A stretch of DNA of 64,000 bases from an uncultured Chloroflexia bacterium (GCA_963712745.1 CAVQJC010000017.1:320001-384000); one strand, 5' to 3'. Positions 1 through 64,000 are shown, counted from the stretch's first letter. The notes: generated by a model from the letters alone, not told the origin. Numbers and translations are program-made.

Positions 1-24
1 GACTTGGTTGAGCGTCGTGGTCAT
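1..24 (-). CDS. 5' end of a gene continuing beyond the window (MTTTLNQV...), probably next gene of the Hdr-like operon
   Basis: ATG at 24-22 with AGGAGG (cctcct 31-36) upstream; only 8 codons visible. Confidence 0.5.
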
Positions 25-75
25 GTCAGACCTCCTTGCGTAGCTTGGGACCGAAAGGTTGGATGTCTCGACCAC

Positions 76-1269
76 TCACACCTCCGCTTCGCTGGCGTTC
101 GATCGCTCGCGACCAAGAGCTTGGAAGAACAGGGCCAGTGGTCGATAGAACGCATGGGCCAGCTTCATGAATGGGGCCAGCAAGACCAGCTCCATGGCTA
201 CCGCGACGTGGAACAGGAACACCCAGTAGCCCCAGGCCGGTGCGCTGGGCAGGTACAGAGCCAGTTCCAGGGCGAAACCGGTCACGCCGGTGATCCAGAC
301 CAGGGCCAGCAGCGTCCAGTCGGCTGCCGTGGAATGCTGGACCGACGGCTCAGCGGCACGGAAGCGTCGCACGATCAGCATCGTCGAGCCGTACACGAGC
401 ATCAGGCCTGCGACCGTTCCAAGCAGTCGGACGGGATACCAGATGGGCACCGGCGTGCCTGTTTCCTTGATGCCGGCCAGCGCCAGCCCGTAGTCGAGGA
501 CGGTCGCGGCCAGCAAGCCCAGGAAACCCCACATCGTGGCGCCGTGGAGGAACCAGCGCTGCAGGTACCAGGGTTTGCCGCCCTCGGCCTCGTCCTCATC
601 ATCACAGTCGCGGCGGTAGCGGCGCTGGCCCAGCGATTCGATGGCCAGCGCCGCCCACATCGCTCGGGCCGCAGCGACCACCGCCGACCGGCCAGCCACG
701 ATCGAGCGCAGGGTCACGCCTTCGATCCGGCCCAGGGCCCGGGCCATCATGGCGAAGCCGGCGATGCCCGCCGCGAAGACCACGACCATGACCGCGATCC
801 CCAGATCGTGGATGAGCGCCTCGGGAATGAAGCCGAAGATGTCGAGCGACTCGCTGGACTGCTCGCCTTGTGCGGTGAGCATGAAGAGTGCGAAGAGGGC
901 AGCCAGGGCGACGGCGATGACGGTCCCGACGATCGGTCGCGTGTACAGCGTGCGAGCCAGGCCGGTGCGGTCGTAGTGGCCGATGGCATAGCGCCGGGCG
1001 GCGGCCATGAACTCACTCGGTTCAGCCTGCGTGGGGCAGGTTTCGGAGCACTCGCCGCAGGCGTAGCAGGTCCACAGCTCCTTGCTGCCGAGGAGCTGGT
1101 CTCGCATACCGACCTGAGCGTAGCGGATGATGCGGCGCGGGAAGTTGGCATCGTCGCTGACGAGAGGGCAGGAAGCGGTACAGGTGCCGCAGCTGAAACA
1201 GGCCGAGACATCGGCGGCGCCGTAACGCTGGACGTCGGTGAGCAGCTCGGTATCGACGAGGGTCGCCAT
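76..1269 (-). CDS. QmoC-like protein: HdrC-type 4Fe-4S dicluster N-terminus fused to a NarI/HdrE-like membrane domain
   Basis: CFSCGTCTASCP and CYACGECSETCP motifs, then ~6 hydrophobic helices with His (LHGATMWGF, LFHVAV, KLAHAFYRP); ATG overlaps upstream stop, GGAGGG RBS. Confidence 0.85.
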   Translation of the reverse strand: MATLVDTELLTDVQRYGAADVSACFSCGTCTASCPLVSDDANFPRRIIRYAQVGMRDQLLGSKELWTCYACGECSETCPTQAEPSEFMAAARRYAIGHYDRTGLARTLYTRPIVGTVIAVALAALFALFMLTAQGEQSSESLDIFGFIPEALIHDLGIAVMVVVFAAGIAGFAMMARALGRIEGVTLRSIVAGRSAVVAAARAMWAALAIESLGQRRYRRDCDDEDEAEGGKPWYLQRWFLHGATMWGFLGLLAATVLDYGLALAGIKETGTPVPIWYPVRLLGTVAGLMLVYGSTMLIVRRFRAAEPSVQHSTAADWTLLALVWITGVTGFALELALYLPSAPAWGYWVFLFHVAVAMELVLLAPFMKLAHAFYRPLALFFQALGRERSNASEAEV

Positions 1270-1514
1270 CAGCTCCCTCCCTCGATCGCTGCATAGCGGA
1301 AGTACCCGTCGCCATCGACAGCACCGACCTCGTGGACCCGCCCGTAGCGGCGCATGCCCATGATCCAGAAGAGGACCTCGTGGCTGGGGCATCCCATGGC
1401 CGCGGCAAGCTCGGGCACCGTGAGCGGTCCACTTCCCAGCAGCTCGAGGATCTGGGCTCGCATGATGGGCTCCTCCCGGATGACCTCGCGGACCTCGCGC
1501 TTCGTGACGTTCAT
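1269..1514 (-). CDS. small winged-helix protein (81 aa)
   Basis: ILELLGSGPLTVPELAAAMG HTH-like pattern; coupled to both neighbours. Confidence 0.7.
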   Translation of the reverse strand: MNVTKREVREVIREEPIMRAQILELLGSGPLTVPELAAAMGCPSHEVLFWIMGMRRYGRVHEVGAVDGDGYFRYAAIEGGS

Positions 1515-3253
1515 GCGACCGGGACCTCCAGGAGCTTGTCGATCATGGCGGTGACCTGGGCGTCGGTGTAGCCGAGCAGGTCGATGGCGTTCTCAGGACA
1601 GACCGGCACGCAGCCGCCGCAGCCCTTGCAGCCGCTCTCACTGATGACGGCCACGTTGCGTCCGTCCGTCACCTGCATGGTGATGGCGGCATAGGGGCAG
1701 GCATCGAGGCACACGCCGCAGTCGGTACAGGCCTCGGCAGCCACGACCGCGACCAGCGGGTCGAGCTCGGCGAAGCCCTTCTTGAGGATGGCCGCGCTCT
1801 GTGTCACCGCGGCCAGCCCTGAGGCCACGCTTTCGCTCGAGTTCCGTGGCGCCTGGCAGGCACCGGCGATGAAGACGCCATCGACCACGGTCTCGACCGG
1901 GCGCAACTTGGGGTGGATCTCGTTGAAGAAGCCATCCTTGTCGGTGGGCAGCTTGAGCACGCTGATGAGCTCGTCGTTCTGGCGCGGGACCATGGCCGTG
2001 ACCAGGACCACGAGGTCGACCGGAATGTCCAGCTCGGCCCCAGCGGTGAGCTGGTCATGGACGTTGACGAGCAGGCCGCCGTCATCGCGGCGCGCCACGG
2101 TGGGCGGAGCGTCATCGGCGAACTTGAGGTAGACCGAGCCGCGCTTGCGGGACTCGGTGTACATCGTTTCGTACTTGCCGTACGTGCGCATGTCCCGGTA
2201 GAGGTGGTACTGGCGGATCCGGCTGTCGCGCGAGGACAGCTCGATCGAGGCCGCCACCGTGGCCGCGCAGCAGAAGCGGGAACAGTATTCCCGCGCCCCG
2301 GGCTGGCCGGCTGGCTGACGGCTGCCGACACAGTAGACATAGGCCACGCTGCGCACCGGACGACCGGCGTGCATCACGGCACCGTCGGCTCCGTCGATGA
2401 GCTTCTTGAACTCCGGCAGGGTCATGACACCGTCGATGCCGTAGCCGTACTCCCCGATCTCGGGCGTATAGGTGTCGACACCGGTGGTGACCACGATCGA
2501 GCCGACCTCCACGGTGAGCTGATCGGGGTCGGCACCGCCGATGCGGATACCGACCTGGTAGTTGCCGAAGGTGCCGGCCTTGCTGACCATCTCGGCCTCG
2601 GTGAAGACACGGATGGCGGGGCGTTGCCGGACGGCCTCGATGAGCTCAGCCACCAGGTGGTGTCCATCCTTGCCGTTGGGGTACATGGCCCCGAAGCTCC
2701 CGACCCAGCCGCCCAGCTCGGGCTGACGTTCGACGAGGAACACCCCGAGGCCGATGTCGGCCAGGCCGATGGCCGCGCGCAGTCCGGCCACGCCACCGCC
2801 GATGACCAGCGTGCGCGGCGTGGTCTCGACGACCACGGGCTCCAGGGGCTCGGTCAGGAGCGTTCGGGCGATCCCGGCCCGAACGAGGTGGATGGCCTTG
2901 TCGGTCGTGCCCTGGGCATCGTCGGAGTGGATCCACGAGGCCTGCTCGCGGACGTTCACCTGGGTGTACTCGTAGGGGTTCAGGCCGGCTCGCTTGGCGA
3001 CACCGCGGAAGGTGGTGACATGGAGCTTGGGCGAGCACGAGGCCACGACCAGCCCGTCGAGTCTCTGCTCATCGATATCGCGTTCCATGTCCTGTTGGCC
3101 CGCGTCGGAACAGGCGAACGTCATCTGGCGCGCCACGACCACGCCCGGTTCGGCTTGAGCGGCCGCCACCACCTGGTCGACGTCGACGTAGTCGGAGATG
3201 TTGCCGCCGCAGTGGCAGACGTAGACGCCGATGCGTCGTTGCTCGTCGGTCAT
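1511..3253 (-). CDS. hdrA: heterodisulfide reductase subunit A family flavoprotein (HdrA/QmoB-like)
   Basis: IGVYVCHCGGNI, VVASCSPKLH, GGGVAG FAD motif, CVGSR..YCSRFCC, EIHPKLRPVET, C-terminal 2x[4Fe-4S]. Confidence 0.9.
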   Translation of the reverse strand: MTDEQRRIGVYVCHCGGNISDYVDVDQVVAAAQAEPGVVVARQMTFACSDAGQQDMERDIDEQRLDGLVVASCSPKLHVTTFRGVAKRAGLNPYEYTQVNVREQASWIHSDDAQGTTDKAIHLVRAGIARTLLTEPLEPVVVETTPRTLVIGGGVAGLRAAIGLADIGLGVFLVERQPELGGWVGSFGAMYPNGKDGHHLVAELIEAVRQRPAIRVFTEAEMVSKAGTFGNYQVGIRIGGADPDQLTVEVGSIVVTTGVDTYTPEIGEYGYGIDGVMTLPEFKKLIDGADGAVMHAGRPVRSVAYVYCVGSRQPAGQPGAREYCSRFCCAATVAASIELSSRDSRIRQYHLYRDMRTYGKYETMYTESRKRGSVYLKFADDAPPTVARRDDGGLLVNVHDQLTAGAELDIPVDLVVLVTAMVPRQNDELISVLKLPTDKDGFFNEIHPKLRPVETVVDGVFIAGACQAPRNSSESVASGLAAVTQSAAILKKGFAELDPLVAVVAAEACTDCGVCLDACPYAAITMQVTDGRNVAVISESGCKGCGGCVPVCPENAIDLLGYTDAQVTAMIDKLLEVPVA

Positions 3254-5960
3254 GACGCCACCTCCTCTCGCTCCAGGAAGGCCGCGACTTGGGCCACCGT
3301 CGACCCGGCGTGGAGGATCGAGTCGGCGATGTCCTTGACACCGGATGCGGCGCCGGCCACATAGACGCCGGGGATGTTGGTCTGGCCGGGGTCGGTGTCC
3401 TCGTTGGGCTCCGCTACATAGCGGTACTCGTCGAGCGAGAGGCTGCCCTCGGGGAACAGCGCCGAGGCATCACTGTTGGGCTGGACGCCGACCGCGAGCA
3501 CGACCAGGTCGTACTCGGCCTCGACCAGCGCGCCGCCGTTCTCGATGTCCTCGTAGCGGAGCACGAGGTCACCGTTGTCCGTCTCGGTGATCTTGGCCAC
3601 GCGACCCTTGACGTAGTTCGCACCCATGGCCTTGGCCTGCTCGTAGAACTCGTCGTAGCGCTTGCCGGCCGCGCGCATGTCCATGTAGTGGACCGTCACG
3701 TCGGCGATGGGCAGGGCGCCCATGATCAGCTGGTTCTGCTTGATGGAGTACATGCAGCAGAAGCGCGAGCACAGCGGGTTGCCCACGGTCTCGTCACGTG
3801 AGCCCGTGCACATCACGTAGGCGATGCGCTCGGGCACCTTGCCGTCTCCGGGTCGGAGGATGGTGTTGAACGGCCGCGTCGGTGCGAGCAGCCGGTCCAT
3901 CTGCATGCCGGTGATGACGTTCTTGAAGGTGCCGTAGCCGTACTCCGGCTTGAGGTCCGCGGCGAAGAGCTTGAAGCCGGTGGCCACCACGACGGCTCCG
4001 ACCTCGACCGTGCTGGTCTGGTCCTGGGCGCGCAGGTCGATGCAGTCCTCGACCGGGCAGGCCGCGACACACTCGCCGCACTCCGAGCAGACGCCGCAGT
4101 CGAGACAGAGACCGGCGCCGTAGCGTGCCTCGGCCTCGGACATGGGCAGCTCCACCTCGCTGAAGTCGGCGGGGGCGGGGCTGATGACCTCGCTGGCGGC
4201 CGCTGGCCGTGCCTCTCGGTAGGCCTGCTGACGCGCCAGCACCTCGCCCTTGTCGACCGCGGGCAGACGCAGGTCGAAGCCTTCCAGCGTCCGATCCTGG
4301 ACCCAGCGGTCGATCATGAAGGCGGCTCGCTGGCCCTGGCCGGTGGCGCGGGTGATGTCCGAGGCCCCCGAGACGACGTCGCCGGCGGCGAAGAGCCACG
4401 GCACTGCGGTCTGCAGCGTGCGCTCGTCCGCCTCGATCGCCCCACTTGCGCTGGTCTCGACCCGTTCGGCGAAAGCGGCCGTGTCGGGCGACATGCCGAT
4501 GGCGGTGATGACGACGTCGCAGTCGAGGTCGAAGTCGCTGCCCGGCAGCGGCTGCGGGCGCCGCCGGCCCGAGGCGTCCGGCTGCCCGGGTGCCATCTTC
4601 GTACAGCGCAGCGCACGCACCGCGCCCGGCGCCATCGGAGAGCACCTCCAGTGGTGCCGCGTGGAAGACGAAGCCGACCCCTTCTTTCTCGGTATCGTCG
4701 GCCTCGACGTGGTGTGCGGGCATCTCGTCGCGGCTGCGTCGGTAGACCACCCTGACCTCGCTGGCGCCCAGTCGCCGGGCGGTGCGGGCAGTGTCCATGG
4801 CCACGTTGCCACCGCCGATGACGAGGACCCGGCGACCGCCGAGGTCGACGTCCCCACCGAGCTTCACCGAGCGCAGGAACCCCGTCCCGCTGAGGACGCC
4901 CTCGAGCTCATCGCCGGGCACGCCGAGACGCGTCGAGAGCGGTGTGCCGGTCGCGACCAGGACGACCTCGTAGCCGTCGTCGTGGAGCGCCGAGAGGTCC
5001 TCGACCGCGGCGTCCACCTCGATCTCGACGCCCAGGGCGGTGACGTTGGCGATGTCGCGCTCGACGACGGCGGTGGGCAGCCGGTACTCGGGGATGGCCA
5101 GGCGCAGGAAGCCGCCCGCCTCGGGCGCGGCTTCGAAGATCTTCACGGCGTAGCCCTTGCGCGCCAGCTGCCAGGCGGCCGTCAGGCCGGCCGGTCCCGA
5201 GCCGACGATCGCGACGCGATGTCCATTCGGTTCGGCCACGCTGATGCCGGGTCCGTCGTCGTGGGCGTAGTGCTCGTCGGCGACGAAGCGCTTGAGACGC
5301 CGGATGGGGATGGGGCCCTCGAGTTCGGCCCGCGAGCAGTCGACTTCGCAGGGCGCGTAGCAGGCACGTCCGAGCGTGCCGACCAGCGGTGTGGCCTCGA
5401 GCACGAGTTGGAAGGCCTTCTCGTACTCGCCGCTCCGGACGAGCGAGACGTAGCCGTGAGCCTGGATGCCGGCAGGGCAGGTGAAGGAACAGGGGGACGA
5501 GCCGGCCCGCTCGATGACCGCCTTCTTGGGCACGGCCTGCGGGAAGGCGATGTAGGCGGCGTGGCGCGCCACCAGTGTCGGCGTTGAACTGATCGGGCAC
5601 CGAGACCGTGCAGGCCGTCTCGCACTTCTGGCAGCCGGTGCAGGCGGCTTCGTCGACGAACCGTGCCTTCTGCTTGATGGTGGCACCGAAGTGACCGTCG
5701 GCCAGACGTTCGATGCCGTCGACCTCGGTGTAGGTCATGGTCGTGACGTTGGGGTGGTGGATCGAGGCCGCCATCTTCGGCGTGGAGATGCAGCTGGCGC
5801 AGTCAAGGGTCGGGAAGACCTTGCTCAGCAGGATCATCTTGCCGCCCACGCTGGCTTCCTTCTCCACCAGCAGCACGCGGTAGCCCATGTCTCCCAGCTT
5901 GAGCGCGGATTCCATCCCGCCGATGCCGGCGCCGACGACGAGGACGTCGTAGTCGGTCAC
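3250..5960 (-). CDS. large HdrA with inserted GltD/NfnB-like NAD(P)H oxidoreductase module (HdrL-type); two +1 frameshifts (~5576, ~4621) in this sequence
   Basis: GTG start 5960 (TDYDVLVVGAGIGG..FPTLDCASC), next frame PCSFTCPAG..GSGPAGL..GGGNVAMD..YRRSR, third frame CLDCGVCSECGECVAACP..CTGSRD..CSRFCC; joined from ORFs 4908-6059, 3794-5686, 3250-4857. Confidence 0.85.
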
Positions 5961-6406
5961 GACACCACCTCCCGCGGAGTCCATCGCGGCCAGCGCCTGG
6001 CTGAACTGCTGGACATGCCTGGTGAAGGGTTCGGCGCAGACCGAGCAGATGGCGGCCATCCGCAGCCGGGAGGGACTCGTGGCCGCCCGCTGTCAGCATC
6101 TCCTGGGCGCGCGCCACGATCCGCGAGGCGCGCTTGGAACAATCGGGCAGGTAGGCGCACTCGTCGCCATCCGAGGCGATGAAGACGCCATCGAAGCCTT
6201 CTTCGATGGCGTGGCTGATCCAGCTTGGGCGGATGCCGCTGGTGCAGGGCAGGCTGATGACCATGACGCCCGGGGAGTAGGACATGTGTGAGCTCCCGGC
6301 CAGGTCGATGCCCGGGTCGGAGATGTTGTTGGTCGAGAACACGAGGATGCGCGGGACGCCCGTGTCGGTCAGCCTCTCTGGGCTTCTCCGGTGCGAGGGT
6401 GCTCAT
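5957..6406 (-). CDS. mvhD: MvhD/FlpD-like hydrogenase iron-sulfur subunit; apparent +1 frameshifts (~6380, ~6077, ~5980)
   Basis: PRILVFSTNNISDPGIDLAG..LPCTSG..GFDGVFIASDGDECAY..RLRMAAICSVCAEPF assembled across frames; ATG 6406 with GGAAAGG upstream. Confidence 0.75.
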   Translation of the reverse strand: MSTLAPEKPREADRHGRPAHPRVLDQQHLRPGHRPGRELTHVLLPGRHGHQPALHQRHPPKLDQPRHRRRLRWRLHRLGWRRVRLPARLFQARLADRGARPGDADSGRPRVPPGCGWPPSARSAPNPSPGMSSSSARRWPRWTPREVVS

Positions 6407-6449
6407 CGTGGCCTGCCTTTCCTGCCGGTGAGCGACGTGTGGCGGGGCG

Positions 6450-6725
6450 CTACTTCTGGCGCACCACGAAGGTCCGCTCGTAGCCCTCAGCCGGAAGCGT
6501 GCCCAGGTAGGTGTGGCCCATCTTGGCCGACCAGGCACTGACATCGGTCTTGGTGGCCGGGTCGGTCGACCAGAGCTCGATGGTCTCGCCGACCGCGATG
6601 GAGGGCATGGTCTTCTTGGCCTCGAGAAGAGGGCCCGGGCAGGCGCTGCCGCGGGCATCGACGACCTTGGCGGCCGTGATCTCGCCGAGCTCGCTATCGC
6701 TGAGTGGGGTCGTGCTGGTGGTCAT
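6450..6725 (-). CDS. tusA: TusA family sulfur carrier
   Basis: VDARGSACPGPLLEAKK (CPxP), STDP motif, 91 aa, AGGAG RBS. Confidence 0.9.
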   Translation of the reverse strand: MTTSTTPLSDSELGEITAAKVVDARGSACPGPLLEAKKTMPSIAVGETIELWSTDPATKTDVSAWSAKMGHTYLGTLPAEGYERTFVVRQK

Positions 6726-6882
6726 GGGAGCCGTCTCCTGTTGCTTGATCCGGAACGCTTGGCCCGGGCGGATGCCCGGCACGCTGTGGCCGGTGGTGGG
6801 CCTGGTCGGTGTACTCGTGATCGATGGGCCGTACGCGAACTCCTCAGTTGATGTGCAACACGTCGATGGATGTCGATCGGAC

Positions 6883-7290
6883 CTAGATGAACAGGATCTG
6901 GCCGTCGTCGGCAGCGGCCAGGAAGGCCGCGATGCCACCTGCCTCATCGACGAGCGGGTCGAGCGCTGCGGCGTCAAGTCCCAGGGTTGCCAGGGACCCG
7001 GCGCAGGCGCGGATGGAGACCTCACCCAGTTCCTTGGCCTGGCGGAACGTCTCGAGCCAGGGGATCTCGCCGACGTGCTCGACCGGCTCGTTCCAGCGTG
7101 GCCGGGATGCGTCATAGGCCAGGCCGTGTTCGTTGCCGATGCGGTCGGCCCGGAACGCGTCGAGGGCCCAGTACATCAGCAGGATGTTCACTGACATGCC
7201 CATGGCGGCAGCGCCGGCGGCGATGGTGGCTGCGGCGTGGAGCTTGTCGTCCGTGCCGGAGAAGAGGACGACCGAAAGCTTGTCGCTCAT
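6883..7290 (-). CDS. DsrE/DsrF-like (DrsE) sulfur relay protein
   Basis: KLSVVLFSGTDDKL..AAAMG..YWAL..IRACAGS..GIAAFL..QILFI pattern. Confidence 0.8.
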   Translation of the reverse strand: MSDKLSVVLFSGTDDKLHAAATIAAGAAAMGMSVNILLMYWALDAFRADRIGNEHGLAYDASRPRWNEPVEHVGEIPWLETFRQAKELGEVSIRACAGSLATLGLDAAALDPLVDEAGGIAAFLAAADDGQILFI

Positions 7291-7661
7291 GAGTGTTCTC
7301 GCTTGCTGCTGGTGACGACTTCTGGCCGCGACGCGCTGGCGGCAGCAGCGAGGTCTCCCATGCGCGACAGCCGTCGCACCAGCACCTCCCGCATCAGCCC
7401 ACAAGCCGCGAGGATCTGGGGGTCGGCCACCATGTAGCGGTGGTTACGGCCGTCGCGGACCGATTCGACGAGGCCGGCGCGCCGCATGGCCCCGAGGTGT
7501 TGCGAAGTAGCCGCCTGGCCTAGACCGAGCTCGTCGGCGAGCTCGTTGACCTCGTGAGGGCGCTCGCCCAGCAGGTGAAGGATGCGAAGTCGATGCCTGC
7601 TCGCGAGCGACCGCAGCAACGACGCCTGCAGGTCCTCGATGTCGGCCATCGGGCTTGTCAC
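7287..7661 (-). CDS. ArsR/SmtB family transcriptional regulator
   Basis: LASRHRLRILHLL..VNELADELGLGQAATSQHL..GLVESVRDG; GTG with AAGGAGG RBS. Confidence 0.9.
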   Translation of the reverse strand: MTSPMADIEDLQASLLRSLASRHRLRILHLLGERPHEVNELADELGLGQAATSQHLGAMRRAGLVESVRDGRNHRYMVADPQILAACGLMREVLVRRLSRMGDLAAAASASRPEVVTSSKREHS

Positions 7662-7734
7662 CGTCGTGCCTCCTTCTCGTTGATCGCGCCCTGCGTCATG
7701 GAGGTGGCCTGTCGTCCTGACGCTATTCGTCTGA

Positions 7735-7765
7735 GGCGAATATATGTTTAGACCATATATTAGCC
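7735..7765. promoter_or_regulatory. AT-rich inverted repeat, probable ArsR operator
   Basis: GGCGAATATATG-N7-CATATATTAGCC (11/12 arms) between the divergent arsR and pnt genes. Confidence 0.7.
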
Positions 7766-7920
7766 ATGAGCCGTTGGTCACCATCGGTGGAGCCATGCGG
7801 CTCCGTTGTCGGGCTGCCCGGGCCGAAGCTCGGCAATTCGCATTACACTTGCGCCCACCGGCGCCCGGCATTCCCGCCGTCGCGCGCCAGCTCATCATTT
7901 CTGACGATCGGGGTTCCTGG

Positions 7921-9069
7921 ATGAGGATTGCCACCGTTAAGGAGACCGCGCCTAATGAACGGCGGGTCGCCCTCGTGCCTGAGGCCATCGGCAAACTGAC
8001 TGCCGCTGGGCACGAGGTTCTGGTACAGGCCGGCGCCGGAGAGGGCGCGTCGATCCCGGACACGGACTTCTCCGCGGCCGGGGCCAAGGTCGTGGCAGAG
8101 GACGCGCTCTACGCGCAGGCCGACGTGGTCCTGCGCGTGCAGAAGCCCACGCCCGAGGAGATCGGCAAGCTGCGTAAGGGGCAGGTCGTCCTGGGCCTGC
8201 TGCAGCCGCTCATCGACCCGCAGAACTCGCAGGCGCTGGCCAACGCCGGCGTCACCGCCATCAGCCTCGATACCTTGCCGCGGACGCTCTCACGCGCGCA
8301 GACGATGGATGCGCTGTCGTCCCAGGCCAACGTCGGCGGCTACAAGGCCGTGATCATGGCCGCGGATGCCTACGGTCGCTACTTCCCGCTGCTGACCACG
8401 GCTGCCGGCACGGCCAAGCCGGCCAACGTGCTCATCCTGGGCATCGGTGTGGCCGGTCTGCAGGCCATCGCCACGGCCAAGCGCCTGGGCGCGGTGGTGA
8501 AGGCATACGACGTGCGCTCGGAGACGAGGGAGCAGGCCCGATCGCTCGGCGCCCAGTTCCTCACCCTCGAGTCGGTGGCCGACGCCACGGGCGAGGGCGG
8601 CTACGCCCGTGAGCTGACCGAAGACGAGAAGGCCGCGCAGCAGGCCGAGCTCAACCAGCACATCAGTTCGATGGACGTGGTCATCACCACGGCCCAGGTC
8701 CCCGGCCGCCGACCGCCGTTGCTGGTCACCGCCGAGGCGGTTCGTAATATGAAGGCGGGTTCGGTCATCGTGGACATGGCCGCCAGCGCGCTCGGCGGCA
8801 ACGTCGAGCTCTCCGTTCCGGACGACACCATCGTGACCGACAACGGCGTGACCATCATCGCGCCGACCAACCTGCCAGCCACCATGCCCGGCGGCGCGAG
8901 CGGCTTCTACGCCCGCAACATCAGCGCCCTGCTGACGCACTTCATCAAGGATGGGGAGATGACGTTCGACTTCGAGGACGAGATCACCGAAGGCACGGTC
9001 ATCACGCACGACGGCAAGGTCGTGCATGAGACCACGGCCAAGTTGCTTTCCGAAGGCGGTGCCGCATGA
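7921..9069 (+). CDS. pntAA: NAD(P) transhydrogenase alpha subunit part 1
   Basis: KETAPNERRVALVP, RAQTMDALSSQANVGGYKAV, GIGVAGLQAIATAKRLGA. Confidence 0.97.
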   Translation: MRIATVKETAPNERRVALVPEAIGKLTAAGHEVLVQAGAGEGASIPDTDFSAAGAKVVAEDALYAQADVVLRVQKPTPEEIGKLRKGQVVLGLLQPLIDPQNSQALANAGVTAISLDTLPRTLSRAQTMDALSSQANVGGYKAVIMAADAYGRYFPLLTTAAGTAKPANVLILGIGVAGLQAIATAKRLGAVVKAYDVRSETREQARSLGAQFLTLESVADATGEGGYARELTEDEKAAQQAELNQHISSMDVVITTAQVPGRRPPLLVTAEAVRNMKAGSVIVDMAASALGGNVELSVPDDTIVTDNGVTIIAPTNLPATMPGGASGFYARNISALLTHFIKDGEMTFDFEDEITEGTVITHDGKVVHETTAKLLSEGGAA

Positions 9070-9386
9070 GTGGTGAGATCAGCCTTCTTGGCTCGCTGGT
9101 CATCTTCATCCTGGCCGTCCTGGTCGGCTTCGAGGTCATCAGCAAGGTCCCCGCGACCCTGCACACCCCGCTCATGTCCGGTGCCAACTCCATCCACGGC
9201 ATCGTGCTCATCGGCGGCATGATCATCGCCGCCGAGGCAGACGAAATCCTGGGCTACACGCTAGCCCTCGTGGCCGTCCTCTTCGGCGCCATGAACGTGG
9301 TCGGTGGCTATGTCGTGACCGACCGCATGCTGCAGATGTTCAGGAAGAAGCCCACCGCCCCCAAGGCCGACGGTAAGGAGGCCTAG
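9066..9386 (+). CDS. pntAB: NAD(P) transhydrogenase alpha subunit part 2
   Basis: VPATLHTPLMSGANSIHG, NVVGGYVVTDRMLQMF. Confidence 0.97.
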   Translation: MSGEISLLGSLVIFILAVLVGFEVISKVPATLHTPLMSGANSIHGIVLIGGMIIAAEADEILGYTLALVAVLFGAMNVVGGYVVTDRMLQMFRKKPTAPKADGKEA

Positions 9387-9388
9387 GG

Positions 9389-10864
9389 GTGGATCAGGCA
9401 ACACTCAGCACGCTCTTCATCCTCATCGGGGCCCTGGCCGCAGGCAGCTTCGTCATCGGCTTGCACTTCATGAACAGCCCCGCCACAGCGCGCAACGGCA
9501 ACCTCATCTCGGCGGGCGGCATGACCGTGGCCGTGGCGGCCACCTTCGCCTACCTGTTGCTGCGCGACTGCCATCACCAGAGCTGCGCCGTCGGCGGCCT
9601 CTCCACCGAGGGGCTGGTCATCATCATCGGCGGCTTCATGATCGGTGGCGCCGCCGGCCTGTACCTGGCCCTGCGCGTGGCCATGACGGCCATGCCCCAG
9701 CTTGTCTCGCTGTTCAACGCGGTCGGCGGCGGCGCAGCTGCCCTGGTCGCGATCTTCGACTATCTCAAGATCGTCGGCACGCCCGACGAGTCGATCTCGA
9801 CCACGATCTTCGTCATCCTGGGCGTGCTCATCGGCTCCATCACCTTCACCGGCTCGCTCATCGCCTCGGGCAAGCTGCAGGGCCTGATCAGGGGTCAGCC
9901 CATCGCGGTGCCCGGCGGCGTGTACACCACCATGGCGCTCGGACTGGTGGCGCTGGTGACCACCATCTTGCTCATCCTCGGCGCCGGCGAGTCGCCCATC
10001 CTGGAGCTCGGCAGCGAGGTCAAGACGGTCCTGCTGCTGGTCCTGCTGGGTGCGTCGCTGACCTTCGGCGTGACCATGGTGCTGCCCATCGGCGGCGCCG
10101 ACATGCCGGTCGTCATCAGCCTCCTCAACTCCTTCACCGGTACAGCCGCGGCCATGTCAGGCTTCGTGCTCGAGTCCCCGCTGCTCATCATCGCCGGCGC
10201 CCTCGTGGGTGCGGCCGGCGGCATCCTCACCAAGCTCATGGCCGACGCCATGAACCGTTCGCTGCTGAACATCATGGTCGGCGGCTTCGGTGGCGCTGAG
10301 GGTACCCAGGCCGATCCTGCCGCGTCCGGTGGCACGGTCCGCGAGGTCGGCGTGGACGACGCCGCCATCCAGCTGGCCTATGCCGAGAACGTCATCATCG
10401 TGCCCGGCTATGGCCTGGCGGTGGCGCAGGCGCAGCACGCCTGCCGCGAGCTGGGCGACGTGCTCGAGGAGCGCGGCGTCAACGTGGTCTATGCCATCCA
10501 CCCGGTGGCCGGCCGCATGCCGGGTCACATGAATGTGCTGCTGGCGGAGGCCAACGTGCCCTACCCGCAGCTCAAGGAGATGGAGGACGTCAACCCCGAG
10601 TTCAACCGCTGCGACGTGGCCCTGGTCATCGGTGCCAACGACGTGACCAACCCGATCGCCCGAACCGATCCGTCCTCGCCCATCTACGGCATGCCCATCC
10701 TCGACGTCGACCATGCCAAGTCCATCATCGTCATCAAGCGTTCGATGGGCCGCGGCTACGCCGGCATCGACAACAGCCTCTACACCGATCCCAAGACGGG
10801 CATGCTCTTCAGCGATGCCAAGGCCGGCCTGGAGAACCTCATCGCGGCGGTCAAGGAGCTGTAA
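9389..10864 (+). CDS. pntB: NAD(P) transhydrogenase beta subunit
   Basis: MTAMPQLVSLFN, PIGGADMPVVISLLNS, HPVAGRMPGHMNVLLAEA, GANDVTNP. Confidence 0.97.
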   Translation: MDQATLSTLFILIGALAAGSFVIGLHFMNSPATARNGNLISAGGMTVAVAATFAYLLLRDCHHQSCAVGGLSTEGLVIIIGGFMIGGAAGLYLALRVAMTAMPQLVSLFNAVGGGAAALVAIFDYLKIVGTPDESISTTIFVILGVLIGSITFTGSLIASGKLQGLIRGQPIAVPGGVYTTMALGLVALVTTILLILGAGESPILELGSEVKTVLLLVLLGASLTFGVTMVLPIGGADMPVVISLLNSFTGTAAAMSGFVLESPLLIIAGALVGAAGGILTKLMADAMNRSLLNIMVGGFGGAEGTQADPAASGGTVREVGVDDAAIQLAYAENVIIVPGYGLAVAQAQHACRELGDVLEERGVNVVYAIHPVAGRMPGHMNVLLAEANVPYPQLKEMEDVNPEFNRCDVALVIGANDVTNPIARTDPSSPIYGMPILDVDHAKSIIVIKRSMGRGYAGIDNSLYTDPKTGMLFSDAKAGLENLIAAVKEL

Positions 10865-10892
10865 GCCCGGCGGCGGGGTCAGCCGCCTTCCG

Positions 10893-11573
10893 TCATCCCT
10901 CGTCCGCCCAGAGGCCCTTGATCAGCAGATCGAGGGCCTCGTCGGTCGCCGCCTCGGCGCGCGCCCGATCGAACATGGCCACTCCCGTGGCCAGGGCCGC
11001 GATGCCATGGACGGTCGCCCACAGCGCATCGGCCGCCACACTGCCGCGAGCCGACAGGCTTCGACCCGCCGGCGATCCGGCCGCGAGCTCGGCCAGTGTG
11101 CCGAGCGACTCGATACGTGCGCCGGTCTCCTCGGGGCCATGCGCCAACAGGAAGTCCGGGCGCTGCACGAACATGAGGCGGTACTGGGACGGGTGCTGCA
11201 GGGCGAACTGGACGTAGGTCCGACCCATCCGGCCGATCCGCTGCTGAGCGGACCCCGGCGCGGCGATGGCCGCCGCCATGGCCGCGCGGAACTCGCCGAA
11301 GGCCTCGTCGAGCAAGGCGAACAGCAGCGCGTCGCGATCCTCGAAGTACAGGTAGATCGTGGTCGCCGTATACCCGATGCGCTCGGCGATGGCCCGCATG
11401 GTGACGGCTTCCGAACCACCTTCCTCGAGGAGTGAGCGCGCCGCGTCCATGATGCGCGAGCGCATCTCTACGCGGCTTCGTGCGCGCCGCGCCCTGGAGG
11501 CAGCCCTGACACGGCCATCGCGTGTCGGGGCCGGGGCATCGCCCTGGGCCGACGCCCGACCGGCTGGTGCCAT
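10893..11573 (-). CDS. TetR/AcrR family regulator
   Basis: IMDAARSLLEEGGSEAVTMRAIAERIGYTATTIYLYFEDRDALL; WATVHG C-terminal motif. Confidence 0.9.
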   Translation of the reverse strand: MAPAGRASAQGDAPAPTRDGRVRAASRARRARSRVEMRSRIMDAARSLLEEGGSEAVTMRAIAERIGYTATTIYLYFEDRDALLFALLDEAFGEFRAAMAAAIAAPGSAQQRIGRMGRTYVQFALQHPSQYRLMFVQRPDFLLAHGPEETGARIESLGTLAELAAGSPAGRSLSARGSVAADALWATVHGIAALATGVAMFDRARAEAATDEALDLLIKGLWADEG

Positions 11574-12532
11574 CAGCTCACCGGAGCACCGCCCTCGCGC
11601 CGGGCGGCGAACCAGTCGACCGTGGCCTTGACGGCCTCGTCGAGCTGCGTGGCCGGCTGAGGACCGAACGTGGCCTGGAAGCGGGCGTCGCTGCTGACGA
11701 ATGGTGTTTCCCACTGGTACGCCACCCCGGCGACCTCGCGCGCCATGGGTGAGAACAGGCCCACGGCCCGGAGCATCCAACGTGGGTTGGCGCTGACTCC
11801 CAGGGACTGTCCCAGCGCGCGCGAGACGGCGGCCACGAACTCGCGCCCGCTCGGTGCGCCGCTGGAGGGAAGATGCCAGACCTTGCCCATCGAATCGTCG
11901 GACAGTCCGAGCGTGACGAGACCGCGGGCGATGTCCGGGAGGAACGCCACGCTGTGCGGCTGGTCGACACGCCCGAGCCAGGGCACGCGCCTGCCCTGCA
12001 CCGCCGCATCGAAGAGCCGCTCGCCGAGGGAAGAGCCGACCCCACCGGGGCCGAAGTAGTCCGACGATCGACCGATGGCGACGCGGACATCGCCGGCACG
12101 GTCCGCAGCCAGCAACTCCTCCGCCAGCTCACGTCTCAGGCGGCCCTTCTTGTCGGTCGCGCGCTGCGGGCTGTCCTCGGTCATGACTCCGGCGTCAGGG
12201 CCGTACATGTAGAGATTGTCGGCAAAGACGATGCTTGCCCCCGCCGGCCCCGCAGCCGCGATCACGTTGCGACACAGGACCGGAAAGACGTCGCCCCAGC
12301 GAGGGTAGGGCGGGTTGGCGGCGTGGTACACGACGCGGGCCCCAGCCACGGCGGCCCGCGCCTGCGCGACGTCGGTCAGGTCGGCGGCCATCGACTCGAC
12401 ATCCGGACCGAGACGGACATCGGCCCGCCGCGTGACCGCGCGTACCGGCAGTTGCCGTGCTCGCAGCTCGCGTACGAGGGCACCGCCGGTGCCGCCTGCG
12501 GCACCGAGAACGACATGCAGTCCTGAGTCCAT
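11573..12532 (-). CDS. NAD-dependent epimerase/dehydratase (atypical SDR)
   Basis: VVLGAAGGTG, DNLYMYG, RSSDYFGP. Confidence 0.9.
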   Translation of the reverse strand: MDSGLHVVLGAAGGTGGALVRELRARQLPVRAVTRRADVRLGPDVESMAADLTDVAQARAAVAGARVVYHAANPPYPRWGDVFPVLCRNVIAAAGPAGASIVFADNLYMYGPDAGVMTEDSPQRATDKKGRLRRELAEELLAADRAGDVRVAIGRSSDYFGPGGVGSSLGERLFDAAVQGRRVPWLGRVDQPHSVAFLPDIARGLVTLGLSDDSMGKVWHLPSSGAPSGREFVAAVSRALGQSLGVSANPRWMLRAVGLFSPMAREVAGVAYQWETPFVSSDARFQATFGPQPATQLDEAVKATVDWFAARREGGAPVS

Positions 12533-12561
12533 CTGTCTGCCTAGCACTCCGCGGGGGGGTG

Positions 12562-12580
12562 TAGTTAACATCGTTAAGTA
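12562..12580. promoter_or_regulatory. palindrome, probable TetR operator
   Basis: TAGTTAAC-ATC-GTTAAGTA (7/8 arms) 30 bp upstream of the SDR-TetR operon. Confidence 0.6.
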
Positions 12581-12729
12581 AACCATCGCCGTTCATAGCT
12601 GTCAACGCGGGCTGGACCGTACGTCGGCACCGTGGGTGGATCCGGCGGTCGTGCGATCGCCGACCAGCCGTGCCCGGCCGGCCCGATCGTGCGCGGACCC
12701 CGACCGGCGAGCGGAGCCGTTGGGCTCGC

Positions 12730-13725
12730 TTATCGACGGTAGCGTTCCGCCGCGGTCGCGTGCTGCTGGGCCACCCAGGCGCGCAGCTCGTCGGGCTCCA
12801 ACACCTCCGCGTCAGGGCCCCAGCCCAGGATCCACGAGCGGATCTCGAGCAGGCCGGAGACGCGCGCGCGCCACAGCAACGAGCCGTCGTCCTCGAGCTC
12901 CTCGGCCTGGCTCGGATGCCAGCGGGTCTCGTGAACACGCTGCGTGACATCCGGGGAGAAGCGGATGACGATCTCCGCCGGCTCGGCGTCGCTGATAACG
13001 TCCCACGCGGCCAACATCTCCTTGGCTACCGAGGCCCCGGGTGCCTCGAACGACTCCGGCGTGACCGACACCGAGCGGATGCGTTCGAGCTTGAAGGTGC
13101 GACGGTCAGCTCGCTCCTCGTCCCAGCCGATCACGTAAAGCGCACGGGTCGCTGCGGAGGGTTCGATGGCATAGGGATGGAGCCACACCCGACGATTGGG
13201 CCGGCTCGGGTCGTACACGCCCGACTCGTACTCCAGCTCTACCACCCGCCGCTCGGCGAGCGCCACCGTCAGCCCGCGCAGCACGCGTGTGAAGTCTTCG
13301 TCCGGTGGAGTGTCGGCGAAGGCATCGGCCGTCTCGTGAAGCTGCTCGGCGATGACCGGCGGCAGCACCTGGGCCAGCTTCACGAAGACGCCGATGATCT
13401 CGGTGTCCAGCTCGTCGGTGGCCTTGGTCAACAGGCGCGCCGCGAGGTAGAACGCCATGGCCTCGTGCAGCGTCAGCGCCAGCGGGGGCAGGAAGGCGTC
13501 GTCGGCCAGGCCGTAGCGGCCCTTGTCATTCCAGATGGGCAGACCGCCATCGAGGTCCATGCCGTCGAGGTCGCGATAGATCGTGCGCTTGGAAACGCCG
13601 ATCTGGTCGGCCAGTGCCTGGGCGGAGATGCCAGCTTCGCCGTGGGCGCGCAGCACCGTGGCGATCTTCAGGTAGCGGGCGGCGCGGTCCCACTTGGTCC
13701 CGCCGCGCTCGACGAACGTGTTCAT
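12730..13725 (-). CDS. HTH-WYL domain transcriptional regulator (YafY/PafC-like)
   Basis: LADQIGVSKRTIYRDL HTH; HPYAI..LYVIGWD..RTFKLERI; WILGWGPDAEVLEPDELR. Confidence 0.92.
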   Translation of the reverse strand: MNTFVERGGTKWDRAARYLKIATVLRAHGEAGISAQALADQIGVSKRTIYRDLDGMDLDGGLPIWNDKGRYGLADDAFLPPLALTLHEAMAFYLAARLLTKATDELDTEIIGVFVKLAQVLPPVIAEQLHETADAFADTPPDEDFTRVLRGLTVALAERRVVELEYESGVYDPSRPNRRVWLHPYAIEPSAATRALYVIGWDEERADRRTFKLERIRSVSVTPESFEAPGASVAKEMLAAWDVISDAEPAEIVIRFSPDVTQRVHETRWHPSQAEELEDDGSLLWRARVSGLLEIRSWILGWGPDAEVLEPDELRAWVAQQHATAAERYRR

Positions 13726-15026
13726 GGTGCCCCCGACTCTAGCGCGGGGCTCGCGGCTACATCCGGGCTCGTGTCCGCCGTCGGAGCCATGACATCGACC
13801 GGCTGATCTCGGTCGACGGCCTCCAGGCGGCCCTGGAGCACGACTCGTGCCCCGTCGGCGTCCCAGGGCGTCTCCGCGCGCGAGCCGGAGACTTCGACCG
13901 AGGCCAGGCCCAGCTCGCCATCGGCGAAGACCCACCAGTCCATCTCGCCGCGCCAGCGAGAGATGGCGTCAGCCGGGGCCGACGAACTGCCGAAGAGCAG
14001 CCAGCGCAGCGGCAGGAACGTGTCCAGCGCGGCCGGCCCGTCGATGAACGTGCGGCAATGGCGCGCTCGAGCGCCCTCGATATGCTCGAGGCCGAGGTCT
14101 TCGGCCACGATCGCGCCGCGCGGCGCGTCGGCGATCGACTGAGGCGGCCCATCCATGGTCAGGGCCTCTTCGCCGATCATGCCGAAGGGGTCCGGTGCCA
14201 CCGCACGCCAGTTGGTGCCGGGCGCGTGCGGGTCGTCGCTCTGGTCGGTCAGCCAGGCCAGGGGACCCGTGCGCAGGTAGGCCCCGACGCCAGCTCCGTC
14301 GGGACCGCTCCATGAGCCGCCCCACGACTCGTCCTGACCGCCGCGCTGGCCCTCGAGCCGGGCCCGTCCGCGCTCCACGTTGTCGAGGCTCGACTTGGCC
14401 TCGATGGTGACGACGGCGTTGGCGCCGAGGTCGATGGGCTCATCGCAGAAGGGCGGCTCGAGGTCCGGGTCGGTGGGGCCGAAGCGTGAGCTCGACGGCT
14501 CCACCTCTCGGAGCCCACGGTCGTTGATGGCGGCGACCAGCACGAACGCCATGCCGACCACGATGGTGAGCAGCACGGCCAATGCGGTCGTGGCCAGGGA
14601 CGATCGCCGTACCAGCGGCTCCGCGCCGGACCTCCGGTGGACCCACCCGGCCACGCTGAACCAGGACATCGAGAAGAGCGCGAGCAGGCCGGCATAGGCG
14701 GCTTCGAACGAGGGTACGAGGCTCTGCGGCCCATCGGCGGTAAGTGTCGCGACCGTGCCGTAGAGGACCGGGATGCCGAACAGCAGCGCGGCCAGCCAGA
14801 CCCACACCAGGAACAGCCGATGCCGATGCGTCCGGCCCACGGCCGGCCACACGAACCCGGCGTCGGCGATGAGCACAGGCGCGAAGCAGGCCAGCATGAC
14901 CACGATGTCGATGGGTCCGCCGGGTCGGTACGTCGTGGCCACCGCCACCGCCGTGGCCGCCCACAGGACGGTGAGGATCGCCGCCAGCAGGCGCATGAGG
15001 CGGCGGTCGGCCGCGTGTCCGTCCAT
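13722..15026 (-). CDS. hypothetical membrane protein (~5 TM plus extracytoplasmic domain)
   Basis: 434-aa ORF with GC3 bias, ATGA overlap with WYL gene. Confidence 0.7.
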   Translation of the reverse strand: MDGHAADRRLMRLLAAILTVLWAATAVAVATTYRPGGPIDIVVMLACFAPVLIADAGFVWPAVGRTHRHRLFLVWVWLAALLFGIPVLYGTVATLTADGPQSLVPSFEAAYAGLLALFSMSWFSVAGWVHRRSGAEPLVRRSSLATTALAVLLTIVVGMAFVLVAAINDRGLREVEPSSSRFGPTDPDLEPPFCDEPIDLGANAVVTIEAKSSLDNVERGRARLEGQRGGQDESWGGSWSGPDGAGVGAYLRTGPLAWLTDQSDDPHAPGTNWRAVAPDPFGMIGEEALTMDGPPQSIADAPRGAIVAEDLGLEHIEGARARHCRTFIDGPAALDTFLPLRWLLFGSSSAPADAISRWRGEMDWWVFADGELGLASVEVSGSRAETPWDADGARVVLQGRLEAVDRDQPVDVMAPTADTSPDVAASPALESGAP

Positions 15027-15166
15027 CGGGACGGCAGCATACCGCTCGGGAGCGCCCGGTATCGCGGTTCACCTCGCACGGAGCGCCACCTGCCCGTACC
15101 ATCGCGCCTATGCCGCGCATCTATCGCGAGACCGTCACCACCCCGGCCGCGGCCGGCGCCAACACC

Positions 15167-16099
15167 GTGTCGCGCCCGCCCTTCGTAAGCCTGCTCAGCG
15201 ACTTCGGCGCGCGCGACCCTTCGGCCGGCATCATGCGTGCGGTGGTCGCGGCCATCTGCCCCCAGGCCATCGTCGTCGACATCGCCCACGGGATCGACAA
15301 GTTCGCCATCCGCGACGGTGCGCTGCTGCTGTGGAGTGCCGTGCCCTATCTGCCCATCGGTGCTCACGTGGCCGTGGTCGATCCGGGGGTCGGCACGGCC
15401 CGCAAGGGCATCGCGCTCCAGACATCCCGGGGCGACCATCTGGTGGGGCCGGACAACGGTCTGCTCATGCCGGCCGCGGCTCGGCTCGGTGGCATCACCC
15501 ATGCCCACCTGCTGGAGGATCCCCGCTACGCCTTGCCGGAGGTCTCAAGCTCCTTTCACGGTCGCGACCTCTTCGCGCCAGCCGGCGCCCATCTCGCCGC
15601 CGGCGTACCCATCGACGAGCTGGGTCGGGCGGTCGACCCGCGGCGCCTGCTCGAGCTCGAATGGCCCAGCCCGGACATCCGGCACGGCCGACTCCGTGCA
15701 CAGGCCATCTACATCGACACTTTCGGCAACGTCAAGCTTTCCGCCCTGGCCGACGACATCGAGGCAGCTCTACCCGGCCTGCGCTTCGGTGAGCGTCTGC
15801 TGCTGCGCCTGGGCGCCGGGTCCAACGTGCGCGAGGTCCTTTCATCGTGGGTCCGCACGTTCGGTGACGTGGCCGAAGGCTCGACCCTGCTCACGGCCAA
15901 TTCGTACGGCCGGGTGAGCCTGGCCGTGCACCAGGGCTCAGCCGCTGCCGAGCTGGGCGTGACCCGCGATTCTGTCCTGGAGGTGGTCCGCCCTGCGCCG
16001 CCACCGCCCTCGACGCCAGCGCAGAGGATGCCGCCGCCTCCGCGGGGTAACCCTCGGCCACGCCCGCCGGCGCCCCCGCCTCCAGGTCCCCGGCGCTAG
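15167..16099 (+). CDS. SAM hydroxide adenosyltransferase / SAM-dependent halogenase family (DUF62)
   Basis: LLSDFG, HVAVVDPGVGT, GPDNGL, SSFHGRDLFAP, IDTFGNV; start GTG 15167 or ATG 15110. Confidence 0.9.
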   Translation: MSRPPFVSLLSDFGARDPSAGIMRAVVAAICPQAIVVDIAHGIDKFAIRDGALLLWSAVPYLPIGAHVAVVDPGVGTARKGIALQTSRGDHLVGPDNGLLMPAAARLGGITHAHLLEDPRYALPEVSSSFHGRDLFAPAGAHLAAGVPIDELGRAVDPRRLLELEWPSPDIRHGRLRAQAIYIDTFGNVKLSALADDIEAALPGLRFGERLLLRLGAGSNVREVLSSWVRTFGDVAEGSTLLTANSYGRVSLAVHQGSAAAELGVTRDSVLEVVRPAPPPPSTPAQRMPPPPRGNPRPRPPAPPPPGPRR

Positions 16100-16115
16100 G
16101 ACAGCCTGGGCCTCG

Positions 16116-17921
16116 CTACTCGTCCACGGGCGTGCGCGGCGGGACGACGTCGGCCGCCAGCGCCCGGCCCTCGACGGCCGTGCTGATGCGGTCGCGCCCC
16201 GCTCGCTTGGCCGCGTAGAGTGCCCGGTCGGCCGACTGCAGCAGGTGATCGACGTCATCCGCGTCGTCGGGATAGGTGGCCACGCCTACGGAGCAGCGCA
16301 TGCCGGCCGCCCGCGAGCCACTCCCGTGCACACCGCGGATGGCGCTGCGCACGCGGTCGGCCACATCGATCGCTTCACCCAGGTCGGTCCGCGGCAGGAT
16401 GAGACAGAACTCGTCGCCGCCGTAGCGGTAGATACGATCGCTCTTGCGACAGGCGTCGCGCACGGCCTCGGCGATGCCCCGGAGCAGGGCGTTGCCGGCC
16501 TCGTGCCCGCGCCGGTCGTTGTAGGCCTTGAAGTCGTCGAGGTCGACCATCAGCAACGCGAACGCGTCGGCACGGCGGATGGCAGCCGCGAGGTCGCCGC
16601 GGAAGGTGCCGTGGTTGCGCAGCCCGGTCAGCGCGTCGGTCTGAGCCTGCAACTGCACCGCCCGGTGCGCGAGCGCGTTCTGGAGCGCGATGGAGACGTG
16701 GGCGGCGAACAGGCGCACCACGTCGAACTCGCGCGCCTCGAAGCGTGTCCCCTCGCCCAGCCGCTTGAGGTAGAGGATGCCCAGCACGCGTTCCTGGCCC
16801 CGCAGCGGGGCCAGGATGAGGGCGGCCTCCCTGTCGTCGTTGCCCACATGGCTGACGTTGCGGGCCTCGCCGCTGCTCAACACCTCTGAGGCGACCCAGC
16901 CGCTGTCGGGTAGCGGTTGGGCCATGAACGCATCGGCACCGACACCCCGCGCCAGCAACGGGTCGAGCACGTGCTCGACCGGCTCATGCAGGTAGATCCC
17001 GAGCGTGTCCACGGGGATGAGGCGGGCGAGGCTTTCGGCGATCTCGGAGACGATGGCTGTGGGGTCCAGGTTGGTGAGGATGCGCTCGGTGACACGCAAC
17101 AGCTCGCGCTGGCTGCGCAGCTGCCGGTCGAGCATCTCCTCCTGCGCGCGTAGCCGTTGTGCGATGTCGGCGTTGGCCATGGCCTGGGCCGCGATCGAGG
17201 CGTAGATGCTGAGGTAGCGCAGGTCTTCGGGCGCGAAGCGGTCGAGCCCGAGCTTGGCCAGCAGGATCACCCCGATGGTCTCGTCCTCGTAGACCATGGG
17301 GGCCACCAGCAGCGACTCGGGCAGGTCTTCCTCTGTGCCCGGCACGTGCGAGCCGCGCGGGTCCGCGGCCGCGTCGGGCAGGTACTGCGCGACACCATGT
17401 TGGGCGACCCAGCCGGTGATGCCTTCGCCCACCCTGAGGCGCAGCTGATCGTCGGCTTCGTCGGTGTACGTACTCACCTCGCCACGCCAGGCCACGGGTA
17501 CGAGATCACGGCCGTGGACGCGGTAGACGCGCACGTTGTGGTATTCGATGAGCTGGCGCAGCTCGAGGCAGATGGCGCTGCCGATCTCGGCCACCGTGTT
17601 GAGGTGGTTCAGGCGTACGCCGAGCTTGGCGATGGACTCGATCTGGGCCTCCCAGTCGGCTGCGCGCCGGGCCCGGCCATCGCTGGCCAGGGAACCCTCG
17701 ACTGCCGACTCGAACGACGTGAAGCCGGCGGGCCCTGCTTCGGCGGCCAGCATGAAGGCTCGCAGGTCATCCACGAGGAAGCGACGATCCCCGCGCTCGT
17801 TGACGCGCAGGCAGCGCACCCGTCCCTGATCGGCCCAGGCCCGGAGGGTGTTGGGGTGGACGCCGAGCAGGCGGGCGGCCTTGGTGATGGGCAGCGAAGC
17901 GGCGGTAGGGGTCATCGTCAT
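16116..17921 (-). CDS. diguanylate cyclase with N-terminal MerR/excisionase-like HTH and two GAF domains
   Basis: AARLLGVHPNTLRAWADQG..GDRRF; GEGITGWVA GAF; TDALTGLRN, DLDDFKAYND..GHEAGN, RKSD..YRYGGDEF. Confidence 0.9.
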   Translation of the reverse strand: MTMTPTAASLPITKAARLLGVHPNTLRAWADQGRVRCLRVNERGDRRFLVDDLRAFMLAAEAGPAGFTSFESAVEGSLASDGRARRAADWEAQIESIAKLGVRLNHLNTVAEIGSAICLELRQLIEYHNVRVYRVHGRDLVPVAWRGEVSTYTDEADDQLRLRVGEGITGWVAQHGVAQYLPDAAADPRGSHVPGTEEDLPESLLVAPMVYEDETIGVILLAKLGLDRFAPEDLRYLSIYASIAAQAMANADIAQRLRAQEEMLDRQLRSQRELLRVTERILTNLDPTAIVSEIAESLARLIPVDTLGIYLHEPVEHVLDPLLARGVGADAFMAQPLPDSGWVASEVLSSGEARNVSHVGNDDREAALILAPLRGQERVLGILYLKRLGEGTRFEAREFDVVRLFAAHVSIALQNALAHRAVQLQAQTDALTGLRNHGTFRGDLAAAIRRADAFALLMVDLDDFKAYNDRRGHEAGNALLRGIAEAVRDACRKSDRIYRYGGDEFCLILPRTDLGEAIDVADRVRSAIRGVHGSGSRAAGMRCSVGVATYPDDADDVDHLLQSADRALYAAKRAGRDRISTAVEGRALAADVVPPRTPVDE

Positions 17922-18030
17922 GGCGGCAGTCCCGTCCGGAGCGGTCCCGTCCGGGTGCCCGAATGCTGCTAGAACCTCACAACTCCTCATATGGGAGTTC
18001 CGTACCCCAGCGGGGGGCCCGCTGGTGCGG

Positions 18031-18294
18031 TCAGTCGCGCCGGAGCAGGCGCGCGAGCAGCAGGGTCACCAGGGCCGTCGCGAGCCCCAGCCCGATCACC
18101 GCCGCGAGGATGAGCAGCGGGTTGCCTACCAGGCCCGGCCCGACGCCGTCCGAGCGCGGATCGACCGCCTCCAACAGCTCCGTCGGTACGAACGACGGAT
18201 CGGCCCCCAGCATGGCGGTCGGGAGCGCCAGCAGGACCAGTGTCAGGAGCACGGCCGTCGTGGTCCGACGACCCCACCCAGGTGGGATCTTCAC
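18031..18294 (-). CDS. small membrane protein
   Basis: two hydrophobic segments, GTGA overlap with upstream gene. Confidence 0.6.
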   Translation of the reverse strand: MKIPPGWGRRTTTAVLLTLVLLALPTAMLGADPSFVPTELLEAVDPRSDGVGPGLVGNPLLILAAVIGLGLATALVTLLLARLLRRD

Positions 18295-19016
18295 GGTCCG
18301 AGGAGGAGCAGGATAGCCCCGCCCACCAGCAGCACCGGCGCCGCTACCAGCAGGCCCGTCGCGGCCAGCAGTCCCTTGCGACGGTCGCCGGCCAGCACGC
18401 GCATGGCTTCGTCGAGCTCGAGCGTGGTGAGGACCAGCGGACGGCCCAGGCCCGGCCCCAGCACGACGGCGCCGCCGGGGACGATGCGGGGTACGCCGCC
18501 GACGGTGGCATGGTCGACCGACGAGACCTGCTCGATGCGCAGACGCACCGGCGTCTCGGGGGCGAGTTCCGGCAGCGGCCCCGTCAGCGAGTCCTCGGTC
18601 AGGTCCGACGCGATCCCTTCCGATTCGCGGGGCACGACGACGAGCCCGTCACCGAGAGCCTCGATGTCGATGGCCACCTGGGCGCCGGCTTCGACCACCC
18701 GGAACGGTACTGCCTGGCGCTCGTCGTCGAACGTCTGCCAGCCGCCTCGGCCGCGACGCTGCTGGAGCCGCCGACGGCGGAAGACGATGGGCTTGCCGTC
18801 CTCGTCGCCGAACTCCTCATCGCTGTCGATACGACCATGGAGCCGGACGTAGGACTGCTCCCCGGCCGCGGCCAGCTCGGCTGCCTCCGCGAGCGTCTTT
18901 CGAGGGGCAGCGGCGAGGAGTCTGCCCACGCGCCAGCTGCTGCCGCTGCGTCGAAGCAGGAGCCAGCCGCTGAGGCCTGCGGCTAGCCCGAGCACGATCA
19001 GCGTCGCGCCGGTCAC
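18291..19016 (-). CDS. hypothetical protein with N- and C-terminal TM helices
   Basis: ORF with coding bias; GTG start chosen before first hydrophobic segment. Confidence 0.65.
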   Translation of the reverse strand: MTGATLIVLGLAAGLSGWLLLRRSGSSWRVGRLLAAAPRKTLAEAAELAAAGEQSYVRLHGRIDSDEEFGDEDGKPIVFRRRRLQQRRGRGGWQTFDDERQAVPFRVVEAGAQVAIDIEALGDGLVVVPRESEGIASDLTEDSLTGPLPELAPETPVRLRIEQVSSVDHATVGGVPRIVPGGAVVLGPGLGRPLVLTTLELDEAMRVLAGDRRKGLLAATGLLVAAPVLLVGGAILLLLGP

Positions 19017-19248
19017 CGGTGCGCCCCGGACAGACAGAGACCCGAAGGAACCTTCCACGCGACGTGGGCCGTGATGTCATCTTGGCCGTTAGTCGGTTCC
19101 TGGGCCCCTTCGGGTCGAGCCCGACGGTAGGCCTCGCCCGGCGCGGTGGTCAACGGTACCGATGGCATATGTGGTGTCGGGACGCACCGACCTGTCCACC
19201 ATTCGTCCACACCGCGCTCCCGGGTGCCAGTGTGGAAAGGACACGGGG

Positions 19249-19818
19249 TCATCGAAGCGCGGCCCCCGTGGCCGGATCAAGCGCCGTGACCACTCCGCCG
19301 TAGCTGGTCAGGGTCAGCGTGCCGCCCATGAGCTCTGCCGCGGCGATGACGTCGCTCTGGGCCACGCGCCAGCGCACCGCCCCAGCGGGGTCGAGCGCGA
19401 CGGTCTCGACCTCGCTCTGGACGATGACGTGCTCGATGCGCGACGAACCCAGCACGGCCACGACGGGCGTACCCGAGAGGTGTGACCAGAGCAGTCCGCC
19501 GGTGCGGCTGGCCAGCCCGTAGACGCGGAACCCGTACTTGACCACGAGCTGGGCCTGGGTGTCCCAGAGCAGGCCGGTCGGCTCGTCGAACACGGGCGAG
19601 GCGAAGCGAGCGGTCCAGCTCCCGAGCGGGCCTTCGATGCGCAGCTCAGCCCGGCACATCCGGGTCGGGTCGCCGCCCGCGAGCGCGACGTGATCGGTGA
19701 CCGTCCCGCCCGCCTCCGAGAGGGCGAAGACGTCACCGGCCGCAGCGCTGCCGGCCCAGCGGTAGCGGGCCGCGAGACCGCCGGGGTAGCCGATGCTGGC
19801 GCGCCGGACGTCGCTCAC
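19249..19818 (-). CDS. hypothetical protein with PQQ-like beta-propeller repeats
   Basis: GLASRTGGLLW, ALDPAGAVRW, ALDPATG repeats; GTGA overlap with ybaK-like stop. Confidence 0.65.
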   Translation of the reverse strand: MSDVRRASIGYPGGLAARYRWAGSAAAGDVFALSEAGGTVTDHVALAGGDPTRMCRAELRIEGPLGSWTARFASPVFDEPTGLLWDTQAQLVVKYGFRVYGLASRTGGLLWSHLSGTPVVAVLGSSRIEHVIVQSEVETVALDPAGAVRWRVAQSDVIAAAELMGGTLTLTSYGGVVTALDPATGAALR

Positions 19819-20348
19819 CGATGGTCCGCGACCGGCTCCACGATCTCGGCACAGGGCGCGACCAACGCGTCGGCGAGCATCGCCAGCGTGGCCGGAGAGA
19901 TGGGAAACACCGCGGTCGGCGTTCCGGCTGCGGCCCAGATCTGCTCGTAGCCGTCGAGCGCCGGATCCATGACCACGCTGATGCGTTGCTGGTGGCCGAA
20001 GGGCGGCACGCCACCGATGACGTAGCCTGTGGCCGCCTTGGCCTCCTTGGCGCTGGCGCGGCGTATCCGTGGCCGGGCTGAGACGGTGGCCAGCTTGCCG
20101 ATGTCGACCCGGTCGGTGCCGCGCACCAGCGCGATGACCGGCTCGAGCACGCCGTCGTCGCGCGCCGGATCGGTCGGGGCCATGAAGACCAGGCTCTTGA
20201 CGATCTGGCCCAGCTCGACGCCGATGGCGTCGGCCGCTTCCTGGGCGGTGTGGGTCGACTCGTCGAAGGTCACGATCTCGATGGTGACGCCGCGCTTGGC
20301 AGCGGCCTCGCGGACACGTTGATGGGCAGGATGGGCGTCGATGAGCAT
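19815..20348 (-). CDS. YbaK/EbsC family aminoacyl-tRNA deacylase
   Basis: THTAQEAA..GQIVKSLVF, TGYVIGGVPPFGH, WAAAGTPTAVF. Confidence 0.92.
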   Translation of the reverse strand: MLIDAHPAHQRVREAAAKRGVTIEIVTFDESTHTAQEAADAIGVELGQIVKSLVFMAPTDPARDDGVLEPVIALVRGTDRVDIGKLATVSARPRIRRASAKEAKAATGYVIGGVPPFGHQQRISVVMDPALDGYEQIWAAAGTPTAVFPISPATLAMLADALVAPCAEIVEPVADHR

Positions 20349-20414
20349 GGCCTCTCGAGTCTAGGACATCGGCCGCTGGCGGCCCGGGTGTACGATCGGG
20401 GGACAACCACACAT

Positions 20415-20505
20415 GGGACAGGGGAGCGCCCTCGCGGCGCTGAGAGTGCGGCTCGGCCGCAGACCCTCGGAACCTGATCCGGTTCGTACCGGCGAAGGGA
20501 GTCGA
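20415..20505 (+). ncRNA. TPP riboswitch
   Basis: GGGGAGC..GCTGAGA..GACCCTCGGAACCTGATCCGGTTCGTACCGGCGAAGGGA consensus upstream of thiamine genes. Confidence 0.95.
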
Positions 20506-20547
20506 TGACGCCACCTCCGTCCCGACCAGACGGAGGTCCTGATTCCC

Positions 20548-21249
20548 ATGGCCGCTCACGCACGTGCGCTCGTCGTCGCCGACGGCGACGTCGACCAGGC
20601 GCTGCTCGCCGAGCTGGCCGCAGCCGACCCGCTCCCGCTGCTCATCGCCGCCGACGGCGGGGCTGCCCGGGTCGCCGAAGCCGGTCTCAGACCCGACCTC
20701 GTGGTCGGCGACCTCGATTCAATCGCCGCCGACGAGCGAGCCGACCTCGAAGCGGCGGGAGTCGAGCTGAGCGTGGCCGATCCGGATAAGGACGAGAGCG
20801 ACATGGAGCTGTGCCTGCTGGCGGCCCTGGAGGCCGGCGCGACAGCGATCACGGTGCTCGGTGCGCTGGGCCTGGTCCGGCCCGAGCACTCGGTGGCGAA
20901 CCTGCTGCTGCTGGCAGACCCCCGCTTCGATGGCATCGACCTCGTCCTGGCCGGCCGGGGTTCGCGCATCACGCGCATGGGCACGCGCGCCGGCCCTGGA
21001 GCCATCGAGATCGAGGGCGACGCGGGTGACTTCCTCTCGCTCTTCCCGCTCGACGCGACCGCCGAGGGCGTCTCCACGGTCGGCCTGCGCTTCGCCCTCG
21101 CCGAAGAGACCCTGGCCCAGGGACCGTCACGAGGCCTGTCCAACGAACTGCTCGCGCGCCGTGCGCGGGTGACCTCGCGTCGTGGCTGCCTGCTCGTGAT
21201 CCACACCCGTCGGTCGATGGCCGACGCCCCACCCACAGGAGGAGCCTGA
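20548..21249 (+). CDS. thiN: thiamine diphosphokinase
   Basis: IAADGGA, VVGDLDS, DKDESDMEL, GLSNE. Confidence 0.92.
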   Translation: MAAHARALVVADGDVDQALLAELAAADPLPLLIAADGGAARVAEAGLRPDLVVGDLDSIAADERADLEAAGVELSVADPDKDESDMELCLLAALEAGATAITVLGALGLVRPEHSVANLLLLADPRFDGIDLVLAGRGSRITRMGTRAGPGAIEIEGDAGDFLSLFPLDATAEGVSTVGLRFALAEETLAQGPSRGLSNELLARRARVTSRRGCLLVIHTRRSMADAPPTGGA

Positions 21250-22317
21250 ATGGACCGGACCATCATCCTGCCGTCCGTCCTCGCCGTGGCCCTGGCGGGG
21301 GCCGCTCTCATCGCGACCGCCGTGCCGGTGGCGGCAGAGGAACGGACGCTGACGCTGATGACCCACGACTCGTTCTTCCTGCCGGAGGAGGCGCTCGCCT
21401 CCTTCGAGGCCGAGCACGACGTCGAGCTCCAGCTCCTGCCGGCGGGGGACGCCGGTTCCATGGTCAACCAGGCCATCCTCACCGCCGACCGACCGCTGGC
21501 CGACGTCCTTTTCGGGGTCGACAACACGTTCCTTTCGCGCGCGCTCGAGGCCGATCTCTTCACGCCTTACACGTCCGCAGCTCTGGCCGCCGTGCCGTCC
21601 GAGCTCCGGCTCGATCCCGAGGGCCGGGTGACGCCCATCGACTACGCCGACGTCTGTCTTAACCTCGACCGGGCGGCCTTCGGCGAGGGCGGGCTGCCGG
21701 AGCCGACGACGCTCGAGGCCTTGGCCGAGCCGGCCCTGGCTGGGCAGCTGGTCGTCGAGAACCCGGCCACCTCGTCGCCCGGCCTGGCCTTCCTGCTCGC
21801 GACCGTGGCCTACTTCGGTGAGGACCCCGAGAGCGGCTGGCCGGCCTACTGGGCCGGCTTGCGTGCCAACGACGTGGTCGTGACCTCCGGCTGGGAGGAG
21901 GCCTACTACGGCCGCTTCTCCGGTGGCGCAGGCGAGGGCGACCGTGCCATCGTCGTGTCCTACGCCTCGAGCCCGGTGGCCGAGGTCATCTACGGTCCCG
22001 ACCCCGAGGCTGAGGTCTCTCCCACCCTGGCGGTCGAGGCCGGCTGCTTCCGCCAGATCGAGTTCGCCGGCATCCTGCGCGGGACCGACGAACCTGAGCT
22101 AGCCGGGGCCTTCCTCGACCATCTCCTGAGCCCCCAGGTGCAAGCCGAGCTGCCGCTGGCGATGCTGGTCTACCCGGCCCGGGCCGATGTGCCCCTGCCC
22201 GAGGCGTTCGAGCAGCACGCGCTGGTGCCGCTGGCACCGCTCAGCCTTGACCCCGCGGTCATCGATGCCGGCCGTGAGGCCTGGATCAACCAGTGGACCG
22301 ATATCGTCCTGCGCTGA
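21250..22317 (+). CDS. thiB: thiamine ABC transporter substrate-binding protein
   Basis: signal peptide, THDSF, GVDNTFL, NPATSSPGLAFL, VVSYASSP, CFRQIEFAG. Confidence 0.93.
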   Translation: MDRTIILPSVLAVALAGAALIATAVPVAAEERTLTLMTHDSFFLPEEALASFEAEHDVELQLLPAGDAGSMVNQAILTADRPLADVLFGVDNTFLSRALEADLFTPYTSAALAAVPSELRLDPEGRVTPIDYADVCLNLDRAAFGEGGLPEPTTLEALAEPALAGQLVVENPATSSPGLAFLLATVAYFGEDPESGWPAYWAGLRANDVVVTSGWEEAYYGRFSGGAGEGDRAIVVSYASSPVAEVIYGPDPEAEVSPTLAVEAGCFRQIEFAGILRGTDEPELAGAFLDHLLSPQVQAELPLAMLVYPARADVPLPEAFEQHALVPLAPLSLDPAVIDAGREAWINQWTDIVLR

Positions 22318-23978
22318 CGCGCCGCCGGGCCCTGTTGCTGGCGGCTGGGCCGCTGGCCTTCCTGGGCCTGTTCTTCCTGTGGCCGGTGGCCAACATCCTG
22401 GCCCTGGGACTGGCCCCTGCCGGGCAGCTGGCGCTGGGCCACGTGCTCGAGACCTGGGCGCGGCCCTTCGTCTTCGAGGTCGTGCTCTTCACGCTGGCGC
22501 TGGCCGGGGCGTCGACGCTGCTGACGCTGGTGCTGGGGATGCCCGCCGCCTGGGTCTTCGCCCGCTTCACCTTCCCTGGCAAACGGGTCGCACGGGCGCT
22601 GACGGTAGTGCCCTTCGTGCTCCCCACCGTGGTGGTCGGATCGGCTTTCCTGGCTCTCCTCGGTCCGCGCAGTCCGCTCAATGCGCTAGCCACCGTGCTC
22701 TTCGGCGCTGACGTGCCACAGGTGCGCCTGGACGGCTCGGTCGGCGCCATCCTCATCGCCCACGTCTTCTACAACGTGGCCGTGGTCATCCGCCTGGTCG
22801 GAGGCATGTGGGCGCACATCGATCCGCGTACCGAGGAGGCCGCGCGCATGCTGGGCGCCACGCCGTGGCGGGCCTTCCGCGAGATCACCTGGCCCCTGCT
22901 GCGCCCGGCCGCCATCTCGGCCGCCTCGATCGTCTTCCTCTTCACCGTCACCTCGTTCGGTGTGGTGCTGCTCCTGGGCGGGCCGCGCGACACCACGCTG
23001 GAGGTCGAGATCTACCGCCAGACGGCCATCCTGCTGGACCTGCCCACGGCCGCAGCACTGACCATCCTCCAGATGAGCGGCGTCTTCGTGTTGCTGCTGG
23101 TGAGCGCCCGGGCGCAGGAAGGGCTGGCCGTGCGGCAGCGGCTGCGGGCCGCGGCGGAGACCGTACGCCGGCCTCGACCCGGACGTGAACGCGTGGTGGT
23201 GACCGCTATCCTGGTGGCCACGGTGGTGTTCATGTTCGCGCCGCTGGCGGTGCTGGTGGAGCGCTCGCTGGCGGGAGCCGACGGCTATGGCCTGGCCGCC
23301 TACGGCTCGCTGCTCGAAACCGATCCGCGCATGCGCCTGACCTCCGCCCCCTGGCAGTCGGTGCTCCACTCGCTGGCCTTCGCCGCGGCCACCACGCTCA
23401 TCGCCGGCACGCTCGGGCTGCTGGCCGCGACGGTGGTGGGCTACCGGCGCGGCTGGCTCGTGCGCGGGCTCGACGCGCTGGTGATGCTGCCGCTGGGCAC
23501 CTCGGCGGTCATCGTCGGTTTCGGCTTCCTGGTCTCGCTGGACACGCCCCCGCTGGATCTGCGTACCTCCATCCTGCTCATCCCCATCGCCCATGCCCTC
23601 ATCGCCCTGCCCTTCGTCATGCGCGCGGTCGTGCCCCTCATCCGTTCCATCGATGACCGTCTGCGCGAGGCGGCGGCGGTGCTGGGTGCCTCGCCGCGCC
23701 GCGCCTGGCTGGAGGTGGACGGGCCGATCCTGGCGCGCGGCGCCCTGGTCGGCGCGGGCTTCGCCTTCGCGGTATCGCTGGGCGAGTTCGGGGCCACACT
23801 GTTCATCGCTCGTCCCGACAGCGTCACCATCCCCGTGGCCATCTACCGGCTGCTGGGCCAGCCGGGTGCGGCCAACTTCGCCACGGCCATGGCCCTGGCG
23901 GTCGTGCTCATGGTGGTCACGGCGGCCGCAGTCCTGCTCATCGAGCGGCTCCGCGGTAGCGGTCCACAACCGTTCTAG
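22293..23978 (+). CDS. thiP: thiamine ABC transporter permease (start uncertain, 22293-22314)
   Basis: two EAA motifs (EEAARMLGA, REAAAVLGAS), ~12 TM. Confidence 0.9.
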   Translation: MDRYRPALTRRRALLLAAGPLAFLGLFFLWPVANILALGLAPAGQLALGHVLETWARPFVFEVVLFTLALAGASTLLTLVLGMPAAWVFARFTFPGKRVARALTVVPFVLPTVVVGSAFLALLGPRSPLNALATVLFGADVPQVRLDGSVGAILIAHVFYNVAVVIRLVGGMWAHIDPRTEEAARMLGATPWRAFREITWPLLRPAAISAASIVFLFTVTSFGVVLLLGGPRDTTLEVEIYRQTAILLDLPTAAALTILQMSGVFVLLLVSARAQEGLAVRQRLRAAAETVRRPRPGRERVVVTAILVATVVFMFAPLAVLVERSLAGADGYGLAAYGSLLETDPRMRLTSAPWQSVLHSLAFAAATTLIAGTLGLLAATVVGYRRGWLVRGLDALVMLPLGTSAVIVGFGFLVSLDTPPLDLRTSILLIPIAHALIALPFVMRAVVPLIRSIDDRLREAAAVLGASPRRAWLEVDGPILARGALVGAGFAFAVSLGEFGATLFIARPDSVTIPVAIYRLLGQPGAANFATAMALAVVLMVVTAAAVLLIERLRGSGPQPF

Positions 23979-23988
23979 ACGAGATCGC

Positions 23989-25089
23989 ATGCTCCACATC
24001 GAAGCTCTGGAGGCCGCCTACGAGGACGATCCGGTGCTGCGCGGCGTCGACCTCGACGTGGCCACCGGGGAGCTGCTCTGCGTGCTCGGGCCCAGCGGCG
24101 GCGGCAAGTCCACGTTGCTGCGCGTCATCTCCGGCCTGGAGGAGCCGACTCGGGGCCGTCTCACTCTAGACGGGCGTGACCTCGCCGGCGTGCCGGCCCA
24201 CCAGCGCGGCGTCGGGCTGATGTTCCAGGACTATGCCCTCTTCCCGCATCGCAACGTAGCCGAGAACGTGGCGTTCGGCCTGCGCATGGCAGGCCAGGCC
24301 GATGCCGAGGCGCGAGCACGGGTGCGTGACCTGCTGGAACTGGTGGGCTTGCCCGGAGCGGGCGAGCGCCCCGTGGCGCAGCTGTCGGGCGGTGAGCAGC
24401 AGCGGGTCGCTCTGGCCCGGGCCCTGGCTCCCCGTCCACGCCTGCTCATGCTCGACGAGCCCATGGGCTCGCTCGACCGCTCGCTGCGCGAGCGGCTGCC
24501 CGAGGAACTGCGTGACATCTTCGGCGAACTGGGCCTGACCGTCATCTATGTCACCCACGACCAGGACGAGGCTCTCTCGGTCGCCGACCGGGTTGTCCTG
24601 CTGCGTGACGGGCAGGTCGTGGCCGACGACACGCCCGAGACCCTCTGGACGCACCCCCCAAGCGCCTGGGCCGCGCACTTCCTGGGCTTCCGCAATCTCG
24701 CTCCTGGCCGCCTCATCGGCGAAGCCATCGAGACGCCCTGGGGCCGCCTTCCGGCCGCGGCCGCCGGGCCGGGAGCTTCCGGCCCGACATCCCTGGGCGG
24801 GGACGCGCAGCCGACGCCGGTCACGGTCGTGCTGCGGCCGGCGGCGCTCGTGGCCGAGCCGACGGGGCCCATCAGCGGGGTGGTCGTGGCCCGTCGCTTC
24901 CGCGGCGACCACGTCCTGCTGGTGGTCGAGGTCGGGGAGGCGCCTCCGTTGCAGGTGGAGGCGCGGGAGGCGGAGCTGCCCACGGTCGGCGACGCCATCA
25001 CGCTGTCCGTGCTGCCCGGTGGCGCGCATCTCATCGCGGCCGCTCCCGGCACCACGGACGCGACGTCGGCGCTACCCTCTGGCCCATGA
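23989..25089 (+). CDS. thiQ: thiamine ABC transporter ATP-binding protein
   Basis: GPSGGGKST, LSGGEQQRVALAR, LDEP, VTHD. Confidence 0.88.
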   Translation: MLHIEALEAAYEDDPVLRGVDLDVATGELLCVLGPSGGGKSTLLRVISGLEEPTRGRLTLDGRDLAGVPAHQRGVGLMFQDYALFPHRNVAENVAFGLRMAGQADAEARARVRDLLELVGLPGAGERPVAQLSGGEQQRVALARALAPRPRLLMLDEPMGSLDRSLRERLPEELRDIFGELGLTVIYVTHDQDEALSVADRVVLLRDGQVVADDTPETLWTHPPSAWAAHFLGFRNLAPGRLIGEAIETPWGRLPAAAAGPGASGPTSLGGDAQPTPVTVVLRPAALVAEPTGPISGVVVARRFRGDHVLLVVEVGEAPPLQVEAREAELPTVGDAITLSVLPGGAHLIAAAPGTTDATSALPSGP

Positions 25090-25568
25090 ACAACGTGACG
25101 ATGCCTGCGGTCGGCGAAGCCGCCCCTGGGCTGACCCTGCCCGACGACTCCGGCACCATCCAGGACCTGGCGGCCCAGCGCGGCCGCTGGGTGGTGCTCT
25201 TCTTTTACCCCAAGGACTTCACCTCCGGCTGCACCACCGAGGTCTGCGAGTTCCGTGACCTGACCGCCGAATTCGCGGCCGCCGGTGCGACCGTCTGGTC
25301 GGTCAGCGTCCTGGACATCGAGTCGAAGGCAAGGTTCAAGGCGGAGCACAGGCTCACCTTCCCGTTGCTGGCCGATCCTGACCACGAGGTCGCCGAGCGG
25401 TACGGTGTGTGGGTCGAGAAGAAGAACTACGGCAAGGCCTACTGGGGCATCGGGCGAGCCACGTTCCTGATCGATCCCGAGGGCCGCGTCGCTCATGTCT
25501 GGCCCAAGGTCAAGGTCGATGGCCACGCGGCGGAGGTGCTCGAGACGTTGCGCACAGCCACGGCATGA
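25086..25568 (+). CDS. bcp: peroxiredoxin Q / Bcp
   Basis: FFYPKDFTSGCTTEVCEFRD, EKKNYGK, KVKVDGHA. Confidence 0.93.
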   Translation: MNNVTMPAVGEAAPGLTLPDDSGTIQDLAAQRGRWVVLFFYPKDFTSGCTTEVCEFRDLTAEFAAAGATVWSVSVLDIESKARFKAEHRLTFPLLADPDHEVAERYGVWVEKKNYGKAYWGIGRATFLIDPEGRVAHVWPKVKVDGHAAEVLETLRTATA

Positions 25569-25569
25569 G

Positions 25570-25660
25570 TGGCTCGCCGGGGAGTCAGGGGAGGGCCCGC
25601 GTGGGTCCGCGGACAGAAGAAGACGTCGCTCGTGGGGGGAGACGAGCGACGTCGCTTAAG
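25570..25660 (-). ncRNA. candidate small RNA with C-rich-loop hairpin (6C-like); ends approximate
   Basis: perfect 12-bp stem 25622-25633/25642-25653, loop CTCCCCCC on minus strand; TTGATT-N16-TATCCT and an A7 tract upstream. Confidence 0.45.
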
Positions 25661-25734
25661 AAGGATAGCGGGTCCGCTGGAAGAATCAAGTACCTCGTGG
25701 GTGTTTTTTTGGCGGGTGCTGATGGGGGCCCTGG

Positions 25735-26487
25735 GTGAGCTCCACGGCGGGGGTCGGCGAAGGCCCGCGGATCCGGCTGAGCGGCGACCGCCCGACGCGC
25801 CTGCTGGTCGTCACTGCTCATCCCCAGGATGCCGAGATGACGCTCGCGGGAAGCGTCGCACGCTGGGTCTCCGAGGGCACCGCGGCCCAGCTCGTTTGCT
25901 GTACCAGCGGTGACACCGGCGCCGATGAGGCCACGACCGACCCGCTGGAGCTGGCGGCCCTGCGCGAGGCTGAACAGCGCTCCGCGGCGGCTATCGTGGG
26001 TTACGAGGACGTGACCTTCCTGCACCGGCCGGACGGCGCGCTCGCCAATGACCTGGCCCTGCGTGAGCAGCTCGTGCGCATCATCCGGTCCTTCCGCCCC
26101 GATGCGGTGGCCGGGTTCGACCCGCGCGTCGTCATCCATCCACGGGGCTTCGTCAACCATGTCGACCACCGCGCTGCCGGCGCAGCCGCCATCGACGCGG
26201 TCTACCCCGCTGCCGGGGCGGCCATGGCCTTCCCGCACCTGCTACGTGCTGAAGGGCTGAAGCCCCATCACGTCGATCGGCTCTACCTCTTCTGGGCCGA
26301 GCGGCCGGACACGGCCGTCGACATCAGCGCCACCCTCGAGGTCAAGCTACAGGCATTGGGGAGTCACGCCAGCCAGCGCGGGCGCTCCGGCCGACCCACC
26401 GAGGGCATCCGTGACTGGGCCCGAAGCGAGGGCGGGGCTGCCGGGGTCGAAGCTGCCGAGACCTTCGCCGTCATCGACCTGCGCTGA
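25735..26487 (+). CDS. PIG-L/LmbE family deacetylase
   Basis: VVTAHPQDAE, REAEQ, PDGAL, NHVDH, HASQ. Confidence 0.88.
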   Translation: MSSTAGVGEGPRIRLSGDRPTRLLVVTAHPQDAEMTLAGSVARWVSEGTAAQLVCCTSGDTGADEATTDPLELAALREAEQRSAAAIVGYEDVTFLHRPDGALANDLALREQLVRIIRSFRPDAVAGFDPRVVIHPRGFVNHVDHRAAGAAAIDAVYPAAGAAMAFPHLLRAEGLKPHHVDRLYLFWAERPDTAVDISATLEVKLQALGSHASQRGRSGRPTEGIRDWARSEGGAAGVEAAETFAVIDLR

Positions 26488-26499
26488 CGGCGGCGCCTC

Positions 26500-27669
26500 C
26501 TATCCGGGCAGACTGCCCAGGGAGTGACGGTCGCTGAGCAGGATCGGGCGCACCTGGCCCCACTCGTCCCACAGCGGCTCGAGCTGGTCGGATCGTCGGT
26601 CCAGGATGCGTGCCAGATGGTCGACGGTGAGATCGGGTGCACGCGCGGCCAGGAAGGCTCGAGCGTCGACACCGATGGAGCGTGGCAGCTGGGCCAAGTC
26701 CTCGGTACTCGGAAGGTCGCGCATGTTGCGCGGGTCGAGCCCGGCGTAGGCCAGCGCCATCGACAGGTCCGAGGGGGCGGGGGCACGTCCGGCGTGCCAG
26801 CCCTCGGACGGCTCGAAGATGAAGCCGAGGCGGGCCAGCGCTGCCACCACGTCGCGCGCCTCCTCGAAGGACAGGCCCGACCAGAACCGGTGGCTGGTGT
26901 CGAAGATGAGGTAGCCGTCCGCGGCCGCGGAGGTGACGATGGCGTCCACCAGTTCCTGCAGCTGCAACTGTGCCTCGGCCGGACTGAGGCCGGTGTGCTC
27001 GGAGATGCGCCTGGCGGCCAGCTCAAGGGCGACCCGGTCGCCGCTGACCATGGCCTCGATGACCAGCGGTGCTCCGGCGCTGGTCTGGCTGATGGCTACG
27101 GCGTGTCCCCCGGTGCCTGCGTGGGGCTCGAAGACCGTGGCCGGTCCGGCCTCTTCCGCTGCCTGCGCGCCTTCCTCGCACGAGGCCAGACGGACCCGGG
27201 CATCCATGCAGGCCGCCTCTGCCTGGTCGGCCCGCAGGCGCAGGGCTCCTTCGTCGCGCTGCACCTTGTGCAGGGCTTCCTCGATGGTCGAGACCGCGGC
27301 CTTGGCCTTGGAGACCTCGCGCTGCGCCAGTCGTCCAGCGCGATTGATGTCGTCGAGGGCACGAGCCCAGGCGGCCATGGCCGCTCGTTCCTCGTCTTCC
27401 GCGTGCGCAGCCAGACGCGCCAACTGATAGGCGTCACGGGCGGCGGCCTTCTCTGCGGCCCGCAGCGCTGGATCGGCGGCCGCATGGGCGTCGTCCAGTC
27501 GATGTTGCGCGGCCACCTGGTCGCGCTTGAGCTCGCGCATCCGCTCGACCGCTGCCTCGTGCGTCGTCCTGGCCGCATGCGCTTCTCCGCAGCGAGCCTC
27601 GACCTCGGCCCGCTGCCCGGCGCAGCCGTCGGCAGGCGGACCGCCCGAGGCCGGTCCTTCGGTGGTCAT
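26500..27669 (-). CDS. hypothetical protein with N-terminal coiled coil
   Basis: Ala/Glu/Arg-rich helical N-half, globular C-half, coding bias. Confidence 0.7.
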   Translation of the reverse strand: MTTEGPASGGPPADGCAGQRAEVEARCGEAHAARTTHEAAVERMRELKRDQVAAQHRLDDAHAAADPALRAAEKAAARDAYQLARLAAHAEDEERAAMAAWARALDDINRAGRLAQREVSKAKAAVSTIEEALHKVQRDEGALRLRADQAEAACMDARVRLASCEEGAQAAEEAGPATVFEPHAGTGGHAVAISQTSAGAPLVIEAMVSGDRVALELAARRISEHTGLSPAEAQLQLQELVDAIVTSAAADGYLIFDTSHRFWSGLSFEEARDVVAALARLGFIFEPSEGWHAGRAPAPSDLSMALAYAGLDPRNMRDLPSTEDLAQLPRSIGVDARAFLAARAPDLTVDHLARILDRRSDQLEPLWDEWGQVRPILLSDRHSLGSLPG

Positions 27670-27872
27670 GGACGCAACATAGGAGCCACGGCAGCTGAGG
27701 TCAACGCCCAGATGGTCACGGGCGCGTCGTGGGAGCGCCAGTGTGGCCGAAACGGTCACTCGCTCGCTAATCGATCCGGCAAGGTCACCGCGTCCGATGG
27801 TAGATTCCAGCCCACTCGTGCCAGCAGGCAAACCAACCAAGTTCGACGCGCGTTGAGGGGAGTCGATCCAGC

Positions 27873-29744
27873 GTGGTCATCGACACCGGCCAGGAGTTCC
27901 TCGTCCAGCCCGTGGACGCGTCCTGGCTGCAGTGCAACATCGAGTGCCAGGAGGCGTGTCCCGTGGGCACGAACTGCCGCGGCTACTTGAACCTCGCGGC
28001 AGAGGGGCGCTTCGAAGAGGGCTACATCCTCTCGCGCGAACCCAACCCCGTGGCTGCCATGTGCGCCTACGTCTGCTCGGCACCCTGCGAGCGTGCCTGC
28101 CGCCGTGGCGACATCGACCGCCCGCTGGCCATCCGCGCCATGAAGCGCTTTCTCGTCGAGTGGCACGCGCAGTCGGGCATCCCCGATGAGATGCCGCTGA
28201 TCACCCCTCGTGACACCACGGTCGCGGTCATCGGCGCCGGTCCCTCCGGCCTGGCTGTGGCCCGCGAACTGGCCGTGGCCGGTCACCAGGTCACCGTCTT
28301 CGACGAGCTGCCCATGGCCGGCGGCACGATGCTCGTGGGCGTGCCCGCGTTCCGCCTGCCTCGCGAGGCCATCGAGATGGACTACAGGCTCGTGGAGCGG
28401 CTGGGGGTGAGCTTCCGCTTCGACACGCGAGTCGGTCGTGACGTCAGCTTCGACGAACTGCAGCAGCAGTTCGACGCCATCGCCATCTGCGCCGGCGCCA
28501 TGAGCGCTGTGCCCCTGGACGTCCCCGGCAACGATTTGGCGGGCATCCAGTACGGCGTGGACTTCATGAAGAAGGCCAACCTCGGCGAGGAGGTCGAGGT
28601 GGGCAGGGACGTGGTCATCATCGGCGGCGGCTACACAGCCATGGACTGCTCGCGCACGAGCCTGCGCCATGGCGCGCAGAACGTGACCATCGCCTACCGT
28701 CGCACGCGCTCCGAGCTGGTGGTGGACGAGGAGGAGCTGGGCGAGACCGAGCGCGAGGGCGTGCGCATGGACTTCCTGGTCAGCCCGGTGGAGATCATCG
28801 GCGACGAGGACGGCAACATCAGCGGTGTCAAGTTCGTGCGCAACAAGCTGGGCGAGCCCGACGCCTCCGGCCGCCGCCGCCCCGTGCCTATCGAGGGCAC
28901 CGAGTACGTGGTCCCGGCTCAGACCGTCATCCCCGCCGTCAGCCAGGCCGCCGACAACACCTTCCTGCCGGTCGAATCCAGCTTCCACCTCAGCCGCGGT
29001 CGCATGCGTGTCGATCCCGGAACGTACGCCACCAATGTGCGCGGCGTCTTCGCCTGCGGCGACTTCGTGACCGGCCCGACCACGCTCATCGAAGCCGCCG
29101 GCCACGGCAAGAAGTGTGCCTACGCGGTGGACCGCTATCTCTCCGGCCGTTCGGCGGTGGAGGTCGAGGCCAACGTCCGCATCATCAGCTCGTCGCGCCA
29201 CGAGATGCCGGAGTCCTACGACACATTGCCGCGCCAGCACATCCCGGTGGTGTCGGTCGAGGCGCGCATCCCGTCGGACGACCCACGCGTCAACTTCAGC
29301 ACGCCCATGGAAGTCGGCTACTCGGTCGACGGGGCGGTGGCCGAGTCGACGCGCTGCCTGATGTGCAACTACAACATCTGGTTCGACGGCTTCCGCTGCG
29401 TGCTCTGCGGGGCCTGCGCGGACGTCTGCCCCGAGGGCGTCATCCACATGATCGACGTGAACCAGATGAAGTCCGAGGGTGCGCTGCCCGAGCTGGTCGA
29501 CGGTTACGGCTGGACCCAGGGCGCGGCCATGGTCCTCGACGAGGAACGCTGCATCCGCTGCGCGCTGTGCGTGAAGCGTTGTCCCTACGACGCCATCACC
29601 ATGGAACGGTTCGAGATGCAGGAGGTCAGCGACGACGGTAGGCTCTACAAGGAGTCGTACCGAGACACCCAGCTCGGCCTGGCCGGGCTGGGTAACCAGG
29701 AGCATGCAGGGGGACACACCTCGATGAAGGTGAGACGGCGTTGA
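27873..29744 (+). CDS. GltD/NfnB-like FAD/NAD(P)H oxidoreductase with C-terminal 2x[4Fe-4S] ferredoxin domain
   Basis: [68 protein letters not shown]. Confidence 0.9.
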
Positions 29745-30469
29745 GTTTCCTCGAACGCATCGACCACGGTATCCGCCGCAGCGCGGTCTTCCGGTCGATC
29801 TTCCGCCAGCCCTATCCCAACGACGAGCGTTCGCGCGCGATGGCGGTGATGAACAACGTGTTCCTGCACCTCCACCCGGTGCGGGTGCGCCAGCACGCCG
29901 TCAAGTTCGCCTACACCTTCTGCCTGGGCGGACTGTCCTTCTTCTTCTTCCTGGTGCTGACCGTGACGGGCGTGTACCTCATGTTCTTCTACGTGCCCTC
30001 TGCTACCCAGGCCTATTCGGACATCCTGCGCATCCAGGCGGAGGTGCCCTTCGGGTTGCTGGCCCGCAACATCCATCGCTGGGCTGCGCATCTGATGGTG
30101 TTCTTCGTCTTCCTGCACATGATGCGGGTCTTCTACCACGGCGCCTACAAGCCACCGCGGGAGTTCAACTGGGTGGTCGGCGTGGTGCTCCTGTTCCTGA
30201 CCGTCTTCCTCTCGTTCACCGGCTACCTGCTGCCCTGGGACCAGATCGCCTTCTGGGCCATCACCATCGGCACCAACATGGCTACCTTCGCGCCGCTCTT
30301 CAACACCCCCAGCCAGCTGCTGCTGCTGGGCGGCATCGAGGTCGGCCAGAACACCCTCCTACGCTTCTACGTCCTGCACGTGATCCTGATGCCGCTGGTG
30401 GCAGCGGTCTTCCTGGCCGTGCACTTCTGGCGCATCCGCAAGGACGGAGGTATCAGCGGTCCGCTGTAG
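29741..30469 (+). CDS. cytochrome b6-type N-terminal subunit of a Rieske/cytochrome b complex
   Basis: [47 protein letters not shown]-x14-H, terminal GISGPL. Confidence 0.93.
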
Positions 30470-30484
30470 ACCGTACGAGAGCCC

Positions 30485-31126
30485 ATGAGCGACGAGACCA
30501 AGAAGCCCCAGGTCCCAGCCGAAGCCCCGTCGGGGGAACCGGAGCGTCGGAGCACGCTGCCCGCGGCCCCGCCCGAGCGACGCACGACCGAGATCGACAA
30601 GCAACGCGTGCCCATGGCCGCCAAGCCCTACCGACTGCTGGCGCTGGTCAAGCAGGACGCGGTGGTGCGTGTCCAGAAGGAACCCGACGACACGGTCATG
30701 ACCTGGCCGCATCTGCTGTCGATCGAGTTCTTCGCGGCGGCCATGATGAGCATCTTCATGCTCTTCATGGGCGTCTTCGTCAACGCTCCACTCGAGGAGC
30801 TGGCCAACGGCAACGTCACGCCGGCCGTGGCCAAGGCACCGTGGTACTTCGTGGGCCTGCAGGAGCTGCTGGCCTACTTCCACCCCACGGTCGCCGGCGT
30901 GCTGGCGCCCACCGTCATCCTGGTGGGTGCGGCGCTGGTCCCGTTCATCGACCGCGGGCCCAAGGGCGACGGCGGCTCACCGCGTCCGTCCGATCGCAAG
31001 GTGGGCGTGATGCTGTTCACGCTGTTCATGGGCGCCGGCCTCACCATCACCTTCCTCGGAGCGTTCTTCCGCGGCCCCGGTTACGCCTGGACGTTGCCGT
31101 GGGAAGGCTTCTTCTTCGCACTGTAG
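30485..31126 (+). CDS. cytochrome b subunit IV-like protein
   Basis: TWPHLL..E, APLEELAN..TP..KAPWYF, VPFIDR, 3 TM. Confidence 0.88.
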   Translation: MSDETKKPQVPAEAPSGEPERRSTLPAAPPERRTTEIDKQRVPMAAKPYRLLALVKQDAVVRVQKEPDDTVMTWPHLLSIEFFAAAMMSIFMLFMGVFVNAPLEELANGNVTPAVAKAPWYFVGLQELLAYFHPTVAGVLAPTVILVGAALVPFIDRGPKGDGGSPRPSDRKVGVMLFTLFMGAGLTITFLGAFFRGPGYAWTLPWEGFFFAL

Positions 31127-31133
31127 GGACACG

Positions 31134-31802
31134 ATGGGCAACTGGAAGCTGACTCGATCGCAAGAGCCCCAGGCGCTGACCGAGCCTGTGCTGCGGGAGA
31201 TGCGCACGGGCAGGACCGGCGGCCTCACGCGGCGACAGCTCATCCGCCGCTCGATCGGTGCTGCCGTGGCGCTGTGGCTGCTGGAGGTCGGGGCCGGCAC
31301 GCTGGGCTTCCTGTGGCCCAACCTCACCCGTGGCTTCGGTGGCCAGATCAACCTCGGTGATATCGACACGGTGTCGGCCAGCCCGGAGGTGTCGGGCCTG
31401 TCCCTGCAGGATGGCGCGCCGGCCTACTTTCCGGCCGCGCGGACCTTCGTCCAGCTCCAGGACCCCAACCTCGGCTTCCTGGACGGTGATTCGGCCACCG
31501 GGGTGGGCGATATCACGAACGTGATGACGCTCTACCAGAAGTGCCCCCACCTCGGCTGCAAGCCCAACTTCTGCGCCACCAACTTCTGGTTCGAGTGCCC
31601 CTGCCACGGCTCTCGCTACGACCGGCTGGGCACCAAGGTCAAGGAACTGGGGCCCGCACCACGCAGCATGGACCGCTTCCCGCACAGCGTCCAGGATGGC
31701 CAGCTCATCGTCGATACCAGCAAGGTGGTGCTCGGCCCGCTGCCGGTGGCGCTGGGGCAGCCCGGGCTGATTCCCGCCAAGTCGCCCACGGGCTGCATCT
31801 GA
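31134..31802 (+). CDS. Rieske [2Fe-2S] subunit
   Basis: TRRQLI twin-arginine anchor, CPHLGC, CPCHGSRY, GPAPRSM. Confidence 0.95.
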   Translation: MGNWKLTRSQEPQALTEPVLREMRTGRTGGLTRRQLIRRSIGAAVALWLLEVGAGTLGFLWPNLTRGFGGQINLGDIDTVSASPEVSGLSLQDGAPAYFPAARTFVQLQDPNLGFLDGDSATGVGDITNVMTLYQKCPHLGCKPNFCATNFWFECPCHGSRYDRLGTKVKELGPAPRSMDRFPHSVQDGQLIVDTSKVVLGPLPVALGQPGLIPAKSPTGCI

Positions 31803-33436
31803 TGGCCCAAGACAAGAGCGGTCGCGAGCTGACCCCTCACGATCGGGGGGCGGCCGAGCCGGCTGGCTCGGCGCTCACCCCGGTCGATGGCGAGGGCCGC
31901 GAGGTCGAGCGCTTCTCGGCAGGGCCGCGGGCTCACAGCGTCGGCCTGACCGAGGAACGCTCCGCGCAGATCGTGCGCCAGAGTGCCAATGCCCGCAACG
32001 TCGTCTTCCTGGCCATCCTGATCATCGCCCTGTTCATCCCCGTCTACTGGTTCTACGAGAACGGGGTGTCCGCACTCGGCACCGATGGGCGCCTGGCTGC
32101 GGAGGCGCAGGATCAGTACGTCACCGACGTCGCTCGTGGCTACGAGCTGTACCTGGCCAACTGCGCCGAATGCCACGGCGACAACGGCCAGGGCGGCGTG
32201 GGCCCCAGGCTCAACGACCAGGCCAAGCTCTACAACGTGCTGACCCCTGCCGGCCTCCCCGGATCGGGCCACCTCAACCCCGACTACCTCGACAACGTCC
32301 TGACCGTGGGCGGTCGCTACGTGTGTGGTGACCCCGACAGCCTGATGGCTGCCTGGAAGCAGCCCGACGGCCCGCTCAACTACCGCCAGGTGGAGGAGCT
32401 CATCACCTGGGTCACGGCCAGCTCGGACGTCGTCTTCGAGCGCCACGTCGTGTCGCATGGTGAGGGCGCCGGGGATCAGGGCGAGCCCGAGTTCGTCTCC
32501 GGCTGGCGCGACCCCGACTGGGAGCCGGGACCCGAGGACACGCCCCCACCGGCATGCTGGAAGGCCCCCGCTGGTCTCGTTCCCGGTACCGTCGATTCCG
32601 CAGGCACGACCACCACTACCGATGGCGGCACCACCGCGCCGCTGGCCGGTGGCACGCCCGAGGAACCGCGGGTCATCAACATCACCGCCAACGCAGCGCT
32701 GCAATTCCTCGACGAGAGCGGCGCGCCCTTGACCAGCATCGAGGCGGTGCCCGGTGAGACCATCGAGTTCGTGGTCGACAACACCGCCGGCTTCGACCAC
32801 AACTTCTTCATCGGCACCCCCGACGAGTTGCAGGTGCCGTTCGGGACCACCGACTCCGGCATCGACACCTGGCAGTCGGGCGAGCAGACGCTGACCTGGA
32901 CCGTGCCCGAGTCGGGTGCCGATGGGCTGCAGTTCGCCTGCACCGTGCCCGGCCACTACCAGCCGATGCATGGCGACATCGTGATCGCCGGTGGCGGCGG
33001 TGCGGACAGCACGTCCACGACGGAGACCGCGCCGGCCGGGGACGAGGCTACCGACGCCGTCGATGCGCCCTCGTCGGGAGCTGCCACCGGTGGCACGCCC
33101 GAGGAACCGCGGGTCATCAACATCACCGCCAACGCAGCGCTGCAGTTCCTCGACGAGAGCGGCGCGCCCTTGACCAGCATCGAGGCGGTGCCCGGTGAGA
33201 CCATCGAGTTCGTGGTCGACAACACCGCCGGCTTCGACCACAACTTCTTCATCGGCACCCCCGACGAGTTGCAGGTGCCGTTCGGGACCACCGACTCCGG
33301 CATCGACACCTGGCAGTCGGGCGAGCAGACGCTGACCTGGACCGTGCCCGAGTCGGGTGCCGATGGGCTGCAGTTCGCCTGCACCGTGCCCGGCCACTAC
33401 CAGCCGATGCATGGCGACATCGTGATCACGAGCTAG
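31802..33436 (+). CDS. membrane-anchored cytochrome c fused to two cupredoxin (type-1 copper) domains
   Basis: one TM, CAECH heme motif, two copies of DHNFFIG...FACTVPGHYQPM. Confidence 0.88.
   Translation: MAQDKSGRELTPHDRGAAEPAGSALTPVDGEGREVERFSAGPRAHSVGLTEERSAQIVRQSANARNVVFLAILIIALFIPVYWFYENGVSALGTDGRLAAEAQDQYVTDVARGYELYLANCAECHGDNGQGGVGPRLNDQAKLYNVLTPAGLPGSGHLNPDYLDNVLTVGGRYVCGDPDSLMAAWKQPDGPLNYRQVEELITWVTASSDVVFERHVVSHGEGAGDQGEPEFVSGWRDPDWEPGPEDTPPPACWKAPAGLVPGTVDSAGTTTTTDGGTTAPLAGGTPEEPRVINITANAALQFLDESGAPLTSIEAVPGETIEFVVDNTAGFDHNFFIGTPDELQVPFGTTDSGIDTWQSGEQTLTWTVPESGADGLQFACTVPGHYQPMHGDIVIAGGGGADSTSTTETAPAGDEATDAVDAPSSGAATGGTPEEPRVINITANAALQFLDESGAPLTSIEAVPGETIEFVVDNTAGFDHNFFIGTPDELQVPFGTTDSGIDTWQSGEQTLTWTVPESGADGLQFACTVPGHYQPMHGDIVITS
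32646..33427 (+). repeat. 341-bp direct repeat (32646-32986 and 33087-33427) encoding the cupredoxin domain
   Basis: copies identical apart from one synonymous CAA/CAG change seen by eye; 441-bp period. Confidence 0.95.
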
Positions 33437-33450
33437 GGCAGGGAGAGGAC

Positions 33451-34954
33451 GTGGCACAGCAAGCACTCCCACAGGGCGCCACCCGCCGCCGAGTAGCCTT
33501 CGGGCTGCTGGACGCGGATGGCTGGACCTGGGCCGGGCTGAAGGCGACCTTCTGGTTCCTGTTCATCATCTTCATGCTCGGCGTCGTGCCCAACTGGGCC
33601 TACTACTTCACCACCAGCGAGACCATCACCGTCGGCTACAACTTCGCCTCGATCGTCAATCTCTGTCCGGCCGACAACGAGGATACTACCCTGTCCGGCC
33701 CCGGCCGGGGCGACGAAGCCCTGGCAGCCCTCGCCAGAGCAGCTGGCCCTGCCTGCCGCCCGCTCGGGCTCGTCGGTCTTCCAGAGCGGCTCGACCGTCT
33801 ACCTCATCGGCGGTGCCGTGGACGGCACCGCCACCGACGAGGTGCTCGTGACCGAGGTCACCGAGGAGGGCAACCTCACCGGCTGGACCGCGGGACCGGC
33901 CCTGCCGCAGCCACGCACCGGCGCGGCGGTCGGCATGTACACGGGCGTGCCCTTCGTGATGGGCGGCCTCGATGAGGCCGGCCAGCCCACCGCCACCGTC
34001 TACAAGGGCGTAGTGGAAGAGGGTCTGCTCACCGACTGGGTCCTGGCTGACGGCGAGAACCGCACCGACGAGCTGACGCTGCCCCAGCCACTAAGCGGCG
34101 CCTCGGTGGTGCCCGGCACCAGCGGTTTCATGCTGCTGGGCGGACGCGACGCCAACGGACAGCCGACCAACGGTGTTCACGTGGCCTGGGTCGACGAGGT
34201 CAGCGGCGGCGATCGGCTCCTCGCCTGGGAGCCGCTGGACCCCAACCTCGCTCTGCCGGAGCCACGCACCGGGGCCGTCGCGGCCGCGATCGCGGATTTC
34301 ATCTACGTCATCGGTGGAGAGGGCCCCGATGGCCCCACCGACACCGTCTTCCGCCTGGAGGTCAACGGGCGAGAACCGGCCACCAACGAGGCCGGCGACC
34401 TCGACGGCTGGGCCGTGGCGCCAGAGGACCTGGCGCTGCCGGAGCCGCGCGCCGGGGCCACCATGTTCAGCGCCAATGGCGCGGTCCACGTCATCGGCGG
34501 TTATGGTGCCGAAGGAGTGCCCCAGGAGTCGATGCTGTGGGCCGTGCCGGACACGGGCACCGGAGACTACGACAGCTGGCAGCGCCTCGAGCAGACGGAC
34601 CTGCCCATCGGCACCGCGGCCGCACCCGTCGTCGGCGTCGGTTCGCACGCGTTCATCTTCGGCGGCGAGACGCCTGACGGCACCACCGACGGATCGCTGC
34701 GCTCGGCCATCTCCCCGCGGCCGCCGTTCTTCCAGCTCGGCATCGCCGGTGCCACCATCCCAGGTCTTGCCATCAAGGGCGAGGTGGGACAGCAGCTTGG
34801 CTACCTCATCGCCATGGGTGTGGGCATGACGAACTTCATCATCCTCATCATCATCGGCGTGGCCTTCAGCCGCCCGGAGTCCAGCAAGCGGGTGCTGTCG
34901 CGCCTGTCCGGTGGCCGGCTGCCGATGCCGGAGGAGGAACGCTACCGCTCCTAG
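33451..34954 (+). CDS. Kelch-repeat membrane protein; +1 frameshift at ~33685
   Basis: N-terminal TM (ORF 33451) continues as LPCPAPAG..VYLIGG into ORF 33818-34954 with repeated LPxPR..xxGG..W Kelch units and a C-terminal TM. Confidence 0.75.
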
Positions 34955-35044
34955 CGCGGTGGCGGGGGTAGCGGCCCGGTTCGTGTGCGGTGGCCTCGTG
35001 GCGTTGTCGCGTGCTCCGCTTCCACTCCCGTCGATCCTCCGGCC

Positions 35045-36262
35045 TCAGTCCACGCGGCGGTAGGCCACCAGTCGGGCGGTACCTGCGTCGTCCACGAGCA
35101 CCGGTCGGAGACCGCCATCCGCGACGGCTGTGTCGCGCACGACGAGGATGCCACCCGACTCGAGGAGGACGCCGAGGTCGGTCGCCGCTCTCCCGGGCGC
35201 GATGACCAGGCGGTAGTGAGCGGCCGGTAGCCTTCGGGATTCGGTGGCCTCGAGGACGAGCCAGTCGAAGCCCGCAGGCATCGCAGCGTCCGGCGGCGGG
35301 CCCAGCCAGGCCGCGACTCCGCCCGGGGCCATGGCCGCAGCGTTCGCCACGAAGGCTTGCCAGCGCTGCTCTGCCATGCGTGCGGCTTCCAGCCCGGCCC
35401 GCTCCCAGTCGTCGATGGCGCGACGCACCGGCTCCAGAGCGGGGCCGCTCGCCCCGTCGAGCATGGCGATGGCGCCCGCACCCGCGTCGAGCCAGCCGGC
35501 AACCTCGCCGGGCTCGCGGGTGAGCCCGCCCCACGCGATGTCGCCCTCAGTGGCCGCGATCCGCCTGGCCACCGGCGGGGCCAGCAGCAGGCGCTCCACG
35601 CCGTTGACGCGAGACCATTCGAGCCAACCCTCGAGGCTTGATCGCGCCAGTGTCTCGGCGCCCAGGGAGGCCCACACCGGGAGTCCGGCCTCGACGGCTT
35701 CGACGATGGCGAGGCGGATCCCGTCTGCTGGGCCTCGGCCCTCGACGAGCAGGAGGTCGGGCTCGGCCTCGGCCAGGATGCCCGCCTGGTCCCGGTAGTC
35801 ACGCTGTGTGGCCGCCTCGCGCGGCAGGATGCGACCGGTGCCCGGGTCGGGGTCGTGGCCCAGCACCGGCAGGCAGGCGGCAACCTGAGGCACCGGCCGC
35901 GCCAGTGGTGGCTCGTGGCCCTGAACCTGGCCCTGAACCTCGCCCTCATCCTGGCGCGGGCCCTCCGTCCGGCGCTCCAGCCCGGCCTCCACGCCCTCGC
36001 GGGCCACGTTCACCGCGTCGGCCGTCCAGACAGCAGCACGGCGCGTCTCAGCCAGGGGCAGGAGCGCCCGGCGATGCGTCAGCCAGGTGGGGGCTACGAC
36101 GACATCGGCCCCGGCCGACACCTGGTCGGCGATGCGCTCGCGAGCTGTGGCGCGGTCGCGCACATGCAGCGGCAGATACCAGTCGGCATCGTCGGGATCG
36201 GTCCGCGCCGGGATGCGCTCGGGCCCGACCGACCCGGCGAGAAGGAGGCGACGCAGTGCCAT
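35045..36262 (-). CDS. divergent homocysteine S-methyltransferase-like protein
   Basis: SAGADVVVAPTW, AVNVARE, YRDQAGILAEAEPDLLLVE, GLPVWAS. Confidence 0.6.
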   Translation of the reverse strand: MALRRLLLAGSVGPERIPARTDPDDADWYLPLHVRDRATARERIADQVSAGADVVVAPTWLTHRRALLPLAETRRAAVWTADAVNVAREGVEAGLERRTEGPRQDEGEVQGQVQGHEPPLARPVPQVAACLPVLGHDPDPGTGRILPREAATQRDYRDQAGILAEAEPDLLLVEGRGPADGIRLAIVEAVEAGLPVWASLGAETLARSSLEGWLEWSRVNGVERLLLAPPVARRIAATEGDIAWGGLTREPGEVAGWLDAGAGAIAMLDGASGPALEPVRRAIDDWERAGLEAARMAEQRWQAFVANAAAMAPGGVAAWLGPPPDAAMPAGFDWLVLEATESRRLPAAHYRLVIAPGRAATDLGVLLESGGILVVRDTAVADGGLRPVLVDDAGTARLVAYRRVD

Positions 36263-36276
36263 GGCGCCAGGGGAGG

Positions 36277-36651
36277 CTAGAGGTCGCCTTCGCCCGGCTC
36301 CGGCTCGCCACTCGAGGTCGGCAAGCCGGCTCCATGCCAGGCCACGATGCCACCGCTCACGTTGCTCACGTTCTCGAATCCGTTGGCGGCCAGGAACTGC
36401 GTGGCATTGTGGCTGCGGCCGCCGGTGCGGCACATCAGTAGCAGCTCGCGGTCGCGCGGCAGGTCCTTGACTCGGCCATTCAGCCGGCCCAGCGGGAGCA
36501 GCACTGCGCCCTTGGCCCGGATCTGCATGTACTCGTTGGGCTCGCGCACGTCGATGATGAGCGCGCCCCCGTCATCGCCCTGCAGTTCCAGGGCCTGCTG
36601 CACGCTGACCGACGGCACACCGCCGCCCATCAGGCTGCGAAAGAACGACAT
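36277..36651 (-). CDS. rhodanese-like sulfurtransferase
   Basis: IIDVREPNEY, active loop CRTGGRS, NVSGGIVAW. Confidence 0.92.
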   Translation of the reverse strand: MSFFRSLMGGGVPSVSVQQALELQGDDGGALIIDVREPNEYMQIRAKGAVLLPLGRLNGRVKDLPRDRELLLMCRTGGRSHNATQFLAANGFENVSNVSGGIVAWHGAGLPTSSGEPEPGEGDL

Positions 36652-36653
36652 CG

Positions 36654-37043
36654 TTACTCCAACTCGATGAGGGGTTTGCGGCCGGCGATCCCGGCGTCGA
36701 GCTCGTGCCACCAGGCGACGTCATCCTCGCCCAGCTTCCAGCACAGCCAGATCGGACGGCCGTTGGCCAGGGCGGGGAAGTCCACCAGCCCTGAGCCGAT
36801 GTCGCGCAGGGTGATGCCCCAGGCATCGATCCGGGCAACGGACCGCTCCATGCGTCGCACGATCTCGGTCATCTGCTCCTGCTCTCGCTCGAGCTGCGCG
36901 CGATCGATGGCGCCGGGCTGCCGCTGCTGGAGCCGCGACTGGGCGGCCGCGATGATGTCGCGGTCGTCGCGCAGCCTCTCGAGCAGCAGGCGAAGTTCCC
37001 CGAGGCGGTCGTTGGCCGCGTCGAGATCGTAGTAGCTGGTCAC
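36654..37043 (-). CDS. DUF2203 family protein
   Basis: LRDIGSGLVDFPA..WLCWKLGE..WWHELDAGIAGRKP. Confidence 0.88.
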   Translation of the reverse strand: MTSYYDLDAANDRLGELRLLLERLRDDRDIIAAAQSRLQQRQPGAIDRAQLEREQEQMTEIVRRMERSVARIDAWGITLRDIGSGLVDFPALANGRPIWLCWKLGEDDVAWWHELDAGIAGRKPLIELE

Positions 37044-37145
37044 GGCGAGAATTCTCGCACGAGCAGCCGTTTCCGCCCGCGGGTCGCCCGGAGCGGCTGC
37101 CGGACCGTCCGAACGAGGGCCACCTCGCTCGGTAGATTCGACCAC

Positions 37146-38321
37146 ATGAGGCTTGCCGGGCGCATGGAACACATCGGGACCGAGTCGGCCTTCGAGGTCG
37201 GAGCCCGGGTTCGTGCCCAGGCGGCGACGGGCCGCGACATCATCAGCCTCCATATCGGCGAGCCCGACTTCGAGACGCCGCCGAACGTGGTCGAGGCCGC
37301 CCAGCGTGCCCTTGCCGAAGGCCACAACCGGTATGCCCCGCCACTCGGCCTGCCCGTCTTTCGCGAAGCCATCGCGGCCGACTTCGGACGCCGCCGCGGG
37401 GTCGCCCCCGGCCCCGACCGCGTCGTCGTCACGCCTGGCGCCAAGCCCGTGCTGTCGTTCGCCCTGATGGCACTGGCGGGACGTGGTGACGAGGTCATCC
37501 TGCCCGACCCGGGCTTCCCCATCTATGCCTCGATGACGCGCTTCCTCGGGGCCACGCCGGTGCCCCTGCCGCTGCGGCCGGGGAACGACTTCCGCCCCGA
37601 CCTCGACGAGCTGCGCGCTCTCATCTCGCCGCGCACGCGGGTGCTCATCATCAACAGCCCCCACAACCCCACCGGAGGCGTCTGGTCGAAGTCGGACCTC
37701 GAGGGCATCGCCGCGGTGGCCATGGCCCATGACCTGGTGGTCATCAGCGACGAGATCTACTCGCGCATCGTCCACGAGGGCGAGCACCATTCGATCCTCG
37801 AGGTCGACGGCATGGACGAGCGAAGCATCGTCCTCGACGGGCTTTCCAAGGCCTACGCCATGGCCGGCTGGCGCGTTGGCTGGGGCATCCTGCCGGAGTC
37901 GCTGGTGGCGCCCTTCGAGCGCGTGCTCATCAACACCGTCTCCTGCACGGCCACCTACGCTCAGCTCGCGGGGGCCGAGGCGCTCAACGGTCCGCAGGCT
38001 GCGGTCGATGCCATGGTGGCCGAGCTGCGCGCGCGTCGGTCGCTCATCGTGGAGGGCCTGGCCTCGTTCCCGGGCGTGGCGGTACCGATGCCGGCGGGCG
38101 CGTTCTACGTTTTCCCAGACGTGAGTGGTACGGGGCTGGACGGCTCCGCCTTCGCCGATCGGCTGCTGGCCGAGGCTGGCGTGAGCGTCCTCGCCGGAAC
38201 GGGCTTCGGCCTGGCGGCGACCGCGGCCGTGCGCGTCTCGTACGCCAACTCGCGTGCCAACCTGTCGCTGGCCCTCGAGCGCATGGCCGCGTTCCTCGCA
38301 GAGCAGGTCGGCAGCACCTAG
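37146..38321 (+). CDS. class I/II PLP-dependent aminotransferase (AspC-like)
   Basis: IGEPDF, NSPHNPTG, SDEIY, GLSKAYAMAGWRVG. Confidence 0.95.
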   Translation: MRLAGRMEHIGTESAFEVGARVRAQAATGRDIISLHIGEPDFETPPNVVEAAQRALAEGHNRYAPPLGLPVFREAIAADFGRRRGVAPGPDRVVVTPGAKPVLSFALMALAGRGDEVILPDPGFPIYASMTRFLGATPVPLPLRPGNDFRPDLDELRALISPRTRVLIINSPHNPTGGVWSKSDLEGIAAVAMAHDLVVISDEIYSRIVHEGEHHSILEVDGMDERSIVLDGLSKAYAMAGWRVGWGILPESLVAPFERVLINTVSCTATYAQLAGAEALNGPQAAVDAMVAELRARRSLIVEGLASFPGVAVPMPAGAFYVFPDVSGTGLDGSAFADRLLAEAGVSVLAGTGFGLAATAAVRVSYANSRANLSLALERMAAFLAEQVGST

Positions 38322-38434
38322 CCGGACCTGCGGGCCAGCGACACGAGCACCAGTGCGGTCATGGTCGCCGCATCCAGGTCGTCGGTCCAGGCTCTCCGGG
38401 CACGATCCGGCCGGGCGCTCGTAGACTTGGCGGC

Positions 38435-38776
38435 GTGATCGTCATCCGCGTGGCCGGCCTCTTCTTCGCGCTCGTGCAGATCACGCTGGCCCTGCGCCTG
38501 GCCCTGCCCTTCCTGGAGGTGCCCGAGGGCCTGGCCGAATACGTCCCCGGGCTCATCGAGCTCACCGACCTGTGGCTGGCGCCCGTCGAGGCCGTGGCCG
38601 ACCGTTTCGAGATCAACGGGGTCGCCGGCGAGATCGTGGAGGTGGGCGATGCCACCATCAGCGGCCCCGAGGAGTTCGAGCCGATGGTCATAGCGGCCAT
38701 GCTCTTCTGGGCTGTGCTGGCCTGGTTCTCGCTCTTCGTCCTGCGGCTGATCTTCCGTCCGGCCGGGGGCAGGTAG
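38435..38776 (+). CDS. small membrane protein (YggT-like)
   Basis: two TM, LTDLWLAP segment. Confidence 0.55.
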   Translation: MIVIRVAGLFFALVQITLALRLALPFLEVPEGLAEYVPGLIELTDLWLAPVEAVADRFEINGVAGEIVEVGDATISGPEEFEPMVIAAMLFWAVLAWFSLFVLRLIFRPAGGR

Positions 38777-38889
38777 CAGGCGCAGCACCCGTCCCTTCAC
38801 GCGGCCGGCCTGGCGGACAACTCGTCAGGGGCGGAGCGGTACCTTCGGGTCCGGTTCGGTGCGGTCCCACTGAACGTAACTTGGGTCCG

Positions 38890-40419
38890 ATGGCCCAGCA
38901 TGAGACGCCGGGCGCGTTCGAACGCGTCCAGCAACCCGACCCCACCGCCACGGCTCCGGCGTCCTCTCGCTCCCTGCGCTGGGCCATCAGCCGCGGCCAG
39001 CTGTTCATGCTGCTGGCCTTCTTCCTGCCGGCGGTGGCCTCGCTGCTGGCCCCGGTGCTGACGGGGGACATCTCCTACCAGGTGCGGGCGGGCCAGCTCA
39101 TGTTCGAAGCCGGGCGCGTCATCGACACCGACCCGTTCACCTTCACCGTGGCGGGCGAGCCCTGGGTCAACCAGCAGTGGGGCGCCAGCATCGTCTTCGC
39201 GGCCGTCTACGATCTCGTCGGCTGGACCGGCCTGCTGCTCATGCGCGCGCTGCTCGTCGGCTCCGCCTTCGCGCTCGTCTACGCCGCCAACCGCGCGACC
39301 GGCGCCAACCGCATCGTCTCCTCGCTGGTGATGCTGGGCATGTTCGTGGTGGCCGCCACCAACCTGGCCCTACGTTCGCAGATGTTCGGGGTCGTCGGTT
39401 TCGCGGCCGTCGTGGCTCTCCTCGCCTGGCGGCACAAGCATCCTCGCCTGATGTGGCTGATCCCGCTGATCATGATCGCCTGGGCCAACACCCACGGTTC
39501 GTTCTTCATGGGCTGGCTGGCCATCGGACTGGCCGCGCTGGAGGACCTGGTGGCACGGCGACGGCTGGCCGTACAGACCATCGTCGTGGGCGTGGTCTCG
39601 GTGCTGGTCACACTCATCCACCCCTGGGGCGTGGAGATGTGGGCATACGTGGTGGAGCTCTCCTCCAACTCGCTCATCTCTGCGCTGGTGAGCGAGTGGC
39701 AGCCATCGACGCTCCAGACACCCACCGGCATCTTCTTCTTCGCCTCGCTGGCGGTCATGATCCTGTTGCTTCTCGTGCGCGGCCGCGTCATCTCGTGGCT
39801 CCAGCTGGCCTGGCTGGCCGGGCTCGCGCTGCTGAGCCTGATGGCGGTGCGCAACGTGGTCTGGTGGGCCATCGGTGCCGCGCCCATCCTGGCTATCCTC
39901 GTGAGCGGCCTCGAGTTCCGCGGGAGGCGCCTGGGCGATCCTGTCTTCGACGAACCCCGGGGCGCGGGCTACACCGCCATCGCCGGCCTGGCCGGGGTGA
40001 TGGCCCTGCTGGTGCTGCCCATCTGGCGGCCGATCGACCCGCTCTATGGACCCGAGAACGTCGTGCGCTACGCCCCCCGCGGCGTGACCGAGACCCTGCG
40101 CGCCGAAGCCACGACCGGCGACAGGCTCCTGGCCGATCAGCAGTGGGGTTCCTGGTTCGAGCTCGCGCTGCCGGGCGTGCCAGTGATGGTCGACACGCGC
40201 ATCGAGCTCTTCGACGCGGAGGTTTGGGGCGACTACCTGCATGTCCAGGGCGGACGCGAGGACTGGGCCGATATCCTCGACCGCTGGGGCGTCACGTTCG
40301 TGGCGGCCGACGCCGCCAACCGGCAGTTGCTGCCGTTCATCGAGGCGCACCCGGGCTGGGAGTTGCTGCACGAGGACGCGGAGGGCCTCGTCTACCGGCG
40401 CGTGGAGCCGCGGGCCTAG
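38890..40419 (+). CDS. multi-pass membrane protein, GT-C glycosyltransferase-like
   Basis: DPFTFT..PWVNQQW, LRSQ, WANTHGSF, SEWQP, VMVDTRIELF. Confidence 0.7.
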   Translation: MAQHETPGAFERVQQPDPTATAPASSRSLRWAISRGQLFMLLAFFLPAVASLLAPVLTGDISYQVRAGQLMFEAGRVIDTDPFTFTVAGEPWVNQQWGASIVFAAVYDLVGWTGLLLMRALLVGSAFALVYAANRATGANRIVSSLVMLGMFVVAATNLALRSQMFGVVGFAAVVALLAWRHKHPRLMWLIPLIMIAWANTHGSFFMGWLAIGLAALEDLVARRRLAVQTIVVGVVSVLVTLIHPWGVEMWAYVVELSSNSLISALVSEWQPSTLQTPTGIFFFASLAVMILLLLVRGRVISWLQLAWLAGLALLSLMAVRNVVWWAIGAAPILAILVSGLEFRGRRLGDPVFDEPRGAGYTAIAGLAGVMALLVLPIWRPIDPLYGPENVVRYAPRGVTETLRAEATTGDRLLADQQWGSWFELALPGVPVMVDTRIELFDAEVWGDYLHVQGGREDWADILDRWGVTFVAADAANRQLLPFIEAHPGWELLHEDAEGLVYRRVEPRA

Positions 40420-40424
40420 ACAGG

Positions 40425-40952
40425 CTAGATGCTGGTCTGGCTGAGGATCTGCTTGAGTTCCGCGGTGTACGTCCGACCGGCCATCGTGCGGCTCAGCCAC
40501 TCGAGGTAGTTGCGGTCGTAGGCGGCGACCTGTGAGATCGACCAGCCGCGGTATCGGCCGAAGGAGAGCACGCTGCCCGCGGCGACCGGGTAGCGCGGCG
40601 GCGGGCCCGCCTCGCCGTACTGGGCCGAGGCTGGCGTCGGCTCCATCTGTGGGCGCACCGTCCATCCGCCACCGTCGTATTTCAGGTTGGTCGCGCCGGG
40701 CATCGACTGGCGGGCATGGCCGACCAGCTCGCCGTCCTTGGACTTGCCGATGATCTCGTCGTAGCGAGCGCGCTTCTCCCCGTTGCTGAGGATGGCGTAG
40801 GCCTCGTTGATCTGGGCCATCTTCTCGGAGCCTTCGGGGCCGGCATGGTCCGGGTGGTACTGCTTGGCCAGCGCCCGATACGCCGCGTTGATCACTTCGA
40901 TCGTCGCGCTGGGGTGCAGCATCAGTACTTCGTACAGTGTTCGCTCAGCCAT
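40425..40952 (-). CDS. J-domain protein with short C-terminal FGRYRG domain
   Basis: LYEVL..AYRALAKQYHPD..INEAYAIL..RARYD; FGRYRGWSISQV..YLEWL. Confidence 0.88.
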   Translation of the reverse strand: MAERTLYEVLMLHPSATIEVINAAYRALAKQYHPDHAGPEGSEKMAQINEAYAILSNGEKRARYDEIIGKSKDGELVGHARQSMPGATNLKYDGGGWTVRPQMEPTPASAQYGEAGPPPRYPVAAGSVLSFGRYRGWSISQVAAYDRNYLEWLSRTMAGRTYTAELKQILSQTSI

Positions 40953-41171
40953 GTATGTCGACTCTAGACGGCCACCTACGACCGTCGTACTAACCCTTTG
41001 GTCCCACGCCCATCGCACCGCGCCGGTGCCAACCGTACCGGGTGGTGCGTCCTGTCAACACGAGGTCACACCAGCGAAGGTGTCAAAGACTCAGCAGTCC
41101 TGTGGATGTTTCCGTGCTTCGGTCACGGGCGGTCTGGCTGAAGTTGGCGAAGGGATGGCCGGGGCGACGTC

Positions 41172-42275
41172 CTAGGACAGCCCATCCCATTCGACGACGC
41201 CGACGAACTCGTCGACGAGGGCGGCGTCGAACTGCCGACCGCGCTCCTGGCGCAATTCGCTCACAGCCTCGGTGATCGAAAGCGGATCCCGGTAGGGACG
41301 GAACTGCGTCATCGCGTCGAAGGCGTCGACGATGCCGATGATGCGGGCTCCTGTGGGGATCTGCTCGCCCACGAGACCGTCCGGATAGCCCTGTCCGTCC
41401 CAGCGCTCGTGGTGGTGGCGGATGATGGGGCCGAGCCGCTCGGCACCCGGGAGCGGCGCCGCGATGCGTTCGCCGATCTCGACATGGCGCCGCACCATCT
41501 CCAGCTCGTCGTCGCTGAGCGGGCCGCGCTTGAGCATGATCGATTCAGAGATGCCGATCCGGCCCAGGTCATGGAGCAGGATGCTATAGGCCACCGCCTG
41601 CAGGTCGGCCGAGGAGAGACCGACGCGCCGGCCCAGCTCCGCGGCCCAGCGTCCGATGCGCTCGGTGTGATTCTGGATGTCGGCATCGCGTGCGTTCATC
41701 TCCTGTGCGAGCGTGGTGATGACGCGGTGCGCTGCCTCCATGCCCAGCAGTGCACGCCGCATGCGCAGGGCTGCCTTGATGCGTGCCAGCAACACGTACG
41801 GGTCGACAGGTTTCATGACCACGTCGTCCGCGCCCTCGCTGAGGGTGGCCATGGCGGTGTCGTGGTGGGTGGGGCTGCTCAGGATGACGATGGGCAGATC
41901 CTGGTAGCGCCGATCACGGTGGACCTTGCGCATGAGGTCAGTGCCACCGGCATCGCCCACACTCATGTCCAGCAGGACCACGTCGATGGCGTGGGCCTCG
42001 AGCGCCTGGAGCACGCCGTCGCCGGTGGTCTCTATGACGGTGTCGTAGCCGTCCTGCTGCAGGACGGAGGCGATGACACGCTGGCTCATCACGTCACGGT
42101 CCGCGACCAGGACTCGGGCGCTGCCGAGGTCGAGCGCGGCAGCGGTCTTGCCGCCGGGCGCGGCCGCTGCATTCGCGAGCGCGGCTGTCATCTCAGGGCT
42201 GCCAGTCAGGTTCACGCCAGTGGGGATGCCGGACGCCTGGCGCGCACCTAGGGCCGATCGCAGGGCGGAAGTCAT
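41172..42275 (-). CDS. receiver + HD-GYP phosphodiesterase (RpfG-like)
   Basis: VVLLD..KP receiver; LLHDLGRIG, HHERWDGQGYPDGL; start uncertain. Confidence 0.9.
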   Translation of the reverse strand: MTSALRSALGARQASGIPTGVNLTGSPEMTAALANAAAAPGGKTAAALDLGSARVLVADRDVMSQRVIASVLQQDGYDTVIETTGDGVLQALEAHAIDVVLLDMSVGDAGGTDLMRKVHRDRRYQDLPIVILSSPTHHDTAMATLSEGADDVVMKPVDPYVLLARIKAALRMRRALLGMEAAHRVITTLAQEMNARDADIQNHTERIGRWAAELGRRVGLSSADLQAVAYSILLHDLGRIGISESIMLKRGPLSDDELEMVRRHVEIGERIAAPLPGAERLGPIIRHHHERWDGQGYPDGLVGEQIPTGARIIGIVDAFDAMTQFRPYRDPLSITEAVSELRQERGRQFDAALVDEFVGVVEWDGLS

Positions 42276-42635
42276 GTCGCGCACATAGTCTGGTGACCGC
42301 GGGCACCTGACAATCAGGACCATAGGGCTGGGCCCCGTGAGCCGACAGGCCATGGTGGTTCAAGCCTGCCGCCGGTCGGCGCCGAGGTCCGGTTCGGGCT
42401 GGGTTACAGCGCGCTCGTTCGGGCGATGACCTCACCATTCGTTGCGCAGGTGATGAACGCCTCGTCGACGGTGTGATCCCCTTCCACGGGTCTGTGCCTG
42501 TCGAGGATGACGCTCCTCGAGAGACATCCCGGTTCGAGCGAACGATGGCCATGCTCCGCTAGCCATGGACTTGGACGTCACCATGGGCTGGTCGCGCCTG
42601 CCACAAGACGATGAACCGCATGAGAGCCGTGACGG

Positions 42636-42665
42636 GCACCGCCACGGCGGCCTTCGTGGCGGTGC
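42636..42665. terminator. GC-rich hairpin downstream of DUF4397 gene
   Basis: GCACCGCCACG-N8-CGTGGCGGTGC, no clear U tail. Confidence 0.45.
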
Positions 42666-42735
42666 GTCTGCGGTCCGAGCATGCATCCCGGGCCCGGCGA
42701 TACGTTGTACGCGGATCGCCGGGCTGTCCGGTGAG

Positions 42736-44031
42736 CTACGAAGTCGCGTCGACCAGCAGGACCACCCGGAAGGTGCCGTCGGCAGGGGAGCCGATGGCAT
42801 AGGCGCTGTAGTTCTTGCCCTTCTCGAGCGACAGGACAGGCAGGTCGGCGATGACCCCCTTCTTGCCCGGCTTGCGGACGTCCAGATCGTAGTCTCCGGC
42901 CTTCAGGGTCAGGTACTCGAGGACATCCTTGTAGGCGATCTTCTTGACGATCGCGGCCTTGGGCTTGGCGCCGTCTGGAGCGATGTCGACCTTGGGTGCG
43001 TCGGCGCTCAGATGACCCACGCGGAGCTTCGCTCTCTTGGCCTCCGTGGCGGTGTCGTCCTCGATGACGCTGGCTTCGATGTTGGCGAGGCTGTTGCTCG
43101 CGATGATGGTCGTACGCGTATCACCTTCGAAGGGAAGCGTCGCATCGATAACGACCGGGCTGTCCTCGAGCGAGCCTCCCGAACCGATGATCTGGATCTG
43201 GTTCTCCCCGACCGGCACGGTGAGGTAGGGCGAACTCAGCCCGAACGGCAGGTTCCCGAAGACACGAACGCCGTTGAGGACGACGTCGATAGGCGGTGCA
43301 TCCGGTGACCCGTGCAGGATGCGCACCTGTGCCGTGGTGGGGATGGAGGCATCGAGCGCTGGGACCACCGTGAACGTCCCGGCTTCAAGGCTGCCGACCG
43401 CGAAGGCGCTGGAACTCGTTCCGGCGGCGAACTCGAGCGGCGGAAGCGTCACGACCGCATCGGTGCTGCCGGCCTCTCGGACCTCGAGTTCATAGCTGCC
43501 GGGCGGAAGGTTCGCGTAGCCGGAGTCGTCCGGGTATGCGAGGTTCGAGATGATGGGGTCACCGCCGACGGGTGCGATGTCCACCGGTGGGGCGTCGAAC
43601 GCGAAGTGGACCACCCGTGCCTGACCCTCACTGACGCTGGGGCTGGGGTCGTCGAGCAGGACCTGCGGAATGATGCCTTCCGCGAGACTGCCGGTGGCTG
43701 CCACGGTGGTGGCTGTGCCCCCCTCGAAGGTGAGTGCTTCATCGATGACCACGGGGCCCTCGACGAGCGACGAGCCGGCGGGCACGACCTGGATCTGGTA
43801 CTCAGCCGCGGGAACTACCAGGTAGTCCGTGATGGAGCCGAACTCGAGCCCTTCGACGACGCGATCGCCGTTGGCGTAGACGTCGACGGCCGGTGCATCG
43901 CCGGAGCCGTGAAGGACCCGCACCTTGGCGCTCTCATCCTGGGCTGCTGTGGCCGCGGGCATGGCCAGGAGCGCCGCAAGTGCCAACGAGCTGGCCAGCA
44001 CCTTGGCACTGCGGATGGTCGATTCGGGCAT
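42736..44031 (-). CDS. secreted protein with tandem DUF4397 domains
   Basis: signal peptide; four RVxHxSxDAPxVD units. Confidence 0.88.
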   Translation of the reverse strand: MPESTIRSAKVLASSLALAALLAMPAATAAQDESAKVRVLHGSGDAPAVDVYANGDRVVEGLEFGSITDYLVVPAAEYQIQVVPAGSSLVEGPVVIDEALTFEGGTATTVAATGSLAEGIIPQVLLDDPSPSVSEGQARVVHFAFDAPPVDIAPVGGDPIISNLAYPDDSGYANLPPGSYELEVREAGSTDAVVTLPPLEFAAGTSSSAFAVGSLEAGTFTVVPALDASIPTTAQVRILHGSPDAPPIDVVLNGVRVFGNLPFGLSSPYLTVPVGENQIQIIGSGGSLEDSPVVIDATLPFEGDTRTTIIASNSLANIEASVIEDDTATEAKRAKLRVGHLSADAPKVDIAPDGAKPKAAIVKKIAYKDVLEYLTLKAGDYDLDVRKPGKKGVIADLPVLSLEKGKNYSAYAIGSPADGTFRVVLLVDATS

Positions 44032-44323
44032 CTGCTCCTCCTCTGCGCAATTCGTCCGTGACGAGCATCGCGCAAGCCGCCGGACCATGAGCGAATTGGC
44101 GCTCGTCGCAACTCGGTGTCGCGAGTGACAGTCCAGCCACTTCGTGAACCCTGATGCTACACCCGTTGCGTGCTTGTTCCAACCCGTGGAGGGTTCGCTC
44201 AACTGCTCTCGGAAAGGTCGGCCTACGAGGGCGTCCAACCGGTGGCAGGCTACGATGCGTTCAGCCCGTCGGAGGCGTTCCCAATGGACGTCATCGGGCA
44301 GCCCCGAACCCCACAGGTAGCCC

Positions 44324-45358
44324 ATGAACACCTTGACTAACGACAGCGAGCCGATCATCCGCACCGAAGACGTGGTCAAGCGTTTCGGCAAGGAGACGTT
44401 GGCGCTCGACGGCGTCAGCATCGCCATCGCGCCAGGCAGCATCTACGGACTGCTCGGCCCCAACGGTGCCGGCAAGACCACGCTCATCCGAGTCCTTACC
44501 ACGCTGCTGGAGCCCGACTCCGGTGGAGCCTGGGTGGCCGGGGTCGACGTACTCACGGACCCGGTCACGGCTCGAACCAGGATAGGCCTGGCCGGTCAGT
44601 CGGCAGCTATCGACGGTTTCCTGACCGGGCGCGAGAACGTGGTCATGATCGGACAGCTCTACGGACTCTCCACCAAGGAGGCCAAGTCTCGAGCGGCCGA
44701 CGTCCTCGATCGCATCGATCTCACCGAGTCCGCCGATCGCCAGGTCAAGACGTATTCGGGCGGCATGCGCCGGCGCCTTGATCTGGCCGCGTCGCTGGTG
44801 GGTCGGCCGGAGGTGATGTTCCTCGACGAGCCCACCACCGGCATCGACCCGCGCAGCCGCATGGACATCTGGGACATCATCCGCGACCTGCAATCGGACG
44901 GCACCACGCTGCTGATGACCACGCAGTACCTCGAGGAGGTCGACTATCTCGCCGACCGCATCGGCGTCATCGACCACGGCAAGCTCATCGCCGAGGGCAC
45001 CGCCAACGAGCTGAAGTCAGAGATCGGCGGCGCGGTCATCGAGGTGGTCGTGCCCGAGGAGCAGCGGGAGCATGCCTCGCAGGTGCTGCGCCGCGTGACC
45101 GCCGAGGAGCCCATGTTCGAACCCAACAAACGTTGCCTGGTGGTACATGCACCGAACGGTTCCCGGACACTGATGGACGTAGTCCGCGCGCTCGACGAGG
45201 CCGGCTTGACGCCAGACGACCTGGAGATGCACAAGCCCACCCTCGATGAGGTCTTCCTGACTCTCACCGGACATGTCGCCGAGACGCCGGTAGATGAGGG
45301 AGACGATGCCAAGCCGAAGGAAGTCGGCCGCTCGCGATTCGGGAGGCGATCACGATGA
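44324..45358 (+). CDS. ABC exporter ATP-binding protein (DrrA-like)
   Basis: GPNGAGKTT, YSGGMRRRLDLA, LDEPTTG, TTQYLEE. Confidence 0.93.
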   Translation: MNTLTNDSEPIIRTEDVVKRFGKETLALDGVSIAIAPGSIYGLLGPNGAGKTTLIRVLTTLLEPDSGGAWVAGVDVLTDPVTARTRIGLAGQSAAIDGFLTGRENVVMIGQLYGLSTKEAKSRAADVLDRIDLTESADRQVKTYSGGMRRRLDLAASLVGRPEVMFLDEPTTGIDPRSRMDIWDIIRDLQSDGTTLLMTTQYLEEVDYLADRIGVIDHGKLIAEGTANELKSEIGGAVIEVVVPEEQREHASQVLRRVTAEEPMFEPNKRCLVVHAPNGSRTLMDVVRALDEAGLTPDDLEMHKPTLDEVFLTLTGHVAETPVDEGDDAKPKEVGRSRFGRRSR

Positions 45359-46188
45359 CCAGCCCCGTACGATCGACCCCGGCACGCACTTCCATCGGCG
45401 TAGGTCACGCGCTGCGTGACATGCGCATCATCACCAGGCGGAACCTGTTGCGCTTCACGCGCATGCCCCAGCTCCTGGTGTTCGCGACGATCCAGCCGGT
45501 CATGTTCCTGCTGCTCTTCAACTTCGTCTTCGGCGGCGCCATGGCGCTCGGTCTTGCGGGCGGAGGCGACTACATCAACTTCCTGATCCCCGGCATCCTC
45601 GTCCAGACCGTGGTCTTTGGAGCCACCAACACCGCGGTGGGCCTGACCGAGGACCTCAATGGCGGTGTCATCGACCGCTTCCGGTCGTTGCCCATGGCGC
45701 GTTCCGCGGTGATGGGCGGGCGCACGCTCGCGGATCTGGTTCGCAGCGCCGGCGTCCAGGCGCTGATGCTCATCGTGGGCATCATCATCGGCTTCCAGGC
45801 CGGAAGCTGGGTCGGATTGGCGGTCGGCTTCGTGCTGGCTGTGCTCTTCGGCTTCGCGGTGTCGTGGTTCTTCGCCACCATCGGCCTGATCGTGCGCAAC
45901 CCCGAGGCCACGCAGGGCGCCTCGTTCTTCCTGGTCTTCCCATTCGTCTTCGCGAGCTCGGTGTTCGTACCGACCGCCACGATGCCGGACTGGTTGCGGC
46001 TCTTCGCAGAACACCAGCCGGTAACCATCCTGACCAATACCGTGCGCAAGCTGACCTTCCCCGACGTGCCCATCTCTGGGGGCAATTCGATCGAGTCCCT
46101 GCTGCTGCGTTCGGCCCTCTGGATCGTCGGGCTGATCGTGGTCTTCGGCTGGCTCAGCGTCCGCCAATACAAGAAGGTCGTGGCCTGA
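45355..46188 (+). CDS. ABC-2 type permease (DrrB-like)
   Basis: IQPVMFLLLF, GVIDRFRSLPM, FASSVFVP..MPDWL. Confidence 0.92.
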   Translation: MTSPVRSTPARTSIGVGHALRDMRIITRRNLLRFTRMPQLLVFATIQPVMFLLLFNFVFGGAMALGLAGGGDYINFLIPGILVQTVVFGATNTAVGLTEDLNGGVIDRFRSLPMARSAVMGGRTLADLVRSAGVQALMLIVGIIIGFQAGSWVGLAVGFVLAVLFGFAVSWFFATIGLIVRNPEATQGASFFLVFPFVFASSVFVPTATMPDWLRLFAEHQPVTILTNTVRKLTFPDVPISGGNSIESLLLRSALWIVGLIVVFGWLSVRQYKKVVA

Positions 46189-46304
46189 GCTTGCAGCACC
46201 CGCGAGTCCTGGCCACCGGCCGGCCCGATGCACGGCCCAACGGGCGCAGGGACCTGCCGAACCCCCTGTCTCGGATACTCCCGAACCTCTAGCTGCTCAA
46301 CCTC

Positions 46305-47417
46305 TAGTGGTCCGCGTCATTAGTTCGTTGACAGGATGTGCGATGATGGGCGCATGCAGTCATCCGGGTTCTCCATCACCGATGAGGATCGCTTGACCCT
46401 GACGAGGTGGACGAAGGCCACCACGGTGTCCGCGGGCCATGCCGAGCGCGCGGCGATCGTGCTCGCCTGTGCCGACGGCGCGGGCACGTCGGCGACGGCG
46501 CGCCGGCTCGGGATCTCGCGTCCGACGGTCATCAAGTGGCGGGAGCGGTTCGCCGCGCAGGGCATCGCGGGGCTCGATGACGAGCCGCGCTCCGGCCGGC
46601 CCAAGGTCGTCGACGACGCGGCCATCATCGCGGCCACCCTCGATCCGCCACCCGAGCGGCTGGGCGTGACGCACTGGTCGACGCGCCTGTTGGCCCACGA
46701 GATCGGGGTCGGCGATGCCACGGTCGCGAGAGCCTGGCGCCGCTTCCACGTGCAGCCGTGGCGACAGGGCACGTTCAAGTTCTCGACCGACCCCGAGCTC
46801 GAGGCCAAGGTCCGCGACGTGGTCGGGCTCTACCTCGAGCCGCCCGAGCAGGCGATCGTGCTCTGCGTCGACGAGAAGAGCCAGCTCCAGGCCCTCGACC
46901 GGACCCAGCCGATGCTGCCGCTGCGGCCCGGCCAGGTCGAGCGCCGGACGCACGACTACAAGCGGAACGGGATCACGAACCTGTTCGCCGCGCTCGAGGT
47001 GGCCACGGGCAAGGTCACCGATCGCTGCTACGACCGGCACGGCAAGGCCGAGTTCCTCGACTTCCTCAAGCGCGTGGCCAAGGCCTACCCCCGACGGGAG
47101 CTGCACGTGATCCTCGATAACTACCACACCCACAAGCACGACGATGTCGACCGCTGGCTGGCCAAGCACCCCCGGGTGATGCTCCACTTCACCCCGACCT
47201 CGGGCTCGTGGCTCAACCTCGTCGAGGTCTTCTTCGGCATCATCAGCCGTCAGGCGATCCGCCGCGGCTCGTTCGCCAGCGTCCCGGAGCTCGTGGCCGC
47301 CATCCGGGCCTTCATCGATGGCTGGAACGAGCGCTGCCACCCGTTCACCTGGACGAAGACCGCTGACCAGATCCTGCCCCGCGCGACCCGTCAAACGACT
47401 TCAGACGCGGGACACTA
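46305..47417 (+). mobile_element. IS630 family insertion sequence
   Basis: imperfect ~29-bp terminal IRs (CTAGTGGTCCGCGTC.. / ..GACGCGGGACACTAG), TA duplicated at 46305-6 and 47416-7 within CTAG. Confidence 0.92.
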
Positions 47418-47418
47418 G
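46336..47418 (+). CDS. IS630 transposase
   Basis: HTH, PRSGRP, THWSTR, DDE: CVDEKSQ, ILDNY, SWLNLVE. Confidence 0.95.
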   Translation: MCDDGRMQSSGFSITDEDRLTLTRWTKATTVSAGHAERAAIVLACADGAGTSATARRLGISRPTVIKWRERFAAQGIAGLDDEPRSGRPKVVDDAAIIAATLDPPPERLGVTHWSTRLLAHEIGVGDATVARAWRRFHVQPWRQGTFKFSTDPELEAKVRDVVGLYLEPPEQAIVLCVDEKSQLQALDRTQPMLPLRPGQVERRTHDYKRNGITNLFAALEVATGKVTDRCYDRHGKAEFLDFLKRVAKAYPRRELHVILDNYHTHKHDDVDRWLAKHPRVMLHFTPTSGSWLNLVEVFFGIISRQAIRRGSFASVPELVAAIRAFIDGWNERCHPFTWTKTADQILPRATRQTTSDAGH

Positions 47419-47614
47419 CGCATGGGTAGAGCACGCCGAGTCGCGACTACGGCCAACGGTAGGCCTGCCCCTTTCCACGCTGCAACGCCGCCCTCCGCCA
47501 AGTAGCCCGGTCGCGCCGTCTCGGACCGAAGCCGACGTCAGCGGTATCGTTGGCTGGCCAATCGAACCAGTCTGAGGTCTCCATGTCCGAGCTCTCGCCA
47601 GTGACCGTCTCTCT

Positions 47615-48352
47615 ATGCGGATGAATCGTCTCGTCCGCCGTGCAACCGTGATGGTGGCACTGGTCGCCATCACGCTGACCGCCGCCTCCGGCAGCGCCAT
47701 CGCCGACCCGCCGACCGCACCATCATCCCCAACGTCCGACGACATGAACGATGCGGCCCCGATGCCGACTTCGATGGCGACACCGACGTCCGAACCGGCG
47801 GAGACACCGGGCCAGGAGTCGACCCAGCCCGTCGCGACCGAACCGCGGGATTGCCGGCGACTCACGGACTTCACCGCCGACGACACGGGCACGTGGTTCA
47901 TCGTGAACGACGGCGTCATGGGGGGCCGTTCCGATGGCGGTGGGCTCATCGCTGAGTCGCTGCTGCAATTCGAAGGCAGCGTCGTAACTGCCGGGGGTGG
48001 ATTCACGAGTGCCAGGCTTCGCTTGGAGGGAGACGAACTGGTCGACACCTCCCGCATCGAGATGCGCGTGCGCCCCGATGTACGCACGTACGGCCTCACC
48101 CTGGAGGACGCCGCCGAATTCCGTGGGCGCCTGGTGTCGCACCGAGCCGATCTCGACATCGGCCCTGTCGACAGCGATGGCTGGGCGATCGCCACGGTGG
48201 AGTACGACCAGCTCGTGCCGTCGGTGTTCGGACTGCTCGTCGACGCGCCGCCGTTCGACCCCGCTGCAGCCCGTGAGCTCGGGATAATCATCGCCGATGG
48301 AATCGACGGCGACTTCGCCCTCGACATCGACTGGATCGACGCCTGCTCCTGA
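47615..48352 (+). CDS. secreted CIA30-family (carbohydrate-binding-like) protein
   Basis: signal peptide, Pro/Thr linker, WFIVNDGVMGGRS, GGGFTSAR. Confidence 0.85.
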   Translation: MRMNRLVRRATVMVALVAITLTAASGSAIADPPTAPSSPTSDDMNDAAPMPTSMATPTSEPAETPGQESTQPVATEPRDCRRLTDFTADDTGTWFIVNDGVMGGRSDGGGLIAESLLQFEGSVVTAGGGFTSARLRLEGDELVDTSRIEMRVRPDVRTYGLTLEDAAEFRGRLVSHRADLDIGPVDSDGWAIATVEYDQLVPSVFGLLVDAPPFDPAAARELGIIIADGIDGDFALDIDWIDACS

Positions 48353-48410
48353 GTGGCGTCGGCCCCGATGTTCCCGAGTGGCGCTACTGTTCTGATTGAG
48401 TCCGAGACAC

Positions 48411-48517
48411 GGGCCGGTAGCTCAGCAGTCAGAGCAGGGGACTTTTAAGCATTCCGAGCTGAGCGCTGTGCTTCCCTGAGTGGAGGAGCGAGCGAAGCGG
48501 GCACAGTTATCGGCTGT
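48411..48517 (+). repeat. 5' half of tRNA-Lys (38 nt) plus conserved 69-nt hairpin; att-like site copy 1
   Basis: 37/38 match to 54074-54111; following 69 nt match 51087-51155 at 55/69. Confidence 0.9.
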
Positions 48518-48576
48518 TGGCGAGCTCGTTCTAGCAGCAGATCAGGTCCACCCCAGAGCACCCCGGGGGCGTCCAG

Positions 48577-48766
48577 CTACTCCTTGTCGGGGTCGATCCC
48601 ACGGGCCCGGAGCATCTCGCGGGGGTCGAGCGTGATGCCCGGCCACTTCTGCGTGAGGCGGCGCTTGGCGTCGGGCGGCACGACCAGGTCCGGATCGATC
48701 TCCAGGTCTCGGAGCCACTGCTCCTGCTGGTCCCTCGATCGCTCGCCGGACGAGCTCGCTTGTCAT
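48577..48766 (-). pseudogene. chimeric remnant: ECF sigma-like start (MTSELVRRAIEG) joined out of frame to a C-terminal fragment of another gene
   Basis: start resembles MDRDLVLRAQAGD/DSDLVVQAQGGD; GGAAC-N16-CGTC upstream; GC3-rich frame DQQEQWLRDLE..DPDKE*. Confidence 0.45.
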
Positions 48767-48857
48767 GCGGGGCCGTTCCCTTGACGCGACGGACTTCTCC
48801 GCGTTCCTCCGTCTTGCGTTGCCCACGGGTAGGAGTAATCCATCGGGTGCAAGAAGG

Positions 48858-48890
48858 GACCCGGGCCACCTCGCTGGGCAGGCCCGGGTC
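48858..48890 (-). terminator. intrinsic terminator-like hairpin
   Basis: GACCCGGGCC-N13-GGCCCGGGTC followed by CCTTCTT on minus strand, after the 48915 stop. Confidence 0.55.
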
Positions 48891-48914
48891 TCGCTGCTTG
48901 TCGCCTGGGTGTGG

Positions 48915-50372
48915 TCAGGCGGCGTCGCAGGTGGTGTTCTCGCCCATCGACGGCGTAGCGTCGTCGTGGATCTTGATGCTGGTCATGCCGCCGCAGGCGC
49001 TGTTGCCGTCGACGCTGGGGCTGGTGTTGGCGCCGATGTCGATGCCCATACCGTCGGCCTCGATCTCGTTGTTCGTGATCTCCGGGGAGCCGCCGCCGAA
49101 GAGGACGATGCCGTTCCAGGTATCGCGGATGGTGTTGTCGATGACCTCGGCATCGCTCCAGGAGACCGAGATGGCGATCATCTCGACAGAGATATCGTTG
49201 CCGCTGACGAGTGGCTGTTCAGTCTCCACGTCCGGGCCACCCTCAGCTGACACGCCATCGCCAGCGCCGGCGCTGACTTGGATGCCGTTGCGCGAGCCGC
49301 TGATGGTGTTGTCGCGGATGACAGGGGCGCCGGCCCTATCGATCTGGATCGCAGACGAGATGGCATAGCCCGTGGCGCCAGTGATGGTGTTGCCCTCGAT
49401 GAGGGCATTGGTCGGAACATCCCCCATGACGCCGCCCACGCTGATGCCGCCTCCGCCGGCCAGGGTGTTGTCTCGGATGACCGTGCTGTCGCCCATGCTG
49501 CCGTAGATGCTCGCGCCGTCGCGCAGATCGTTCCTCGCGATGAGCGGCTCAGCGCTATCCGCTGTCTCGATGCTGCCGCCGTTCACGAGGCTATCAGTGA
49601 GCGTGGCCGTCGAGCCCGACCCGATGAGCAGTCCGAAGTCGGCTCCGTCCAAGACCAGGTCGCTCAGCGTGGGCGACCCACCGTCGACGACGATCGCGCC
49701 CGTGTGACCGGTGACCTCACCCTCGGGGCCGGCGAAGGTCAGCCCGCGGACCTCGGCCTGCGTGTCATCCAACAGGAGTGAGTACGCTACCGTGAACTGC
49801 TGGACAGCCCCGCTCTCGGCGAAGTCGAACGTAGGGCCGCCTTCGGGAATGCTGATGACGACCTTCTCGCGGGGACCGTCACCCGCGACGGTGATGTCCT
49901 TGTCGATGACGATGGCCTCGACGTAGCTGCCAGGCTGCACGAGCACGGTGTCACCCGCAGCGGCCGCAGCCACGGCCTCGGCGATGGTGCTGAAGTCACC
50001 CGAGCCATCGGCGGTCACGACGTGGGTCGAGAGCGCGGCCGCTGGCGGCTGAGTGGGGATGGCGTCGATGACGTTCACCGCCACGGCGGTGATGGCGATG
50101 GCCGCGGTGATGGCCGTGGCGCTGTACATGAGTCGGGACCTCCGGTTCATATGGGGTGGATAGTCGTGATCGGCGGTGCGACGTCTCGCACCTCGGCCAC
50201 GGTCGAACCACCGCCCCAGGAACCGGGCCCTGGTCTGGGGGGTCGTCGGGAGCCGAGACAGGGTCTCGTGCATGATGTGGTCGGTATCGGGGGCCGGCAT
50301 GGCCTCATCACGAGCCGCCAGCCAGCGTCGGACCTGCTCGGCTTCGTGCTCGTTCATCCGTGGGTCGCTCAT
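48915..50372 (-). CDS. anti-sigma-like membrane protein with extracellular right-handed beta-helix (pectin lyase/NosD-like) domain
   Basis: coupled to ECF gene; short N-domain, one TM, DGSGDFSTIAEAV..VQPGSYVE, repeated IxxNxI. Confidence 0.75.
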   Translation of the reverse strand: MSDPRMNEHEAEQVRRWLAARDEAMPAPDTDHIMHETLSRLPTTPQTRARFLGRWFDRGRGARRRTADHDYPPHMNRRSRLMYSATAITAAIAITAVAVNVIDAIPTQPPAAALSTHVVTADGSGDFSTIAEAVAAAAAGDTVLVQPGSYVEAIVIDKDITVAGDGPREKVVISIPEGGPTFDFAESGAVQQFTVAYSLLLDDTQAEVRGLTFAGPEGEVTGHTGAIVVDGGSPTLSDLVLDGADFGLLIGSGSTATLTDSLVNGGSIETADSAEPLIARNDLRDGASIYGSMGDSTVIRDNTLAGGGGISVGGVMGDVPTNALIEGNTITGATGYAISSAIQIDRAGAPVIRDNTISGSRNGIQVSAGAGDGVSAEGGPDVETEQPLVSGNDISVEMIAISVSWSDAEVIDNTIRDTWNGIVLFGGGSPEITNNEIEADGMGIDIGANTSPSVDGNSACGGMTSIKIHDDATPSMGENTTCDAA

Positions 50373-50929
50373 GTGCTCGCCTCCGGGCCGCGGCCGAGCG
50401 AGACCGACGGATCGGCACCGGCCATGGCATCGCGGAGTTTGCGCATCGCGTGGTAGAGCCGGGAACGCACGGTTCCCTCGGGGATGTCGAGCGCCCCTGC
50501 GATCTCCGGCAGGGTCATGCCCAGGTAGTGGTGCATCACGACCGCGGCTCGGTGGTCCGTCGAGAGTCCCCGGAAGACGCGCTCAATCTCATCTCGATCG
50601 TGGACTTCCGCATACCCGCCGTGCGTCGCCGGTTCGCGAGTCAGGTCGGTGATGCCGCTCGCTCGCCACCGCTTGGCTCGTCGCGCCTCCGAGTAGCAGG
50701 AGTTGACGAGGACTCGGTAGCTCCAGGCGCCGAATGTGTCGGGCTCGCGCAGCTTGGGCAGCTCCCGCCAGATGCTGAGCAGGGCCTGCTGCGTAGCGTC
50801 TTCCGCCAGGTGTGCGTCGCCGAGGACGCCGCGAGCCACCGCCAGCATTCGGTCGACGACCAATTCGGCCAGCATGGAGAAAGCCCCCTGGTCGCCGGCT
50901 TGCGCTCTGAGCACGAGATCGCGGTCCAT
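50369..50929 (-). CDS. ECF RNA polymerase sigma factor
   Basis: GDQGAF, AEDATQ, FGAWSYR, EIAGALDIPEGTVRSRL. Confidence 0.93.
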   Translation of the reverse strand: MDRDLVLRAQAGDQGAFSMLAELVVDRMLAVARGVLGDAHLAEDATQQALLSIWRELPKLREPDTFGAWSYRVLVNSCYSEARRAKRWRASGITDLTREPATHGGYAEVHDRDEIERVFRGLSTDHRAAVVMHHYLGMTLPEIAGALDIPEGTVRSRLYHAMRKLRDAMAGADPSVSLGRGPEAST

Positions 50930-51048
50930 GCCTCTCCCGATGGTGCACCCGCCTGTCGAGCGCACTTACCCATACAGACGCAGGCGGCCGTGGAACCGAC
51001 TCAATGGTCACGCCAGGACGTGTGTGGGCTAGGCTTGGGGCTTCCACG

Positions 51049-51155
51049 GGGCCGGTAGCTCAGCGGTCAGAGCAGGGGACTTTTTAGCATTCCGGGCTCA
51101 ACGCTGCAGCCCCCTGCGTGGAGGGGCGAGCGTACGGGGCACAGTTATCGTCTGT
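51049..51155 (+). repeat. 5' half of tRNA-Lys plus conserved hairpin; att-like site copy 2
   Basis: 37/38 match to tRNA 5' half; diverges at the same anticodon-loop position as copy 1. Confidence 0.9.
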
Positions 51156-51322
51156 AGATGAGCACGAGTCACGCGCTCCACAGCGAGGCTCGGCTCTGGC
51201 TGGCGTCAAGGCCCGGCCTCAGCGAGAAATCGAGGGAACAGTTCGGCCTTCCGTTGCCCCATAAGATGCGTACAGGCCATCATCGATACCGGCACCGATG
51301 AGCTGACGGCTACAGACGCCGG

Positions 51323-51898
51323 ATGGGGGGTTCGGTGGATTCCGACCTCGTGGTCCAGGCACAGGGCGGCGACCACGCTGCGTTCGAGCGGCTCGCGCTC
51401 GTGGTCAGCGATCGCGTCCATGGCATCGCGTTCAACATCCTGCGCGACTCCGACCAGGCCGAAGACGCCACGCAGCAGACACTCCTGGCCGTCTGGCGGG
51501 ACCTCCCACAGCTACGCGATCCGGCCCGTTTCGAAGCCTGGGTCTACCGGATCGCTGTCCGTGCCTGCCACGCCGAAGCCCGCCGCACCCGGCGCTGGCT
51601 GTCGCTCGTCTCGCCCTGGTCTGGCGGAGGCCCCACGGTCTCTGACGCCGACCTCGATGCGGTCGCCGACCGGGACCAGTTCGACCGAGCCTTCCGTCGC
51701 CTCTCGGTGGACCAGCGCACGGTCATCGTGCTGCACCACTACCTCGGGCTGACGATCGAGCAGGTCGCCGAAACGGTCGGGGTCTCGGATGGCACGGTCA
51801 AATCCCGACTCAGCCGAGCCTGCGCGAGGCTCCGGACGGCCCTGGTGGCCGATGCGACCGACACCGGTGAGACCACACGCATGGGGCTGATCCGATGA
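51323..51898 (+). CDS. ECF RNA polymerase sigma factor
   Basis: GDHAAF, AEDATQ, FEAWVYRI, VAETVGVSDGTVKSRL. Confidence 0.93.
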   Translation: MGGSVDSDLVVQAQGGDHAAFERLALVVSDRVHGIAFNILRDSDQAEDATQQTLLAVWRDLPQLRDPARFEAWVYRIAVRACHAEARRTRRWLSLVSPWSGGGPTVSDADLDAVADRDQFDRAFRRLSVDQRTVIVLHHYLGLTIEQVAETVGVSDGTVKSRLSRACARLRTALVADATDTGETTRMGLIR

Positions 51899-53529
51899 GT
51901 GCCGAGCGCGACCTCAACGACATCCTCGAAGCGCGTCTGCGCGACGTCCCACCACTCCGTCCGACAGTCCTCAGCGACGTCTTCGATCAGACCCGGATGA
52001 TGCCGCAGCGCCGACATCGGTGGCCGCTCCATCTCCTCCAAGGTCGCACCGAGCGCCTCACGGATGTATCGGCTACGGATGCGGTTCCTGCTGCAGTTCC
52101 AGATACGGATGGGCGACAGCCCGTAAGGGGGTCCACGATGTTCTCCGCACTCAAGTTCATCGCCGCTGGCGTCATCGTGGCGCTGTTCGGCGGCTTCCTG
52201 CTCGCAGGCCTTCTGACGGTGCCGAGCGACGACGAGGCCCCTCCGGCGGCGGTGACCGAGTCACCCTCGCCTACGACGACCGAGGAGTTGCTCTCGGGCA
52301 TGGTCACGGAGGAAGTCGAGCCGGGGGTGTTCCGGCTCCTCGACGATGGTGCAGGGCACCCCATGGGAGCGGAGGACGTGACCAACTACGCCACACCCTA
52401 CGTCGGCCCTGATGGAGCCGTCTGGGTCCGCGCCGGGGTGAGTGACATGGACGGCGACACCGTGATGTGGCGACTCGGCGTGCCGGGCCGCCACCAGCAG
52501 TCACCGGAGAGAGGCTTCTCCGACCCGTCCGACTTCGCCACGGCCCCTGATGGAACGCTGTGGGTCGCTGGCTACGCCTACCTCTCCTCCTACGATGGCG
52601 ACTCGTGGACCGAGCATCGGGTCGCGAAGGACCCGTCCAGGGAGTGGCCGCCGAATGCCACGGCGGTCGAGGTCTTGCCCGACGGGACCGTCTGGGCGGC
52701 GTGGGAAGACCGCCTCGGGCGACTCGACGCCGAAGGCTGGCACTACCACCACCCCGCCATGGAGGAGGACGAACGGCTATCGGACCTCCGCGTCCTGCCC
52801 GATGGGTCCATCCTCGCCTTCATGTGGCACGGCCGCATGCTCCGCTTCGACGGAGCCGCGTGGCAGGAGGTCCCGATGCCGGACGTCGGTGCGGCGACCC
52901 GCGTCAGCGGCATCCGCATCGGCTCTGATGGCACCCTCTGGGTGCACTTCATCTCACGTTCGACGGCCCCCGTGCGCGGGAGCGAACCGCGGACGGATTG
53001 GTGGGGCAGCGACGAGGTCCCACAGGACCACCTGGCCCGCTTCGACGGCAAAGCGTGGACGACCTACTCGGCCACCGACGGCCTGCCTCGACTCACCCAT
53101 TCGTCCAGACCTGAGCCGGAATGGGACGTGCATCCCGATGGTTCGGTGTGGGTCCTCGCCGACCCGGAGCAGACCACGGTGTCCGACCCTGGTTCACTCC
53201 TGTGGACGCTGATGTCCTTCGATGGCAAGACATGGACCGAGTGGCCTGATGGGATCGAGTTGCTCGATGTCGGAAGCGACAAGGTCGAGTTGCTCGACAT
53301 CGGTCCTGATGGGACCGTCTGGATGGGCAAGCCCGGTCCAGACCACGAGGAGCGCCTCCATCTCGCATCGCTCGACGGCACCACCTGGCGGCAGTACCCA
53401 CGACTCCTAGTCACAGGTGGAGACCCAGACTGGGATAGCCTCGAGGTCGCCCCGGACGGCAGCGTATGGGTGAAGGCCGACGATGACCGCGGCCTCTACG
53501 TCATCACCCCCGAGGCCGTGGCGGAGTAG
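51895..53529 (+). CDS. anti-sigma-like membrane protein with extracellular beta-propeller
   Basis: ATGA overlap with ECF; TM FIAAGVIVALFGGFLLAGLL; repeated PDGTxW and FDGxxW. Confidence 0.78.
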   Translation: MSAERDLNDILEARLRDVPPLRPTVLSDVFDQTRMMPQRRHRWPLHLLQGRTERLTDVSATDAVPAAVPDTDGRQPVRGSTMFSALKFIAAGVIVALFGGFLLAGLLTVPSDDEAPPAAVTESPSPTTTEELLSGMVTEEVEPGVFRLLDDGAGHPMGAEDVTNYATPYVGPDGAVWVRAGVSDMDGDTVMWRLGVPGRHQQSPERGFSDPSDFATAPDGTLWVAGYAYLSSYDGDSWTEHRVAKDPSREWPPNATAVEVLPDGTVWAAWEDRLGRLDAEGWHYHHPAMEEDERLSDLRVLPDGSILAFMWHGRMLRFDGAAWQEVPMPDVGAATRVSGIRIGSDGTLWVHFISRSTAPVRGSEPRTDWWGSDEVPQDHLARFDGKAWTTYSATDGLPRLTHSSRPEPEWDVHPDGSVWVLADPEQTTVSDPGSLLWTLMSFDGKTWTEWPDGIELLDVGSDKVELLDIGPDGTVWMGKPGPDHEERLHLASLDGTTWRQYPRLLVTGGDPDWDSLEVAPDGSVWVKADDDRGLYVITPEAVAE

Positions 53530-53641
53530 GCTCGCGGCAGACGATCCGGCAGCCCCATGCACATCGGTAGCTACGTGGGCTGAACTGCAGCAAGCGCAGC
53601 CATATCCGCCTAAGAGGGGACCATAGCTGGCCTCTGTTGCT

Positions 53642-53755
53642 CCGTAGAGCCGACAAGTGGACTGCTATCAGCGCACGTCCGGAGGGCTTCCTGAGCGTAG
53701 CTGGAGCCCGTGACGAGGGTCCAGACAGCCGGTGGCTGGTCGATGTGTTCGCGTC
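53642..53755 (+). repeat. ~110-bp conserved element, copy A
   Basis: roughly 80% identical by eye to the reverse complement of 54275-54384. Confidence 0.85.
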
Positions 53756-53942
53756 GAAGGTCGCGGGCATTGCTGGGCATGACCGTCGAGAGGACGTATC
53801 GGGTCAAGCCCTCCACGGCCTTGGCGTACGTCCTGACCGTCTGGTCGGCCATGTTGGCGGCCAGCAGGCTCCGTTCGAAGGATCCGAGATCGACGAGGAG
53901 GGGCGGGGTAGCATGTGCTGCGGTGAGAGCTTCGGCTGGCAT
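53745..53942 (-). pseudogene. tyrosine integrase N-terminal (SAM-like) remnant
   Basis: SFERSLLAANMADQTVRTYAKAV..DLRREHI, similarity lost at the 110-bp element. Confidence 0.65.
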
Positions 53943-54073
53943 CGAACGGACCTTTCGCTGGGAGGTGGGCGCCTCCCACGATCACTGTCTGTTCGACCGT
54001 TGCAGCCAGAGATCTTATCGGTGCATGGATCAGCTATCGGCTCTATCGGAGCACGAAACTGGCCAGAAACCTC

Positions 54074-54149
54074 GGGCCGGTAGCTCAGCGGTCAGAGCAG
54101 GGGACTTTTAATCCTCGTGTCCTGGGTTCGAATCCCAGCCGGCTCACCA
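54074..54149 (+). tRNA. tRNA-Lys (TTT)
   Basis: GGGCCGG/CCGGCTC acceptor, TAGCTCAG, GGGGA-CTTTTAA-TCCTC anticodon arm, GGTTCGAATCC, encoded CCA. Confidence 0.98.
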
Positions 54150-54215
54150 CTTCTTTCGGGTATCCACGCTCCGATGCGAGGTAATCCCTCGCTCGTGCGG
54201 CCTTCCTGGAACGGC

Positions 54216-54237
54216 TGACAGCCACGTTGACAGCAAC
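54216..54237. repeat. tandem 10-bp repeats, probable integrase arm-binding sites
   Basis: TGACAGCCAC-GT-TGACAGCAAC 67 bp downstream of the tRNA. Confidence 0.55.
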
Positions 54238-54274
54238 GTCAGACGCACTCAGTCGTATGCAGAGCACGTCTGTG

Positions 54275-54384
54275 GACGCGATATCGGACAGCCACCGGCC
54301 GTCTGGACCCTGATTGCGGGCTTCAGCAACGCTCAGCCAGCCTTCCGGACGTGCGCCGGATGCTGTCACTTTTCGGCTCTACGG
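54275..54384 (-). repeat. ~110-bp conserved element, copy B (inverted)
   Basis: reads CCGTAGAGCCGA..GCGCACGTCCGGA..AGGGTCCAGAC..GCCGGTGGCTG on minus strand as in copy A. Confidence 0.85.
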
Positions 54385-54448
54385 GACTTGAAGAGCTGCT
54401 GGAGAAACCGGTACCGCTGTGCCGGCCGCGGACCTGCGGACCGGTCGA

Positions 54449-56038
54449 TCACCGCTCGGCAAGGCCCGAGTCCGAAGCCGGGAGATCGTCGAACGTGATG
54501 ATCCAGTGGTCACGCTGCCACCCGTTGGACTCCTCGTCCTCGTAGACCGAGTGCGCGATGGTGTTGCCGCTGATCGGAGCGATCCCCGCACCGCCCGCCC
54601 CAAAGGTGTCGGTCTTCAGGCCCAGCGGGACGTTGACCACGGTCGGTTCCGCGGAGTCGGCCGAGTGGAAGACCATGCTGCCACCGGTGAGCTCCACCCA
54701 GGTCGACCCCAACGGGGCCACGAAGAAGGCCTGTGGCCGCTGCGGGACCTGTTGCCATTCGACGCCATCGGATGACACCCACTCCTCCGACTCCTGCCTC
54801 GCCTCGTCGAAGCTCCAGGTCACCACCCCGTTCGGCTTCCGGACGCCCATCTCCGGGTCTGCTGGCAGCAGTCCCTGGACTCCCGCCGGCTCACCGGGTT
54901 CGTCTCCGAGGACTTCACCGAGCGTCCACTCCCCGCCATCTGGCGACGTCCATGTCTGGATCATCCCGTCGGCTCTCATCGCGAGCGCTGTGAAGCCGCC
55001 ATCGGACCCAGACACGACGAAGGCTTGAGTGGACGTCCCGGAGTCGGGCTCGGGCAGCTCGACGGACCCGACTCGACCATCCCGTACGAGTCCCATCTGC
55101 TGTACGGCCGGGGGATAGCCGTCGCCCACGGCCCAGCGCTCGACGAAATCGATGCCCACACCCTCGAGCGTTTTGAGCTCGGCGCCCGTGGCAGCGTCGA
55201 CCACGCGAAGGCCAGCATCGGTCTCCTCGAACCGGAGGGTGGCGTGCTCGTCGTCGTACGCACCCAGGACCCGGTAGCTGCCGTCATCGATGCGCTCGAG
55301 CCGGGCGAACTCGCCACGCTGGTCCTCCCCTTCGGGATGGGACGGTAGCCCCAGGAAGCTCGTGGCGTTCGTCACCCCGAACTCAAGCGGCACGACGATG
55401 GCATCCCCGGAGGCCGCGACACCTCCAAGGTCAAGCCGCCAGTCGATGGCCGCGGGTGAGGGCGGCTCCACGCCGGTCAGGTCGACCGCCTCCCACTCGA
55501 GCGCATCGGTCGATCGCCATAATGACGGCAGAGCGAGGCTGCCGGGCTCGTACGTGGAGAAGTCGTGCGCCGTGAGCCAGTACTCGCCGCCGGCCTGGGT
55601 GAGGCTGAGCTCCTCGAAGTCGGCCTCGATGGGTAGTGGCCTGCGCGTCCACTCAAGCAGGTCCGGCGAGAACCACAGGTGCTGGCAGTTGTGTTCCGAC
55701 GGGCACGGTCCGTAGATGTGGCCGGGCCCGTCGAGCGATACATATCCGCCTTGGACCGGGATAGGGCGCAACACGTCGGGAAGCGACTCTGCATCTCCGC
55801 TCAGATGGACCCAACGCGTGGACCCGAGCGGCGTGTCCAGCGTGTGCGACTCGATGTCCTCCGGGATCTCCGCCGGCAGCTCGATCGGCCGGGTGGTCGT
55901 CGACGACGGCGATGCAGACACACCGACCGCCGGTGCCAACTCGTCGTTCGGCTGGGTCGTCATCACTCCTGCCAGCAGGAAGCCGCCGAACAGGGCCACG
56001 ATGGCACCGGCGACGACGAACTTGGTCGCACTGAACAT
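54449..56038 (-). CDS. anti-sigma-like membrane/secreted protein lacking its cytoplasmic N-domain
   Basis: MFSATKFVVAGAIVALFGGFLLAG nearly matches the TM of 51895-53529; WxSxDxxxW (BNR-like) repeats. Confidence 0.7.
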   Translation of the reverse strand: MFSATKFVVAGAIVALFGGFLLAGVMTTQPNDELAPAVGVSASPSSTTTRPIELPAEIPEDIESHTLDTPLGSTRWVHLSGDAESLPDVLRPIPVQGGYVSLDGPGHIYGPCPSEHNCQHLWFSPDLLEWTRRPLPIEADFEELSLTQAGGEYWLTAHDFSTYEPGSLALPSLWRSTDALEWEAVDLTGVEPPSPAAIDWRLDLGGVAASGDAIVVPLEFGVTNATSFLGLPSHPEGEDQRGEFARLERIDDGSYRVLGAYDDEHATLRFEETDAGLRVVDAATGAELKTLEGVGIDFVERWAVGDGYPPAVQQMGLVRDGRVGSVELPEPDSGTSTQAFVVSGSDGGFTALAMRADGMIQTWTSPDGGEWTLGEVLGDEPGEPAGVQGLLPADPEMGVRKPNGVVTWSFDEARQESEEWVSSDGVEWQQVPQRPQAFFVAPLGSTWVELTGGSMVFHSADSAEPTVVNVPLGLKTDTFGAGGAGIAPISGNTIAHSVYEDEESNGWQRDHWIITFDDLPASDSGLAER

Positions 56039-56055
56039 GGACTGGAACCTCCCTT

Positions 56056-56235
56056 GCCAGGCGGTGACGAACGCATCGTGGACGGCATCCCTGGCCTCAC
56101 TGGGGTCGCCCAGGATGGCACTGGCGAGCCGATAGCTGTCCGAGAGCTGGCGCGTGGCGAGCCGCCGGAAGGCGACGGCCTTCTCGTCGGCCCGCACGCC
56201 CTCTGCCGGATGGCCAGTGACTTGATCGTCCAGAG
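56056..56235 (-). pseudogene. truncated ECF sigma factor (region 2 start only)
   Basis: AFRRL..SYRLASAILGDPSEARDAVHDAFVTAW, then abrupt switch to anti-sigma sequence. Confidence 0.75.
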
Positions 56236-56362
56236 CCTGCCTCGTCGTATTGGTGACCGTGCGCGTTGGCACCCTTCGTTCGGCGTCCACAATGACATGA
56301 CGATCGGCGCACCCGAAACATTCATTCAGAGCTGCCCAACGTGGAGTGTTTGGGCGATCGCA

Positions 56363-56592
56363 TGCGGTCTGCTTCTGGCGCTGCTCGAGCACATGCCCGT
56401 ACGTATTCGACGTCAGCACGATCGAGTCGTGCCCGAGGAGGTTCTTCACTTCCTCGAGCGTGAAGCCCTGGGCGAGCAGGAATGTGGCAGCCGAGTGGCG
56501 GAGGTCGTGGAAGCGGCGATGGGGGAGGCCAGCGTTCGGATAGGGCCCGCTGGAAGGCCCGGGTCACCGTCGCCGTATCGAGTGGGTGTGCC
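56363..56592 (-). pseudogene. tyrosine integrase catalytic C-terminal remnant (one +1 frameshift ~56534)
   Basis: RFHDLRHSAATFLLAQG..LLGHDSIVLTSNTYGHV. Confidence 0.88.
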
Positions 56593-56747
56593 TCGGCTCG
56601 TCGTGAAGACGTGCCCTGACCGGCTTCAGCGCGACCCTGCAACGAACCGCCACGAGGATGAGCGGCGTGAGGACGAGCCGCCAGTAGTGCGGGGCCGTCC
56701 AGATCTGTTGGGCTGGGAAGAGCCCCCGCTGCGCGAGAGCAGCAGCG

Positions 56748-57437
56748 TCAGCCGCATACAGCGCCGATGCCTTCTCCTGGCTCATGGCCTTGTAGGTGCG
56801 TACCTCGATCGGCGCGCCCGGTTGAGATGGACCTGTGACAACCGCGAGTCACGGTCTCCGGTGGCTTCGTCCGGACACGATCGGGCCGTAACGTTGGGGG
56901 ACGAATGGCGACCAGGCTTGTTGGGCTCCTACGCATGAACCGTCCCCCCGACGCATGACCGTCGGGAGCCTGACGTCGGGTGTCGAACACGATGGATCCG
57001 GGATCCTCGGGGAGGACCATTCCCTCGGACCGCGTGTCGTTCCCGGCGCCGCCGACGAGCAGGTGACCGAACATCTCGAGACTGGCCGCTTCATGACCAT
57101 GGCCGCCGAGATACGCGCCGCTGGTCTGCTGGCCGGCGGTGTCGTGCGCGTGGCCCGCGACGCGGACGCCACCGGCCTCCGGTCCTAGCGGGAATGCGAC
57201 GGGTGTCGAGTCGGCGCTCTTGTGGGTGGGGATAGTCCATGGCGCCAGCGGATCGGCTAACTGGGCATCGTTGCCATCGGACCCGAGTTCGAGGTCCTCC
57301 CAGTCGCTGACGTAGAACTTGATGCCGGCCCACGTCGGCTTCCGCCTTGCCAGCCATTCCAGGCCGGCCCCGAGCAAGAGCATCGGCACGAAGAAGACGA
57401 CGAGCAGGACCGTGAGTTCAAACAGAGCTTCTTGCAC
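56748..57437 (-). CDS. hypothetical protein with N-terminal TM (3' part doubtful)
   Basis: GTG 57437 with GGGAGAG RBS and hydrophobic helix; distal half overlaps a plausible + ORF (56955-57188). Confidence 0.35.
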   Translation of the reverse strand: MQEALFELTVLLVVFFVPMLLLGAGLEWLARRKPTWAGIKFYVSDWEDLELGSDGNDAQLADPLAPWTIPTHKSADSTPVAFPLGPEAGGVRVAGHAHDTAGQQTSGAYLGGHGHEAASLEMFGHLLVGGAGNDTRSEGMVLPEDPGSIVFDTRRQAPDGHASGGRFMRRSPTSLVAIRPPTLRPDRVRTKPPETVTRGCHRSISTGRADRGTHLQGHEPGEGIGAVCG

Positions 57438-57773
57438 GAAGCTCTCCCTTTCCACCTGACGGTCGCACGTTGTTGCAGCGGAGTCCGCCACTCGATGCTC
57501 CCGTACGGTGAAGTGTTGCCTCCACGCACCACCGGTGTCATGACGGCCCGTCATCTCCATGGCACCGCCCCATAGGCTTCCCCGACCGTGCCCTCTCGCG
57601 GCTCACGCGAGCGATGGGAGGCTGAGCACCGCCCACCCGGGAAGGCTCGTCGCGGTGACATCATTCCTGGCCGATGCCTTCATGGGACGGTGCTGAACGC
57701 ATCACCGTCGCGGTCGACCGCCTCGCGAAACTGGCGTAGGCTGGGCTCGTCGTACCCCGCCGTGGGGGCTGAC

Positions 57774-58184
57774 ATGAAAGGTGTGGCCGTGCGCTTCGGC
57801 GAACTCAGAGGCCTCACGAGCCTGCCCATCCGCGCGCTCCGTGAGCAGTTCCGCTACGAGGAGGTGCTGACCGTCCTGCCGGTGCAGGACGGGGTCACCG
57901 GACGCGAGACGCTCCTCGTCGCCACGCGCACGATGCTCGCGCTGTTGACCGCGCTGCGCGTGCCCCGTGGCCACTGGATGACACGCTGGGCACCGTGGGA
58001 CACGGTCGCGATCGCCGACCCGGCGGCGCCGCCCGGGCAGGACGATGACGTGTTCCGGCTGACCGTGCTCGTGGGTGGCCAGATGTTCCACGCACAGCTA
58101 CGCGGGGAGCCCGGTCGCAAGGCACTACGCGACTTCGTGGTGGCGGTCCGCACGATGCGGCCGAAGAAGGCCGCGAGGCGGTGA
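57774..58184 (+). CDS. hypothetical protein
   Basis: 136-aa ORF with strong GC3 bias, GGGGG RBS. Confidence 0.65.
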   Translation: MKGVAVRFGELRGLTSLPIRALREQFRYEEVLTVLPVQDGVTGRETLLVATRTMLALLTALRVPRGHWMTRWAPWDTVAIADPAAPPGQDDDVFRLTVLVGGQMFHAQLRGEPGRKALRDFVVAVRTMRPKKAARR

Positions 58185-58647
58185 GCGCGACCCCTCCCAG
58201 CCACGGCTCGCCTGCCCCGGTCCGGGGCGGGACGTGAGGAGCGGCAGTCGATGGCCGGATCACCGAGGTGCGGTCGACAGCTGACGCGAACGCCACTCAC
58301 GACCCCGCCGCTCCATCAGGCTCGCCGGTCGGTCAGGTGGTCGACGTGCCGGCCGCCGCACTCTCCATCGACCTGCCCGAGCCCTGGTTGGTCGCGATGC
58401 GACTGATGCAGGATGGGTGGGGCTACCGAGCGATACGCGCGCATGACCCGACGACCGGCGCACGGCGAAGCGATGCCGCGATCGTGTGGGTCGGGCATGG
58501 CTCGCTCGGCTCTCGGCCTGGAAGGGCGCGCATCCTCTGCGATCCCGGTCAAAGCGTGGCCTGGGCCACCACTCGCCCAGCAAGTGACCTCGCGGGGTCC
58601 TCCGGACCTTGTCATCGCCAGCGGATCTGTGTCATGTTGGTGCGGCC

Positions 58648-59385
58648 ATGAGCGACCCCCGCAACGACCGACCGCCGCCACCGCCGCCTCCCAGACGGTG
58701 GGATCCGCCACCGCCCGGATACGTACCGCCGCCTGGCCAGTACCCGCCGCCGGTGTACCCTTCGCCGCCTCCGGATGGACCTCCGCCCCCAGGCACGGGA
58801 CCGCAGGCACCGCCGCCCGCAACTCCGCAGCCACCTGCTCCCCTGGCCACCGAACAGCGGCGCGACCGTGGCGGGCTCGTGGCCGGCGTCGTGATCATCG
58901 GCATCGGCGTGTTCTTCCTGCTCGCGCAACTCGTACCCGACATCGGTCGCTCCATCCCGTTGCTCATCGGCCTGGTCTTCCTGGCGGCCTTCGTCGCGAG
59001 GCGCGAGTACGGCTTCCTGGTGGCAGGCTGCATCATCAGCGGTGTCGGTGTCGGCGTCCTGCTCGCGGACACCGTCGACGACCAGTGGTCGGGTGCCGTC
59101 GTGCTGCTCTCGATCGCGGGCGGGTTCATCGCCATCTGGCTCCTGAGCGTGCTGTTCCGGGCGGTCAACAGGGAGTGGCCCAGCGGGCCGAGCCGGGAGG
59201 TCGCCAGTGCTCTCTGGTGGCCGCTGATCCCGGGCGGCATCCTCGCGCTCGTCGCCGTGGTCGTCCTCGCGGAAGAGGGCTTCGAGAGCGATCTGCTGCG
59301 CTGGTGGCCACTGCTCCTCATCGGAGCCGGGGTCGTGGTGCTCATATCCGCTCTGTCGCGTCGGGGATCCGGCCAGGATCGTTAG
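58648..59385 (+). CDS. membrane protein with Pro-rich N-terminus (LiaF/DUF5668-like TM units)
   Basis: GVVIIGIGVFFLL, WWPLIPGG, WWPLLLIGAG. Confidence 0.8.
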   Translation: MSDPRNDRPPPPPPPRRWDPPPPGYVPPPGQYPPPVYPSPPPDGPPPPGTGPQAPPPATPQPPAPLATEQRRDRGGLVAGVVIIGIGVFFLLAQLVPDIGRSIPLLIGLVFLAAFVARREYGFLVAGCIISGVGVGVLLADTVDDQWSGAVVLLSIAGGFIAIWLLSVLFRAVNREWPSGPSREVASALWWPLIPGGILALVAVVVLAEEGFESDLLRWWPLLLIGAGVVVLISALSRRGSGQDR

Positions 59386-59559
59386 TCCCTGCCGGCAGGC
59401 GCACGCTCCACGAGCCACCGTCGAGCACCACCGCGAGTCGGGTGATCGTCGACCGGTTGCTGGGCTAGGTGGTCTGACGCCCGATTGGCCGGACTGGACA
59501 CTCAGTTGATGGTGTGCGCCAGCCAGCACAGCGAGCCCCTACCTCGGGTCAGGTCCTCG

Positions 59560-60146
59560 CGGCGTACGAGAGGCCACCTGTCGGGGATGCCTTTCAGTTG
59601 GTGAGCCCCCCTCGCGTCGAAGCCGATGCCCGAGCCGGCCACGAGATCCTTGACCGTCCTGGAGACGAGCACCTCGCCAGGCTGGGCCGTGGCGGCAATG
59701 CGAGCGCCGATGTTGACACCGATGCCCGCGGGCTTGCCGTCCGCGACCTCGAACTCGCCGGTATGCAGACCGGCTCGCACGCCGACGCCGATCTAGTCGA
59801 GGGCCGCGACGATGGCGAGCGCGGCGCGAACCGCCCGTGCCGGCCCATCGAATGAGGCGAAGAAGCCGTCACCCGACGTATCGATCTCCTCACCCGAGTG
59901 TCGCGCCAGGATGCGGCGGACGATCGTGTGGTGACGCTCGACGAGCTCGCGCCACTGTGCATCCCCCAATCGGGCCGCCAGTGCCGTCGACCCCACGATG
60001 TCCGTGAACAGCACCGTCGCCAGGACCCGCTCGCGCTCGACTGACGTACCGAGCCGAGCGATGAACTCCGCCGTAGCAGCTATCGTCGCTTCGTGACACT
60101 CGTCATCGACCCAGGTGTAGAGCCCCCGGAGCGTGGGCAGTCCCAC
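59560..60146 (-). pseudogene. class III adenylate/guanylate cyclase remnant with in-frame TAG at 59793-59795, N-terminally truncated
   Basis: RVLATVLFTDIVGST, GDGFFASFDGPARA, *, RAGLHTGE, VNIGARI, GEVLVS, LKGIP. Confidence 0.85.
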
Positions 60147-60343
60147 GACTTGTGAGCCAGGGATTCGCTCCGCGATGTAGTGGGCCGGAGCAGGCCGGGC
60201 CGGATGGGGCAGCCGCTGAGCTGCCGACTCGGCACCGCGTCCATCCCCATCCCCATCGCCGCCTGCCGCTGCCGCTCCGCGAGCACATGGCCGTAGGCGT
60301 TCGGGGTCAGAAGACCAGAGCTGTGCCCGAGGAGGTTCCTACG

Positions 60344-60775
60344 TCACCGAGGCGAGGGTGACGCTACTCCCAGCGTTTCGACGGCCTCGGACTCCTCCGC
60401 CGGCACCTCCACAGGCACGGCCACCAACTCCTTCCTGACCTCCGGCTCGCGCGTGATGGCGCTGCGCCGACGACGGCGCAGGGCGGCGATGGCCAATGCC
60501 GACGCTACGGCCAGCGCTGCTACCGCGCCGAGGACGAGCACGGTCCCCAGGATGCTCCGTCCGGCCACGTCGGCGGCCTCGTCGGACATCAGCTGCGGGC
60601 CCGAGGCCTCGGGCGCGAGCTGCGCGGAGAGCAGCTCGCGAGCGGGGATGACGATGGTCGCCTCGGCGGAGGCCCGGGCCTCCTTGCGCCATCTGGCGAC
60701 CGACCTCCGCAGCATGGGCTTCAGCAGCGTGGCCACGAGCACGGCGTTGATGATCGCTCGGATTCCTCTCATCAC
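60344..60775 (-). CDS. hypothetical membrane protein
   Basis: AGGAGG RBS, one TM followed by poly-Arg. Confidence 0.65.
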   Translation of the reverse strand: MMRGIRAIINAVLVATLLKPMLRRSVARWRKEARASAEATIVIPARELLSAQLAPEASGPQLMSDEAADVAGRSILGTVLVLGAVAALAVASALAIAALRRRRRSAITREPEVRKELVAVPVEVPAEESEAVETLGVASPSPR

Positions 60776-61605
60776 TGACCTCCTGCAGCGGCGGGCTCTC
60801 CCGCCGTCCCCTGACTCAGCCTCAGCATGATGCAGCGTTCGAGCGCCGACCAGAGCCGGAGGTCATCAGGGCGAGCTTGGGTGGCAGGTGAGGATCCGTG
60901 CCTGAACCAGAGGAGGGTGGTCCCGTCGCGACCGTGCCGCGGGACTCAGGAGCGAGCAGACTTGGCTTGCCGCCCCCGCCCGCGACGCCCTCTCGGCGGC
61001 CGGATAGCCCACGCCATCGCGAGCACCTCTCCGGCGAAGTGGGGTCACAGCGGACCGAGGAGCCGGAAGTCGGCACGCTGGCACGGGGATAAGGCCAGCT
61101 CAAGCGGTCGGGGTGGCCGGAGTGCTAGTTCTCGAGCAGTCTCGTGCTCGCCGGCGTCGCTGGGTTCGGGCTCGCGCTCGTCGGGGTGCCCGCTGGCCGA
61201 GCCTGGCGCGCGATGCGGCAGGCCACCCTGACCGCTTCGACAACGGAAGCTTCCTTCCTCCCCGGATGATCGCTGCAGATGCGCGCGGCACCGACCGCAC
61301 GGCGCGACGTCTGGCCCCCGAGCGTATGGGCAGTGGACTACCATTCGCGCGAGGTGCTAGACCTGCCGAGGAATCGAGCGACAGTCCTCACGGGTGTGTC
61401 GCTGCAGCTCGTCGGGCATCGTCAGACTTCGAGGTGTTACCGTGCCTGCCGCACTCGAAGACGTTGGTCCACTGATGGGTGGACCGGGTCTTGGCCCATC
61501 GTTGATGCTCCATGTCAGCCGACCCGCCACGTCGGTCACGGAGTCACGCCCGGGGCCACTTGATCGAGCAACGCACCGGTCGGCCGAGCCGATCACCGGC
61601 GACTG

Positions 61606-64000
61606 ATGCAGCAACGGCATCCGGGGCCTGGTGGATCACCGATCGTCTCGGGGGTCGCGATGCATCTCGCGGCCGTGATCGTCCTCGTCGCGGTAGGCAT
61701 CTCACTGGCAGTCCTCGCTTCGACCAGACCGAGCTCGTCCGGCGCCGGCGCGCCCGATGAGGCGACGGCCATCGAGACCCTTCCCTATCGCGACGACGCG
61801 GTCGATGCCCCTGCTTTCGACGCAGTGGCCCAGGAGCTGACAGCGTCGTGTACTTCTCCGAGCCACGCATCCTGGTACGTCTTCACTCCCGTCGCCGACA
61901 CCCCGTTGACGGCCTGGGTCATCCCTGACCGAGACGGCTCCACTGTGCTTGATGTCGCTCTCGTGGTCTGGTCCCTGACGGCGGATGGCTCACTCGTCGA
62001 GGCAGGGTGTGTGGACGATCGTGGTGCCGGCGGGGCCGAGCAGCTCGTCCTCACCGCTGCCGGAGAGGGCACCTACTACGTGCAGGCTGCGGCTGTGGAT
62101 CACGAGGGGAGTGTGGGCACACTGACCCTGCTGGCTGATGTTCAGCGCCCGGAGCATGACCTGTTCGCTTTCGCGCGTCGCATGGAGACGACGCCGTATC
62201 GAGACGAAGGCGTGGATGCGATCGGTGCCCGCCGCGAACCCGGAGAGACGATTCCCAGCTGTGTCGACCTCGAGGCAACGACCTGGTATCGCATTTCGGC
62301 GCCACAGGATCTGGTCTTCTCGGCAACGGTCGATCCGGCGCCGGCGGCGGACAACGTCCTCGACGCAGCGATGGCGCTCTATGCCGGGGACACGGTCGAT
62401 GCCCTCCTGGAGGTCGCTTGCGCGGACAGTGCAGGCGTGCGAGGCAAAGAGCACCTGGAGGTGCCCATCCTGGGTGGTGAGGAGTACTGGCTCCAGATCG
62501 GCGCGATCGTGGGCGAAGATTCCGGGCCCGGCGTCTACACCCTGTCTGTCGACGGGCTCCAGGCCATCGAACTGCGGCCGGTGCCGGACACGTTCCTGGG
62601 GGCGGCGCCGCTCATGGTTGACGCCGAGGTGACCTCTGGATTGCCCGTCACGCTGGCGGTGGAGGGCCCTTGTCGGATCAGCGACGGTGCCCTCGTGGCC
62701 GAGGGAGCGGGCCTGTGCACGATCACGGCCTCCCAGGAAGGGGATTCGACCTGGGCTCCGGCCGTACCTGTGACTACGACCCTTCGCGTGAGTCGCGGCA
62801 GGCAGGCGATCGAGCTCGAGCCACTCGACCGAGCCGTCGTGGGTGTGCCGCTCTCCGTGCAGGCCACGGCCGATTCGGGCTTGCCGGTCGTCTTCGAGAC
62901 CAGTGGAAGCTGCCGGGTCGCGCAAGGCACCTTGCTCGCAGACGGCTCGGGCACTTGCACCATCACCGCTTCTCAGCCGGGTGATGCCGACTGGGCCCCG
63001 GCCGAGCCGGTCACCACCAGCGTGCTCGTCGGCCGTGGCCAGCAGGAGATCGAGCTCGACCTGCCACGGGCCACGAGGACTGGTGCGGTTCCCCTCGAGC
63101 TCGTGGCCACGACCAGCTCCGGCCTGCCGGTGGCCCTCGAGGCGGACGGCCCCTGCCGGCTCGGCGACGACGGCCTCGTCGCGACCGGGGCCGGGGCCTG
63201 CACCATCACCGCCACCCAGGATGGCGACGTCGACTGGGCCCCGGCCGAGCCGGTCACCACCACGCTGCGCATCGGCCGCGGGCGCCAGTCCATCGAGCTC
63301 GAGCCCATCGACGAGCCCACCTTCGGTGATCCACCCCTCGAGCTCATGGCCACGACCAGCTCCGGCCTGCCGGTGGCCCTCGAGGCGGACGGCCCCTGCC
63401 GGCTCGGCGACGACGGCCTCGTCGCGACCGGGGCCGGGGCCTGCACCATCACCGCCACCCAGGGCGGCGACGTCGACTGGGCTCCGGCCGAGCCGGTCAG
63501 CAGACGCCTGACCATCGCCCCCGCCGGCCAGGCCATCGAGTTGGTGCCCATCGACGACGTCGTCGTGGGTGGCTCGGCCGTACTGGCCGCCACCAGCGAC
63601 TCGGGCCTGCCGGTGGCCCTCGAAGCAAGCGGACCGTGCCTCCTCGATGGCTCCTTGCTGCGTGCCCTCGGCACCGGTGCCTGCACCATCACCGCTTCTC
63701 AGGGCGGTGATGCCGACTGGGCCCCGGCCGAGCCGGTCACCACCACGCTGCGCATCGGCCGCGGGCGCCAGTCCATCGAGCTCGAGCCCATCGACGAGCC
63801 CACCTTCGGTGATCCACCCCTCGAGCTCAGCGCCACGACCAGCTCCGGCCTGCCGGTGGCCCTCGAGGCGGACGGCCCCTGCCGGCTCGGCGACGACGGC
63901 CTCGTCGCGACCGGGGCCGGGGCCTGCACCATCACCGCCACCCAGGATGGCGACGTCGACTGGGCCCCGGCCGAGCCGGTCACCACCACGCTGCGCATCG
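61606..64000 (+). CDS. large secreted/surface protein with two PPC-like domains and tandem ~80-aa Ig-like repeats (partial, runs off window)
   Basis: open frame 1 from ATG 61606/61660 (absent from the ORF track, consistent with no stop before the end); hydrophobic N-terminus; SWYVFTP/TWYRISA domains; repeats SGLPVxLExxGPC..GAGACTITATQxGDxDWAPAEPV. Confidence 0.85.
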   Translation, partial: MQQRHPGPGGSPIVSGVAMHLAAVIVLVAVGISLAVLASTRPSSSGAGAPDEATAIETLPYRDDAVDAPAFDAVAQELTASCTSPSHASWYVFTPVADTPLTAWVIPDRDGSTVLDVALVVWSLTADGSLVEAGCVDDRGAGGAEQLVLTAAGEGTYYVQAAAVDHEGSVGTLTLLADVQRPEHDLFAFARRMETTPYRDEGVDAIGARREPGETIPSCVDLEATTWYRISAPQDLVFSATVDPAPAADNVLDAAMALYAGDTVDALLEVACADSAGVRGKEHLEVPILGGEEYWLQIGAIVGEDSGPGVYTLSVDGLQAIELRPVPDTFLGAAPLMVDAEVTSGLPVTLAVEGPCRISDGALVAEGAGLCTITASQEGDSTWAPAVPVTTTLRVSRGRQAIELEPLDRAVVGVPLSVQATADSGLPVVFETSGSCRVAQGTLLADGSGTCTITASQPGDADWAPAEPVTTSVLVGRGQQEIELDLPRATRTGAVPLELVATTSSGLPVALEADGPCRLGDDGLVATGAGACTITATQDGDVDWAPAEPVTTTLRIGRGRQSIELEPIDEPTFGDPPLELMATTSSGLPVALEADGPCRLGDDGLVATGAGACTITATQGGDVDWAPAEPVSRRLTIAPAGQAIELVPIDDVVVGGSAVLAATSDSGLPVALEASGPCLLDGSLLRALGTGACTITASQGGDADWAPAEPVTTTLRIGRGRQSIELEPIDEPTFGDPPLELSATTSSGLPVALEADGPCRLGDDGLVATGAGACTITATQDGDVDWAPAEPVTTTLRI
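62560..64000 (+). repeat. six tandem 240/243-bp coding repeats
   Basis: unit starts 62560, 62803, 63043, 63286, 63529, 63769. Confidence 0.92.

Follow-up and report, generated by a model that had tools for sequence, protein, structure and literature searches.

The window, by which we denote the whole 64-kb stretch of DNA analysed, harbours a single tRNA gene according to ARAGORN, an intact tRNA-Lys(UUU) (anticodon ttt) at 54074-54149 on the plus strand, which is also the sole tRNA-Lys(UUU) copy in the assembly. The 38 nt at the 5' end of this gene are present again on the plus strand at 48411-48448 and 51049-51086, in both cases followed by a conserved arm of 69 nt, and a test for tRNA fragments returned three 5' copies of 38 nt (48411, 51049 and 54074), with the full gene only at the last. 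The initial annotation had reported these repeats as breaking off where the anticodon loop ends, with which our repeat search agrees: the 7-nt loop is followed by GC in both partial copies (ACTTTTAA then GC, and ACTTTTTA then GC) and by TC in the gene (ACTTTTAA then TC). The first copy, the attL of unit 1, carries a change in the D-loop (GCAGTC for GCGGTC), and in the second, the attL of unit 2, the loop reads TTTTTA. Past the break the conservation ends abruptly at ...AGTTATCGKCTGT, which delimits a site of 107 nt. In the repeat comparison the locus appeared as a 39-nt family with copies at 48410, 51048 and 54073 (identity 92-100%) and as a 118-nt pair (48411-48528 and 51049-51166, 83% identity), the start-to-start distances between the 5' halves being 2638 and 3025 nt. 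The genome-wide search for the site that had been proposed found only these three places: with the 118-nt query against the 4.2-Mb assembly, the second copy scored E 4.7e-29, the gene E 1.1e-11 and the next match E 0.43, and thus the repeat is beyond chance. No other copy of the tRNA-Lys 3' half was found in the window, where the one match was the gene itself (0 expected).

Each interval between the 5' halves contains one ECF sigma factor gene and one gene for a membrane partner, as had been described from the sequence, and Pfam confirmed the ECF assignments. In unit 1 the pair lies on the minus strand and consists of an ECF sigma factor of 198 aa (50369-50965; Sigma70_r2 9.5e-13, r4_2 4.9e-14), 90% identical to its copy in the closest relative examined (G013), and of a membrane partner, 485 aa long, that contains a right-handed beta-helix domain (48915-50372; Beta_helix 6.3e-18), the start of which shares 4 nt with the stop of the sigma factor gene. 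Unit 2 carries its pair on the plus strand, namely a 191-aa ECF sigma factor (51323-51898; r2 8e-14, r4_2 6.3e-16), 44% identical to that of unit 1, and a partner of 544 aa that has a single transmembrane stretch and an outer part rich in repeats (51895-53529; weak Pfam match to Reg_prop only), the two genes again overlapping by 4 nt. Judging solely by gene position, the partners may be anti-sigma factors; the N-termini of both matched no Pfam family. Pfam searches of two further open reading frames in the window, of 110 and 112 aa, were likewise negative, and the 112-aa frame (48531-48869), with relatives nowhere beyond G013, is probably not a gene. The direct repeats with their similar spacing could be read as the product of a local tandem duplication of a segment with part of the tRNA, no mobile element being involved, but the two units share no DNA similarity outside the 107-nt site, their genes lie on opposite strands and encode sigma factors of only 44% identity, each unit is found alone in relatives and the same arm stands behind other tRNAs. 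A local duplication is thereby refuted, with practically no probability left to it.

The 69-nt arms behind the displaced halves, at 48449-48517 (unit 1) and 51087-51155 (unit 2, by repeat comparison), both on the plus strand, are designated P' arms; the boxes of the former are GCGCTGTG, GAGTGG, GAGCGAA and AGTTATCGGCTGT. A P arm on the plus strand, directly 5' of the tRNA, occupies 54010-54073 with the boxes CTTATCGGTG (54014-54023), GCTATCGGCTCT (54033-54044) and GGAGCACGAA (54049-54058), and it probably also contains the tRNA promoter. The boxes are presumed binding sites. Unit 2 thus has both a P' arm and a P arm with its integrase present only as a stub (see below), and unit 1 has a P' arm but neither a P arm nor any trace of an integrase. 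By BLAST the arm was found in 21 of 301 genomes of the family and in 9 of 49 genera, a pattern scan yielded 99 stretches with titles mostly of Limnocylindria or Chloroflexota, and nhmmer detected 130 arms in 82 loci. The arms adjoin halves of at least 9 tRNA species, among them Lys-UUU, Arg-UCG, Arg-CCU, Met, Gly-UCC, Gly-CCC and Thr-CGU, and some adjoin reverse-complemented 3' halves. In the window as well as at the arms of other tRNAs, every junction falls where the 7-nt anticodon loop ends, which fixes the position of the crossover, and box B changes with the tRNA type, in parallel on P and P' arms. The 69-nt arm is thus an attachment-site arm of a tyrosine-integrase family widespread in the Chloroflexota class Limnocylindria. 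Separately, a phage origin was considered; the single match of the arm pattern in viral contigs was rejected by the arm profile.

The initial annotation had likened the locus to an integron, an analogy that does not hold, although some traits are shared. As in integrons, short cargo units are arrayed, each bounded by a conserved recombination site, new units enter at one fixed end beside a defined site, and the recombinase is Xer-like and devoid of an arm-binding domain. In favour of the 107-nt site as a folded single-strand substrate of a resident integrase beside the array, both arms of the window are able to fold into hairpins (-9.0 and -11.0 kcal/mol) in which an A is bulged, and compensatory changes are discernible by eye in some Lys-type arms. 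However, in 115 arms (from 129 unique ones, the 9 weakest being unlisted and 5 partial ones omitted) the segment between the boxes was no more stable than its shuffles (mean z -0.36, only 28% below -1), single arms gave z +1.1 and -0.3, the RNAalifold consensus showed compensatory change in 0 of 19 predicted pairs and an Rfam search retrieved tRNA only. A structured RNA or attC-like fold was rejected on these results; conservation of the arm resides in the sequence boxes and not in a palindrome. Moreover, in contrast to integrons, no cognate integrase stands beside the array in the window as intI does beside attI, no Pc/attI arrangement is seen, arrays elsewhere also lie without an adjoining integrase, some units have their own integrase, and the units are two-gene operons on either strand rather than mostly promoterless single reading frames in one orientation. 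The notion of an integron-like platform is thus largely refuted, and we regard it as extremely improbable.

A remnant of the integrase was overlooked in the initial annotation, which had correctly noted that no intact one is present. Within unit 2, at 53739-53942 on the minus strand, about 68 codons encode the N-terminal part of an integrase with its SAM-like core-binding domain, 38% identical to aa 33-90 of the full-length protein (E 2.3e-10; E 5e-6 by tblastn on the genome). At about 53740 the remnant meets the cargo's 3' flank, and the open frame of the remnant extends to 53610 (ORF 53610-53942, minus strand). The full-length cognate enzyme is a XerC/D-like tyrosine recombinase of 315 aa with a SAM-like and a catalytic domain (Phage_int_SAM_1 and Phage_integrase) and no separate arm-binding domain, which supports the earlier suggestion that a tyrosine recombinase acts here. 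The family, with more than 200 integrases, is represented in 122 of 301 related genomes (E<=1e-25), a count that includes the unpublished genomes G229, G120 and G176 (119 of 298 without these three), and scores 0 in the source genome. Among the 30 best-scoring loci, 26 have a tRNA 117-180 nt from the integrase N-terminus, in divergent orientation and with the integrase upstream of the tRNA, and of the 4 misses 3 end at a contig end. Since the integrase lies upstream of and divergent from the tRNA, the elements carry the upstream region together with the tRNA 5' half. In G019 (9.1 kb), G239 (6.4 kb), G148 (11.7 kb) and on contig C4 of G005 (9.8 kb) the element is intact and comprises an integrase, a P arm, a displaced 5' half and an arm-like sequence, so that the intact integrase-bearing relatives of unit 2 measure 6-12 kb; in two integrase-bearing elements (G005 contigs C4 and C6) the arm profile missed the P' sides. 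Remnants of the integrase adjoin 6 other arm sites. Retaining these codons, unit 2 was itself autonomous at one time or descends from an element that was. It had been considered that the units might be eroded remains of large ICEs or prophages; erosion of an integrase-bearing element does apply to unit 2, but the element is of a small kind, and no large ICE or prophage is involved.

No intact copy of the arm-linked integrase was found in the source genome, and remnants were all that emerged when PF00589 matches were located in 11 array-bearing genomes and when all loci were searched with a home-made recombinase profile. The search for serine recombinases yielded one small resolvase elsewhere in the source genome and none in G331. 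In the latter genome 16 arm sites extend over 72 kb beside a tRNA-Arg, its tyrosine recombinases are limited to two Xer-like genes located 40 kb apart, and none was detected within 150 kb of the array. Host XerC/XerD could in principle build and remodel such arrays, as in IMEX or pdif modules, with no dedicated integrase; the Xer-like pair is the one tyrosine recombinase that all array-bearing genomes examined have in common, G331 contains no other, and the cognate integrase is itself Xer-like in architecture. Nevertheless, these very sites are physically linked to an integrase family dedicated to them, and inspection of the crossover disclosed no dif-like 11-6-11 site, which makes the involvement of the host recombinases alone very unlikely.

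Downstream of the tRNA, outside the 5' stack, a second element family of the classical sort has left a decayed cargo on the minus strand (54449-56449), in which a truncated ECF region 2 is fused to a membrane protein that resembles the partners. The C-terminal part of another tyrosine integrase, of a 344-aa type intact in G007, remains at 56363-56649 (minus strand), and a further remnant is found at 60227-60340 (minus strand). As a candidate enzyme of the array the 344-aa type was rejected, for its element is a classical one that has a repeat of the 3' half and arm motifs of another kind (CTGNCAGCC); with 7 matches versus 5.2 expected, the window shows no enrichment of this motif.

Comparison with relatives, all of them represented by metagenome-assembled genomes (MAGs), showed that the cassette content of the site differs, as the initial annotation had proposed to examine. 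The sequence of G013 matches the window over 47787-51084 (93.2% over 3299 nt) and then continues into an intact tRNA, unit 1 thus being present alone. In G005 a unit-2-like cassette is present alone, with the right end of the window (53712-54248) matching at 78%, G014 and G232 have at the same site cassettes with an APH-like and a beta-lactamase-fold protein, and in G008 and G009 the tRNA is unoccupied with no boxes upstream. Occupied and empty sites are consequently both found among related genomes, and these single-unit and unoccupied relatives support the earlier proposal of serial site-specific insertion into the anticodon loop with regeneration of the tRNA from the 5' side. Between the source genome and G005 the module of truncated integrase and P arm is 78% identical in nucleotides and the flanking CIA30 gene 77% identical, whereas the adjoining cargo proteins share only 27-32%. 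Furthermore, one MAG contains two contigs with the same flanks and different cassettes (7.0 and 4.5 kb).

Taken together, the repeats and their junctions, the presence and absence of units among relatives, the integrase remnant, the linkage of integrase and tRNA and the intact elements make it likely that two small integrative elements, which have since lost their integrases, inserted in succession into the anticodon loop of tRNA-Lys(UUU) and now make up the locus. The elements would belong to the family found across Limnocylindria, whose attP comprises, in this order, the integrase start, the boxed P arm, one tRNA half, the crossover where the anticodon loop ends and the 69-nt P' arm; the tRNA half carried here is the 5' half plus the region upstream, and in intact elements the integrase is encoded divergently, immediately beside the tRNA. 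Upon recombination with the chromosomal tRNA, the resident 5' half would be shifted upstream and fused to the incoming P' arm, and the incoming 5' half would join the resident 3' half and leave the tRNA gene whole. The copy at 51049-51086 would accordingly have served as the working 5' half until unit 2 arrived, and the present gene at 54074-54149 would owe its 5' half to unit 2 and its 3' half to the other side. As each insertion would rebuild the gene from the element side, the newest unit should adjoin the gene, which would make unit 2 the newest and unit 1 the older one. Without an outside supply of integrase the stack can probably no longer move, because only about 68 integrase codons remain and no intact copy was found. 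For unit 1, which lacks a P arm and any integrase trace, we can only infer an origin as an autonomous element. Further points that weigh against this explanation are the arm-bearing loci devoid of a full-length cognate integrase (see below), the large array of G331 with its Xer-like genes as sole tyrosine recombinases, the P' sides in G005 that escape the arm profile and the enzyme's lack of an arm-binding domain.

Arrays elsewhere consist of small units, with a median size of 2526 nt (76 delimited units at 45 loci), and none of the 82 arm-bearing loci, mostly stretches of 8 kb, contains a full-length cognate integrase, a remnant being present at about 7 of 130 sites. When 979 ORFs from 76 array loci were clustered, cyclase/TPR/STAND proteins, an ABC-type family and ECF sigma factors emerged but no recombinase, and no replication-type genes were found among 25 cassette proteins scanned. 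Elsewhere the cargo is not specifically made of ECF pairs, and to this extent the sensor cassettes of the initial annotation are not supported. It is conceivable, though we are doubtful, that the integrase-less units are working cassettes, each with a P' arm on the left, 1-3 genes, and on the right an A-B-C P arm plus tRNA half, which the Xer-like integrases of a minority of units would excise, exchange and stack at tRNA anticodon loops. As non-autonomous units they might propagate themselves, moved by the integrases of these minority units or of other cells, a tentative proposal that overlaps with the succession of two elements favoured above and does not exclude it. The short median length and the missing integrases speak for such cassettes. 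In the array of G331, 8 of 17 boundaries have a complete P arm starting at the same box A beside unrelated cargo, and this boundary recurs in Lys-type units of another genus, a uniformity more suggestive of a distinct form that lacks the integrase than of decay at random. The conserved module of integrase stub and P arm beside divergent cargo in the source genome and G005, as well as the MAG with identical flanks and differing cassettes, point in the same direction. On the other hand, only four pairs of units are common to different species (88-96% identity), unit 1 without a P arm would not be excisable alone, the remnants indicate that at least some units formerly had their own integrase, and homologous recombination between the 107-nt repeats could equally give precise loss. 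Nor did the short contigs of relatives from four public read runs, which gave partial cover (no run matched more than 0.28 of the sampled words), contain a circle or an empty site, and no joint linked 48448 to 51087 or 51086 to 54112; one back-joint (51127 to 48486) in short read contigs is explained by the chimeric arm of a relative.

With two successive elements as the preferred explanation, the locus is a genomic island of a known kind in an uncommon orientation. According to the Islander report (PMC4383910), 2083 of 3919 islands have anticodon-centred sites and 159 a 5' fragment, duplication on the 5' side being uncommon but known. As described there, tDNA islands likewise split a tRNA gene that is restored by island sequence, with the displaced fragment marking the far end, and they too show crossover in the anticodon loop, an integrase beside the att site and tandem arrays. 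However, the 5'-side orientation is a 4% minority in Islander and the rule for the integrase family described here (26 of 30 loci), and our units are short (median 2.5 kb), mostly devoid of an integrase and arrayed at up to 16 sites; the report gives 125 tandems of at least two and 4 of at least three among its 3919 islands, counting by design only arrays in which every member has its own integrase. The ssrA islands of Dehalococcoides (accretion/CIMEs; PMC3146451) are described as tandem islands beside one small-RNA gene, also in Chloroflexota and with direct repeats of the target, and some of their units lack an integration module and were proposed to be mobilised with or by neighbours. They differ in depending on a CcrB-like serine recombinase, in repeating 20 bp from the 3' end of ssrA and in their position downstream of the gene, whereas here a Xer-like tyrosine recombinase, a 38-nt 5' half plus a 69-nt arm, units upstream and many tRNA species are found. 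Prochlorococcus tycheposons (bioRxiv 10.1101/2020.12.28.424599) are similar by description as cargo elements with tRNA-specific tyrosine recombinases and neighbours parted only by a partial tRNA; their islands are reported to contain scattered fragmented integrases and additional partial tRNAs, with integrase clades tracking the tRNA targets. Unlike the units analysed here, in which none were seen, tycheposons are described with replication and other hallmark genes. Our literature search found no paper tying Limnocylindria to integrases or mobile elements at tRNAs.

The results explain a variable region in a little-studied, uncultured class of soil and freshwater bacteria as the product of one integrase family, which consistently takes along the 5' half of the tRNA it targets together with the region upstream, and they define the attachment site of this family (about 150-190 bp with three recurring boxes). 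They provide a rule for annotation by which island borders and tRNA fragments can be found in Limnocylindria MAGs, as well as a supply of small Xer-like integrases whose natural targets are many different tRNAs. Most units of the arrays are short and without an integrase, their commonest cargo families being signalling genes, for cyclase/STAND/TPR proteins and ECF sigma factors, and they offer a testable case of how near accretion of tRNA islands comes to cassette behaviour. Should the integrase-less units indeed prove to be cassettes, they would represent a tRNA-anchored functional counterpart of integrons in Limnocylindria, shuffling signalling modules such as ECF sigma pairs and cyclase-STAND-TPR proteins with the target tRNA always repaired.

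The window holds a single tRNA gene, tRNA-Lys(UUU) (54074-54149, + strand; ARAGORN, with an Rfam match of 68.5 bits), and the repeat finder returned a 39-nt repeat family with copies at 48410, 51048 and 54073 as well as a 118-nt repeat pair (48411-48528 and 51049-51166, 83% identity). The tRNA likeness of both partial copies ends where the anticodon loop ends; the following ~69 nt (the arm) are common to both, ending at AGTTATCGKCTGT, with no similarity further on. A search of the 4.2-Mb assembly with the 118-nt query recovered the three known places, the next match having an E value of 0.43, and no additional tRNA 3' half was found in the window. Each interval (unit 1, opening with the copy at 48411; unit 2, with that at 51049) carries an ECF sigma gene and a membrane partner gene with a 4-nt overlap; the two pairs lie on opposite strands and their sigma factors are 44% identical. 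ARAGORN, the repeat finder and the assembly search thus bear out the initial annotation, in which recurring tRNA-Lys 5' halves delimit units with an ECF pair.

To follow the units among relatives, 41 genomes were searched (24 congeneric ones, 16 from a sister family and this genome itself). The tRNA-Lys 5' half is present in 34 of them, and the half joined to the arm only in G013, G014 and G005. G013 matches window positions 47787-51084 with 93.2% identity over 3299 nt, a stretch spanning the CIA30-like gene, the first copy, unit 1 and the next 5' half; since this half continues as an intact tRNA, unit 1 is present there without unit 2. G005 has a unit-2-like cassette alone (ECF gene and partner), with window 53712-54248 kept at 78%, while at the same junction G014 and G232 carry a 1.4-kb APH-like unit and a 1.6-kb beta-lactamase-fold unit. 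The tRNA-Lys of G008 and G009 has upstream sequence unrelated to the window's. This pattern of presence and absence excludes local duplication as the origin of the units and requires their site-specific gain or loss. The unit 1 arm of G013 (L028 8587-8704) is chimeric, its first ~45 nt resembling the second arm of the window (51049-51155 site) and the remainder being identical to the first (48411-48517 site), which suggests exchange between arms. Separately, two contigs of genome G284 (C11 and C8; L046 and L047) have near-identical tRNA-Lys flanks around different units of 7.0 kb and 4.5 kb; strain variation within the population that was sampled may account for this.

Conservation of the arm resides in three short boxes: A (GCGCTGTRGC), B (AGTTATCNNCTST) and C (GAGCGTGG and GAGCGWA). 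A conserved fold was considered and rejected: single-arm folds were unremarkable, RNAalifold detected no compensatory base pairs in the arm consensus, and the stability of the between-box segment of 115 arms was not raised over shuffles (mean z -0.36). The window's own two arms do fold into good hairpins. The boxes recur directly upstream of the tRNA halves carried by cassettes, in the order A-B-C and then tRNA, and box B shows the same tRNA-type-dependent changes on either side of the half. Given these shared boxes and the matching variation of box B, the two arms with the tRNA half between them read as a composite attP of ~150-190 bp. We infer a promoter role for the upstream (P) arm and a factor that reads the boxes.

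Of the family's 301 genomes, 21 (in 9 of 49 genera) gave a BLAST match to the arm alone. In other genomes the arm also follows the 5' halves of tRNA-Arg(UCG) and tRNA-Gly(UCC); it is a family-wide site and is not restricted to tRNA-Lys. An IUPAC pattern of the arm matched 99 stretches in the species-representative genome collection, mostly in records titled Candidatus Limnocylindria, Limnocylindrales, Chloroflexota or 'uncultured Chloroflexia'; by our estimate ~20 chance matches are expected, a number that the records with other titles fit. A profile upheld 92 arms, located in 61 of the first 80 loci, and, after removal of 14 duplicate loci, 130 arms in 82 loci of the non-redundant set. The 76 units delimited from 45 loci range from 773 to 12,636 nt (median 2526 nt). 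In genome G331 (L158-L163, C1:1380034-1454895), 16 arm sites extend over 72 kb on a single strand with an intact tRNA-Arg(UCG) at the end, and its tyrosine recombinases comprise the Xer-like pair only; one unit of this array is 'empty', its arm lying just 106 nt ahead of the next site. The genome that contains the window has at least three further sites of the arm family (L056, L057, L058): four arms after reverse-complemented tRNA-Gly(CCC) 3' halves that reach the contig end (C20:652590-660466), a tRNA-Arg(UCG) 5' half with arm at a contig start, ~11 kb from the gene (C20:1-11250), and one weak arm at another contig start (C11:57-154). All genomes are metagenome-assembled, and repeats may be collapsed or split. 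Four public sequencing runs yielded short contigs of relatives, among which no joint links 48448 to 51087 or 51086 to 54112.

No tyrosine recombinase was found by PF00589 match positions inside ~14 cassettes of 11 genomes. A home-made recombinase profile returned only fragments, adjoining arms, and these led to full-length genes, the 'third' integrases of several genomes, each immediately beside a tRNA. The one used as query for a family-wide search (315 aa, Phage_int_SAM_1 and Phage_integrase) has no domain for separate arm binding. Its family occurs in 122 of 301 genomes, a tally that includes three unpublished genomes (119 of 298 without them). It was not found in this genome, which is 84.55% complete. 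At 26 of the best 30 loci a tRNA gene on the opposite strand has its start at a distance of 117-180 nt from the integrase N-terminus; ten of these tRNAs are for Pro, four for Arg, three each for Ala, Thr and Val, and one each for Lys-CUU, Gly and Met. Three of the other four loci are cut by contig ends. Whole elements were recovered in G239, G019, G148 and G005: each has an integrase, a P arm and a regenerated tRNA, and at a distance of 6.4-11.7 kb a displaced 5' half that is followed by an arm or a sequence resembling one. At tRNA-Gly(CCC) it is the 3' half that one element uses.

A trace of this integrase lies in unit 2, where an open frame (53610-53942, - strand) begins 132 nt upstream of tRNA-Lys and its residues 11-68 align with residues 33-90 of the full-length protein (38% identity; E 2.3e-10 in a set of 8 sequences, 5e-6 in the whole genome). 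The match stops at ~53740, and the frame continues into an inverted copy of 54283-54367, a 3' flank common to two paralogous partner genes. The 85-nt inverted repeat (53660-53744 and 54283-54367, 80% identity) encloses tRNA-Lys, and its arms each lie ~80-215 nt beyond the stop of one of these partner genes, hence their reading as a 3' flank that this gene family has in common; the stub is truncated at a junction made by one of the copies. Two B boxes and one C box are found between stub and tRNA-Lys. With this stub and these boxes, unit 2 is a cut-down integrase-bearing element. The integrase is cut identically in G005, because the alignment passes through the cut. The cargo proteins of G005 are only 27-32% identical to the window's and the flanking CIA30 gene 77%; a shared cut with divergent cargo may reflect either cargo exchange or movement of an already integrase-less unit. 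Unit 1 has the P' arm, and neither a P arm nor an integrase trace was found in it.

Downstream of tRNA-Lys, a different, 344-aa integrase has left two C-terminal remnants (56363-56649 and 60227-60340, - strand). This type is intact in G007, within a 6.4-kb classical element bounded by a 3'-half repeat and with arm motifs differing from those of the 5' stack, and frameshifted in G097. Adjoining the first remnant, a decayed fusion (54449-56449, - strand) joins a truncated ECF region 2 in frame with a partner-like membrane protein. Motifs of the CTGACAGCC type mark a flank (54213-54223), and fragments of adenylate-cyclase domains lie at 59502-60146 (- strand). Window 54150-60340 contains remains of this second family, and the anticodon loop of tRNA-Lys is therefore used from both sides by two families. 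On the other flank, an IS630-family transposase gene (DDE_3 and HTH, 46336-47418) lies just upstream of the CIA30-like gene bordering the stack. In G005 a degenerate tRNA-Lys 5' half precedes the CIA30-like gene and an arm fragment follows it (L030 12541-12570 and 11650-11686), and window 47515-47560 retains sequence matching that after the degenerate half; possibly the CIA30-like gene is itself an older unit in the stack. Elsewhere in this genome, a very GC-rich stretch (C12:5276-8707, L041) with a phage-type integrase and an excisionase-like HTH gene, unrelated to the 5'-stack family, could represent either a prophage or contamination through binning.

In Table 1 of Islander, 3760 islands have a 3' fragment and 159 a 5' fragment; 2083 sites are centred on the anticodon, and tandems number 125 with at least two members and 4 with at least three (PMC4383910). 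Tycheposon islands are described with a partial tRNA between neighbours and with integrase fragments (bioRxiv 10.1101/2020.12.28.424599), and the ssrA islands of Dehalococcoides form tandem arrays in which some members have no integration module, discussed by their authors as cis-mobilisable elements and accretion (PMC3146451). By these parallels the mechanism class of the tRNA-Lys stack is one already known; we found no paper on such integrase-built tRNA arrays in Limnocylindria. Particular to the Limnocylindria case are that the integrase family has the 5' side as its norm, that its att site is a defined, boxed one, that units are short with integrases scarce among them, and that some arrays stand out in size. 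The cargo families that recur most in 76 array loci (979 ORFs) are those of adenylate-cyclase/STAND/TPR proteins, with 30 members spread over 23 loci, and of ECF sigma factors, with 17 members over 10 loci. Thus signalling genes are the commonest cargo of the array loci.
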